DNA of 64,000 nucleotides from Mytilus trossulus (Eukaryota). How positions within the stretch are numbered: position 1 is the stretch's first letter; every line of letters starts with the position of its first letter. A model generated the notes under the pieces. That model was given only the letters and a program-made list of their open reading frames with translations, searched no databases and was not told the DNA's origin. Of the stretch, positions 1-64,000 are shown piece after piece. The stretch is from the NCBI RefSeq assembly GCF_036588685.1, contig NC_086382.1, positions 71,052,001 through 71,116,000 on the forward strand. The letters are read 5' to 3'. The position numbers and the translations under genes are program-made.

Positions 1-2170
1 TGTCAGAGTGTACAATTGTAAAGGTTGTTTAACGTTCTGATAATTAATTTTGTTTTATTATTTTTCGAAATGCTAACAACAAACAAATTTAAAGTTCTTT
101 TTTGTAGATGAATCGTCAGAAGCGCTTTTCTGGATAATAGGCGATGTACCTATAGTTTCAACAAGGAAAAAAAAAAGAACAAACAAAATAAAATGATGCC
201 AAGACTAAACAAATACAGCACCACATCAATTCAGGTATTTCGGTAGCGTAATCAGGTTCTGGTGAAGTCCTTTTTCAGAATAGGTTAATGTTGTATTATG
301 TTTTCTCAAATTTGATTTAAGCACCAAAATATAAAATAATGATGTGGAATGATTGCCCTTGAGACAACTCTTCACAAGAGACCAAAATGACACAGAAATA
401 AACACATATACGACCTTCAACAATGATCATAGCCCAAAACGCATAGTCAGCTAGAACAGGCCTCGAAATGATAATATAAATCAATTCAAACAAGAAAACT
501 AACGGCCTAATTTATTCACACAAAATAAACGAAAAACAAATATGTAACACAACAACCACTGAATTACCGGCTCCTGATGTATATGTACATGTTATTACTC
601 TAATATGTGCACACCAATATTAAATCTGCACATTTTGGAGGCAAATTGTTGTACTTCCTTCGCCGAGAGCTATTTTGATACTCCAAAATCGATATGAGGA
701 TTCCCTCTTTTGTTTTTAGATAATCAATTATTATCATGATTATTGTCCTGAACATGATATGTGAAATTTCTATAAAATATCATTGAAACATAACAATGTA
801 TTCAAAAATACTAGACACACTGACCTGATATAATGTTGATTTGAGAAATTTTAAACCGAAGGACATATACCTGATGTAATTTGCAAAGAGACGATATATC
901 AGACATATTCAAGCTTTCCTGCAGGTCAAAGATTAATATTTTTAAGGAAAAAGGTCCGGTCCGAACGACAGTATTCATTATTTTTAATACAATTTAAATG
1001 ATATATTTCTAAGAGAAAGAGAAAAACGTCCTGTTATGGATAAATCTTTTTAACAAAGTCGTTTGACCTTCCTTCTTTTTTGTGCTTTTCCAATTCGCTT
1101 GTCAAGAGAAATTTATTCAATAACAGATGTGAAACTTACTATGAAACTACTTTATCAAAACAAATTTCAAGGAAAAACTGTTGCTTCCATAATGAAAATT
1201 CCAGTAATTTGATTTTTTTAGTTTTATATATATAATTTTTTTTTAATCTGTTTACATAGTATTCAAATTGAAACGTTTCGCTCGTGTTATTCAAGCTCTC
1301 ATTAATTATCGCGGGTTAGCTACTTATTTAAACTACTCAGAGTCAAAGTGATACTCGATAGGTTGTACGATCCGCAAATTCACTTCCTGATAAGATATAT
1401 CGGTGTCATAACCCAGTAGCAACATGTTTGTTTTACAATTCGTACGGTAATTGATCTTTTTACGTTATCAGGTTTTTATTTTGTAAAAGTATAAGAATGT
1501 CATTTTGAAATAGATTTATTTTACATGGATATTGTACAATGTAAGCCAAGGTTCTATCATTCATTCCACTTGTAGATATTGAAAGGCTCACCATCAACAA
1601 GACAACTTACGCATTAGATCTAGGAAGTTCTTCGAAGTAAAAGCAATTGCTAATATTTGATCGGTATGGCATAATTTTAGGCATTAATGACTTAAACTTT
1701 CATTTCAGAATCCCAATTTTCTTAAAACATCATTAGAGCTCTACAAACTATTCAGCCAATTTGTTAATGTTGGCTTGTAGGAAACAAATACTAATATCTT
1801 AATAAAAGGTCTTTATTTATCTCACTCGTCGGCAAAAATCAATAGTTAAATTAGTCCTTGACAAATCAGCGAGACCGCTTAGAAGAAAGTATCACTGTCC
1901 TAACAGATATAATATGAACTATCAGGAGAACATTAGTGGTCCGGACTCAGATGACAAACAAGATGATGTGTACATTGCAAAATTCAAGAAAACATCAATA
2001 TTTTGATACATTGTAGTTTCTATAAGCATGAAGCAGTTTTCAATATGTTATACAAATGTACTTTAATCCAATAACCTTATTTATAGATTCAACATGTTAA
2101 TTTTGTATTTTATAAAATGCCTATATGTATTAAGAAAATGCTAATATTTTTTTCGACAATTTGTACTTAA

Positions 2171-2441
2171 GGTGGTACCTAACACTACAGGGAGATAACT
2201 CTGTGAAATCAGCCAACGTTTTAATTACGTTGTGTTGTTAAGGGAATATTAAGCTTCTCAATGATCAAAACTAGTGTTTGTCAAACTGCTATATAACCAG
2301 TGTATTTTTTCTGATAAAACGGTTGGGTCAAATTTTCTGAAATTTTTATATTTTTGTCAATGGGTCAAAGTAAATACTTTGTAAAATTTTAAGAAAATTA
2401 AACGAGCCAAATTAATTTTAGTCAAGGTGTTGGGTACCACC
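2171..2441. mobile_element. MITE with TTAA target duplication (Kolobok-like)
   Basis: TTAA|GGTGGTACCTAACAC ... GTGTTGGGTACCACC|TTAA; 271 bp, no ORF. Purine-purine termini plus TTAA fit Kolobok rather than piggyBac. Confidence 0.8.
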
Positions 2442-5400
2442 TTAAGAAAATGTTCATATGTACTTTAAAATATGTTAAACACAGAATTGTTTTTTTTTAA
2501 ATTTAGGTAAAAAGTCCTACATTTGTGGTCGACATCAGTATTGTCTATTTCTTGGTTGATGTTTTATTTGGGTTAATAAAACATATGAAAGCGCACATCT
2601 TCTAAAATAAACGTTTTACAATTTTTACGACAAACGGTTCAGAAGAGTTAAGTGTAATATTGTAATAAATGACATGTTTGTTTTTATCAAACTCCAATTA
2701 TTACGGGTTTCTTAGTGTTAGGTCATGCATTTCGAGTTTATACCTCATTTTGATATAATTATTGAGCAATTGCTTTTTGTTACGTGTTAAATATTAATTT
2801 AAGTCTACTTACCTTTTTTTACTTTCTTAACGAATATCAAACTTTACACTGAACATCTAGGTCTTATTGATATGAACAATGACATTTCATTTTGTATTTT
2901 TACGGCACGTTATAAACCCTAAGTATCCTCTAAAATGACAAGATTTAAAATCGATATTGTCAAGTTTAACAATGAATCAACGGCTAGTTGAAAATAACTT
3001 TAAAAACAAAAAATTTCGACAATCTGTAATATTAAACCTTCCTGTAGTATTGTACAGTCTTAGTAAAATCAGTTCATTGTAATACGTTACCTGTGTATTA
3101 TCTAGAAATTTGATTGTTTGTCTCTGTAGTTTATTCATTGATATAGTCGTTTGATTTTGTGTATACCGATTATAGGGGTGGATCCACAATTTTTGAAAAG
3201 ACGTAATTCCTGAAAATTAAGAAATACCATTGGGCAGAGAGAGCCGAAAAATATATCGGTGAGTTTATGCTATGAATTCAAATAAATGAAAGACATGAAA
3301 TTTAAGAATTACGATCAAAATACACCGTCTATGCCATATCAGGTATCAACTTGTAACATTTAGATTGAGAGTGATTTAACAAGGCGGGTGATTTAGTCAT
3401 AGCAGGAGTCGATTAAACTGTCGATGCACGATGTTTATAGAGTTCATGTGATTCCCTTACATTTTCTTTTTACCGTGATTTGTAGTTTTTTTTAACTGTA
3501 TGAGACATAAGAAATATATTGTCCTAATTTGTTCATCCTTGTTTGTTTTAAATTATTGTAACGACTGTACGAATGTCTTTTCCTTTCGAAAATTCAATTA
3601 GAAATGTCGTATTTCATGTTTTGGTTTATCTAGTTATTATTATACATCAAAAATATTACAAGAACCCTCAACTTAACTTGTCGATAAAATAGACAACATC
3701 AACCAATTAAACTTCCATGTGATTCAGAGTAAAAAAAAATAAACAGACGATAACAAAGTCAAACAAAAAACTTATGTTTAATTTAACCTGCTTTCTTCAG
3801 TTTGCCTATGGTCCCTATTATATAACTAACCCAAATATTTTCAGTGCATATATGAGCGTTGTTGATATTTTTTACAACTTGATTGATAATAATTATAAGC
3901 GTCATATAATGTATGTTTTATAAATATTTCTTCACTGTATTCACAAGTTTATTCTAAGACAATTTCAATAGTAAGGCTTTCATTGTATCATCGAATAAGT
4001 AAACGCTTTTTGGACTCAAAATATCATAGATGTGGTCGTTTACTCTCACAATTATTGAAAATACACCATACACATCAGTTGATTTTTCTACTTTTAGACT
4101 AAATAGTTTCAACAAATACGCACATCTTTTTGAATATCTAGTTTTCAATGATACGTATTATTTCAAATAAAATCAAATTCATAGTACCAGTAATTAGGCG
4201 AAGTTAAAGCTTGAGATAAAATATAAGTGGCTAAGTCATAAATGAAATGGATCTAACTAAGTTGTTTTATTTTGTATTTTTAACTGTTCGTCCTGTTTCT
4301 TCGAAATATTGATATTGTTATATTATGTAACCGCATGTTATTCCACTGCAGTGGGATACCTGACATGATTGGCATAAAACAACTTAGGGTTAGTTATGTA
4401 ATCGTAGTATCAATTTATCGTAGAGTATGTAGAAATCCATTCGGAACAAACCTAATCTTTTTTTGTTTTCTGCATACAGACAGTTCTTGTCCATTCGTTT
4501 TTGATGCGTTTTGTTTTTTGATTTTGCCATGTGATTATGGACTTTCCAAATTGATTTTCCTCTGAGTTCAGTATTTTTGTGATTTTACATTTTTCATGAT
4601 AAAAATAAATGACAACAAAATCAATTTTCTTACATACCAAAAGTGTCGATAAGGAGAGAGTAACCTTGGGGAAACCCGGTACATTAAGATAAACATATGC
4701 TAAGCAAACAATATGAAATTTATGACACTAGACTTGGTTTTTAAACACTATTGATTTTGTATGTCTACAGATAACTTAGATATACAAACATGATGGGTAT
4801 TGTAAATTATCGTTTTTCATTTGTGTTACACCATATCTTTACACATATATTGCAATCTTTGCATCGAGTGCACCTATGATGTAAGGTAATCGTGAAAAGG
4901 CTTCAATGCCTGAGCCTGAAATGAATAGTTTTATTATCAAACACTGACTTCATGTGGATTGTCTGAATATCAATGATGTATAATGAACGATCATACATGA
5001 ATTTTTATTTCTAAAATTGCTCAGCGATCATATAATTATTCAACAAAACAAAAGCATGTTCATTATAGTTGCCCTATAGTTGTTAATGTCTGTGTCATTT
5101 TGGTCTCTTATGGACAGTTGTCTGAATTAAACCTTATTGCTATAAATATGCTTTCACACAAGTTTGAGATCATCAAATCGAAAACGATAATAGAATTTGC
5201 AAAAACGTCCAACTATATATCACCACTTGAATACCTATATGCAGAAACATAGGTACATGTATACACATTGAATTTTTTTAAATGACTGAATTCAGTATCT
5301 TAACTTCAGGTTAAAAAAGTTCTCTAATTGACGGTGCGCAAGGTTAAAAAAAAAGCCCTTCTATACCTTATGCAATTTGAGTATGCATTTATCAAGAAAT

Positions 5401-6101
5401 ATCAACCAATGATAATAGTCGAAAGCACATGACAGACCTTAAATTATAAAGTCATATCGTACTTTTGATGATTTTATCGTTTCAATTAGATCAGTTCAAA
5501 CAATCGTCAACGGTCATGCATAATTATATGTTTTTCATCTATTTTTCAAGAACTTCGGGTATCATATGGTGTTAATTTTGTACGTTATCTTTACGTTAGA
5601 CGTCTTTTGATGGAATTCCAAAAAGTGTCGTATCACATGGCATTAATCTAATCATCTCTATCACAGACGAATTCATCAAATGAATAATTCAAACAGATTC
5701 TTCTTTAAAATGTTTTTTCAATACTTTTCTATTTTTACAATTAATCTGTTTTCATTATCTTCTTTGTAAAACACAACAGTAAGCAAAAAAAATAATCCCA
5801 AACAAGAACTGAAAAATAAAAATGGCAAGTCCTTTATAAATGAGATTGACTGTCCCTCTAGTATCTTTCACCCCTCTTTTATAAAATCAGAAGCTAATAC
5901 ATATCTTACGAATGTAAAACAACATTCTTATTCCTGACTTAGTACAAGGCTTTCCTTGGCATCCAATTAACATATGACATGTTTATTCAAAATAATGATA
6001 CAAAGAAATTTGATGATTTTTAACAAGATTGACACGCAAAGTAGGAATTTTCCTTGTTTGCTCATACATGAAAAATCTGCAGAAAAGTTTATATAGTTTA
6101 A

Positions 6102-6490
6102 AGGGAGTTCGCTTCTCAGTTTCAAAGGAATTAACGTTTCAAAACACTAGTTTATATAGATAGAGGATAAATAAAGGAATCCAAAGAGCAACAAAAATTA
6201 TAGGTCACCGTGCTTGTTTTCGAGATATTAGCAATTGAATTTTGGCGGGAAACTATTCTCTTTTGACTTTTCATAGCTTTATCATTGACAAGTTTAAGTT
6301 CTAAAACAACATTAAAAATTAATTTATATTTTAAAAGATTTTTACAGATGGCTTATCATTATACATGTAAAAGATTTATAAAAAGAAAAATGGGGGTCAC
6401 CGGGCAAATTTTGTCAAGGTATTTAAATAGATAAAACCAGAGGATTCCGAAAATCTAACAAAACATACAAAACATGACAAGCCAGCTTCC
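6102..6490. mobile_element. TTAA-flanked MITE, second family, copy 1
   Basis: TTAA at both ends, imperfect TIR (AGGGAGTTCGCT / AGCCAGCTTCC); homologous throughout to 27725-28095. Confidence 0.65.
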
Positions 6491-7283
6491 TTAACCATAT
6501 ATACGTTATTCTTAAGTTTTTATCACATTGTTTCGCCACTATGCATATCATATCAATTTGTTAAGCCTATTATTTAGCCTAGTTATGAATTAAACAAACG
6601 ACCTTCTTTACTAGCATTTATTTGGAATGTCAATATAAAAGGATAGAGTTATAAATATTCACCCTCTGTCTATTAAAAATAATAAATTGTTGATGATTGC
6701 TATGAAGAATGACCTCATTTAAATTTTACCTAGTACAATTATATAACATGTATAATGTGCTAAAAATAAAATAAGAGTTCATGTTCGTTTGAATAAGACT
6801 CCCACATCTTTTTTTAATTGCGAAGACGATAGTATCATACCGGTATATTGTCATGTTTAATTATATTTCTTAAATCATATTCAGACAGGTTTATAGCACT
6901 CAATATAACTGATTTATTACATAGTTTCATGTCTTTTCAACTTTCAAATTAATAAAAGAATATTCACATTTATAATACTTTACCTTTTTTGAGGTTAAGA
7001 TAAAACTGTCATTATAAAATGTTTTGAGTAATCAAAATTAACCACATTTCCACAATTTGGAAGCTGGTGCCTTTCATCATTATCATATAAGTTACAAGGT
7101 ATTTTCATAAACCAAGAGTATTCCATCAAGATGTTTGATTTAGCTGAAGATCATTAGAAATACTGTTGTGAAATAACAGTATTCTCCACATTATTTTAAT
7201 TTGTGAACAGTTGCAACATTATTTTCTTATTACATATCAACAGCTCATCTAATAAAATTGCAACTATTACTAGTACTTCAAAT

Positions 7284-7815
7284 GTGATCTCAGGTGCTCC
7301 GGTAGGGTAAGCTTATCCTGCTCAACATGTGACAAAAGTCGTGTTGATCATGTAATTACAAACCCGGTAAATAGTTGAATTCGGTAAATCACGTTCGTGA
7401 AAAGGGAAAGGATCGTAGTTACGGCATAAGGAACAAATCCGATTTTATCTGCGAAACAGAAATTTCATACCGATCAACCAACTCGTGATGGCGTCCGGAA
7501 AACTGAAGCCAACTTCACTATTTGGAACTCTTGGTTTAATAGCTTCCTTGTGAGCAGCGACCCTCTATCATGAAAATCATGATAGGAAATGCAAGCACAG
7601 GAATATCGTATCAATTGGAAGATATATACCCCGTATGCAAGTGATACTGGATGTTGCTACTTAGAAATGGAAAGTTCACAATTGGAAAGCTGAAATCAAT
7701 TATTTTGTGGTAAAGTTTTGTTTTCAACCGACCCTCAATGTCAATTTCTAAATGTATGTCAAGATATGAGGCCGACTTAACTGTATATGTTGTATTCTTT
7801 ATCTCTAGATCTCAA
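7284..7815 (-). mobile_element. Penelope-like retroelement fragment (C-terminal RT region, frameshifted) plus adjacent end sequence
   Basis: Minus-strand translation SASYLDIHLEIDIEGRLKTKLYHKIIDFSFPIVNFPFLSSNI /frameshift/ LAYGVYIFQLIRYSCAC...LLTRKLLNQEF matches the PLE RT pattern [FY]LD...LY-x-K...F.IVNFP...YGVY.SQL.R. Confidence 0.75.
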
Positions 7816-8275
7816 GATAAAATAATGATGAAAACTAACAAAATTAAAATGACAAAAATACCAAACACCGAAGAAACCATATCCAAAATTCTTGAAGAAG
7901 AATTTAAAAAAAGTTTAGTTAACATTTAAATATAGGCAATTTTTCAAAACATGTGAATTATCAAGGACTGACATGAAACATATAATAATACATTGAGGAA
8001 TATATGTTTCATGCAAAAATAAAAAAAATTGATTTATCAGTTACCTGGAAATTCTCATCTTTTCGAAAGAACAAAATATCTTGTGTCACAAATGTTATCG
8101 TATCAACACGCATTACAATTATAACCTTCAAAAAACGTAAACTATGTGTTAGTCGAGGCAATTTGGTTCCCTTTTAAAAAAAATAAAAGTAAAATATAAT
8201 TTGTACTGATTATTTTGTTATCACATTCTTTTATCGTATTTAAGGACTTTCTTTGATCAATCACAACACCTTCTA

Positions 8276-15004
<6,729 letters not shown>

Positions 15005-15748
15005 CTGAAAGTACAGTAATTCTTGCGATTATAATATAAAATTTCAGTGCTTTTAAAATAATTCCAATAAAAGGTCTCTGTCGCAGTAATGGATTTTTAG
15101 TTTTTATAATGATATTGCAGAAATGTACATGACGTAAACACCCGACACGTGTAGCTTGGCGGATATTTTGCCTGATTTATTGCAATTTAATGACCTTAAG
15201 ACTTATAAAATGACATCAGAAGGGGGGTGGGGGGGGGGGGGGAGATAATAATTAAGAATTGGATGTTTCAAATTTGATTTTAATTGGGTATAAAATTGTT
15301 GACCTCAACATATTTCGCATGAAGCACGGCTGCAATGAGCCTAATTCAAATGTGGTTAAGTTCAAGGCTTATACAACCCTTTATAATAGGAATAGGACTC
15401 AATTCTCATAACTACATTTTTATGTTGGCAACAAAAAATAAAGAGTTTGCTTGTATGCACTGTTTTAACGTGGTCTCGGGGTGGACGTGCAGAAAGATCA
15501 AAAATAGTTTCGATCATTCATCATGAACCGTTACTTAAGACACAACACTTGATGTTCGTTGTAAGTCTCCAACGGAATGGTGTGACATGGAAATCATTTC
15601 ATGAAAACTATACTTTTCCTATTACTATATTTAAGCTGCTTTAATTTTCCAACAAATGGAAGTTTTTAACGACCTTGACTGTCTATACAGCCCTTGCACG
15701 GTCGGTTTTTAATTTATTCGAAATATATATAAATATGTACATTTAATT

Positions 15749-16225
15749 GAGGTCTGGAGCTGGCATGTCAGTTAACTGCTAGTAGTCTGTTGTTATTTAT
15801 GTATTATTGTCATTTTATTTATTTTCTTTTGTTACATCTTTTGACATCGGACTCGGACTTCTCTTGAACTGAATTTTAATGTGCGTATTGTTATTCTTTT
15901 ACTTTTCTACATTGGCTAGAGGTATAGGGGGAGGGTTGAGATCTCATAAACATGTTTAACCCCGCCGCAATTTTGCGCCTGTCCCAAGTCAGGAGCCTCT
16001 GGCCTTTGTTAGTCTTGTATGATTTCAAATTTTAGTTTCTTGTGTATAATTCAGAGTTTAGTATGACGTCCATTATCACTGTACTATTATGCATATTTTA
16101 GGGGCCAGCTGAAGGACACCTACGGGTGCGGGAATTCTCGCTACATTGAAGACCTTCGGCTGTTGTTTGCTCTATGGTCGGGTGGTTGTCGCTTTGACAT
16201 ATTTACCATTTCCTTTCTCAATTTT
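15749..16225 (-). repeat. Interspersed repeat sharing a core with the 17-kb repeat, in opposite orientation
   Basis: aacatgtttaaccccgcc...cctgtccc.agt.aggagcct is the reverse complement of 17189-17246. Confidence 0.6.
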
Positions 16226-16997
16226 ATATATACTATATATATATATATATAAGAAAATTATTGAAATATAATAACGGTTTCAATTCATCACTTTTACTAG
16301 TACAAATGTACTTTCACTGCTGTCACACCATTCCGTAGTACTTTCACTGCTAGTATATATATATACTAAAGTTATATAATAAAGACATATTGCGTTTATT
16401 TTCATCAGTTTGTAAATATTTTAAACATTCTTATATTCACATACTAAAATAGTGTGTTAAAATTACATTGTTAGGCAATCTTTAATGTTATATATAATAC
16501 ATATATATATAACAGTACCTAACATCGGTGGAACTTTAAAAAAAAGAATAAATAACTTTAGAATGTTAATACTTTTATCCAATTGAATAAATGTGACTGG
16601 CAACCCTATTATGTGATATCATTATCCACTAAACTTGTTTTATATAATCATGGCCCACAATCAGTGTACATTGTAATATTATTATGTAACGTGTATATTG
16701 AACTGTTTCGGTGTCTGTTTAATACGGTTTGACCTATATCTGGTTGTCTAAAGCTTATACTAAAACGAAGTAAGTTATCAGGCACGGACTCATGATATCA
16801 TGGACCATATTAATTTTGCCCCCCCCCCACAAAAAAAAAAAACAAAAAAACCCAAACAAACAAACAAAAACGGTTATAATTTTACCTCTCAAATATAAAT
16901 TACTTTTTTTAGTTTATGTTAAATGGGTACCTGGTTGGACTTTTAAGGTTGTAATACAAAATAATATATACATGTAGCAAGCTGAAGACAAAAAAGA

Positions 16998-17370
16998 AGA
17001 TGTGGTATGATTGCCAATGAGACAACTATCCAGAAAAGACCAAAATGACACAGACATTTACACCGTACGGCCTTCAACAATGAGCAAAGCCCATACCGCA
17101 TAGTCAGCTATAAAAGGCCCTGATAAGACGATGTAAAACAATTCAAACGGCCTTATTTACGTAAAAAAAATCGACAACCACTGAATTACAGGCTCCTCAC
17201 TGGGGACAGGCACATACATAAATAATGTGGCGGGGTTAAACATGTTAGCGGGATCCCAACCCTCCCCTAACCTGGGACAGTGGTATAATAGTACAACATA
17301 AGAACGAACTATAAAAATACGTTGAAAAGGCTTAACTCATCAGATAGACAAACATACAAGTGGACGTGGT
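16998..17370 (+). repeat. Abundant interspersed repeat (SINE-like, unclassified)
   Basis: AGATGTGGTATGATTGCCAATGAGACAAC...GACCAAAATGACACAG; related copies at ~340-577, 5062-5125 (reverse), 27128-27290, 50520-50790 (reverse), 56010-56130 and 59890. Confidence 0.7.
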
Positions 17371-18018
17371 CTGTTTGTCCCTATAGTGGATATTTGTCAT
17401 CGTAGCACGTTCATTTCCTTATTTCTAAATTAAAACTTAGAAGTACCATACAAGGTGTAATGCGTCATGGCAACATTGGCCTTGACTCACACCGAACAGC
17501 AAGCTATAAATGCCCCCAAAATGACAAGTGTAAAACTATTCAAACGGGAATTCCAACAGTATAGTCTATACAAAAAAAAAACGAAAAAGACTTATGAACC
17601 ACATCAGCAAACGACAAGCATTGGACATCATGTTTCTGACTTTTGACACTGTGAACACATACAGCGGGTTTAAACGTTTAAACAGGTACCAACCTTCAGC
17701 CTTTAATTTCTGAAACCATAGTGGCAGTCACATCACAACATTAATAGGTGCCTAGCAGATTTTGTAAGCTTATTCATTTTCTTTTATATTTGATCCCTAT
17801 TATATAACCTTCATAGATGAAAAAAATATTTGAAAAGCATCTAACGGATAAAGCGTGAGATCAATGTAAAGTTTAACAAATAGGACGTGCATGTAAGTCA
17901 CATCAATGTTTGATTTCATGAAGTGTTAGGGTGTTAGTTAATGTTAATTAGGTATCACGGTTTGGTGGAAATAAAGTTAAAATGTTGTCATTTAGGAATG
18001 AACTATATATGAACTTAC

Positions 18019-18407
18019 TTTGTCGGCTACACTTTGATCGAAGGTACTGTAGTACTAACTATTCAAAACGAAAGTAGACACGCCCCCTTAAATACGATGT
18101 GATGAAAAGGATGATTTTAATTTTACTGCTCTTCCTATTCTTTAGATATAATTTGTTTCCAGACTGATATAGATTCATATTCATAAAGAATCACATATTT
18201 ATTTAAATAATTTTGAGATATTCATATAAATCAATAACCTTTAAAAATCAAATATAAAATATTATATCCGGAATCTATCCGGTATTCTTTCTATTTTTAC
18301 ACATAACCCGGAATTATATGAATTAACCTTTGCCTCACATGTCATTGTGATTGTCAGTGTCAGGACAGCACAACGTTTCAACTTTGTTTATACATTTAGG
18401 GAAAACA
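18019..18407. promoter_or_regulatory. Candidate bidirectional promoter for BDH2/PDXK
   Basis: Minus-strand donor GTAAGT at 18018-18013 could join the acceptor directly before the BDH2 ATG (15005-15006); three CCGG(A/T)A ETS-like motifs at 18267-18314. Confidence 0.35.
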
Positions 18408-21400
18408 ATGGCGAACGAAGAATGCCGTGTATTGTCGATACAGAGTACTGTCGTGTTTGGTTATGTCGGAAACAAGAGTGCTTCATTCCCATTACAGGTG
18501 AGGTAGATCTTTGAATGATCAAAGTCAACCTTCAGCTTTCCATACTCGTGCACATGATTTAGCCACCAGCTGTCCCGTCTAGCATTAGTCCAGTCAGTCT
18601 GATATGCTTATATGATTCTGCCAAAAAACTGATACTTAATTTTATGTTGTCAATATATTTAAAAAAAAAAGTTTTGTTGTCTGCAGCTCCTTACATCATC
18701 CATCATTGTCCTGACATGTACATTTTGACCAATGACTGCTTTCAGGTCATATGAAACAAGGAATTGTATATTTAAAAGGAATGGAAACGCGGCCGACTTC
18801 AAAGAAAATGTTATGATGCATCTCTTGCTTTGACCGGGTGTTAATTACACCCCATCGCTCTAACTGGCTCATTACTTATCTGGTAGAAGTTATCGAACGT
18901 GGTCATTTAATCTGACACTAGTTATCTAACTTGACAATGATATTTCTTTCTTCTTAGGCATGTTTCTGTAATAAAAAATAATGACTAAAACATCATTCTA
19001 AGGGGCATTATGTTTCAATTTGCTTGGCGAAAAATAAATCATATTATTGTTTTTTTAGAAGATAATTCAAAATACACATTCTATTGTAGAGTAACGGTAC
19101 TTACATTGTGTAGTACGAACGTGGTAAAGTAGCTAAGTGATAAATAATGAAACGAAAAATAAATTAATCCAAGAAAAAAAATATAACAATACAACCACAT
19201 GCAAAGTTAGTGATAAAAACTTATTATTCATTTTTTTATCGTGATATTTCATGAAGTTATCTCACAATCAGATGATATCGGACATTTTACGAGTGTTAAA
19301 AAGTTTTCATGCAAAATAAAGGACATTTAAAAAATGTAACTAAATGACTGTTAAAAAAAGAAGTTAATAAATTATTATGAAGGAAGGAAAATGTAAACAA
19401 CTGCAGTATATTATCTAGATAAAAGAACTCAGATTACAAGTGTTATAATATACAACGGCATGCAGGATGTTCCAATTTGCAGGTATAATATATCATGTAT
19501 CAATGATAAGCTAATTTGTCTCTGGTCTTCCATACTTTTAAGATGTTAAAAATTAATAATGTCGAGCTCACCTGTTAGTTAATGCTAAATTATGCAGAGA
19601 TGCAATAAATTTTCTAATTAGAAACAGTTAAAACTTTCCCACATTCGCATTTTATTTATTTTAACACCAAAGGAATACTTTTGCGGCCTATAGACTACTG
19701 CTCTGGGAGAAAAAAGGAAGGAAGTTTTGCTGTTTCGTATGGTAATTTGTGGCAACGCTTTATAATTCTAAACAACGATTTAGTATCTAAAGCAGCATTT
19801 GACAAAAAAAAATACATGGTATATAAAGAGGCACATGAATCCACATCGTGTGTCTTCTATATATTTCTTGTCTGTTATTTCAAACAAAATGGCGTCAATG
19901 TGAACTATAAACATGGGATTTTGAAAAAATTATAGCTAATTCGTTTTTATCACCATTTTCATAAAACCAACACTATGCGATAGAAAAAAGACTAAGCTTT
20001 TAAATTATATGTCAATGTCACATCTATTTCAAGTAGTTATTTAACTTATACCAAAATACAAAGTGTCGATGTATTTGTTGACGCACAACTTCAAATTTTC
20101 AACATGTTTTGAAATAAAATCATATATATTGTACCAATTACATTTAGCATTCGTAATTTAGACCAAACTGTAGAAAAATATTCCTTCTTTTAAATGATAT
20201 CTCATTTTCTCACTTTTTTCTTTCTACTTTCCAATATAATAAAGAAATCGTAGTGCACCCCCAGATTGATAGACATATTTTGACAGATTATTGAAACTCA
20301 AAACTGAAATTTCGAAAAATCGTAGAAAATTCAAAAAAGTTACAAGAAGCTTCAAAAAGAGCCTAAGCGATAGAATAATGTTTCGGCTTCATAATGATAT
20401 CAACTGTTTTGTTTTGCACTTCGCAGTTTTCAAGTTTTTAGGAAAAAATCAAAACACAGTATTTTTTGTTTTGAAATTCGGATGAAACTCCCTCAATTTT
20501 CAAGACCGAGGTCTATTCTAATGAGAATTTACTCAATACAATATTACAAACGTATGTTTGATGAGGCATTAAAATGATACCTAAGGCCTTACTTTTTGCT
20601 AGGAATAAAAGTTTATTCTTGATTTCGGGTTTCTATCTCATTTATATCGTCTCAAGCAAGATGACCCCGTGAATTTAAAGACCGATTTATATGACAGGAA
20701 ATGGAACTCCGTCATGATTTTTTATGTTATTCATCATACTTCCTCCTGAGCCATACATGGTTTATAGCTCTGCGGGTGCGCTGTTGGTATCCCGATTGAT
20801 CTCGAGCCGCATTTCCATTCCTTTTAAATATAACAATTCCTTGTATGAAACAAGTGACTGGTGAAAAATAATGTTAATCCAAGTCTTGAACCAATGCATA
20901 CACATATCATAAACTAAGTCTTCCGTGCATGATTTTATCATTTTTTTTTCACATTCATTTCTTATTATTGTCAAAAAATAATTTAATCCATCAGTGATGT
21001 GAAAGTATGACAGCTAATTAATCATGTTAATAAGGGTCATGTTTTGAAGCCAAAGTTTAAACCATTGTCACCCATTTGTAAACAATCAACAAAGAAGCAT
21101 GGATATTCAAGTAAGAATTAAGGTGTATAACATGTACATTAAAATATCGGTTATATTGATGATTGAGTTTAGTTTTCCATTCTCACTTGCCTATTGTGAT
21201 CACCTGAGTTTTTACGAAGAATGACCATGCTGAGGTTACTGCATATAACTAATCACTTTAAAATAGTTTTAACTAGAAGTGTTTGATTTCGTATAATATA
21301 TTTCTCAAATTCAAAATTAATGATCTATTTCTATTTTGAAGAAAAAAAATATATATATATGTAAAGTTCTATAGTGTAATTAGAGATTTACAAATTCACT

Positions 21401-24400
21401 GTACTGTATATAGATAGGTTAAAATTTGAGAATTCTGGTCAAAAGTCTTTTTCTAAAACAGCTACTCTTCAAAGAATAAACTACACCACTTTTTTTTTCA
21501 ATTATTTAGCTTTCTTCAATTCTGAGAATTCAGCTCAAAAGAACCTATGTACAATGTATTTTCAACATCAAGATAATAATATTCCATTCTGAAATTTAAT
21601 AAACCAATCTTCCAAAATAAACAGATAAGCCCAAATAGTCATGATAGTATATAACTATCTTCTCTGGTTTTGTTGTAAAATAAACTGTAATAAAGCCTAA
21701 CATATATGTACATTGCAGTTTCTGACATTTTTGTTTTTACTTGCAGCTCCTTGGTTTTGATGTTAGTACAATAAACTCAGTACAATTTTCTAACCACACA
21801 GGTAAAGTATGAATAAATTGATAAACATTTCATTTTATCAGAAAATCTAACAAATCAGAGATGCAATATAAGACCCTTATCTGCTCCAAATATTAGTACA
21901 CATTTAAAAGTTACTATCATAATACATAATCATGATAATCATTACATTGTTGAAACTGCACTTAAAACAGGGTGTTCAGAAAATGAAAACAATTTTCACA
22001 TTTATCAAGTTACCATGGCAACAAATTATATACATGTATGTAATAGCTGGGGGATGGTCAGCACTAAATAACAATTTAATTCCTATTCGGTGTATATGTT
22101 ACAGGCATTTTCAAATTTAGGCATTTTGTAAAATGCCTGCACGATTCAGTTATTATTCATAATGACTAAATTTTCTAGGCATTTTACAGAATGCCTGAAA
22201 AAATTGAAAGGCATTTTTCCAAATTCCTGAAATTTTTTTATAGAATAAAATGTTGAGAAAAACAATTGAACACCAGAGCTGTTTCAATTATCATAATTAC
22301 TGAATTAAAAAAGAAGAGCTTAAATAATCATGATAATCAAGAATACATTTTACTGAATTATTACAATTCACACTGTAAGCACATAACAACCTTTTGTTTA
22401 AATTTCTCAAAATGTTCGTAAGACAGGACAGTACACAATATTTGTCCTGGTTTTTTTAGCAAATATATTGTGTGGCGTAAAATCTGATTGATCACTCCAA
22501 CCACAGTTGGAGAAATCTGGATCATCCCACTTTTAACTTTTTCATATGTTCCCCAAAAAATCTAAGTATATTATCATGATTCGTTTATCCGCATCGTTTG
22601 ACTTATAGCTTGAAACGGACTCAAGTAGATGTGTCCATGACAACTGATCCCTTTTTAGCAGCCAAAGCTTATCCTGTCAAAGCACTGTAATGTTTCTTTT
22701 CTTTGTCGATTTTTAGCTCTTTTAGCCAAAGGAGTCAAATGTGTTATTCTCATCTCGGTGGCTGTCTTCCGTTTTTGTCTGTTAATTTTTTTTAATCATG
22801 TTCTCTTATGTAACTACTAGGCCAACCAAACTTGGCCACAATCATCATTAGAGTATCTGGTTTAAAACATCTCTGATTGCCAAACAACATGGACAACATG
22901 GCTATAAATGGAACATAGGAGTAAAATACAGTTTTTGGCTTAATATATCTCTAAATCTAATGCATTTAGATCAAAACTGACATGGAAGTTAAAAATTTCA
23001 TCAGGTTAAGATCTAGACCTAACAGCTCTGACATTTTCAGACGATTGGACAACTGGTTGAGAACTCTAAGGTTGTTCTGCAGGGGAGATTTTGTGTTCCT
23101 GTCAAAATTCACATTTCAATTTCAAGTTGCAGTTTAAACTTCTGTCCTTTAACTAGGTCAATCCACTGTTGAAATAATCCATACAACTGAGTTATTACCA
23201 ATTTATTCATGGCTTAAAAATGCATTATGTATTTTTTGACTGAAAGCAAAAAACAGCAATGGGTCAAATAAAAACGAACTTTTCTCTACTCCATATAATA
23301 ATACTGTTTTAAATCTGCATTTTCTAAAAAATCTAATTGCAAATTTTGTTTTATTGATCGAACAGAAGAATTTGTGGCTATGCCATTTTGACAAAATATT
23401 CATAAATTCTGTGTTGGTATCTGAAATACAGAGTGAGAATCTACTTAATGTAGTTTCACTAAAAAGAACATATATATATATATCATAAGGCATAAAAAAC
23501 TTCTGATCAGGGGTTTGGAGAAAAAAATCAGTTCTACCAAACCATTAGTTATTTTCTTTGCAAGGTATTGTGTTTTTGTGATCTTTTGCCATATGCATCT
23601 CAATGATATCCTCATTTTACAAATTGCCTGAAACTCAACAGGCAATTTGTGGAATTTTGCCTCAAAAATTCAGTCATTTTACAAAATGACTAGGTATTTT
23701 TAGTCATTTTGTATAATGCCTGTCAAGGTTAGGCATTTTCTAAATTGCCTGAAAATTTAGTCATTTTACAAAATGCCTGTAACATATATCTGTATATATA
23801 AAGTCAAGATATCACATAATAAAATTAGAAGATTCTTCATTTTAAGTTTACCAGGATGGCGTGCAGGAATTTGGATTGCCCTGAGTTTATTTGTATCACA
23901 TTGCTATTTATATTAATGAATAACAAGAAATAGAAGTAAAAAATAGGTTAGATACATATGTATTACCATTCGTTTTTGATAGTATAAAGGTTTTATGGAA
24001 TTCTAACAGATTTTCTATTTTCATCCTAAAACAATCGTGTGCTGAGGTATATTATAGAAACAACGAATCCCTTCTCAAATCAACACCATGAGTTGATACT
24101 ACAAGTTGAGTGTTCTCACATTACATATAAGAAGTGATAACAGCCTTTCTCTTAATCTTCAATTTGACCGTTTTTTTAATCAATCGTAATGTGCTAAAGT
24201 TGTCAGAGAAATTGACATCTTTAAAACTGTATGACAGAAATATTAATTCGGATTGTGACACTCAAAACATGCAAAAGGAGATTGTTTGTTTATCCATACT
24301 GACATTGAAATTGATTTTTTTTTTAGAGAAACTGATTCTTAGATATTTACTTTATTAAATTTATCTGATTGAGACTGACAGGCTGTAAAATAAGGAAATA

Positions 24401-27400
24401 TAACTCTTTTCAATAAATTCAATAGTCCACTGGTACCAATGTACTTGAGAATCTATATGTATCAATATCATGCTGTAATCAAAACATGCCATTCCCTATT
24501 TTCATTCTCAATTTTAATCATCCATACAGTGACCATTTGGTTAATAATAAAATATGTATTACAAGAAATATTTTGTTTATCAATTTCTTGCATTAAAGGT
24601 GTACAAAAAAATATTTGTTCTTGTAGTTTTCTCTATTGAAACAGCACTGAAATCTGTTGGCTCTAAAACAATTTTTACTTTTGAAGGTTATGGAAAGTTC
24701 AAAGGACAAGTTTTAAATGATGATGATGTTGAGTGTTTATATGAAGGCCTCAAAGAAAACAATATACACAACTTTACTCATTTACTCACAGGTAAACTTT
24801 CTTTATATATTTGTGCAGTCTTAAGAAAGACAAGTCCAATATCGTAATTTATGTCTTTATTCATACACAGAACCTCTGGGGAGGGTACAAAACTGAAAAG
24901 ATACAAAATAAAACAAATTACCATGTTTGCAAAACAATGGCAAAGTGTTACCTAAAAAAATACAATTATGTCACTAACTAATTGCCACAACTTGTAAACC
25001 ATAGAAAACTGCATGTGAATGATCCAACAGCTACCTACATGTAGATAGACATTTATACAACCTTACAAGCAAAAGATGTCTTCATACACACAAACATTTA
25101 TAAAATAGAGCAATTTTTATCAATGTGAAGTAAAAAATATAAAAAAAACTGTACGTCCATTAAATGACACAAATGGCGTTCCATAGAAATATTTTCTTTA
25201 AAGAAACTGAGTAACGCAGATTTAAAAATAAAAAATTTAATGGGGCAAAGTTAGACCAGGCAGGTTAATTATCTTAACTTATACATGAATACTCAAAAAA
25301 AGCAGTTAACGGGCGTTACAAGGATGTAAACAAATACCGGTCAAAATGCACACAATTCACCACTTTACACAAAACATACAAAAATTACAGAATGATTCGG
25401 TGATCAGCAAAGTTCATAATACAAGTAATAAAAACTTACTCTGTGGTATGACAGCACCATTATAAAGGAAATACGATGAATTTTCTGTAGTGGAACTTTA
25501 GAAACACATTTGGCGGAAATAAAAAATCAATACATATCGACTAATAAAGAACCAAACAGAGGGGATACATAAAACAATCCAATCACAATATTGAAAAGGT
25601 AAATATGAATCTATAGAAATGTGATTGACACACAGAATTGAGTGTTAAAAAGCCTTTGTGTTTAATATGTTATAACCATCAAATAAAGATGAGTATGGAT
25701 ATGAGGAATGTGCCAACAACCATAAAAAAAAGAGCAAAAACAGCTGAACACCACCTATGGGTCTTCCACACAATAAGAAATTCAGCACCCTGAGGCGTGC
25801 TCGAGCTTGTATTTAACCAAAATGTGAACTTTCATTTGATAAAGCCTTACTGGGTTGTTGTCACACTGCCTCACTAATGAAAATGATAAGATTTTTAGTT
25901 TTACACATGCTCAAAACTTTGATTTAATTCAAAATGCCAGAAAATGATAAAAGTGTTTATGATTATGGCCAACTTCATTTGTTTTAGAACTTTAAAAAGT
26001 AGATAAAGGATTTTACAACCCTACATTCTATTTTCTTTTTTGGCAAACGTATGATTATCTATTTATTTTTTCATTGGTCATCTATTTGTAGGGTATATAG
26101 GATCCAAATCATTCCTTCAAAAAGTGGGAGATATTATAAAAGATATGAAGAAAACTAATCCTACACTGACATATGGCAAGTAATTACATTTATGATATTC
26201 AATTTTAAAGTCTGACTGATGGTGTACCATAAATCACTAGCTTTCAAGGGCGTTTACTTTTACTGTGTCGTTCTTTAGAGAAGTTTTCTTCTAAAGTTTA
26301 TCATCTATCCTTATTTCTGGTGATATCTCCTGATCAATTCACACATTTCAGTCAATGAATGATGATACAATTGATATACCAGTAAAGAACCTTCAACTGG
26401 TGTGGGTTCATTACTGTTCATCAGGTACTAATTTTCGTGGATTTCTTTGGTACAGGGAAACCATGAATTTAAATGTTCAATGAATTGCAAGAAATCCTTG
26501 CAGACTAAATCAAAACTACAAAATTAATTATTCATGAAAATGAAAGTTTACTTCAATCCACCAAATTGGTACCCATGAAAAAAAAAAATCCACAGTAATC
26601 TTACGTATTCTGATAACAAATCTTCTTTAGCATTGTAAACAAAATCAACTTTTTATTCATCAAAACACATACTATTTGTTAGAGATCTCAGTCAGCAAAT
26701 GACGAAAACTTCCAATGCCAGTTGTGATTTGAATAAAGCTTGGGGTCTGAAATGATACCTCTGTGTGTGTTGCATGCTACAACAAATTTAAAAAAAAAAC
26801 CTCTGTATGATACAAGCAATGTAGATTTATACTTTTTAAATGATAAAATAATTGGCATTCTTCAAAAGACCAGTTTTCATCCATAATATTTTTGTTTTCA
26901 GTGTGTGATCCAGTGATGGGAGACAATGGTAAAATGGTAGGTTGTCATGGTAACCACATTATGGTAATGTTATTAGGTTTTACTATATATAAGCAGATGT
27001 GAAATATAATCAGAGATCTGAGACACTTCCAGGAAAAGACCATGTGAGATGGTTTTTTCAGTTTGAAAACAATTTTGGTGCTTACTATATGTACTACACA
27101 ACTTAAATTATGTAAATATAAACAAAAGATGTGGTTTGATTGCCATTTAGACAACTATGTTCTCCTGAAACCAAATGACACATAAATAAATAAATATTGG
27201 TGACTGTACATCCTTTGATAATGAGCAAAATCATGTTTCATAGTTCCCTATAAAAAGCCCTGAAATGACAAAAATGTAAAATAATATAAAGAAGACAACT
27301 TATCACTGATACATGACCCACAAAAATATCTAACATTTCTTGAGAAGTGGAAATAAGATGTACAGGAACCAAAAAATGCTTAAATTAAATGGATTGTAGA

Positions 27401-30391
27401 TATTTCATGATGCTGATTACTTTCAACATGATAATATTTTGGAACCAGATGTACAAAGTTGTTTACATTTTGTCCTATTTTAAGTTGGAAACACACATAT
27501 ATATTTGTATACCCTAATCTAGCTGTATTACTTTATAGTATGTTCCAGAAGAGTTATTACCTGTATATAAAGAAACCATTTTACCTCTAGCTGATATCAT
27601 TACACCAAACCAATACGAAGCAGAGTAAGTACTATCAGTTGTCATTGTTTGTAAACACTTCATAAAATAGATTTTGAGTTCCCGAATTGAAGATGGAACC
27701 TAAAAAGTATTTTGTAAGATTTAAGGATGTTCGCTGCTCAGTTTCAAAATAAATAACTTTTCATAAAACTAGTAAGTATTGAAAGGGAATAAATTGAGGA
27801 ATCAAAAAAGCAAAAAAATACAGGGGTCAATGAGCTTGTTTTCGAGATATTAGCCATTGGAACTTTGGTAGGAAAATTTCTCCCTTGAGTTTTCATAGCT
27901 TTATCATTGACCAGTTAAAGTTCTCAAATACTTTTAAAAGATATGAATAACACTTTTACAAATGACTTTTAATCATTGATAATAATACATGTAAAAGATT
28001 TATAAAAAGAAAAATTGGGGTTCATGGGGAATTTTTTTAAGGCATTCAAATGGATAAAACCAGAAAATCTAACAAAAATTCCAAAACATCATTAAGCAAT
28101 AATTAAAAGTAAAAGTGTTGCTTCACACATCAAATAAGGAGATGTTTACCAGGTTTCGATGACTAAAATAACCAGAAAATCAATAATTCTGTATGCATTG
28201 CACTTTATTCAATAGCTAGACATGTTTTATTATTTTAACTGGATAGTTAAATATAACCAGATTGTTCAAATGGTTTAGAGATAAGAAGTGTCTCCTATTT
28301 CATGTATAAAGAGTGTCAATAAAATGTTCGTTTCAGCTGTGAACCTTCCATTTTCAGATTGTTGACGGGGAGATCTATAAAAAGTGAAGAAGATGCTCTG
28401 CTGGCAATGGATGATCTCCATAACATGGGTCCACAGACTGTTGTTATTAGTAGTAGTAACCTTGGAAGTAATGGTACTATAATGAGCCTAGCTAGCACAG
28501 TAAAAAGTAAGTTTTTGTAACAGTCCACAGACCATTGTTATTAGTAGTAGTAACCTTGGAAGTAATGGTACCAAAGTAAGCCTAGCTAGCACAGTTAAAA
28601 GTAAGTTTTTGCAACAGTCATAGCTGGTTTAAATATGTAAGCTTACATTTTATTCAACATTTATATACTTTTGAACGTAGCACTTATAGTTGTTTCATGC
28701 AGCTTTTTACCTATTGCTGTAAATTATTGTCTGTCATTCAATTGACAATATTTTTTTCAGATGGTTGCAAAGAAAAATTCAAGATCGAGTTTAAACTCCT
28801 ACCAGCCATATTTGTAGGAACTGGTGATTTATTTGCAGCCTGCTTAATGGCATGGATGCAGACAGATAAAAAGTTACAGGTAATCATTAACAAATTGATA
28901 GATTTATTTTAGTCCATCTGAAGTACAACCATTGAATAAGAGTTTCTTGTTTAGGTAGAAAACATTCATATTTGTAAAACCAGGAGGGTCAGTAAAAAAT
29001 TTCCAAATTAACTATATAACTAAAATAAAATGTCATAGAAGAAATTCATTTCTCTATTATAAATAGTATATTGAACAACGTATAAGGGAGAGGTTTTTAC
29101 ATGCCTTCTTAAAATAAATACTGTTAATAGTGGAATAGTACAGATTTGCATATTGGTATTAATTTAGTTTATTACGTTGCTTAGAAAGTGATTTTTTTTT
29201 TATCTATTACACACTTTATATTTTATTTTCCAGGTTGCTTTAGAAAAAACTTTATCTACCTTACAAGCTGTGATTAAAAGAACACTTACATATGCGCAAG
29301 GTAATTGGTTTTAAAGATGTCAGACAGAATAACTATAAATCAGTTTTGAACAAACATATTTGATATTTATTTATAATTTAATTTTGGATGTAACACATCT
29401 TCTGATTGGCTGACGTTATTTTGTTATGAGCCTATTGACATAAATTAGTCATGTGACCGTGATGTCATCAACGTTTTTTCATGGTTGTCTAGGGTTTAAA
29501 ATGAAATTTAGAATTAAATTATAAGAAATGACTGTAATATTTTTCTGTCTTTTGGAAATAACATAAGAAATGTGGTGCACACTGTTAAATAACCTGCTAC
29601 GCACGTTATTCATTGAGCACCAAACTTTTTATGTTATTCTTCGTAGACAGAAAAAATATTACAGTCATTTCTTAAATGTAAAAAGCATTCAAGGGAATCA
29701 CAGTACAATAAACCATATCAATGTGTTTTTGTGTGTATTGTAAGGTTTTTACTATATTGGCATTCTCCATATCTTCTATTGTAATGTGACTTACTGATTA
29801 GTTTTTGGATGACATTTTTTTTTCTTTTCTTTAAGATACATCCCTTGAATTAATATTAAAATAAAGTAAGGAAGCTTTTTAAGACATTTTTATCTGAACT
29901 GTTAATAAAGTAAAACTTGCCATATGTGTAATATACTAGAAAGAAGTCTTGCTTCTTTGTCAAAAATAATGTTTTTAGGATAAATTTTAATATAAATCAA
30001 GTGTATCTTGACCAAACTTTATTACTTGATAATTCTTGTAAAATATGTAAATGACCTCCATATTTTTTAGGGTCAACATCTTGTTTATCAAGGTCACAGC
30101 AGTAATTGATATATTGTAACTTGTCAAAATTAAGGTTTTTTTTTAAATTAATGCCTTCACCCAAATGGTCATTTATATTTTACCAAATGTAGTTAAATAA
30201 TTCCTTATGTGCGATGAACTATTCTTATGAATAGACTTTCATAATATACATTGATTCTATGATATTTATCTATTACAGAGCAAGCAGGGCCTGGTAACAC
30301 ACCAAACTCAGCACAGATGGAACTAAGACTAGTACACAGTAAAAAAGACATAGAGAACCCGAACATTATCTTTAAAGCTGTCCAACTTTGA
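18408..30391 (+). CDS. PDXK: Pyridoxal kinase, 10 coding exons, 300 aa
   Basis: Exons: 18408-18497, 21747-21801, 24687-24791, 26092-26175, 26902-26936, 27539-27624, 28358-28506, 28761-28879, 29234-29300, 30279-30391; total 903 nt, phases consistent. Motifs [57 protein letters not shown]. Confidence 0.95.
18757..20843. mobile_element. Non-autonomous P-like DNA transposon in PDXK intron 1 (2087 bp)
   Basis: ~37-bp TIR CAAGGAATTGTATATTTAAAAGGAATGGAAACGCGGC / GCCGCATTTCCATTCCTTTTAAATATAACAATTCCTTG; exact 7-bp TSD TATGAAA (18750-18756, 20844-20850); no transposase ORF. Confidence 0.8.
22097..23784. mobile_element. Non-autonomous TGT...ACA transposon (Ginger-like) in PDXK intron 2
   Basis: TATA|TGTTACAGGCATTTT ... 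AAAATGCCTGTAACA|TATA; subterminal arrays of the quasi-palindrome AGGCATTTTGTAAAATGCCT at both ends. Confidence 0.75.
27725..28095. mobile_element. TTAA-flanked MITE, second family, copy 2 (PDXK intron 6)
   Basis: Shares gcttgttttcgagatattagc, ttcatagctttatcattgac and atacatgtaaaagatttataaaaagaaaa with 6102-6490. Confidence 0.65.
28429..28619 (+). repeat. 94-bp tandem duplication of the 3' half of PDXK exon 7 and its donor site
   Basis: gtccacagac..ttgttattagtagtagtaaccttggaagtaatggtac...cctagctagcacagt.aaaagtaagtttttg.aacagtc at 28429 and again at 28523. Confidence 0.9.
29380..29676. mobile_element. Unclassified element with CTGATTGGCT head and 3' inverted repeat (PDXK intron 9)
   Basis: TAAGAAATGACTGTAATATTTTTCTGTC ... 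GACAGAAAAAATATTACAGTCATTTCTTA inverted arms. Confidence 0.55.
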
Positions 30392-33300
30392 TGAAGGGCT
30401 ATTGTTAGATATTTATTTATTGTTAAAACTAGTGATTCCATTCCTTCATCATAACACAAATACATGTTCATAGCTTCCAGGGATTCTTGACATAGAACCT
30501 CATTATTCCATAGAAAATAAACCTTTTTCTAAAACTGCTAAGTCAGTAATGAAATAGAAGTGAGCAAATATGATCAAAACATTGATTTACAAAATCATCC
30601 ATGCATTTAGATTTCTAATATGATGAATTTATTCACTTCTCTAACATTGTCAAAATTTAATTGAAAAATATATAAGTGGAAATTTTACCAAAGCTCTGTT
30701 ACATACATTTCTGTAATAGATTCAGATTATAAGTTATATGGTTTGGCCTCACCCCCTATGGATTTTACTAACCCTCTTTGGATCTGTAGGGTCATTTATC
30801 TAATGCTGGACTTTTTCTGCTGTGTTTTGTTGAAAAATAAACAATGAAACACTCAACATTAATAGATGACGTCACCATTAACACGTCATGAAAACCCTAT
30901 GGAACCTACTAACCCCCTATGGTCTCATAGGGGGTCACCATGTGACTGCGTTTAACCAATCACAATGTGATCATTCATCTGTGGTCCAATAACTATAATT
31001 TGTTTTCCTCCTTTGTAACATTGTTAGTGAGTTAGAGTGTCATTTACCATAGTAAATATACAAGTTGTTGTTTTTAAGAAAGGCACTAATTTTGAACTAA
31101 AATATTGAATGCTGTGTCTTCCTGCTTTTCTTAATGAAAGTAATAGATTGGTCTTAAGTCAACACTTAATCAACAAAAAAATTATTATATGTTCTATCAT
31201 ACATTAATTAAGCTGTTATGTTTTACTTTGCTGTGTTTCTGTAAAACTGAACAAATAGAAGATGGTACATTTGGTACAGACCTAACTGATTGGTTGTATA
31301 GATAAATACTAATCTAGGCTTAGTTGTGGGGCACATTGGGGTGTAAGTCTCATCCAAAATTGGCCCATTTTTTGTAAGCATGACATGTGAAAATAGGTAA
31401 AAAAAAGTTAGGCAGGACACAAGCCCTCTTATTACCATGATAAGCTGGGCACAGGGATCTTTGATCACAATGCACATTTATTTTATTCTATTATACTTTT
31501 TAATTTATTACAATAAGCCAACATCATGTTTCATGAATACAAAACCAGTCTGGTTTTACTAGACATACTCATATTGGTAAACTCAAATGATATTGTTATT
31601 GAAGTACACTTCAAATTATTAGGGTTTTATTTTACAGAATTTACTCACTTACTATAATTTTCTTTACAATTTATGATTTATTGAATATTTGCGACATTTT
31701 ATGTTAGTGGAACAAAAAGATGCTGTTGATATATATTTTTATATGAATAAATAATAATTGAATTTAAAATGTTTTGTGTTTTTCTATTTAATCTGCTGAC
31801 TATCAATTGACCTGTATTTTGTTTAAAAACAATATTGCATCTGTAAGAATAAGGATTATTTTTATTCATTGAATAAATGGTAAAACAGAGAAAAAAAAAC
31901 AATACATTGTTTGATAGGGCTCTGGAAATAAATAATTATTTTAATTATGCAATCTTTTCATAGAAAAGTTACTAAAAAACAAATTAGTTGCTTTCCAATG
32001 AAGTGAGCAGAAGTCATAATGGTAATATGCAAATGATTGAAAATTCATTTGTTGTCTTCTACACTTGTTATCCGTATAGTATGAAGTCATACTGTCTGTC
32101 GACACCAAATCTTTCAGCCTACTAGTATATATGAGTATATTGCTTGACGAAGATTTTACTATTATTTTTCAAACTTGCCTGTTATCTATAAAAGCAAACA
32201 GATAGAAAGAAACAGTTAATAGCATGAATGTTCATACCAACACATTTTAAACATTAGTCATCATGATAGAAATTGTCAGTTGACTCTTTACATGAGTAAT
32301 TGACCTTAACAGGACAACCTTTTCCATTTTTTTTTAAGATTAATGAACGTAGCTATCTGGGTTTTTAGTCCTTAATATATTGTCACTTTAGATCGTTTCG
32401 ATTTAATAACTGACCACTTCTACTTATTGTTTTCAAATTATAAAATGCTACTTCTGATGATGAAACGGAAGATAAGTTCAGTACTAACGAGTTATGGACC
32501 TTGCTCAATTGGAAAATTGCACTTTATGTCGTTTGTATGAAATAAATTATGAACCATTTGACCAATGCATATGTAAATGCTGTTATTGATGACTAATTGG
32601 AGGTCAACTTCGATATTTATGAAAGTTACTTTTGTCTTCATAGAGTTATGGTTCTAAGTATATTGAAAAATGGCGCTTTATGTCATTTCCGTGCAGTTAT
32701 CGAGAACCATTCAACCTATGCTCTTATAATTTGAATATGATTAAACTGATGAAGAAAAGATGGTCAAGTTTGATATTATTAGTTATTTGGTTCGCTACTG
32801 CACTCAATGGATCGATTAGTAACCTAATCCGGTTCTATTGGTTTGAGTATCATTTGATAAAATGAAATACACAAGCATATAGAACGACAATGAAAGATGC
32901 AGGAAAACAATAATTCCTTTAGCATATCTCTTTGTTTAGAATGGTCCCTAAAATTAGGTGATTAAAATTAGTTGTTGCCTTAAACATCGACTTGCGAATT
33001 TACTTTATACACACTCAATATCACTTGGCAGCCTTCAGCTTGTTGAAATTCTTACATTGAGCGTCTTCAGATTTATCTCTGATTTATCGCCCTTTTTTAT
33101 AGAGATCAACTGGTTAAGTCCTCAGTTGTTTGTTATTATTCAATCTGATTAAAACAAAACATTTTTTTTCTGAATTCTCTGTTACCTTTGTTGGCATTTG
33201 CGTGTACATGACAATCCGATCTGACAGAGCATAATATTTAAATCTGATTGTTTGCGTGACTGTCTGCTATTTATAAAGTTTGTTGTAATACGTATTCAAG

Positions 33301-33410
33301 TTGCGTTTAAAATCACAAGATTTAAAAACATAAATCCTTTATTCATATGTCAATCTGTGTCTGTGAGTCTTACTCAATGGAATGAACTTCTATTTTCTAT
33401 CGGATTCTCT

Positions 33411-36400
33411 TCAAACTTCTCGCAGTTTGCAAAGTTCAAAACTGTATTCTCGGTCTCTACAAAATAAGAATACTTATGTAAACATTGGTGAATGAATATA
33501 ATTCCCTTTACATAAAAGTTGCATACGAAGCTGTGATTTTGATCGGCCGAGGCATATAAAGTTATATTTTATTTCCGTATTAAATCGCAGTTTCATCGTT
33601 CAGCAAAAATGTAAAGTTTAGAATGTTAAGCTTCCCTGAATTGTTTGAAACGGTTTGTATAAGTTGCTGCGTTTCATGATTTGCTTTTTTTTTTGACAAT
33701 TTAAGGTTTATGTAACAAGTTATTATCTGAATATTTGATTAAATGTTATTATCTTTTAAATGAATAAATTGAAAATAACATTTCTTTAAACGGATACAAT
33801 TTAGAAAACCACTTTCTTCCCATAATCACCCCAACCCCTTCTCATCCGAAGTTAAATCACAAGCACTAGTTAATAGTTATATAATCAAAGGTACCAGGCA
33901 TATAATTTAATACGTCAGACGCACGTTTCGTCTACATAAGACTCATCAGTGACGCGCAAATCAAAATATATATAAAGCCAACCAAGAGCATTGAGGACCG
34001 AAACTTCCAAAAAGTTGTGCAAAAAAACGGGTGAGGTAATCTATTTCTGGGATAAGAACACCCTTCGATTTACGAAAAACACATTTTTTTTGTAACAGGA
34101 AATTTATAAAAATGACCATATAATCAATATTCAGGTCAACACCGAAGTGCTCACTACTGAGCTGGTCATACTATTGGGGACCAAACGTCCACCAGCAGTG
34201 GCATCGTCTAAAAGGTCAATATAATTTACTTGGTAATACACTTTCCTCCTTTCTCTCGGATACCGGTTGCTCGTTATGTAGAAGGGACATGACAATTGAG
34301 GAACTGCAAAACAGTGTGGATTGTCCAAGTAAAAAATGTTCACAGAACCCATACACATATCAAACTTTAAGTGTTGTTTTAAGCTATGAGTAGGCAAATT
34401 GATATACATGACAAAATGGCCAACCGAAATCACATTAACATATTGAAAAAAAATATAAAACGATATGTTTTGGTTTAAAAGGATGAATTGAGAGATATTT
34501 CCTAAATTGGCTTGATTTATACATGGTTCATTAGTAACAAATGCTAGATAAACACCACGATTAAAGCTATTGACATTTTTTGGTTATTTTCAAACTTACT
34601 CATGTCTGTTATCATGGGTGCTGGTCACGCCCCTCATTACAAAATTCAGTGGAACATCAACAGAGAAATAGGCATCCCAATTGGTATGCGATGTCTGGTA
34701 GCATTCTGTAACATCAAAACCTGCAACAATAGTAAATAAGTGTAAGTAGACAATCATGGACAACAAGAAAAACGCCAAAATCGCTAAAAACAATGCACTT
34801 ACAATACACAAAACAACTTGGTTGAATGCAGATGATTCGCTAGTAACAACCATCGTGTTGCTAATGAAAATTATTATTATTTGACAAAATAGTACCTTTC
34901 AAAATTAGTTAAATGCGATTTTTTTAATTCATTCAATCGACAACGCAATCCTTTTTTTTCGAATGTGCATGTGTTCTCTAATAGTTGTAAAGGGCAGATA
35001 TGACAGTCGCATATAATACTTACGTTTGTTCATTAACACTCCTGTGGTTCAGATAATTAATGAAGACTTTTTTGTTTATCTCCAAAGTAATTTTGTATCC
35101 CTGTCTATGATGCAAACAATACAATGATACAAACATAATATTTAAGAAATGTTTGCCGCATATTGAGAGCCTATATCTGCAGCCTTTGAAAAAATAAAAA
35201 CACAAAAATACTGAACTCCGAGGAAAATTCAAAAAGGAAAATCAAAAATCAAAAGGCAAAATCAAAAGTCCAAACACATCAAACGAATGGATAACAACTG
35301 TCATATTCCTGACTTGGTACAGGTATTTTCTAATGTAGAAAATGGTGGATTGAACCTGGTTTTATAGCTAGCTAAACCTCTCACTTGTATGACAGTCGCA
35401 TCAAATTCCATTGCATTGTCAACGATGTTTGAACAAAACAAACATACTCAAAGAGTAAAAATGTCAAAAATAGGGGTACAACAGTCAATATTGTGTTATC
35501 ATCTTAATATCACTACATAAACAACAAATGTAACAAAGAATCACAAAAAGGCATACATCAATTAAACATTCTCATTTTGCTTTTCTTATACGGCTGAATT
35601 TATCTATGTAAAGTCTATCCATAAATGATAGAAGGTTTTCATTACTGGTGTAAAATTGCGCGTTTGAAATTCGCACAGGTAGACATAAAAATAATTTTGT
35701 CGTATGACGGCATACATAAATGCAGACTCACGTAAAGTAGATATAATAAAAAAACAGACTTAACAGTAAAAGTAATAATAATAAATAAAATAATGGTGTG
35801 ATTCAAAGTATGACGGGATACATAAGTACAGTTTCACGTCAAATACGGCGGAATTTATCTATGTAAAATCTACCCATAAATGATAGAAGGTTTTCATTAC
35901 TGGTGTAAAATTGCGCGTTTGAAATTCGCACAGGTAGACATAAAAATAATTTTGAAAAGGATAATACTTATGAAAAAATTAAACAATACAAAGCAGTAAA
36001 CCAACAACCTGAAATTAAATGGAAAAAAAATCCAAAAACCAACAACCAACGGCATCAGATATACATCAGACACCAAACTTGCGGTAAAAAAAAAACATTA
36101 GTCGGAGTTGACATTCTTTGACTAGAGACTATTTTATGGCAATCGATATCTGCTTCATATTTACCGTCATGTTCACAGCAGTAGAAATCCCACCGTCTAT
36201 CTTCACTTCCATTATCGTGAATACTTCTCATTCCATGTATGTATCCATGGAATTTACATTGAAATGCAAAGAATTCATCAAAACCATTTACATAGCCTGA
36301 ATAAAAGGAATAGAAATATGATAAAGATTAAAAATCGCCTTAAAGACATTTTTTCTCGTGTCCGGTATGTGTTTCGGCAAAATATGTTGTTGATTCTTAT

Positions 36401-37075
36401 CAATCTTAAATAAAATAGTATACTAGTATGCTTAGATTTCTTTTCTCCCGATATGTTCATTTGCCTCTGTAAGTTACTTTCTTCAAAAATATGTTGCTTC
36501 TCGGTTATCAATAACTTTACTAGTTCGGCATTGTATTGAGGTGTCATTCCATATAATTATTATCAACAATGCAATAAACAAAAAACATTGCAAAAACAAG
36601 AATACTTTACATCAAGTATGAATTCTATGTATTTTTCGACACAAATCTTAAGTTTCCTTTGTTAACTAAGTTGGAATATTCTCAGACATATCAGATAAAC
36701 AAAATATAAAGAATTAAATAAAATATTTAGATGCATAGATAATTTTATTTTGTAGTCCTCACTTTAATTCAGTTTTGTATCTCGCCATATGCACATGCAA
36801 TTGTAGCCTTTGATATTTTGTTTATAAGATAGGGATATGAATTTTAGACTTTACAACCTACCACTCCATTGACATCTTGACCCAATCCCAGTAGATACCC
36901 TACAAAGAATATCAAAAATTCTATCTTCGTGACGGTTATCATGCTGACTACGGATCCCAGATACAGACTGATTGTTTGGACAAATATACTCTAGTTTTCC
37001 ATCATAATCATTCAACCAACAGTCGCATGTTGTGAAAAGGATGGCCAATGTGACGAAGATAGCTTTGGTGATCAT
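33411..37075 (-). CDS. Dermatopontin-family secreted protein (hemagglutinin/amebocyte aggregation factor-like), 4 coding exons, 170 aa
   Basis: Exons (minus): 36862-37075, 36165-36296, 34600-34720, 33411-33456; GT-AG, total 513 nt. Signal peptide MITKAIFVTLAILFTTCDC, then three internal repeats of N-x-[YFW]-D...S-x-HDN-x-x-EDR (SQHDNRHEDRIF, SIHDNGSEDRRWDFYCC, STHDNRHEDREYSFELC), typical of the dermatopontin family. Confidence 0.9.
33870..34210 (-). mobile_element. ~340-bp hammerhead-containing repeat monomer (retrozyme or Penelope-like terminal repeat)
   Basis: Contains the hammerhead at 33913-33954, and its flanks resemble those of the 38.3-kb copy (both followed by aagag..tgaggacc). Boundaries approximate. 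Confidence 0.55.
33913..33954 (-). ncRNA. Type I minimal hammerhead ribozyme, canonical core
   Basis: Minus strand reads CGTCA-CTGATGA-GTC ttatgta GAC-GAA-ACGTGCGT-C-TGACG: perfect 5-bp stem I, intact core, GUC cleavage triplet. Confidence 0.88.
35190..35955 (+). repeat. Interspersed repeat with an internal ~110-bp direct duplication (HAAF intron 2)
   Basis: acgaatggataacaactgtcatattcctgact is shared with 51695-51730; 35589-35699 is duplicated at 35844-35953. Confidence 0.65.
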
Positions 37076-38356
37076 CTTCTGAAAAAAGAAAGTTGTTTTT
37101 TGTATTCTTAAAATTAAGTTGTTAACAGCGTTATTATTCAGTTTAATTTAATGGTAAGTGGAAACGATTTACATTGATCAATATTTGATTCTTCAGCTGA
37201 GCATATTGATAGCCCCTTTATACCTTAGATTGTAATGGCCCATAGTCGAAAGAAGCATTATTCCAGGATTATGACAGTTGTTGTATATTCGTTTTATCAT
37301 ATGTTTTATCATTTAAATTTGCCATTTACATGTATTATGTTTCTACTAAATACCAAACACCCTCTAGTTACATTTGAACTAAATCAGATCATTCAAATGA
37401 TCTCTTATTTTGTTATCTCATCTGTAGTAAATGTTTTCCATTTTCAAACCTTTCACTATAACTGAGACGTGCTATTTGCCATAACTTTTATAATGAAATG
37501 ATTGAGAAATGCCTTCGCGTGAACGTCGATATGTTTGAAAGTATCATGGTTAACAGTCTAGTGTAGTTAATAAACGGTATGTTGAATGGCTGTATTTTTT
37601 TTTGATAGATTTGAATTATCAGTATATTTCCCTTCAAATCTTTTATTTTATTTAAGGAATAAACTATCAAGATATACAGAAGTACTGATGTACCTCCGAA
37701 AGGTGTATCTAAGCAATTTTGTATATGATCGTTAACATGCTAGTTACATAAACTAATCAGCCAACGAAAATAGTTTATTTCCTATTTTAGCACAAGTTTT
37801 CCTCTCATAATACAGCGTACAGTTTTACGACGGTGGGGCTACGTGTTTCGATAAGGTAAAAGTGTAAGTATTTCCCACGAGGTGAAGCAATTGTCAGTCA
37901 AAATATCAAGATCTAGAAATAGCTACAATAAAAATGGACTATTCAGACGAGTTCTCTTGCATCTTCAGATATATACTTATTTTTTCAGTCGGTACACATA
38001 TTCATGATAATGAAAGCTAAACAATTAAAAGGTGCATTTGAAATGCACAGTTATAAAATTGATTAAGCAGCAACAGCAAAGCTTTCGCAAATTTATTGAA
38101 ATCAAAAATCATGCAGCACACAGAAAAAATAATGCGTTTCACAGAGGATATTGGATATGTTCCTTACTACAGCAAGTCATAACTACAATTCAATTCCCTT
38201 TTCACCACGAATGTGACCTACCGAATTAGACTATTTCAAATGTGTCTCAGCGTAGTACTGATCGGTTGTCAATATTCCTATTTCCACTTCGTTTGAAGTG
38301 TCAATGAATTTGATAACAAACTCATCATAGATATCAGAATTGAAATTTTATATTAA

Positions 38357-38398
38357 CATCAGACGCGCGTTTCGTCTACAAAAGACTCACCAGTGACG
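38357..38398 (-). ncRNA. Type I minimal hammerhead ribozyme with a core mutation (probably inactive)
   Basis: Minus strand CGTCA-CTGGTGA-GTC ttttgta GAC-GAA-ACGCGCGT-C-TGATG; the conserved CUGA is CUGG here. Confidence 0.75.
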
Positions 38399-40352
38399 CT
38401 CGAATAAAAAATGTTGAAGAGAACTGAGGACCTAAAAGAAGTGGGTGATATTTTATAACTGTTTTATTAATTTGTCTTTGCGATGTTGGAACGGTAAACT
38501 GTCATTCGTCACCTTTCATGTAAACATATATAAGTTTATTTTTATCAATGTTAATGCCACGTTTTTGAAATAAATTACTTTTTTTAAATATGCAGTTACA
38601 ATTTTCAAAATATAATATATTTGGTATGTGAATACCATATGTGATATTCTGTAGAAAAAAATACTTTATGAAAAAAGCAATATCGCAATAAATGAATAGC
38701 AATAACGAAAACACACCCATTTGATTTAAAGAATTGAACCGATAATATCCAGATGGTTACAAATAATCAATTATATTGCACAAGATGCACTTAAGACTAA
38801 ACTTTGTGATAATTAAAAAATCATTAGAAAAGAAACAGAAGTACCAATCTTCCTTAAGTATATAGCAATACAGTGGTTTGAAGAGCTTACGAGACTTATT
38901 GCTTGATTCTTTGACAACCATTTTGAATTCATAGAATAATAACATAATACCATAATCATCATGACGACAATTGAACATATAAATAATCCAATAAACTTGA
39001 TATGAATTGATATTTGATATAAAAGTTGTCAAAGCAAAAAAAGGAAAAAATATTAAATACTTATACCAATGGAGACATAAATTCAGTTCATTTACCTCCG
39101 TTAAGTCGTGACAATTCAACCCTTTCCAGTAGATAAGATGAACACCGTTAGATAGTGTAAACATACCAACATTCATATCTTTGAAACAAGAGACTTCAAA
39201 TTATCTCGTTATTTTTGAATTAGAGAAAATATAATCTAATTCCGATAAAATTCTTGAATTCTTTTACATTTTCCGAACTCGTTGTGATCAGAAATAGCCT
39301 TTTGGAAACACATGAATTCAAAGTATAAACGAATTATCTGTAAAGTTAAAACATATATTCTCCATACCAAATACTTCGAAAACAAATTTTACAATCTTTG
39401 ACCTCGGATAAGGAAATTAATTGAGAAATTTGTAGAATTATTACTGATTGCGAGTTTGAGACTCTCTGTGTCTTGCATCTATTTCAGAATATTATCAGAT
39501 GTTAACGCTAGACCACTGTTCGACGTGAGTGTTTTTTTTTGACACGCACAAACATATTTTTCGAGCACATCTTGAACTTTCTCGGTGGGATTTTAATTAA
39601 TAAGCGCTGCTGTCAGTATCAGAAGGCGAGGGAAGGGGAGATTAAGCGTTTATTTCTCAGTGAATATGATAATAAAGAAGGCAAACAAAAACCAGTATAA
39701 ATTTCATAAAAAAACAAAATTACACATGACACTTTTATGTTAAGAATGTTAATGTATATGCTATAACATTAATTACTGTTGTTATAATAACAAATCCCCG
39801 TCTTTCGGTCTGTATTTAGACAAACTAACTGTCTTTAACATACCATTGTTGATTAGTGCAGGTTTGTTTTGTAATCCCCAATATACCAAGTACCCACAGA
39901 ATTTCAACTTGAATGCATCGATGACATATGCAAACATTAAATTAAATTACATACGATCTTCTTAAACATGTTAAAAAGGGAAGATAATTGTCTCCAATCG
40001 GTATAGACAATGAACCACATGTACAAGGTAAGAAACAAAATGTTCCTTTCCTATAAGATATAAAGATAAATTCTATACATAAAAAAGAAAAGACAAACAT
40101 TATGCAATGATTAAGCTTTTGTATGTTGTATCAAATGTACCGATAAAATAAAAGGTTTGCATATTATTGGCATGATTTATTTTTTCAGATCCGATTTACT
40201 ACAACTCTTCCTTTGGCGTGCGTGTCTTAAAAAAAAAAACACACAATTAATGGTGTTTATTTTTATTCTCTTTTACACCGTTTTCCCCAATTTTTGTGTT
40301 TTTTGTTTGTAGGAAATATATCGTAGCGAAATCAAATATCAAACAATACATA

Positions 40353-41134
40353 TGTTCCGGACCATATGAGTATCCGGACCATATGAGTATCCGGACCATA
40401 CGCGTATGGTGATGACCATATGGGTATATACTCATATGGTCCGACCATACGCGTATGGTCGGACCGTACGCGTATGGTCGGGGTAACAACACGTATACTT
40501 TTAAACTCTTTATTAGGTGTGACCCTTCTGGTTGTTACGTCACTAAAATGTCATTTTATTATATATTAAAAAAACATATAAAAAAACCAGTTTCAGACAG
40601 TTAATATTACTTACTATTTGTAAGTACAATTATAAGAAGATGTCAAAATCAAATGAACATATTGTAAAAGGAATTTTATTGTTTAAAGTTAGTAAGTGAC
40701 ATCACCGGCAAGAATCATGATATTTTACGATATTGGAGATCTAGAGTTTCTTAAAAACACCATAGACACGTCGGAATTGTCTGAGTTGATATCACTACAC
40801 GCAGCTAAAACAAGCAATCGCAGAAAAGCTACATGTATGGTACCGTGTGAATGTCATTCTAAGTATACAAAAGCATACACGAATACAATTAGCGATGTAA
40901 ACTAAGATCAACTGCGACTGTTGCATCAATATTTAGTGTTTATGTAGCTTTATGAAATGAAAAATTAATACGTATTATTTCTATTGTATATTTGAAAAAA
41001 TACCTATATGGTCCAAATACTCATATGGTCCGGCCTGTTAATAACCAAACGAGTATAATACTCATATGGTCCGACCATACGCATATGGTCATGACCATAC
41101 GCGTATGGTCCAAATACTCATATGGTCCGGAACA
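40353..41134. mobile_element. Non-autonomous TGT...ACA transposon (Ginger-like), 782 bp
   Basis: CATA|TGTTCCGGACCATATGAGTA ... TACTCATATGGTCCGGAACA|CATA: 20-bp TIR, 4-bp TSD, subterminal palindromes ACCATACGCGTATGGT. Confidence 0.85.
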
Positions 41135-41531
41135 CATACATACATAGTGAAAGGTAGGTCTTATACACATAGCGTATAGTTTACCGCTGGCAGATTTGTG
41201 AGATTTATTCTTAGTAAGATTGTTTGTGTTTTTTTTATTTTAGATTGAGAAATTGTCTTTCGTGAAGTCATGTACATTTTGATCAAGTTCTTTGCATAAT
41301 TCCGATAAAAAGGACAATTTAATCAATTTAAAGATATCCCTTACGATAAAAAAAAAAGCCCCGTATTTAAGAGTGTTTTTATTATCTTCTTTGATAAAAT
41401 GTTTTGATGCGGGGAACCTGAATTGAGATTTGCAGTGACAACAATAATATAAAATATTGAGAGGAAAGAGCATTCTAGGAAAACAATTTAGACGACAACA
41501 AAGTGGTGAGGACACCAAACAATTACTTTAA

Positions 41532-44503
41532 AGGGATAATTCGCGATTTTTCACTTTTCATCTTATTATGTTCATAATACCATAAAAAACATATTCACCA
41601 AGTTTTATTTTGATATGAAATCTAATAAAGAAGAAAATTGGGAATTATTATTTTTATTTTTTGAAACTTCCTGACTTATGTGACGTAGTTTAAGTCTTTG
41701 ATGCATGCCGGGAGTGAAAATATCTCATTTAAGTCTTGTTCGTTAACCATCTAATAACGCGGTTTAAAGCGCATCGACGACTTTTGGTGTAGCTATTAAC
41801 CAACGAAAAATAAGTGATTGCCATGAGCTTTTAAAATTAGATTGTGTGGATTTTTTAAAACGAATTTTAATAATAAAAGTAAATCATACAAAAGAACATT
41901 TTTATGATTTTTTTTCTAAAAATACTTTAAACAAACATATGAAACAGACATGATCGATACTGTATTAAAAATACATGTTTGTATTCTGACCTTCTTGCTT
42001 CGTTCCAGCAATCATTTTCACTTGCTTGTACGGTGGAAACAATAAAATGTGTATTGTTTTGTGACACCTAAAGAATGTGGAATGCGAAGTTTAACTCAAG
42101 GTAATTAAAAGATTAGTATTATGTAATTTTAATCTTTTGATCTTCATTCAGTGAAATCTAGGCGTCACGGTTCACTGGCATTTCAGGTGTGAAAAATATT
42201 TCGTATTTATAGTATCTTGTAATTCTGTACAGAACGGCTCTCTTTTTATATTTATATATTTTTACATTTAATGTAATGTTGTATTATATATTATTGAGAG
42301 ATGAGACTTAAATAAAATATTGAATTGAATTGAATCAATCTGAGACTACTATAACACATGGTAGTCTCAGTATCAATTGTAAAACGGAGTCAGACAAAGT
42401 TTCAGACACATGAATGTAAAAAAAATAAATTAAAATTAATTAACGGGATTAATAAGATCGCACAATAACTGGATAGCTGTTGTATATTTTTATATTTTGC
42501 ATTAGATCACATTTAATGATTTATGACTTTTGATTACTTAAGTAACAATAAAATACTGAATTATTTTAATTAAAGTATTTATAAATAAAAATAGCCTTCT
42601 TAACACGAGTTTATGAACTAAAAATTGTATTATTTCAAATTAGGATCGACAGCCTTAAATATTTCAAACAGATCATTAACAATTGCAATAATATATTTTA
42701 GTCCATTCAAAGTGATCTTTAATTACCTATTTAGGAATTAATGTGCTCATCAAAATATTTTAAACACATGAATACTTCAGATATTTGAAAAAGATGTTTT
42801 AAAAAATTGACAGGAAATTAAAGGACCTAATTGGAATGGAATCAACAAATTACGAACAGATATGCTTTTCAAGTGTGAAAACCATCAACAAAATTTATAC
42901 ATAATCGGGAATGTCCTTCTTAAAATACTCTTCGTCTCACACCGTAACTATAAACAATGTACAAGGAATTGTATATTTAAATATACAATTCCTTGCTATA
43001 TATAATACTTTAGCTATTTGACCAACGATGTATTAAAAAAAATGAACGAATTAAATGTCATCTTTCCCTATTTTTCAATGTAATTATAAGTCTGTTTCAA
43101 ATAACAAGAATACCACTAAAGCGGACAAGCAGTTTATTCTTTAAATTGCTGTCATTGAATATCAAGAGAGAAAATAAATTCCGAAATAGATTTGAAACTT
43201 TGATACTCTATAGTTTTCCTGGAAAATATTCACACCCCTCGGTATTAGTGTACGTCCAGTTGCGTATATATTACATGCATGCCGGAACAATTGTGATGAT
43301 GGCGAATTTCTTCCTTTTTTCGAGAACAATCTAATTGATATATAAATATCCATAACTTCGATGAGCCAAATAAAGTTATATATCGACCTGTATTTAAATC
43401 TCTTCTTCTTCTTTTGGTATACAATAGTCTATCGACATTTGATGATTACATACTGTTGGCAAACGTGGACTTGTCATTTCACAAAACTTTTGCCCCAATT
43501 TACGCAAAATGTATGTTTCTTTCTTATGTACTATGTATACATGTATATAATTTAATTTGCGCTATAGTTCCGTAACTTATATACGAATGGTCGACAAGTG
43601 CGTATATTTTTTTTAAATCAATATTTCTGGCCTTCACCATTGACATCGAGTATATTTACATTTTACCAAAAATACGTTTATAGATTTTTATTTCATCAAA
43701 TCTGGGTTTTTTTTTGTTTTTTTTGTATTATTTATATTTTTACAAATCATTTTCTTTTTTCACCAGAAATGTTATTCATAAACAAGCGTATGAGTTAAGT
43801 AATATCACTTTCGGACACGCAAGATAGAGATGTATATTATACACCTAATAGTTCAAAATGGAAAGTTATAAGTTATCGGCCGTGTACACTTATCAATACA
43901 CTAAGAAGTGAAACGATGCATGAACTTGCAAACTCGACAGGAAATCGCTTGAATACCTGGACGTGTCACCTCACACCCCCTACAATACCTTTAATTTGGG
44001 AGTAATACCTTTAGCCATGCGGGTGATCAGTGGAGCGAAGATCCTAATTTATTTGAATAAAGTTTATTACATACTTATTAGATTTCCGAAAACAATTCAA
44101 GTTTCACGGAAGACTTATTTATGATTTGAAATTTTGACTTTTCACTAATTCCTATAATCTCAGTCTAAATATAACAGATCATGGTTATTTAAAAAAAAAA
44201 AAAAAAAATCCGTATCAAGTTAGTTAACTAGTTAACTAATCGGATAAACAACCGTACGATTGACGAGATATCGACACGCAAATACGACTACATCGAGTTA
44301 CTGTAGTTTTGGTCCTTAGACATATATTGACTGCAAATCGGAGAAGGTGACAAAATGGCGGACCGGACAGAATTGATACTCTTAATTTAAAATCGATGGT
44401 GATCTCTTATCTAGCAGAATAAAACTTTAATATCTATGAATTTGAGCATTTTTATACAGAATAAACATAATATCAATTTTTGATTTTTTTGCGAAGTTTC
44501 CCT
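41532..44503. mobile_element. ~3-kb TTAA-flanked non-autonomous element (Kolobok-like) upstream of TLR A
   Basis: TTAA|AGGGATAATTCGCGA ... TTGCGAAGTTTCCCT|TTAA: imperfect TIR, no long ORF inside. Confidence 0.6.
42962..42995. repeat. Perfect 34-bp palindrome made of two 17-bp P-like TIR ends (putative excision footprint)
   Basis: CAAGGAATTGTATATTT-AAATATACAATTCCTTG; each half equals the first 17 nt of the TIR at 18757. Confidence 0.8.
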
Positions 44504-45068
44504 TTAAGATGGTTTTAAACATCTTAGATAAAAGATATAAAACAACAAAGATAAATTTCTCCTCCAAAACATGACATTCACACTTTTTTATTTATAGGCT
44601 ACCGTGGATATTTTATCAATGAAATATTTTGTACTGCAATGTTTACATGCTGTTTTTAACAGTTAAAAGGATTGTTTGTTTTTTCTCTTTATAATGGGTT
44701 CGGCTTATTCTAATTTGTTTCAATTACAAACAAGTTATTTCATAGTCAAGACGAAAGAGGTTGTAAATATAAGTTAGGAAGTTTGATTATGACTATCGAT
44801 AATGTTGAAATTTATGGGTAAAGGGAATAACACAGATTCATTTTAGCAACAAACATTGAAACACACGGAAAACTGTTCAGATTGAAATGGTAAGAATCTC
44901 AATTATCTTTGATCCTCCTACTAAAACAACATGAAAAACATTAATTTTATTTTTCTAATTTTAATTTATTTTTCAGGTACTACCTACATTTCGTATATAT
45001 CAGACCTCAACAAAATAACCAGTGAGCAATATTGCTAATATCTTGACGATCTTAACAAATGATTAAAC

Positions 45069-47624
45069 ATGCCGACGTTAGTTTACCTTATCATATCTTT
45101 GATTAATGTAACGGTATATGCAGATTGCTGTCGAATAGTACGACAAGATAATCAAACAATTGCAGATTGCACCAGACTTAAATTAAATGATGTTCCGATA
45201 GATTTACCATTGGATATAGTAGGTCTTGATCTGAGCTACAATCAAATATCGATTATTAAAAACAATGTCTTTGAATCTTTTTCAAATTTGACTACACTAA
45301 CGATGGATTTTAACAATCTTCATACCATACATGAAGATGTCTTTAAAGGTTTAAAACACTTACGATGGCTTTCAATGAATCACAATCACCTTAACATATC
45401 GTCAAAAATATTTGGACTTGTACTTAGACCGTTATTAGGTCTACAACACTTAGATATCAGATACAATATAAATAAAACGTTGAATAAAGAAGGACCTATT
45501 GTTTATCCCTACTTCGGAAACCTGACATATTTAACCAATTTATATATGGATCTTGCTCAAAAACCACTCTTTAAGTTAAGTGGATTAAAAAAACTGTTGC
45601 AACTTAAGACCATAAAATTTGCAAAATGTTATTTGAACCAGATGTCTAATGACACCTTGGTAGATTCACCATCAACCATTACTGCAATCTACTTTCACAG
45701 GTGTGTCGGTACAATAAAGATTGTAGAAGCAGATTTTTTAAAGCCGTTTCCTTTACTTCAGATTTTAAGTATCGATGGAGCAGATGTGCCGTTAGAAGAT
45801 GCTTTAAAACTTCTTCAACCTTTTTTGCAGAAAAACTTGACCTCTATCACTTTCAAAGGGATTGTATCAAGTAATCCTGTGTTTATTACCTGTGAAATGG
45901 TTAAATATTTGCAGCGTATTTGTGTAAAAACTCTTGTTATAGCAAAATGTAATATTGTAGGATATGAGGAAAAGTCTCTACTAACATTTGATTATCCTGA
46001 ATGTCTAGAAAATATTGTACTCTCAGGCAACCGATTTTCAATAGCACTTGGATCTCATTTCACGGATCTGGTAGTATTAATGAAGAAAGCAATAAATATA
46101 AGATATTTTGACTTATCGTATAATGCTATTAATTTCAACAATATTGAATACTGCAATTTGAACGTACTTGAAAATCCTTTTTATAGAAAAGAAGTATATA
46201 TCGAAGGCTGCAAAATTAAAACTGGAACTGACAATGGAATTGAAATTTACAACTCAGAATTTTTGAACTCTCAAATAGTTAATGAATCAAAAGTTACAAT
46301 AGCTTTGCCTGCAAAGCTCACATTTCTACGAGTATCCCATTACATGACATCATATACTGAGACAGAACAAAAGTTAATTATAACTAATGCAAGTAATCTC
46401 AGATATTTAGATTTCTCGTACTGGCAGATTAAGCAGTTTCCTGAAATATATTCTGAGACTCCTTTTAATGTTAAATACATGGACATTTCTGGACTTAATG
46501 CAAGTATTCTAATTCATGAGACGTCAATACCGGTTTTTCAAAATGTCCAGACCGCTATTTTGAAAAATGCAATGCTGGGTCTAACAATTGGAAAGAATGG
46601 CAAAGTCTTTCAACTATTTCCGGCCGTAGCAAAACTAGATATATCATATAACAACTTATGGTATCTAGATAAAGATGCCTTTGAAACAAACGTAAACTTG
46701 TCAAATGTCAATATTGCACACAATTTACTGCAAGCTATACCTATAGCCGTGTTAGATGTGCCTAACTTAAGTAAACTGGATATAAGTTACAACCGCCTTC
46801 AAACAATAAATAAAACATTTAGAGATTGGATGGATGTGAAAAGTTATGGAGGAATATTTCATTTGTCGATAGAAGGAAACAGTCTTAAATGTACTTGCGA
46901 CACGTCAGATTTTATAAGGTGGATTTTCAGCACAGATGTCGTTTTTGATCGGGTCAATAAAAATTTCAGCTGCACACTGACGAATGGATCAGAAAGTAAC
47001 ACGGTGGTTATCTACACACGATTTCACGAACATTTTGGCAACTGCAATAACAAAAATTGGTTGCGCCTAGGAATAGGACTTCTTGTTGCATTCGTCGTGG
47101 TGACTGTTCCGTTGGCAGTGATTTTTAATTTCCGATGGAAAATAACTTTTTGGATATATCGTAACTTTAAAAGAGTTGTAGCAGACAGATTAGAAAGAAA
47201 ATTTAATTATGACATTTACTTGTCATATGCTGATGACATGCTTCAGTGGGTTCAAGGTGATTTTCTTCAGAGAATAGAGACGTCGTGGCACATGAAAGTA
47301 TGCGTGGAAGACCGCGATTTCAAACTTGGAGTGCCGAAAGCAGACGAAATAGCAAATGCTATAGCTGGCAGCAAACATGTTATATTTATCATGTCTGAGT
47401 CGTACAAAGATAACGAGTGGAACAAATTTGTAATCGAAAGAGTCACGTTCGAAAAATGCAGAAATTACTTACAAAAAATAATAATAGTAGTAAAACAAGC
47501 GTCAGTTAATAGTGTTCCACACGAGTTAGACGGCATTCTACAATATGTCACTATAATAAACTGGGCTGACAACGAGACTGGCTGGGACAAACTGCGCATG
47601 TCATTGTTCACTGATTCCTTTTAA
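45069..47624 (+). CDS. Toll-like receptor A (single-cysteine-cluster type; signal peptide, LRR-NT, LRRs, LRR-CT, TM, TIR), intronless CDS, 851 aa
   Basis: 851-aa ORF with hydrophobic N-terminus, LxxLDLSYNxI repeats, LRR-CT (GNSLKCTCD...C...C), TM LGIGLLVAFVVVTVPLAVIF, TIR box1 YDIYLSY and box2 CVEDRDF. Confidence 0.95.
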   Translation: MPTLVYLIISLINVTVYADCCRIVRQDNQTIADCTRLKLNDVPIDLPLDIVGLDLSYNQISIIKNNVFESFSNLTTLTMDFNNLHTIHEDVFKGLKHLRWLSMNHNHLNISSKIFGLVLRPLLGLQHLDIRYNINKTLNKEGPIVYPYFGNLTYLTNLYMDLAQKPLFKLSGLKKLLQLKTIKFAKCYLNQMSNDTLVDSPSTITAIYFHRCVGTIKIVEADFLKPFPLLQILSIDGADVPLEDALKLLQPFLQKNLTSITFKGIVSSNPVFITCEMVKYLQRICVKTLVIAKCNIVGYEEKSLLTFDYPECLENIVLSGNRFSIALGSHFTDLVVLMKKAINIRYFDLSYNAINFNNIEYCNLNVLENPFYRKEVYIEGCKIKTGTDNGIEIYNSEFLNSQIVNESKVTIALPAKLTFLRVSHYMTSYTETEQKLIITNASNLRYLDFSYWQIKQFPEIYSETPFNVKYMDISGLNASILIHETSIPVFQNVQTAILKNAMLGLTIGKNGKVFQLFPAVAKLDISYNNLWYLDKDAFETNVNLSNVNIAHNLLQAIPIAVLDVPNLSKLDISYNRLQTINKTFRDWMDVKSYGGIFHLSIEGNSLKCTCDTSDFIRWIFSTDVVFDRVNKNFSCTLTNGSESNTVVIYTRFHEHFGNCNNKNWLRLGIGLLVAFVVVTVPLAVIFNFRWKITFWIYRNFKRVVADRLERKFNYDIYLSYADDMLQWVQGDFLQRIETSWHMKVCVEDRDFKLGVPKADEIANAIAGSKHVIFIMSESYKDNEWNKFVIERVTFEKCRNYLQKIIIVVKQASVNSVPHELDGILQYVTIINWADNETGWDKLRMSLFTDSF

Positions 47625-48144
47625 TCAGTGCAATAGTTATCAATGATATAGCATACACAAACAATTTTGATTATACAGTATGTACATTAGCTATAAGGAA
47701 ATTGTTAAAAGATAAATCTTCGACTATTGATTGCTTTGAATATTGCCCATTCTTCCTACATATATTAAGTCCGTAAATGACATATTTACATGTAGGTGTA
47801 AATTATTTGTGAAAATGTCCCAATCGGTCAAGTCGACTTACTATTTTAATCGGACAATAATGTTAGATATGAATTGTAATGAAACCCCCTAATTAAATTG
47901 GGTAGTTTTTGAACTATACATAAAGTTGTGTCCAATTTTCTGTTGTGTTATCTCTGAAGGAGATATTAATGTACATCATTTTTCAGGCCACAACGACTTA
48001 GGCAAAATAATAATGAACCTGAGATGGTGTTACATACTTTAAAGGTGAAGGCAGTTTCTAAGTGTGTTTGATTCATAAATAATGTTATAGCCAAAGATGA
48101 ATTAGAAATGCCACGTTTAAATCGTCTGATCTGCGTGTTGTTCA

Positions 48145-48271
48145 TTTCAAACTTATTCATGTCCTATATAATGGGTACTTGTCACACCCCTCAGTGGAAC
48201 ATCGACAGAGTAAGAAGCATCCCAATTGGCAGAATGTCATGTAGTATTATGTAGACGAAACTAGCAACCAT
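48145..48271 (-). pseudogene. Decayed copy of exon 3 of the dermatopontin/HAAF-like gene
   Basis: Aligns by eye with 34587-34730 (tcagtggaacatc[a/g]acagag, gcatcccaattgg, atgggt.ct.gtcac.cccc), with an 11-bp deletion and the donor GT changed to AT. Confidence 0.8.
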
Positions 48272-51200
48272 TTAACAAATAGATTAACCCCATATGGCCA
48301 ATACGAAAAACGATAAAAGGACAAAACAATTACCAAAGTAATGCACAGAAAATTGCAGTTGAGGAACACAAACCTGACGGGATTATCGCTGGTGATCATG
48401 AGGAGCAGTTTGATCATGTGCCTTAAAGTTTTTTATTTTCATATCTTTTAAACACAAATGTTACTATTTCCACTTCAGCACACAATTCAAAAGTATTTTC
48501 ACTTCATATTGGAGGTACAGTACACAAGCATTCAAACTAGAATTTAAGATATGCGAAATACATAGGATTATGTATCAACAGACATTAAAGAACTATTACA
48601 ACTTGATCATTCTAATCCGTTATACAGCTTTTTTTTAAATCACTAAATTATTATTTTGCTTTTCATTTTGTTTTCTATTTTGTAGCTGTAACCGAAACAA
48701 TACCAACCCTAGTACTAATGTAAATATAATAACAATTTAACTAATAAAGATCTGTGTTATTCCGCTTTGTTCGACAAATATCACTTTTAACACCTAAAAC
48801 AAACGAATAATGGAAAATCTCACATTACTTTTTTTATTTTTTTTAGTCGCCTCAATCTGTCTCGACATTTTTTTACAAAACAAAAAAATATATAATTATA
48901 CAATATTCATCCTAATGGAAGCACACATTTTCATTTTTTTTAAATGACTATAGTTAAATACAAAGTTCATCTGCAAAGTCCCACATTTTAGGCTTCAGCT
49001 AAAAAAAAAGAGTTAAATAGTTAAAAATAGGAAGTCGTTTTAAATAAGTTAGATTAAAACGAACCATGATATCGTACGTTTCTCTGACTATTGAACACAC
49101 TTAAATTATTGAGAGATCAGCCGTTAATTCTTGAGTTTGATCAATTAAAGCCCCCGCACCAATTCAATAAATCTGACAATTTAAAATATTGTAAGAGAGC
49201 ATAATGTCATGGAACAAAAGAATAATGTATAACAGCTTCGAAAATGTAGGAAATCAAATTTAAATAAAATTTCGGGAAATTTCATGAATGATATAACATA
49301 TTTACGTCATTGCAAAACACGACGCCATACACGAATGAAAACTTCAAAGAAAATGTTTATTTTGTAACTTATACACTTCATTTTCAGATAATATCTCATT
49401 AAAATGAACTTTTCATGTAGTTGCTGTTTCGTTTTCGATTATGTTGCATTTATTGAACTGTTATATATTTTAGTCAGGTCAATATAGCGACCAACTCCTT
49501 ACTCACGGCCTGTCTGACTTTGATGGTATTTATAGTAGCCATTACACAAACATTGTTGGCTAAAGAATTATTAGAATTAAACACATTACTAACAAACCTA
49601 ACTATTCAGTTTGTGAGTTAATCACACCGGTTTACATATCAATAACCTCTAGAAATAATGTGTTTAATCCTATAGTGACAAAATTTCAAATGACGGACGT
49701 AATGCAACTTGTCACGTCGAATGCGATTGACCGTGATTCGACGGAATAAAACATTTTGTTTGTTATTGTCTCTTAAACTATGTTGATTTTAAGTTTTTTT
49801 TTATAATTCCGATAAAAGAATAAATGGTATTTTTATTCTGACACTATCACTGTAAAATATCAAGCTAGGCCTTCAGACTTGCTTTTTAAACCTGTAAAAA
49901 TAAAGAAAGAAAAACAAAAAGTCCTTTATGCTATGTCGATGTGCAGCTTTCTCACGAACGTTTATTTAATATCCCTATGTTGTCATGTCAAGCAGAGGTC
50001 TCACGGTGGTTTATCTATGATCCCTATGTACCCATGTTGAACAACAGCCTTACTGTAAATGTCCAGACTAGAGTATTTGGTGAGCTTGTGTCTCTTGATC
50101 ATTATACTTGATCATTATACTTTGTATTTTTGTAAACAATCATTTAAAAACCTGGAATATGTTACTGTAATCTTCAAAGTTATGATCACATTCATGACTT
50201 TTCCATCTTCGAACTGCAAGATTCAATTAGGGTCGATACCATCCTTCCTCGCAAGGACACAAAAGTCGATATTGGTTCTGTTATACAACGTGTACTTTTA
50301 ACATCAGGAAATCAAATACCCATCTGTCATATTTTGATTGTAGAAAGTGACAATTTTATTCGTATTTTATTTGATAAAGGAAATGCAATTGGTTTTGACA
50401 TGTATGACATAACTATTTTTTCTGAAAAAAAATATATAATCCTTTGATGTTAAATAGATCAGAAAAAACATCGGTGAATGTCAAGGAAACCTCATTTTAC
50501 TTTGTTTTGATAAGTATGCAACCAGTAAAAAAATCAAAAGTCAGGAGCCTGTTATTCACTGGTTGTCGTTTGTTTATGTGTTACATGTTTGTTTTTCGTT
50601 CATGTTTTTTAAATAAAGAAGACCGTTAGTTTTCTCGTTTGAATTGTTTTACACTGTCTTATCGGGGCCTTTTCTAGCTGACTATGCGGTATGGGCTTTG
50701 CTCGTTGTTGAAGGCCGTATGGTGACCTATAGTTGTTAATGTCTGTGTCAATTTGGTCTCGTGTAGACAGTTGTTTCATTGGCAATCATTCCACATCTTA
50801 TTTTTATATTAATTTCAGTATCACAACTAAAACATAAAACATAAATTAAATTTTTCATTTTTATATTAGACAATTTACCTAGAAGTTCGATTTAGCATCA
50901 TTTGTGCCAAATTGAATTGCTTTTGTGTATTACCATATTCAAAAATAAAGGAGAAAAGTTACAATAAAGGACAAACTTCACTTATCGCTCAAAATGGCCT
51001 AAAATATCAACTTCATCATAAAACCCCAAAAAGTTCACAATTTGGTTCGTAAATGGTTCTATTTGAAAAACCTTAATGCTGAATAAATAAGTTCTTTTCA
51101 TTAAAGTACGCGATGTTCTCAAAATTTTTCTCATTTTTACCACGACCTACGATCCAAATGTTATGTAACCAAGCGATTTCAATTTAGAAATAGGGTGCAT

Positions 51201-52046
51201 CAATATAAAAACTTTAGGATCGTGGATGGCGGCCAAGGTTAATTTTGCCAAAAACGATTAAAATTTTGGAAAAAAGTGACCAATAGGCAGGAAATGAAAT
51301 AAAAAACAAACATGGAAAATGTGTTGAAATTTTTAGACTTTGCCCTTTTGTGGTTAATTAAATAGTTCTAGTGGAAAGTTTTCAATGTTGGCCCTTGTAT
51401 GTACCATCCCTCGCCCCATATCGGCCCTTGGCTAAAGCTTCGGGCTGACATGGGAGAGAATATGAAAAAGATAATGTGATAATCTATTATTATCCTCTGT
51501 GTATTGAATGTTTCGATTTTTTTCTCATAATAAAAATGATTGTATGGGTTAAAACAGTACAATAACCTATTAGCTTTAGTTTTGATGACTTGAGATTTCG
51601 TAGATTTAAGAAAATCACAAAAATCACGAACAAGAAAATTGAATGCAGGAAGACCCTAATCAAAATACAAAAATCAAATGCTCAAACTCACCAGACGAAT
51701 GGATAACAACTGTCATATTCCTGACTAGGTACATGCATTTTCTTTATGTAGAAGATGGTAGATTGACCCTAGTTTAAAACCTAGCTTAACCTCTCGCTTA
51801 CAAACAATGATGTAATTTGATCAAAGATGGACTGAAAAGTATTAAAAAATATATATTTAGAAGTATTTTTTATTTCATAAATGATTGTTATTAAGTCATG
51901 TCTATTCACCAATGCTTTAGTAAGTGTAACTGAGTACGGATTATCAATCATGATCAAAGTAGTTCTGATTAAGTCGACTAGTATAAATACAGATCTAAGC
52001 AATTGTACCACCACAATAGGGTTAAAATCGTCAAACCTCAGTTATC

Positions 52047-53650
52047 ATGGCTATGATAACTTTTCTGTTGTTGACCTTTGTCGGATCTGCTTTTTGCAGT
52101 AGCCGAAGAGGGTACAGTGTTGGATACGGAGGTGATGGCGGCAGCGGTGGTGGTGGTGTTGGTGGTGGCAGTGGTGGCGGAGGATGACATTACTGTTGGG
52201 AGGAGGAGGCCTAGGAGAAGGAACAGGAGGAAGGGAAGGAGGAGGAAAAGGAGGTCAGTTAGAATTAGAATAATCCTTGTTCTAATTGCAATTACAGCAA
52301 AGTAACTCTAAAGTGTTTATCAGGAGCAATGTTCCGAACATTTAATTAGGTTAAGCATATGTAAAAGTAAGTATAATACAAACGCATAATGTAATAAGTA
52401 GCGAGCAAAAATCAAACGTTTTGGTTTAAGACTGGTCAATCAGCTTCATACATTTACAAACTATTTCACCTTGAAATTTAAATTTAAATTTTAACATTTT
52501 CCAAGGATATGGTTCAGGATATGGTGGTGGTAGCTACGGAGACTATAGTGTTGGGTATGGTGGCAGTGGTGGCGGACGATTTGGATCAAGTGGTAGTAGT
52601 GGACTATTGGTTATAGGAGGAGGGGAGGAGGAGGAGGAGGAGGAGGAGGAGGAGGAGGAGGGGAGGTAAGATCACATTAACGTAATGCTCCATGACTTTA
52701 ATCAAACGTTCTGTCTAAACTCTTTCATCAGCGTAATACATTGAATTTACAACTGTATTCTATATCATCATAAAGTTAACATTTTTACCTTTTATTTCTA
52801 GTATTTGATGTCTATGCGTGACCTGCAAAACATGGGCGGTATTATTTAAACATGTGTTTAGGTTTTTTATCCATTCTTTGAACGTATCATACGACCAGAA
52901 ATGCTACTGCAATCATAAAATCTCCTCAAAGGAAGGTAAATGATTTTTTATTGCCGTTCTATGTCGATACACTAATAAAAAAAAACATTCTAAGATTATA
53001 ATTACATGTATATGTGTATTTGTGATCTTTCATTACAGATGGGAGAGTGTGGTGTACCTGTCGTTCAGGACAATGTCTCAAAGGAGAATTTCTTTTAGAC
53101 AAGTATTGCAGACTTACCCCACTATTTCCAGGGAAATGGGGTCCATGCTGCAAGGTGTTACCAGACAGTGTAACGAGCCGTAGTTACGGTGGAATAGATG
53201 GTACGGCTGGAGCGGGAGCTGGAGGCGCAGGTGAAATAAGTGGCGGAGCTGTATATGTAGCTAGATATGATGGAGGATCTGGATATGGGGGCGGATCTGG
53301 TTATGGTGGAGGATCTGTATATGGTGGAGGATCTGTTTATGGAGGAGGATCTGGATATGGGGGAGGATCTGTTTATGGAGGAGGATCTGGATAAGGGGGA
53401 GGATCTGTTTATGGAGGAGGATCTGGATATTGGTGGAGGATCTGGATATTGGGGCGGATCTGGTTATGGGGTAGAATCTGGGTATGGAGGTGGATCTGGA
53501 TACGGTGGTCCCAGTGGTGGATACGGCGATGGCCCTGCATATATAGTCTTGTCAGGTGGAGGTGCCGGGGGAGGTTCCGGAGGAGGTTCCGGTGGAGGTT
53601 CCGGTGGAGGTTCTGGGTCACGCGGAAAAGGAAAATCATACTATCTTTAG
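52047..53650 (+). pseudogene. Secreted Gly/Tyr-rich (shematrin-like) protein gene with an internal 6-Cys defensin-like module; frame disrupted (pseudogene or assembly errors)
   Basis: TATAAA 51982-51987; signal peptide MAMITFLLLTFVGSAFC from 52047. Exons 52047-52253, 52506-52665, 53039-53650 with GT-AG ends. GGGSGY/GGGSVY repeats, basic-Tyr tail RGKGKSYYL*, AATAAA 53707-53712. Lesions: frameshift with TGA at 52185-52187, frame slip in the GGA tract 52622-52665, TAA at 53392-53394, extra base near 53431. Confidence 0.75.
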
Positions 53651-56600
53651 TTTGACAGCACTTACCTAGCTTAGAAAAAAATATTATTTTCAGTATGTAA
53701 TACTACAATAAAACATATAGTTATGCAGAATGCTTCTTAATAAGCAAGGGCATTTCATAAAATTTATTAAAATATGGTGTTTATATTCACGATTAATACT
53801 TATGCTCGTACATGTAAAACTATACTGACTTCCTACACAGTAGTATGTTTTTTCGCAGAAACTGCCTTAACAGAGTTTAAGGAGAACAAAATAAAATGAC
53901 ACTCTGTAAATATTTTGGAAACCATCACTAATACGATGTGTCTATGTCTAAACTAACTGGTACAATTAATTTACCACGTCATAAATTGTGGCTTCACATC
54001 TATTTCGTCTATTTGCGAAGTAACGTGGTGGCCTATTCCTAGTGCTGCGGCGAAGTCTGAAAAGACGCATAGTTAGGGAAAAAAGGCACCTGTAAAAATC
54101 AAAACAAATATAATCAGCTTATTTGGCAGTCGTTTTCGGCCTCACAAAGACAAAGACTGTCGTAGATTAACTGTTACTGGTGCATAAACAAACTAAAGAT
54201 AAAACAAAAAGGTCAGATACTATTTAACTTTAAAAATTAAACTCCATGACGTTGTTGCTCTAAGCTGCTTCATGTAGAAATGAATTCATTTTGACACTTA
54301 TTTTTCGAGATGTTAACGTCTATGAATTTTATGTATAATTAAACCAAGTGTACCCGTCCCCAGACACAGCCATTTATTACTGGATCTAGACAGTTCTCCA
54401 ATGTTAATGTGAACGCACACAGTCTTGCTTTGAACAGTTTCCAATGCATGTGATACCTGTTAGTTCGTATCTATACTTCGTAGGATTATTCATATGCGTT
54501 TAATTTCGCGCTTTGTTTAGAAATTTGGCACTAATCAAAATTCATTTGACCTATGATGATTTTCTTTTAAAAATTAAAATGTGCGATCATTTATTAGACT
54601 TAACAGCGAAGCTTTGGGAGGACTTAATACGTATACATCCGATTGTGTTCAGTGTGTATCTACACAATCTAACGTCTTCAACATTCACATTCACACTTGT
54701 GTCATGTTATAGGATAATCTGGATAACGATAACATTATTGGTTTTGTTCTCAAAAACTTGTATTACTCATGTTGAGTCGCATGTGCTGCGTTTTTATAAC
54801 AGTTTACTTACCTTCAGAAATATTATCATTTATTTTAAAGTGACATTCAACTGAATCATTAACTCTAAATTATATGTGATATTTAAATCGTTAACTCACT
54901 CTAATGTATTGATCAATATGTAAATATTATCATTGTTCAAAAATTCTTTAATAATGCTTGCAAAATCTTCGTTAAAAAAGAAATAAAGTTATTATATTAT
55001 TCATATAACAATATTTTTATTTAATAGGTAATGATTGTCGAAAAAAATATATCATCTAAAGAAATTAGATAAAGAAAATTTAAACAATTATTTGTACTTC
55101 GACATAAAAAAAAACCTACATGTAAGTCTATCTATCTGTATGGTTAAAAAAATAACTTAAATTAAAAAAACAAGTTCTCATACTGTACTCCTCACAATTG
55201 TACCAACTATAAATATAAACAACAGAGGTTTATTGTTAAGATAAGTCTTTCATTTCTAAATAATGGCAAAATTAAAGAAGGAAAAGCAAGAATTGATATA
55301 ATTCCAGTATCTATTTATACAAAAAGCAAACAACGTATTTCATCCAGGAAGTATCAGATACTTTATTGTATTCAAATCCGAACTATAACGATTTAAACTT
55401 CCACTATGAGTCCTGTTTTATAACGGGGGTTCACCTGAAATATTTTATACGGAAACCAAACATTTGTTTTATAACCTGATACTATAGCAGTTTAAATATA
55501 GCCTATAGCTACTTCTTTGTCAGGAGGTTGGACATATTTAAACAATAAAAAGAAAATGTACCTTTTCTCTTGAACAAGCTTAAGTTAAAGAATAATCAAA
55601 GTGACACGATTTTGTCAGTCCAAATATTGCCCCCAAATTTAAATATGTCAAACAACTTAAACATAAAAATGCTTTGCATAATCGAATAAAAAGATAAAAT
55701 CATTACGCGATCAATACTTCTTTGTATAGTTGATTCAAAACTGTGTTAAAAAACTGTTAAATTTATATGTGTTCGAAAATCAGGTAGAACTAAAGGCAAA
55801 TGACTTCATTCCTTAAGCCATGATCCACGTGAGTTAATTTTCTATTTTTTATTTAACGTTATTACACGGAGAAAACCGTTTTTGATATAAACTATTCTTT
55901 ATTGGCTGTACAGTTGAAATGTTCGAAATTCATTTATCAATCTAAACGTATGATTTAATTTTTTTTTAATTTTTAAATGCCTGATTAAACAAAGCTATAA
56001 ATATAAAATTTGGAGGTGTGATACAATTGCCAAAAAAGACAATAATCTTCTAAAGTACACATGAAGTGGATGTGACCAATTATAGATAAACGTATGTACT
56101 TCAATAATGAGAAAACAACATACCGTATTATCGGTTGCCCGACATGACATGTTCGAGTTGATCTAAGGCTCCGTGATTACCTATAATGATTTACTTTTAG
56201 AAATTGTGAGAAGGATTGAGAGTTTCCTTTTTTTGCACTCATTCCATAGTGATATATCAAGGAAAATCGTCGTGGATGATTCATCAAAAGAATGAACTGT
56301 CGTTCTGGAATAAATTTATTCCATATAATTATATAAAAATTGTAAATAAAGGCAACAGCAGTATACCGCTGTTCAAAACACATAAATCCATGTCTAAAAA
56401 AACAAAACCGGGATAACAAAGTAAAACTGAGGGAAATGCATTAAATATAAGAGGAGAACAACGACACAACATTTAAATGTAACACACACAGAAACGGACT
56501 AAGCATTAGACAAAGTATAAACGTCCTATGAGAATAACAAATATAACAAATATAACATCAAAGACGTTCCTCAACGGATTGCAATATTTTGTATATGTAT

Positions 56601-57074
56601 TGTTTTTAACATAACTGTCCTCCTGTATTTCACAAAACAAATTACATAATATCTTGATAGTTCACACTGTGTATTTAACACTTAAAAATAACCCCTTTTT
56701 GGATGATGGGCATTTTAATTCCGTCTAAACCAATGGTCTTATTTATTCCGCCATGTGTGTTTTCTTTTTAAAGTAATATTAAGCTATACCTCAATCAAAG
56801 CTACAGTGATGAAAATAGCTATTGTTTTAGCATTGATGACAGTGTCAGTGTCGTTAATTTATCATTCCTTATTTCTTCTGCAAGATATTGTAATTCATTA
56901 TCATATTTTTTACACGGCAATAGTATGCTGATAATTAAATTATTACCATAAAGATTATATTGGAATGTTTGACAACTAAAGTTTAATTGACTTTGCCATT
57001 TAAACTGGATTGAGTAATTTGAAAATTATAATTTGTTTTAAACTAAATGTCTTAAAGACGTAAAGGAATATTCT

Positions 57075-57622
57075 AATGCAATTTGGATATAACAATTTTT
57101 TACATTGGCTAAAAGTTGCCGTCCAATCCACAGTTGACCAGGCGCAACTAAGGAGAGACCCGCCATTTTGAATTGATGAATCAACAAATGTTCAATTACT
57201 ACTATTTAATCGAAAATAAAACAACACCTACCTCAAATTCGCCGTTTTAATGTAATTTTATTCGAATTTGAAGCGTACAGGTAACGTAATAACCTCCAGT
57301 TTGTAAGTTTTCATTCGAATGACGTCACGTTTAGTTATGACGTCTTTGTGCCAAAATCAATCATGAAGTTTCGCGGATTTTTTTTTTGTTTTGACAAATT
57401 TAGACATTTTTTTAAGTTTTATCGTATTTTTTTCGCATTGTAATGCATCAGAATCGGAATAACAGTACTGTAGTTGAAGAGTTGTCACCGTCAATTTTGA
57501 TATGACGGTCGCAAATCTCCGTTTTACTGTCTCCGCTACGCGTCGCAATTAAAACTGCATTTGCGACCGTCAAATCTACAATTGACGGTGGCAACTCTTC
57601 AACTAGAGTACTGTTATTCCTT
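57075..57622. mobile_element. Unclassified (possibly Crypton-like) element with a long inverted repeat at its 3' end
   Basis: Arms of ~60 bp at 57456-57516 and 57559-57620; ATTGGCT motif near the 5' end; same layout as 9608-9955 and 29380-29676. Confidence 0.5.
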
Positions 57623-57676
57623 AAATAATATATATATTTTCATAGATGGCCTTCCAAATACCGTTTCGATCCCTAA

Positions 57677-57718
57677 CATCACTGAAGAGACATTTATTGT
57701 CGAAATCCGGATATGGTG
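57677..57718 (+). ncRNA. Type I minimal hammerhead ribozyme (array copy 1)
   Basis: CATCA-CTGAAGA-GAC atttatt GTC-GAA-ATCCGGAT-A-TGGTG: CUGANGA and GAAA core, 3-bp stem II, palindromic helix III, stem I CAUCA/UGGUG. Predicted cleavage after 57713. Confidence 0.82.
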
Positions 57719-58236
57719 TACTAAAGAAATATTGACACCGAATGTTTGTGGCACAACATCCTGTCCACAAGTTAACAATTTTTTTTTCTGTGACGTATTA
57801 AATTTATATTAACATCTTGTGATCAATTTTATTTGGCAATCGTCAATGGCAGTCAGCAGGGTTAAAGAACATCAGTTGTTCGACCTGTTAGTCAAATGCG
57901 TTTTGTTTAAATATACTTTTTCACGCTTTTGGTCTTTTGGAAAATGTTGTTTGTGCTGTTTTTAGACCCTTCTACAACGAAATTTGTTTGACATGCACAC
58001 GTATAAAAATTGCGGTTTTTATCCAACGCAGTCATAGGTTTGAACGTAGTTTTCAATTTAGACTCGTTTATATTTTTTGTTTGGGCATGTATCATATTTT
58101 CCCTCCGGTTTATATGATCCGTTCATCCTATATATTGACTCTTAAAATTCAAGAGTTAATCTAAAAATGAGGGTACTTTCTCTAAAAAATGAGGGTACTT
58201 TTTATATGGCCTTCCAAATACCGTTTCGATCCCTAA

Positions 58237-58278
58237 CATCACTGAAGAGACATTTATTGTCGAAATCCGGATATGGTG
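58237..58278 (+). ncRNA. Type I minimal hammerhead ribozyme (array copy 2)
   Basis: Identical to copy 1; predicted cleavage after 58273. Confidence 0.82.
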
Positions 58279-58798
58279 TACTAAAGAAATATTGACACCG
58301 AATGTTTGTGGCACAACATCCTGTCCACAAGTTAACAATTTTTTTTTTCTGTGACGTATTAAATTTATATTAACATCTTGTGATCAATTTTATTTGGCAA
58401 TCGTCAATGGCAGTCAGCAGGGTTAAAGAACATCAGTTGTTCGACCTGTTAGTCAAATGCGTTTTGTTTAAATATACTTTTTCACGCTTTTGGTCTTTTG
58501 GAAAATGTTGTTTGTGCTGTTTTTAGACCCTTCTACAACGAAATTTGTTTGACATGCACACGTATAAAAATTGCGGTTTTTATCCAACGCAGTCATAGGT
58601 TTGAACGTAGTTTTCAATTTAGACTCGTTTATATTTTTTGTTTGGGCATGTATCATATTTTCCCTCCGGTTTATATGATCCGTTCATCCTATATATTGAC
58701 TCTTAAAATTCAAGAGTTAATCTAAAAATTAGGGTACTTTCTCTAAAAAAATGAGGGTACTTTTTATATGGCCTTCCAAATACCGTTTCGATCCCTAA

Positions 58799-58840
58799 CA
58801 TCACTGAAGAGACATTTATTGTCGAAATCCGGATATGGTG
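58799..58840 (+). ncRNA. Type I minimal hammerhead ribozyme (array copy 3)
   Basis: Identical to copy 1; predicted cleavage after 58835. Confidence 0.82.
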
Positions 58841-61008
58841 TACTAAAGAAATATTGACACCGAATGTTTGTGGCACAACATCCTGTCCACAAGTTAACAA
58901 TTTTTTTTTTCTGTGACGTATTAAATTTATATTAACATCTTGTGATCAATTTTATTTGGCAATCGTCAATGGCAGTCAGCAGGGTTAAAGAACATCAGTT
59001 GTTCGACCTGTTAGTCAAATGCGTTTTGTTTAAATATACTTTTTCACGCTTTTGGTCTTTTGGAAAATGTTGTTTGTGCTGTTTTTAGACCCTTCTACAA
59101 CGAAATTTGTTTGACATGCACACGTATAAAAATTGCGGTTTTTATCCAACGCAGTCATAGGTTTGAACGTAGTTTTCAATTTAGACTCGTTTATTTTCAT
59201 AGATGTATATACGAAGGTAAACGTAAAATAGTAATTTATTATGAATCAAAACCTGTTTTTTTTTTTCGCGTGGTTTATACTTCTGAAAATTCTCAAATTT
59301 TAAAGCTAATGAAATTTATTAGTCAATATATATCTATATTTATTCATATGACAAATCTCACTGAAGATGTCTACACAAAACAACTGGTTAGACATTCACC
59401 GAAGTTTAATGCAATAAATCTGAATGTATGACGTATTTTCTATAGTCGTAATAACAAGTAGATTTAAAACATACAAAAAGATTTTCATTATATCTTTTAA
59501 TAGATGATAATATCTAACATTCAGTTTAACATCCAGAAAAAATGTTTCCACATTTAAAACTTAATGTAGATAATCTGCCTATCTTACCGCTGCACCGGGG
59601 TACCTGATTCGCCATTTTTTTTTAAACTATTTTGTTTGTCAATTTTTAGGTTTCTTTGCAGAGTTTTTGAATTGTTTGCCTTTTTTTTATATTCTCGTAT
59701 TAGCTACTATGTTGTCTATTCTATTTCACTTGAGACCTTTTTTTGTTATCTCCTTGGTATCGCTCCTCTTTATTAGAACAATTGATTGGGACTGCTTGCT
59801 ATCAATTTGAAAAGTCCAGATAACTGACTTATGCTTCACTTAAGTTACAGTACTAGGCATACATATATTCCCGTTTATAAAAAAGTAAATGTGGTATGTT
59901 TGCCAATGAGACAAATGGTTTAACACTAGTAATTTTTTGGACCCTGTATAGCTTGCTGTTGGGTGTGAGCCAATGCTCCGTGTTGAAGACCGTACCTTGA
60001 CCTATAATGGTTTATTTAAATAAATTGTGACTAAACACTTGAATGATGAGTTGTCTCGTTAGCACTCATCTCACATCTTCCTATATCTATGCATATATTG
60101 CCCTCGCAATGGACGATGAAAAATACATTACAATAGTTGAGCACATATAACATTCATTCCGACAGTTATGTAAATGTCATGTTCTCTTGACACCTGTATT
60201 CAATAAAAAATAACAAGTTTTTATTTATTTACAATATGCCTAAAGCAAAGAGTATCAAATGTATGACAAATTAAAAAAAGAAGTCAAGCGGTAATAGATA
60301 CTCAGCAACCAAAACAGATACAGAAAAAAGACAAATACAAATAAACAACAGTCAATACTTTTAATAGACAAAAGTCAAACTCAAGCAGCACATACAGTTT
60401 TCTCAATCTACAACGCAACATGGTTGTCGATAGCTGCTTACATCAACGTCATTTGAACTACATTGTATTGTGGGTATTTATATCATTGACGATTATTCCA
60501 AGCCTAGTGATTTTTTTGTTCGGCGTACCATCTGCATAATCAAAAGTACACACGTGTGCTGCGCATAGACAACTATCGTATTCACATCTATTCCAATGAC
60601 TGGATTGGTAAAAAACAGAATTTTAAGAATTTTGGATTCCCAAAGGTCTTCAACTGCATAATTGTTTGGGCTTTTATGTTTCTTTTTTTATTCTATCGTT
60701 TTTGATATGTTTTTTGAATTTGTTCACAATTTTAATCATATTATACGATAACATACTTTAATGTATCCACAACTACAAGGGTTGTCTTTTAAGCTTTTAA
60801 CTTGCTTCATTTAGCATTTGAGAATTTACCAAGATAATTAGTATCTTATTAAACAATTTTAAAAATATTCAATCATCAGTCAACTTCAAATTCGTAACAT
60901 TCAACTAGTGTAATTCATTTTTTTCTTTGACAGATCTAGGATAAGAAACGTCCAAAGTTCAAGTTTCAAACATCGATAATTTACACAGTATAAGTATCAT
61001 TTGCCGCA

Positions 61009-63570
61009 ATGAAACATTTGGCTAAACTGGTATTTTACTTGCTCATGCTGTGTTGTCATTCTGGATCTTCTAAAACATGTCGAATGAAAGAAAGAAACAC
61101 TATTGCAGACTGCACAAAGAGTGGACTACAAGACATACCTAAATACTTGCCACTGAACATATCAGAGCTTGATCTAAGTCATAATAAAATATCGTTCCTT
61201 AGAAACAATGCATTCCAACGATTTGAGAATTTGACGGTATTAAAGCTTGATTATAACAATTTAGAGAACATTGACACAGAATCCTTCAATGGTCTCTCCA
61301 AACTCAGATGGCTTTCAATGGAGAAAAATAAACTTGATATTTCATCACGTGATTTCAAACATGTATTTAAACCTCTGAATAATTTGAACCATTTAGACAT
61401 TAGATACAATATGGATAAATTGGTAACCAAAGCTACAGTAGAATATCCATTTTTCGGTTACATGTCTAACCTGACAACTCTATATATGGACCTGGCTGAA
61501 AACCCTGTTTTCAATTCGAGTGGTTTTGAGTTGATGCTTAACCTTCAAACTGTTAGATTTGAAAAATGCTATTTAAAACAAATGCTTAACGACACTTTGA
61601 TAAACTTGCCACGAAATATTATCTCAATTTATTTTTATAGGTGTTATTCGTTTATATCGTTTGTAGAACCTAACTTTTTAAGACCTTTTCCTGTACTGAA
61701 GGAACTAACTATGTTTAAAGTTCGTGTCCGATTCGACGATGCATTGAAACTTTTGTACCCGTTCACTGGCAAGGAAATGACATCGATAAGCTTTATACAA
61801 GTAATTGGGTTTGCAGCTAAGCCAGTCTTCATTACTCGTGATATGGTGAAATATCTAAAAGAAATTTGCGTTCAAACATTAGTTCTAGGAGAAAGTGAAA
61901 TAGTTGGATATGAGGAAAATTCTTTACTTGCGTTTAAATATCCACAATGTTTGGAATATGTTGTATTTTCAGGCAATCGGTTTTCACTGGGAATAGAAAA
62001 TCATGAAATGGAACTCATAGTTGTTGCAATGAAAGCAACAAATTTGAAGTACTTTGACTTATCGTACAATGCCATTAATTTCAATGATGTGACGTACTGT
62101 AATATTGAGGCTCTTCGAAATGTTTCTTATAGAAACGAAATATACAGCAATGGGTGTGAAGTTAAAACGAAAGTAGCTGAACAATATCAAATTTCAAATT
62201 CAAATCTTCGATATTCTGACATGACTGAAGAAATAAATATAACTGTTTCGATGCCTGCAAACCTAACCTTTTTCCGACTATCGCATTATATGACATCATA
62301 TAAAGAGTACGGACTAAATTTCTTTGTAAAAAACTCAGCTACTTTGAGATACCTGGATTTGTCGTACTGGAAAGTTTCATATTTTCCAAATATATACTCC
62401 GTCACTCCATTCAACATAAAATATTTGGACTTAACTGGTGTCAGCTCAATGCTTTTTATCCACAAATCATCAGTGCCTATATTTCAAAATATCGAAACTG
62501 CAATTATGAAGGATACAATGATTGATGAAACCATTAGAAGAAATGGTAATGTATTTAAACTATTCCCGACTGTTGAAAAGTTCGATATATCATACAACAA
62601 TGTCTTATATCTGGATGATGATTCTTTTTTGTTGAATACAAGACTATCGAACCTGAACATGGCAAACAATTTACTATCAACAATTCCAAAGGCAGTGATG
62701 AGTTTAGCGCACCTTAATAGATTGGATATCAGATATAATCGAATTCAGACAATTGGACAAACATTCAGAACATGGCTTGATTCGAAAAGTGAAAGTAGAA
62801 AGTTTCTTCTACTTATAAAAGGTAATAGTTTCAAATGTACGTGTGATACATCCGATTTCATTCAGTGGATATTCAACACGAAAGTTGATTTCGATCAAAA
62901 CAAAAAACGATACAATTGTACTTTGACTAACGGAACAGAAACCAATACATTGTTGGTTTATAGTCGGTTTCATGACCATTTCGGTAACTGTGATAGCAAA
63001 ACTTGGTTACGTTTAGGTATTGGCCTCATCGTTTCCTTTTTTGGTTTGACTATAATTATTGCCGTTATCTTTAACTTTCGATGGAAAATCACATATTGGG
63101 TATACCAAAATTTTAGGAAGGCAGTAGAAAAAAGGTTGGAAAGAAAGTTTAGATATGACATCTACTTGACATATGCTGATGACAGAATTCAATGGGTTCG
63201 TGAAGTTCTCCTGCCGCGTATAGAAAATTCATGGAACATGACCGTCTGCATAGAAGATCGGGATTTCGAGCTTGGAATTTCGCAGGCAGATGCAATAGCA
63301 AATGCCATTGCGGGAAGTAAACATGCAATTTTCATAATTTCAGATATATACAACGATAAATCCTGGAGTCAGTATGAAATTGAAAGAGTAAAATATGAAA
63401 AATGTTCAAATTATTTGCAAAAAACTGTTGTTATTGTAAAAGATGCAAATGTGTCTTCAATTTTACACGAATTAGACAACATTTTACAACATTTGATAAT
63501 AATAGATTGGACTAATGATGAAACTGGTTGGGATAAATTACGTATGGCATTGTTTACGGAAGCTTTTTGA
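61009..63570 (+). CDS. Toll-like receptor B, tandem paralogue of the 45-kb TLR, intronless CDS, 853 aa
   Basis: 853-aa ORF colinear with TLR A over its whole length (LDLSHNKI, FDLSYNAINF, GNSFKCTCDTSDFI, WLRLGIGL, YDIYLTY, CIEDRDF, NETGWDKLRM-like end). Splice acceptor (tttctttgacag, ending 60933) upstream of the ATG. Confidence 0.95.
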   Translation: MKHLAKLVFYLLMLCCHSGSSKTCRMKERNTIADCTKSGLQDIPKYLPLNISELDLSHNKISFLRNNAFQRFENLTVLKLDYNNLENIDTESFNGLSKLRWLSMEKNKLDISSRDFKHVFKPLNNLNHLDIRYNMDKLVTKATVEYPFFGYMSNLTTLYMDLAENPVFNSSGFELMLNLQTVRFEKCYLKQMLNDTLINLPRNIISIYFYRCYSFISFVEPNFLRPFPVLKELTMFKVRVRFDDALKLLYPFTGKEMTSISFIQVIGFAAKPVFITRDMVKYLKEICVQTLVLGESEIVGYEENSLLAFKYPQCLEYVVFSGNRFSLGIENHEMELIVVAMKATNLKYFDLSYNAINFNDVTYCNIEALRNVSYRNEIYSNGCEVKTKVAEQYQISNSNLRYSDMTEEINITVSMPANLTFFRLSHYMTSYKEYGLNFFVKNSATLRYLDLSYWKVSYFPNIYSVTPFNIKYLDLTGVSSMLFIHKSSVPIFQNIETAIMKDTMIDETIRRNGNVFKLFPTVEKFDISYNNVLYLDDDSFLLNTRLSNLNMANNLLSTIPKAVMSLAHLNRLDIRYNRIQTIGQTFRTWLDSKSESRKFLLLIKGNSFKCTCDTSDFIQWIFNTKVDFDQNKKRYNCTLTNGTETNTLLVYSRFHDHFGNCDSKTWLRLGIGLIVSFFGLTIIIAVIFNFRWKITYWVYQNFRKAVEKRLERKFRYDIYLTYADDRIQWVREVLLPRIENSWNMTVCIEDRDFELGISQADAIANAIAGSKHAIFIISDIYNDKSWSQYEIERVKYEKCSNYLQKTVVIVKDANVSSILHELDNILQHLIIIDWTNDETGWDKLRMALFTEAF

Positions 63571-64000
63571 TTAGTTTTTTTTATTCCTCGTCAACATTTC
63601 GCCGTGTAGTCTCAACAATAAAATGATTTTTCTTGAAAACACTAAAATTGTACTCTGCCATAGAAAAGAAACCAAATTAAGGATTTCTTAACACTCTAAT
63701 AATTCTAAATTATATATTTTATGTTGCAGGGAACACAGAAAAGTTTATTATACCAATGATGTCATACCTGTCAAAATTATCACAAAAATTAAATGAAAGA
63801 TTTTCGTCCTTTACAAAACATTTTGATTCCACATGAAGCAAACTTAGAAACCATTATCATTGAGGTATTTAATTAAAACAAACCAAGAGGTTTGATGACC
63901 CCGCTTGTCAACCAACAAAATAAGAACAGTAGGTTGATATGCAAGTTGTAATTATTACCTTGAAAACTGCTGCATAAAGAGACAATCTTCAGGCATAAAT

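What the first reader, a model, noticed from the sequence alone, without database searches (positions are those of the whole stretch)
53053..53151. Alpha-defensin-like six-cysteine module embedded in an invertebrate Gly-rich secreted protein
Seen: WCTCRSGQCLKGEFLLDKYCRLTPLFPGKWGPCCK, spacing C-x-C-x4-C-x10-C-x12-CC, at the start of an exon between Gly-rich blocks. Known: mammalian alpha-defensins such as HNP1 ([30 protein letters not shown]) have C-x-C-x4-C-x9-C-x9-CC with an Arg-Glu salt bridge. Here the Arg after Cys2, the G-E after Cys3 and W-x-x-CC sit at equivalent positions; the Gly of the GxC bulge is absent. Inference: a trans-defensin-fold domain, convergent or ancient, fused to a shematrin-like Gly/Tyr scaffold with a basic-Tyr tail. 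It could be an antimicrobial or cross-linking module of shell, periostracum or byssus, and it sits between two TLRs.
Basis: partly seen in the sequence, partly recalled or inferred. Interest (0 to 1): 0.8.

Follow-up and report, generated by a model that had tools for sequence, protein, structure and literature searches.

The report
Defensin-like knot in mussel shell proteins
A small six-cysteine domain that is predicted to fold like a mammalian alpha-defensin sits inside a large mussel family of glycine-rich secreted proteins, one of which is a known nacre protein, and the copy in this window is a broken stray copy.

Summary
Window 53053-53151 encodes C-x-C-x4-C-x10-C-x12-CC at the start of the last exon of a secreted Gly/Tyr-rich protein gene (52047-53650, + strand).

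It is a real domain. A profile finds 56 copies in this genome, 55 in tandem arrays on contig C5 and this lone one on C10 between two TLR genes. Trp and all six Cys are invariant, and dN/dS is about 0.4.

The named relatives are all Mytilus proteins. One is 'Nacre Gly-rich protein 1', the GRS-rich protein found by proteomics in M. galloprovincialis nacre. No paper found describes the module.

Against membership:
- No sequence method reaches significance (Pfam Defensin_1: nothing; phmmer: E = 2).
- The bulge Gly is absent.
- The module is internal to the protein.
- Alpha-defensins are known only from mammals.

My reading is a convergent alpha-defensin-like knot in shell-matrix proteins.

The window copy is disabled: a stop in exon 1, a stop and a frameshift in exon 3. 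Contigs from related mussels are open at two of these sites.

The scan noted the same Cys array elsewhere in this genome (s1-820785).

The parts
52047..52253 (+). Exon 1: start codon, hydrophobic signal peptide and first Gly-rich block. The reading frame from the ATG hits TGA at 52185-52187. The rest of the exon (LLLGGGG...KGG, ending in phase 1 before GT at 52254) is in another frame.
   Evidence: contigs of runs X2, X3 and X4 carry one extra base behind 52184, which keeps one frame open through the exon. X1 reads as the window.
52506..52665 (+). Exon 2 (middle exon): Gly/Tyr block (GYGSGYGGGSYGDYSVGYGG...LLVIGGG) running into a (GGA)n/(GAG)n microsatellite. In the window its start frame and its end do not give the phase-1 junction that exon 3 needs. 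It is therefore damaged or skipped.
   Evidence: Homologous middle exons are open in paralogues L004 and L011. The repeat at 52610-52671 was skipped by read laying.
53039..53650 (+). Exon 3: six-Cys module, GGGSGY/GGGSVY repeats, AYIVLSGGG...GGGS block, basic-Tyr tail and TAG stop at 53648-53650. It is interrupted by TAA at 53392-53394 and by a +1 frameshift near 53430.
   Evidence: X2 (47.6 of 83 depth) and X3 (16 of 19.3) lack one base at 53430. The only contig covering 53392-53394 (X4, in a contig with uncertain repeat register) reads TAT.
53050..53184 (+). The conserved module: Trp, then Cys1-Cys6 (53053-53151), then the conserved L-P-x-x-V-T extension. Net charge of the Trp..CC core is +3. 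The window has Pro where 90% or more of copies have Thr (codon 53143-53145).
   Evidence: Profile match E 1.6e-22. X3 and one of two X2 contigs read Thr at that codon; X4 reads as the window.

Best explanation
The window holds a disabled, dispersed copy of a Mytilus-type gene family with at least 56 copies. The proteins have a signal peptide, disordered Gly-rich (Gly/Tyr, Gly/Ile/Leu, Gly/Asn or Tyr/Pro) arms and a short basic-Tyr tail. In the middle is one compact cationic six-cysteine domain, always encoded at the start of the last exon behind a phase-1 intron. The domain is predicted to be a three-stranded, disulfide-locked beta-sheet that superposes on mammalian alpha-defensins and carries an Arg/Glu pair at the alpha-defensin positions. 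Sequence methods detect no homology, the family is restricted to mussels and alpha-defensins are reported only from mammals, so I read this as convergence on the alpha-defensin architecture, not membership. Shown: the family and its conservation, the secretion signal, the nacre localisation of one member, and the predicted fold. Inferred: the proteins are shell-matrix or periostracum framework proteins of the shematrin/KRMP type. The Gly/Tyr arms would form the cross-linkable disordered matrix. The cationic knot would be the only folded node, binding anionic matrix partners or mineral, or pairing with itself through its edge strands. In this individual the window copy cannot make that protein: a stop in exon 1, and a stop and a frameshift in exon 3. 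Its module evolved under constraint until recently.
Confidence: 0.6

Rival explanations
1. The module is a true trans-defensin. It would be an exon descended from a big-defensin/beta-defensin-type ancestor and shuffled into a Gly-rich matrix gene. It would work as an antimicrobial (or HD6-like self-assembling) element that protects the shell, periostracum or byssus.
Against: No sequence similarity to any defensin family reaches significance. The Pfam big-defensin model found nothing in the genome at E <= 0.01, so no comparison could be made. Phase-1 introns are common next to secreted-protein exons. The Cys1 position is alpha-type, not the beta/big type found in invertebrates. 55 of 56 copies are not near the TLR genes. 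The one member with a known location is in nacre. No infection or expression data were found.
Confidence: 0.15
2. The alpha-defensin-like model is an artefact of the predictor recalling alpha-defensins from the C-x-C...CC pattern. The real domain would have another disulfide pattern or fold, and the Arg/Glu positions would be coincidental.
For: pLDDT is only about 70 and pTM 0.42-0.44, with a shallow alignment of 31 sequences from a single genome. The loops are longer than in the aligned defensins: 10 and 11-12 residues here, with gaps in the only sequence alignment. Conserved family features have no alpha-defensin counterpart: Trp before Cys1, the L-x-P...P loop, Thr before CC and the L-P-x-x-V-T extension. 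The bulge Gly is absent. The nacre homologue has Val for Glu.
Against: Two models from subfamilies only 43% identical, with different loop lengths, converge on the same best hits in two different aligners. Arg and Glu are lost together in the one subfamily that lacks them (7 of 7). The only PDB sequence that phmmer reports at E <= 10 is also an alpha-defensin, with all six Cys aligned.
Confidence: 0.2
3. The window feature is a chance cysteine pattern in a decayed low-complexity pseudogene and has no biological meaning.
For: The window copy has at least three disabling lesions and no RNA holder.
Against: There are 56 copies with invariant Cys. dN/dS is below 1, and 0.17-0.31 for the window copy itself. 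Annotated proteins exist in two Mytilus species and one has been identified in nacre. Near-identical contigs from related organisms are open at two of the lesion sites.
Confidence: 0.02

Closest known systems
Mammalian alpha-defensins (Pfam PF00323; HD6, HNP1-4, HD5, cryptdins)
   Same: Order and near-identical spacing of the six Cys, including C-x-C at the start and CC at the end. Arg right after Cys2 and Glu four residues after Cys3. Cationic core. Predicted three-stranded sheet that superposes on whole alpha-defensin chains (rmsd 1.0-1.7 A over 30-32 residues, 26-38% identity).
   Different: No significant sequence match. The Cys3-Cys4 and Cys4-Cys5 loops are longer. There is no bulge Gly. 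There is an invariant Trp before Cys1 and a conserved extension after CC. The domain is internal to a 110-500-residue low-complexity protein, not the C-terminal mature peptide of a prepropeptide. It is found in mussels, not mammals. The one located member is in nacre, not in granules or Paneth cells.
Nacre Gly-rich protein 1 / 'GRS-rich protein' of Mytilus galloprovincialis (AKQ70859.1; Gao et al. 2015, PMC4517812)
   Same: Same family: signal peptide, Gly-rich block, the six-Cys module and a Gly/Ser/Arg/Tyr tail. Its module is 58% identical to the window's over 60 residues. The first 12 residues of the core differ at one position.
   Different: It has Val where the window and most copies have Glu. 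Its tail is different and shorter. This genome has no close copy of it (best identity 58-59%). The paper describes it as having neither homology nor domains.
Shematrins and KRMPs of pearl oysters (Gly/Tyr-rich framework proteins)
   Same: Secreted proteins with GnY or GnX repeats and a short basic C-terminal signature ending in Tyr, as described in PMC3896809 (passages). Tails here include RKGSTY, GKKSY, GKGYY and, in the window, GKGKSYYL.
   Different: The tails are similar in kind but not the RKKKY-type motifs. The profile scan of 1.84 billion proteins returned no Pinctada protein, so the six-Cys module is not shared. Homology of the low-complexity arms was not tested and would be hard to show.
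Big defensins / beta-defensins (invertebrate and vertebrate trans-defensins)
   Same: Six Cys with terminal CC, a predicted three-stranded sheet, and a phase-1 intron just 5' of the Cys-rich exon. Big defensins are present in bivalves according to PMC7203481.

Membership tests
alpha-defensins (PF00323) | Significant match to the family's sequence profile | tested here: not met
   hmmscan of the window exon and of 31 modules at E <= 10 gave no defensin family. PF00323 against the whole genome gave 5 matches below cut-off, none at a module locus. The PDB profile search gave 0 hits. phmmer: Defensin-6 at E = 2 for the D type, nothing for the A type.
alpha-defensins (PF00323) | Six Cys in the order C-x-C ... 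C ... C ... CC with short loops | tested here: met
   C-x-C-x3/4-C-x10-C-x11/12-CC in 31 of 31 copies. All six Cys align with Defensin-6, with 3 gap positions in the defensin. The loops are 1-3 residues longer than in the aligned chains.
alpha-defensins (PF00323) | Disulfide pairing Cys1-6, Cys2-4, Cys3-5 (as stated in PMC7203481) | not testable with these tools
   Model coordinates are not returned. The pairing is only implied by whole-chain superposition with 26-38% identity. It needs mass-spectrometric mapping or a solved structure.
alpha-defensins (PF00323) | Three-stranded antiparallel beta-sheet | tested here: met
   By prediction only. The D-type model has strands 3-9, 17-25 and 28-39. 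The window-type model shows two long strands and a 2-residue bridge. pLDDT is about 70.
   Arg after Cys2 together with Glu at Cys3+4 in 24 of 31 genome copies; both replaced (Ser, Gln) in 7 of 31. Among database representatives with a full motif: 9 of 14 Arg+Glu, 4 of 14 Ser+Gln, 1 of 14 Arg+Val, the last being the nacre protein cluster. Whether the two residues bridge cannot be tested here.
alpha-defensins (PF00323) | Invariant Gly of the beta-bulge two residues before Cys4 (recalled) | tested here: not met
   Gly at that position in 0 of 31 genome copies and 0 of 14 database representatives; the position holds Lys, Asn, Tyr, Arg, Ser or Thr.
alpha-defensins (PF00323) | [quoted passage not shown] | tested here: not met
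   The module is internal, between low-complexity blocks, in all full-length models. The organisms are Mytilus.
trans-defensin superfamily (structural class) | Three antiparallel strands held by three disulfides, two of which leave the final strand in opposite directions (PMC7203481) | tested here: inconclusive
trans-defensin superfamily (big/beta-defensin genes) | [quoted passage not shown] | tested here: met
   Window: AG at 53037-53038, 11 nt before the Trp codon. By script, 27 of 38 loci are phase 1. The other 11 show the same ACAG|G site by eye, but the script chose another AG or none. This is weak evidence, because such introns are common.
Mytilus Gly-rich six-Cys family (Nacre Gly-rich protein 1 and relatives) | The Trp + six-Cys module with L-x-P..P loop, Thr-CC and L-P-x-x-V-T extension, behind a signal-peptide/low-complexity exon | tested here: met
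   The window module matches the family profile at E 1.6e-22. It is 76-82% identical to the nearest C5 copies. It has a signal-peptide exon at 52047. The one exception is Pro for the near-invariant Thr.
shematrin/KRMP-type shell framework proteins | Gly/Tyr repeats plus a basic C-terminal signature ending in Tyr (PMC3896809) | tested here: inconclusive
   GGGSGY/GGGSVY repeats and a GKGKSYYL tail in the window, with similar tails in paralogues. The motifs are alike in kind but not identical to RKKKY-type tails. Sequence homology was not tested.
shematrin/KRMP-type shell framework proteins | Presence in the shell matrix / expression in mantle | not tested
   Only the homologue P0022 is tied to nacre, by composition match to the paper's GRS-rich protein. 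No RNA run holds the window gene. The paper's supplementary peptide tables were closed.

The most novel reading that the evidence does not exclude
The module is a genuine invertebrate trans-defensin that reached the alpha-type cysteine array independently of mammals, from a big-defensin-type exon moved behind a phase-1 intron. It would give mussel shell-matrix or periostracum proteins a built-in function: antimicrobial, or self-assembling in the manner of HD6 nanonets. A 56-gene family of structural proteins would then be polymerised or armed by a defensin knot.
Probability: 0.12. Interest if true: 0.85.

Novelty: new variant of a known kind. Interest (0 to 1): 0.55.

Why it matters
Alpha-defensins are treated as a late invention of mammals. 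A mussel-restricted domain with the same cysteine order, the same Arg/Glu positions and a predicted fold that superposes on HD6 at about 1 A would be a clean case of convergence on that architecture, or less likely of deep ancestry. It would also sit in an unexpected setting, as the only folded node of a large family of disordered Gly-rich shell-matrix proteins.

The work also gives the 'GRS-rich/Nacre Gly-rich' proteins, described in print as lacking any domain, a defined conserved domain. That domain can be expressed, mapped for disulfides and assayed. It also provides a handle, a 49-position profile, for annotating about 56 mostly unnamed genes in Mytilus genomes.

For the window itself the result is modest: it is a broken stray copy.

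Tried and rejected
Sequence routes to a known family all failed.
- Pfam on the window exon found nothing, and nothing on all 31 modules (only DUF5988 and Arb1 at E 0.07-0.3, which I take as chance).
- The PDB profile search found nothing.
- PF00323 on the genome hit no module locus.
- PF14862 (big defensin) on the genome gave no match at E <= 0.01, so no comparison with the mussel's own big defensins could be made.

The word-based protein search with a paralogue's last exon returned 1 candidate and 1 hit, P0001.

I considered that the family might be byssal thread-matrix proteins, because of the Gly/Asn-rich copy L015. I also considered the 'periostracin' of old literature. Literature listings gave nothing that ties either to this module, and I did not pursue them.

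I looked for Cys content in KRMP basic domains and for mentions of Gly-rich proteins in two Mytilus mantle papers. Nothing relevant was found.

Not in print, as far as the held library goes:
- The six motif strings gave only unrelated hits.
- 'Nacre Gly-rich protein' with related terms gave 0 papers.
- 'alpha-defensin' together with 'shell matrix' gave 0 papers.
- One search was badly designed (min_terms 2) and is no test.

The idea of an old, long-dead pseudogene was rejected. The module has dN/dS 0.17-0.31 against its nearest paralogues. Contigs about 99% identical, from other organisms, are open at two lesion sites.

Searches were done exon by exon (window 53038-53175/53184/53388 and paralogue last exons), and the joined step was left out.

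Supplementary tables of PMC4517812, which hold the peptides matched to the GRS-rich protein, were closed and not seen.

Full report
WHAT IS THERE. A Trp precedes them. The stretch begins 11 nt after an AG acceptor at 53037-53038, which makes a phase-1 junction.

The gene has three exons on the + strand.
- Exon 1 (52047-52253) has the ATG, a hydrophobic signal peptide and a Gly-rich block.
- Exon 2 (52506-52665) is a second Gly/Tyr block ending in a GGA/GAG microsatellite. Open counterparts of this middle exon exist in paralogues L004 and L011.
- Exon 3 (53039-53650) has the module, GGGSGY/GGGSVY repeats and a tail ending GKGKSYYL before TAG.

The two long ORFs on either side (45069-47624 and 61009-63570) have LRR and TIR domains.

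THE WINDOW COPY IS BROKEN.
- From the ATG the frame hits TGA at 52185-52187, and the rest of exon 1 continues in another frame.
- Exon 2 cannot join exon 3 in phase as it stands.
- Exon 3 has TAA at 53392-53394 and a +1 shift near 53430, after which the typical tail is in frame 2.

No sequencing run on record as RNA holds the locus. I laid Logan contigs of four DNA runs on 52000-53700.
- X1 (organism A, 0.95 of the words, possibly the assembly's own sample) is identical to the window wherever it covers, including both frameshift sites.
- X2 (organism B) and X3/X4 (organism C) are about 99% identical through the introns. They are therefore the same locus, not the C5 paralogues, which are only 73-84% identical.
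- All three carry one more base behind 52184, which leaves exon 1 open.
- X2 (47.6 of 83 depth) and X3 (16 of 19.3) lack one base at 53430, which keeps exon 3 in frame. Both also have a minor contig like the window.
- The TAA is covered only by one X4 contig, which reads TAT. That contig has a 19-base gap and a joint in the repeats, so its register is uncertain.
- At the near-invariant Thr before CC the window has Pro. X3 and one of two X2 contigs read Thr, and X4 reads as the window.

The lesions therefore look recent and specific to lineage or individual.

A LARGE FAMILY. The module alone finds 54 six-frame matches in the genome. A profile of 31 distinct copies finds 56 at E <= 0.001. Of these, 55 are on contig C5 between 3.08 and 12.71 Mb, in four arrays, plus the window copy on C10.

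All subfamilies share the plan of a signal peptide with a low-complexity exon, then an exon that starts with the module and continues into a low-complexity tail with a short basic/Tyr end. The tails differ widely:
- Gly/Tyr at 5.17-5.32 Mb, the window's closest relatives at 76-82% identity;
- GGGI/GGGL at 5.65-5.74 Mb;
- a 407-residue Gly/Asn exon (L015);
- Gly/Ile/Val/Ser at 12.6 Mb;
- Tyr/Pro-rich TYPGS repeats at 3.8-4.15 Mb.

In the alignment, Trp and the six Cys are invariant. Thr after Cys1, Leu and two Pro in the Cys4-Cys5 loop, Thr before CC and a Thr in the extension are 90% or more conserved.

dN/dS over the module has a median of 0.43, and 263 of 263 usable pairs are below 1. For the window copy against its nearest paralogues it is 0.17-0.31 at dS about 0.5.

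The acceptor in front of the module is phase 1 in 27 of 38 loci by my script. In the other 11 the same ACAG|G site is visible, but the script picked a later AG or none.

WHO ELSE HAS IT. The word search found one protein, a 182-residue unnamed M. edulis protein. The full HMM scan of 1.84 billion representatives gave 16 hits at E <= 0.001. Fifteen have the module. One (P0017, 895 aa, an internal repeat protein) I take as false. No defensin appears.

Ten clusters were looked up. Seven carry names, all M. edulis or M. galloprovincialis. One unnamed protein (P0013) is only 46-57% identical to anything in this genome, so the family probably reaches beyond this species.

One cluster contains 'Nacre Gly-rich protein 1' (AKQ70859.1, 158 aa). 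Its composition, 22.8% Gly, 9.5% Arg and 8.2% Ser, equals to the decimal what Gao et al. 2015 report for the 'GRS-rich protein' of the acid-soluble nacre matrix. That paper lists it among proteins with 'neither homology nor putative domains' (PMC4517812, passages). This genome has no close copy of it; the best identity is 58-59% over the module.

IS IT ALPHA-DEFENSIN-LIKE? By sequence statistics, no.
- Pfam finds no defensin family in 31 members at E <= 10.
- PF00323 run over the genome hits none of the module loci.
- The PDB profile search is empty.
- phmmer of a D-type module against 177,635 PDB sequences returns a single hit at E <= 10. That hit is human Defensin-6, with all six Cys, two Arg, the Glu, a Ser and a Trp aligned, but E is 2. 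The A-type module returns nothing.

By predicted structure, yes, within the limits of a 35-residue domain.
- The window-type model (pLDDT 70.1) has cryptdin-4 as its Foldseek top hit (E 2.2, TMt 0.70). Every compact hit in the list is an alpha-defensin, and the rest are antibody chains at rmsd about 9 A.
- In Foldseek it gives only 25 matches at E <= 10, and all but one of the listed rows are alpha-defensins (HD6: E 0.21, prob 1.00, TMt 0.84).

The Arg/Glu pair stands at the alpha-defensin positions in 24 of 31 genome copies. It is replaced on both sides (Ser, Gln) in the remaining 7, all of one subfamily, so this is one event. Among database representatives, 9 of 14 have Arg+Glu, 4 of 14 have Ser+Gln, and 1 of 14, the nacre protein cluster, has Arg+Val. 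The bulge Gly is never present (0 of 31 and 0 of 14).

INTERPRETATION. [quoted passage not shown] Trans-defensins share three antiparallel strands and three disulfides. Big and beta-defensin genes share a phase-1 intron just before the Cys-rich exon.

The mussel module shares the predicted fold and such an intron, but no detectable sequence signal. It is confined to mussels among 1.84 billion proteins scanned. Convergence is therefore the economical reading. Descent from a big-defensin-type exon remains possible at about 0.12-0.15. An earlier scan report on a shuffled beta-defensin-like exon in this genome (s1-820619, not tested here) keeps that door open.

For function, the only direct datum is the nacre localisation of one homologue. 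The architecture matches what PMC3896809 (passages) describes for shematrins and KRMPs: Gly/Tyr arms and a basic tail ending in Tyr. I therefore commit to a structural role. The disordered, cross-linkable arms would surround a single cationic disulfide-locked node (+1 to +7). That node would bind anionic matrix components or mineral, or pair through its edge strands. These steps are inference.

The TLR neighbourhood is most likely incidental, since 55 of 56 copies lie elsewhere.

NOVELTY. The proteins are in databases, mostly unnamed, and one is in a shell proteome paper. I found no description of the module or of its resemblance to alpha-defensins:
- motif strings gave only unrelated hits;
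- 'alpha-defensin' together with 'shell matrix' gave 0 papers;
- 'nacre Gly-rich protein' with related terms gave 0 papers.

The library lacks most subscription journals, and supplements were closed.

VERDICT. This is a real, conserved, apparently undescribed domain. Its alpha-defensin-like fold is so far only predicted, and the window copy is a disabled stray.

Noticed in passing
G000 C5:5492109-5492558 region (locus L015:1492-2703 on the - strand): One family member has a 407-residue last exon made of GNGNGGG repeats with periodic GYGYV..KVGYGG units, behind the same six-Cys module. Its composition recalls byssal thread-matrix proteins (recalled, not tested).
   Followed up: no
G000 C5:3.82-4.15 Mb (loci L026, L028-L030, L032-L040): About 25 tandem copies carry the module followed by Tyr/Pro-rich TYPGSTYP-type repeats instead of Gly-rich tails, and have a very cationic core (+5 to +7). 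M. edulis and M. galloprovincialis have annotated orthologues (P0004, P0005, P0019), all 'uncharacterized'.
   Followed up: partly
window 52610-52671: A (GGA)n/(GAG)n microsatellite lies at the end of exon 2. Read laying skipped it as a repeat and all contigs break there, so its true length and frame in any individual are unknown.
   Followed up: no
proteins P0030 and P0003 (database models): P0030 (M. edulis, 226 aa) contains two modules in tandem, one with Phe for Cys5. P0003 (322 aa) joins an unrelated 200-residue N-terminus to a module. Both look like merged or mis-spliced gene models in the tandem arrays.
   Followed up: no
whole genome G000 versus P0022: The proteomically known Nacre Gly-rich protein 1 of M. 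galloprovincialis has no close copy in this assembly; the best identity is 58-59% over the module and exon 1 has no match. Either there is presence/absence variation or the species is different.
   Followed up: partly
window 57635-59205: Earlier scan report s1-820559 describes a hammerhead-ribozyme tandem element (retrozyme) here, between the Gly-rich gene and the second TLR gene. I did not examine it.
   Followed up: no
window 51940-52046: About 100 bp upstream of the start codon is still alignable (72-73% identity) with the upstream region of C5 paralogues L004, L006 and L008. The duplication that made the window copy therefore carried the promoter-proximal region and the introns, which makes it a DNA-level copy and not a retrocopy.
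   Followed up: partly

Follow-up and report, generated by a model that had tools for sequence, protein, structure and literature searches.

A recent tandem array with hammerhead motifs in Mytilus trossulus, probably a non-LTR retrozyme insertion that shares a boundary module with a Penelope-like element

The mobilisation of animal retrozymes has been an open question since 2020, and the involvement of a Penelope-like element (PLE) was earlier a hypothesis drawn from co-occurrence (PMC7229834). A short tandem array in the genome of Mytilus trossulus raises this question at a single locus: what kind of element is it, and how may it have been inserted? The array lies in a 64,000-nucleotide stretch of contig NC_086382.1 (positions 71,052,001 to 71,116,000 of the forward strand), hereafter called the window, to which all positions given below refer. 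In our assessment, the array is very probably a recent insertion of a non-autonomous, non-coding animal non-LTR retrozyme.

The array was delimited by a repeat search, BLAST and pairwise alignment of positions 57400-59500. It occupies 57646-59194 on the plus strand, as do all oriented features described here, and its 1549 bp comprise 2.76 head-to-tail units, in close agreement with the approximately 2.75 near-identical units with homopolymer differences that the original prediction had counted. A partial unit of 68 nt at the 5′ end (57646-57713) is followed by two monomers, which measure 560 nt (57714-58273) and 562 nt (58274-58835) from predicted cleavage site to predicted cleavage site, and by a partial unit of 359 nt at the 3′ end (58836-59194). 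According to the repeat search and the pairwise alignment, the units are one G/T substitution and two homopolymer indels apart. The GC content is 33.8%. TRF reported no tandem repeat in the array at periods of up to 500, because longer periods were outside the range covered. The absence of a credible ORF, which had been claimed for the array, was also found here; apart from one frame running out into the flank, the longest ORF encodes 83 aa from a TTG start. LTRs, a PBS and a PPT were likewise absent, and the only terminal repeats of the array are those of the target-site duplication (TSD). The latter is the 14-bp direct repeat TATTTTCATAGATG, which had been predicted to bracket the array and was located at 57635-57648 on the left and at 59192-59205 on the right. 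Because 3 nt of the repeat coincide with element sequence on either side, the true TSD measures 8-14 bp. Both junctions are unique and the TSD is clean; it is readable since the target was TA-rich DNA and not pure (TA)n.

Each unit carries a type I hammerhead motif (57675-57720, 58235-58280 and 58797-58842), with predicted cleavage after 57713, 58273 and 58835, respectively. The same three sites had been proposed, and they were derived again from the motif. In every copy, helix I is formed by ACAUCA/UGGUGU and helix II by GACA/UGUC with a 5-nt loop, whereas helix III consists of the palindrome UCCGGA enclosed in an A...U pair; the core contains CUGAAGA, GAAA and A17 at the cleavage site. All conserved core nucleotides were present in the three copies (CUGAAGA, GAAA, G10.1-C11.1, A15.1-U16.1 and H17=A), so the claim of a complete type I hammerhead per unit stands. 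A further CUGAAGA at about 59362 was considered as a hammerhead and ruled out, as no GAAA follows its helix.

The search with Rfam Hammerhead_1 (RF00163), by which the prediction was to be checked, gave no match in the array at the gathering threshold of 34 bits, and lowering the stringency to E ≤ 10 for 2.3 kb of sequence gave none either; the only Rfam matches were weak, plant-miRNA-like and located on a neighbouring palindrome. Genome-wide, 42 of the 74 candidates scored exceeded the Hammerhead_1 threshold. These Rfam-positive hammerheads (34.8-40.9 bits) reside in tandem repeats of 354-358 bp in this genome. The hammerhead of the 560-nt unit matches the architecture of the ribozymes of this 354-bp family base for base, and the bases that adjoin helix I on the outside are similar as well. 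When 16 variants from the two families were aligned, 97.3% of cells were paired, compared with 14-46% in slid controls. Six of the 14 pairs were changed on both sides, with compensatory changes in all three helices, and none of 500 shuffles reached the observed pairing percentage or covariation score. The double changes represent few independent events, because most of them separate the 560 family from the 354-bp family. In an older subfamily of the 560-nt unit, helix III has changed from UCCGGA to UCUAGA and A17 to C17; nearly every young unit retains an intact core.

In computed folds, a monomeric hammerhead (−3.1 kcal/mol) is less favourable than a competing fold (−9.1 kcal/mol), and for two copies a double hammerhead joined by an intermolecular helix III of 8 bp is computed at −26.7 kcal/mol. 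The double form is expected to be the active one, since helix III is not long enough for stability within one molecule. In newt satellite 2 and the avocado sunblotch viroid, likewise, the active double hammerhead is assembled from two copies whose helix III is short and palindromic; the counterpart here is a computed fold. These two systems differ from the present element in sequence, host and genomic context. The MFE of the complete 560-nt monomer was −117 kcal/mol, not significantly lower than in shuffles (z −0.9), whereas extensive self-pairing has been described for published retrozyme circles.

Matching the unit against the genome revealed a dispersed young family. At least 233 units with 97-100% identity are distributed over at least 36 loci on at least 15 contigs; these figures come from 36 candidate regions scored out of 390 in the 1.3-Gb assembly, with most large contigs represented. 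The flanks of the dispersed copies are unrelated to one another. Twenty loci were fetched, and 18 young arrays from them were analysed for their insertion architecture. In 14 of the 18 arrays the 3′ end falls within unit positions 359-363, numbered from the cleavage site, with exceptions at 323, 335 and 346, and a 40-nt fragment of the family found elsewhere also ends at position 360. The 5′ ends are scattered, for example at positions 1, 34, 59, 109, 113, 117, 156, 169, 244, 289, 292, 323, 343, 416 and 490. Array sizes at these other loci range from 1.6 units to 15 listed full units. Nearly all of the arrays have (TA)n on both flanks, which masks the TSDs at the other loci and makes them unreadable. 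The array in the window fits this pattern; it is 5′ truncated, beginning at about unit position 493, and it stops at about position 360, the fixed 3′ end of the family. A fixed 3′ end combined with scattered 5′ ends and (TA)n flanks is the signature of target-primed reverse transcription with a defined start and premature termination. Tandem units with one type I hammerhead each, the lack of an ORF, the low GC content, the TSD and the dispersed young family thus bear out the original reading as an animal non-LTR retrozyme.

Two parts of the unit are especially conserved among subfamilies at 95, 87-90 and 77-78% identity. One is the hammerhead with approximately 45 nt upstream, and the other comprises approximately 110 nt ending at the 3′ boundary. 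The boundary is marked by the terminal motif TTTAGACTCGTTTATAT, which occurs at 58057-58073 and 58618-58634, the internal sites at which arrays of the family end, and at 59180-59194, where it forms the actual 3′ junction of the array. Just past the boundary, a stem-loop CATGTATC...GATCC with a 7-bp stem is found at 58086-58120 and 58647-58681. This stem-loop is common to the retrozyme, the tail of a PLE and a 441-bp tandem family.

Pieces of one PLE group were present by chance in four of the fetched loci, and the partner analysis covered such pieces. In the ORF at one of them, L032, motifs recognised by eye identify the last part of an RT, a linker of the form C-x2-C-x5-C-x2-C and a C-terminus resembling GIY-YIG. 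Pfam detected RVT_1 only in this ORF, and GIY-YIG was not detected in its C-terminus even at E ≤ 10; the neighbours of the protein in the ESM Atlas carry RVT_1 and GIY-YIG, so the domain call is based on motifs identified by eye together with these neighbours. The ORF is followed by a 720-nt 3′ UTR that ends in (TA)n and lies tail to tail with a retrozyme array. Related 3′ UTRs occur in L035, L047 and L049, and copies of the PLE 3′ UTR end in (TA)n beside retrozyme arrays, so that (TA)n adjoins both elements at their 3′ ends. The terminus of the PLE 3′ UTR in L035 and L047 is TTTAGACTTGTTATATAT, where that of the retrozyme is TTTAGACTCGTTTATAT.

The PLE continues past its terminus into a tail of approximately 95-110 nt in L035, L049 and one of the two L047 copies. 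This tail contains a stem-loop framed by ATC...GATCC and then TTGACT, and the layout of the retrozyme past its own boundary matches it. The inner stem differs between the elements yet pairs in each, being ATAT/ATAT in the retrozyme, GTTA/TAAC in L049 and ATG/TAT in L035. When 120-nt segments around the boundary were aligned locally between the retrozyme and the L035 PLE, the score was 58, compared with 31.7 ± 5.7 for shuffled sequences (z 4.6; 0 of 500 shuffles as high). The similarity of the two elements is confined to approximately 110 nt spanning the 3′ boundary; apart from the terminal CGTTTATAT, the tailless 3′ UTR of the L032 PLE was not significantly similar to the unit. The L035-type PLE segment occurs at least 40 times at approximately 100% identity, often in tandem 3,531 bp apart, which indicates that this 3.53-kb PLE family is young and probably active.

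A tandem repeat of approximately 441 bp adjoins many of the retrozyme arrays (L044, L045, L047, L048, L049 and others), and its boundary follows the same layout, with TTTAGACGAGTTGTATATA and then CATGTATC-stem-GATCC. No Rfam family matched the 441-bp repeat, and ARAGORN found no tRNA in it despite the B-box-like GGTTCGAATCC. The common features can be written as a bipartite module, TTTAGAC..GTT..TATAT, the boundary, the covarying stem-loop CATGTATC-stem-GATCC, and TTGACT. We tentatively propose, as a possibility with somewhat worse than even prospects, that the retrozyme, the young PLE with a C-terminal endonuclease and the unrelated 441-bp family share this one module, and that the downstream stem-loop has a role which involves a circular or tandem template. 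If the PLE reverse transcriptase needs the stem-loop downstream of the start, only a circular or tandem RNA can supply it.

The 560 family was compared with known systems. Retrozymes of Mytilus galloprovincialis (Cervera & de la Pena 2020, PMC7229834) are similar in their tandem, non-coding, low-GC units, in carrying one type I hammerhead in each unit, whose helix III is a short palindrome and which lacks the classic loop-loop contacts, in TSDs longer than 4 bp and in their co-existence with PLEs. Their units measure 350-390 bp, unlike the 560 nt found here; the published size is matched by the 354-bp family of this genome. No similarity between the 354-bp unit and the 560 unit was detectable in the body outside the ribozyme, and the two hammerheads differ by compensatory changes in three helices, by N7 = A and by the cleavage base, which is A and not C in the 560 family. 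In the 560 family, 360 nt separate the cleavage site from the 3′ end, which lies in (TA)n; the 354-bp family has its fixed 3′ end 40 nt after the cleavage site and not in (TA)n. Such different 3′ ends suggest that the two families probably use different partners or recognition sites. Similarity to the boundary module in the 354-bp family was weak at best.

It had also been suggested that the array may represent a large, undescribed family. The unit is indeed longer than the 350-390 bp of Mytilus retrozymes (PMC7229834) and distinct from the published mussel families, whereas its size is unexceptional in a wider comparison, as 560 nt falls inside the 51-972 bp of retrozyme consensus lengths in a preprint on vertebrate non-LTR retrozymes (Li, Clavereau & Pollet 2026, 10.64898/2026.07.22.740005). 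That preprint reports relatedness of retrozymes and pLTRs in Xenopus and argues that retrozymes derive from PLE termini; the non-autonomous, PLE-terminus-derived character that it assigns to them is in line with the present reading. It concerns vertebrates and relies on Repbase similarity and trees, and a fixed internal 3′ end, (TA)n targeting and a boundary-spanning module are undescribed there.

A resemblance to the 560 family is also seen in Naiads and in PLEs that combine a C-terminal GIY-YIG endonuclease with a CxxC linker, a layout of the Neptune/Nematis type (Craig et al. 2021, PMC8557442): insertions are partial tandems, the 3′ end is fixed and the 5′ end truncated, inverted copies lie side by side, (TA)n is favoured and a tail extends past the 3′ boundary. 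The (TA)n bias and the tail extensions are published features of PLEs, and Naiad-type PLEs also target (TA)n (PMC8557442). The C-terminal-endonuclease PLE of this genome additionally has the 3′ terminal motif and the tail stem-loop in common with the retrozyme. Unlike PLEs, the retrozyme lacks an ORF, its length is one sixth of that of the 3.53-kb PLE unit, and its hammerhead is canonical and not minimal. No ORF for an RT or a GIY-YIG endonuclease was found in the unit, and as judged from the sequences its resemblance to PLEs is limited to the insertion architecture and the boundary module. These two features back the proposed link to a Penelope-like RT and suggest that the 560 family is probably mobilised by the young PLE with the shared boundary module.

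The sequence suggests a plausible course of events, with inferred steps of cleavage, circularisation and rolling-circle copying and an inferred mobilising enzyme. Arrays would be transcribed as multimers, and neighbouring hammerheads would pair through the palindromic helix III into double hammerheads, releasing monomers of 560 and 562 nt, which a host RNA ligase might close into circles. The PLE endonuclease would nick (TA)n, and the PLE reverse transcriptase would recognise the boundary module, that is, TTTAGACTCGTTTATAT and the downstream stem-loop. Priming may occur by pairing of UAUAU in the retrozyme RNA with the nicked (TA)n end. Copying would then follow the circle, or an uncut multimer, over a distance that varies; from one start, this would generate arrays with a common 3′ end and differing 5′ ends.

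The variation among units bears on the nature of the template. Unit substitutions averaged 2.4 within arrays and 4.4 between arrays, and none of 1000 label permutations gave a within-array value as low. In arrays L034, L039, L046 and L048, private variants are present in all units, with few or no partial variants, which fits the copying of a one-unit template such as a circle. Homogenisation or a homogeneous parent array could yield the same within-array similarity, and arrays could have grown by unequal crossing-over after insertion. The long array L007 contains periodic variants, which suggest multi-unit templates or crossing-over.

An alternative that retains the PLE-dependent element holds that the circle is not the template of transposition. 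Arrays would then arise in the manner of PLE partial tandems, from linear read-through multimers or template jumping, and the role of the hammerhead, a feature inherited from the pLTR, would be confined to transcript processing. A fixed 3′ end, 5′ truncation, tandems and adjacent inverted copies are exactly the architecture of PLE insertions, for which circles are not thought to be needed (PMC8557442), and the 441-bp family shares the module and forms arrays without an Rfam ribozyme match; the periodic variants of L007 point in the same direction. However, the hammerhead core is maintained in nearly all young units with covarying helices, private variants throughout several arrays are those expected of a one-unit template, and circular RNA of related mussel retrozymes is abundant in vivo (PMC7229834). 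We therefore regard a template other than the circle as rather unlikely, although it deserves serious consideration.

Readings without a mobile retrozyme fare much worse. The array might be an ordinary satellite or minisatellite, produced by segmental duplication and unequal crossing-over, with a fortuitous or vestigial hammerhead; the tandem arrangement, the unremarkable monomer fold and the Rfam search without a match are compatible with such an origin, which is nevertheless very improbable in view of the dispersed loci, whose flanks are unrelated and which share their 3′ end but differ at the 5′ end, of the TSD, of the compensatory changes in three helices and of a boundary module in common with a PLE. 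An assembly artefact, such as a collapsed or expanded repeat, is slightly less credible still. Near-identical tandem units are easily mis-assembled and the copy number of 2.76 is read from the assembly, but the junctions are unique, the TSD is clean and the same architecture recurs at many loci. The satellite and artefact readings, together with a DNA transposon, were rejected on the junction evidence.

The retrozyme reading provides testable handles on mobilisation, namely an internal start of reverse transcription, a (TA)n target and a module of approximately 110 nt in common with an abundant, near-identical PLE. Because the module is shared with a specific young PLE, the 560 family makes mobilisation directly testable, which is its added value. 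The copy in the window is especially useful, since its target is not pure (TA)n and both the TSD and the two junctions are unambiguous, and an empty allele can be sought at its site. If the proposed need for the downstream stem-loop is true, it would explain why PLEs and their parasites are always tandem, and the circles made by the hammerhead would gain a mechanistic role in mobilisation.

A Penelope-like element (PLE) whose 3′ UTR and tail were located at positions 3977-4222 of the minus strand of L035, one of the loci fetched from the same genome, is a candidate partner of the retrozyme. This 3′ UTR plus tail is present in at least 40 genome copies at approximately 100% identity, copies of this type are often spaced in tandem at exactly 3,531 bp, and the element is a very young family. 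PLE 3′ UTRs also carry a minimal hammerhead-like motif (L032:1950-1985 and L035:4120-4160), which consists of CUGACGA, a 5-bp helix and GAAA and has a 12-nt AT palindrome after it. A15.1 was without its U16.1 partner in the single register tried, and the motif is at most a putative ribozyme. In the window, a pattern match alone identified a hammerhead motif of the type found in the 354-bp retrozymes, with variant helices, on the minus strand at 33911-33956; its score was under the Rfam gathering threshold.

The boundary module of the retrozyme, namely, TTTAGACGAGTTGTATATA followed by CATGTATC-stem-GATCC, is common to a tandem family of approximately 441 bp (L045:1-2100, L044:3200-4700, L048:5800-6501, L047:1250-2100 and L049:3600-4100). 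This family contains the B-box-like sequence GGTTCGAATCC, and no match to it was obtained in Rfam or using ARAGORN. Its copies repeatedly adjoin retrozyme arrays, within (TA)n.

Directly upstream of the retrozyme array in the window, a near-perfect palindrome of 165 bp (57456-57620) has arms of 41 nt with 95% complementarity and an additional inner 18-nt pair. The palindrome resembles a MITE or a foldback element, and its sole matches in Rfam were plant miRNA hairpin families, far below threshold. On the plus strand, two intronless ORFs, one of 851 aa (45069-47624) and one of 853 aa (61009-63570), encode LRR and TIR domains and are Toll-like receptor-like paralogues; the array lies 1.8 kb upstream of the second.

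Subfamilies of the 560-nt unit differ in two segments. A tandem duplication of 22-23 nt (AAAAATGAGGGTACTTT...; window 58163-58206 and 58724-58768) is present in the young subfamily and absent from the 87-90% subfamily, whereas a 14-nt segment near unit position 95 is found in the older and 95-96% subfamilies and is missing from the young one. Young arrays often have older arrays of their own family (77-90% identity) as neighbours, in either orientation (L031, L037, L043, L048, L041 and L050). Whole arrays form a higher-order repeat in L041, and arrays are inverted head-to-head in L050. Together, this adjacency, the higher-order repeat and the inversion suggest that retrozyme insertions have repeatedly targeted the (TA)n tails that earlier copies had left.
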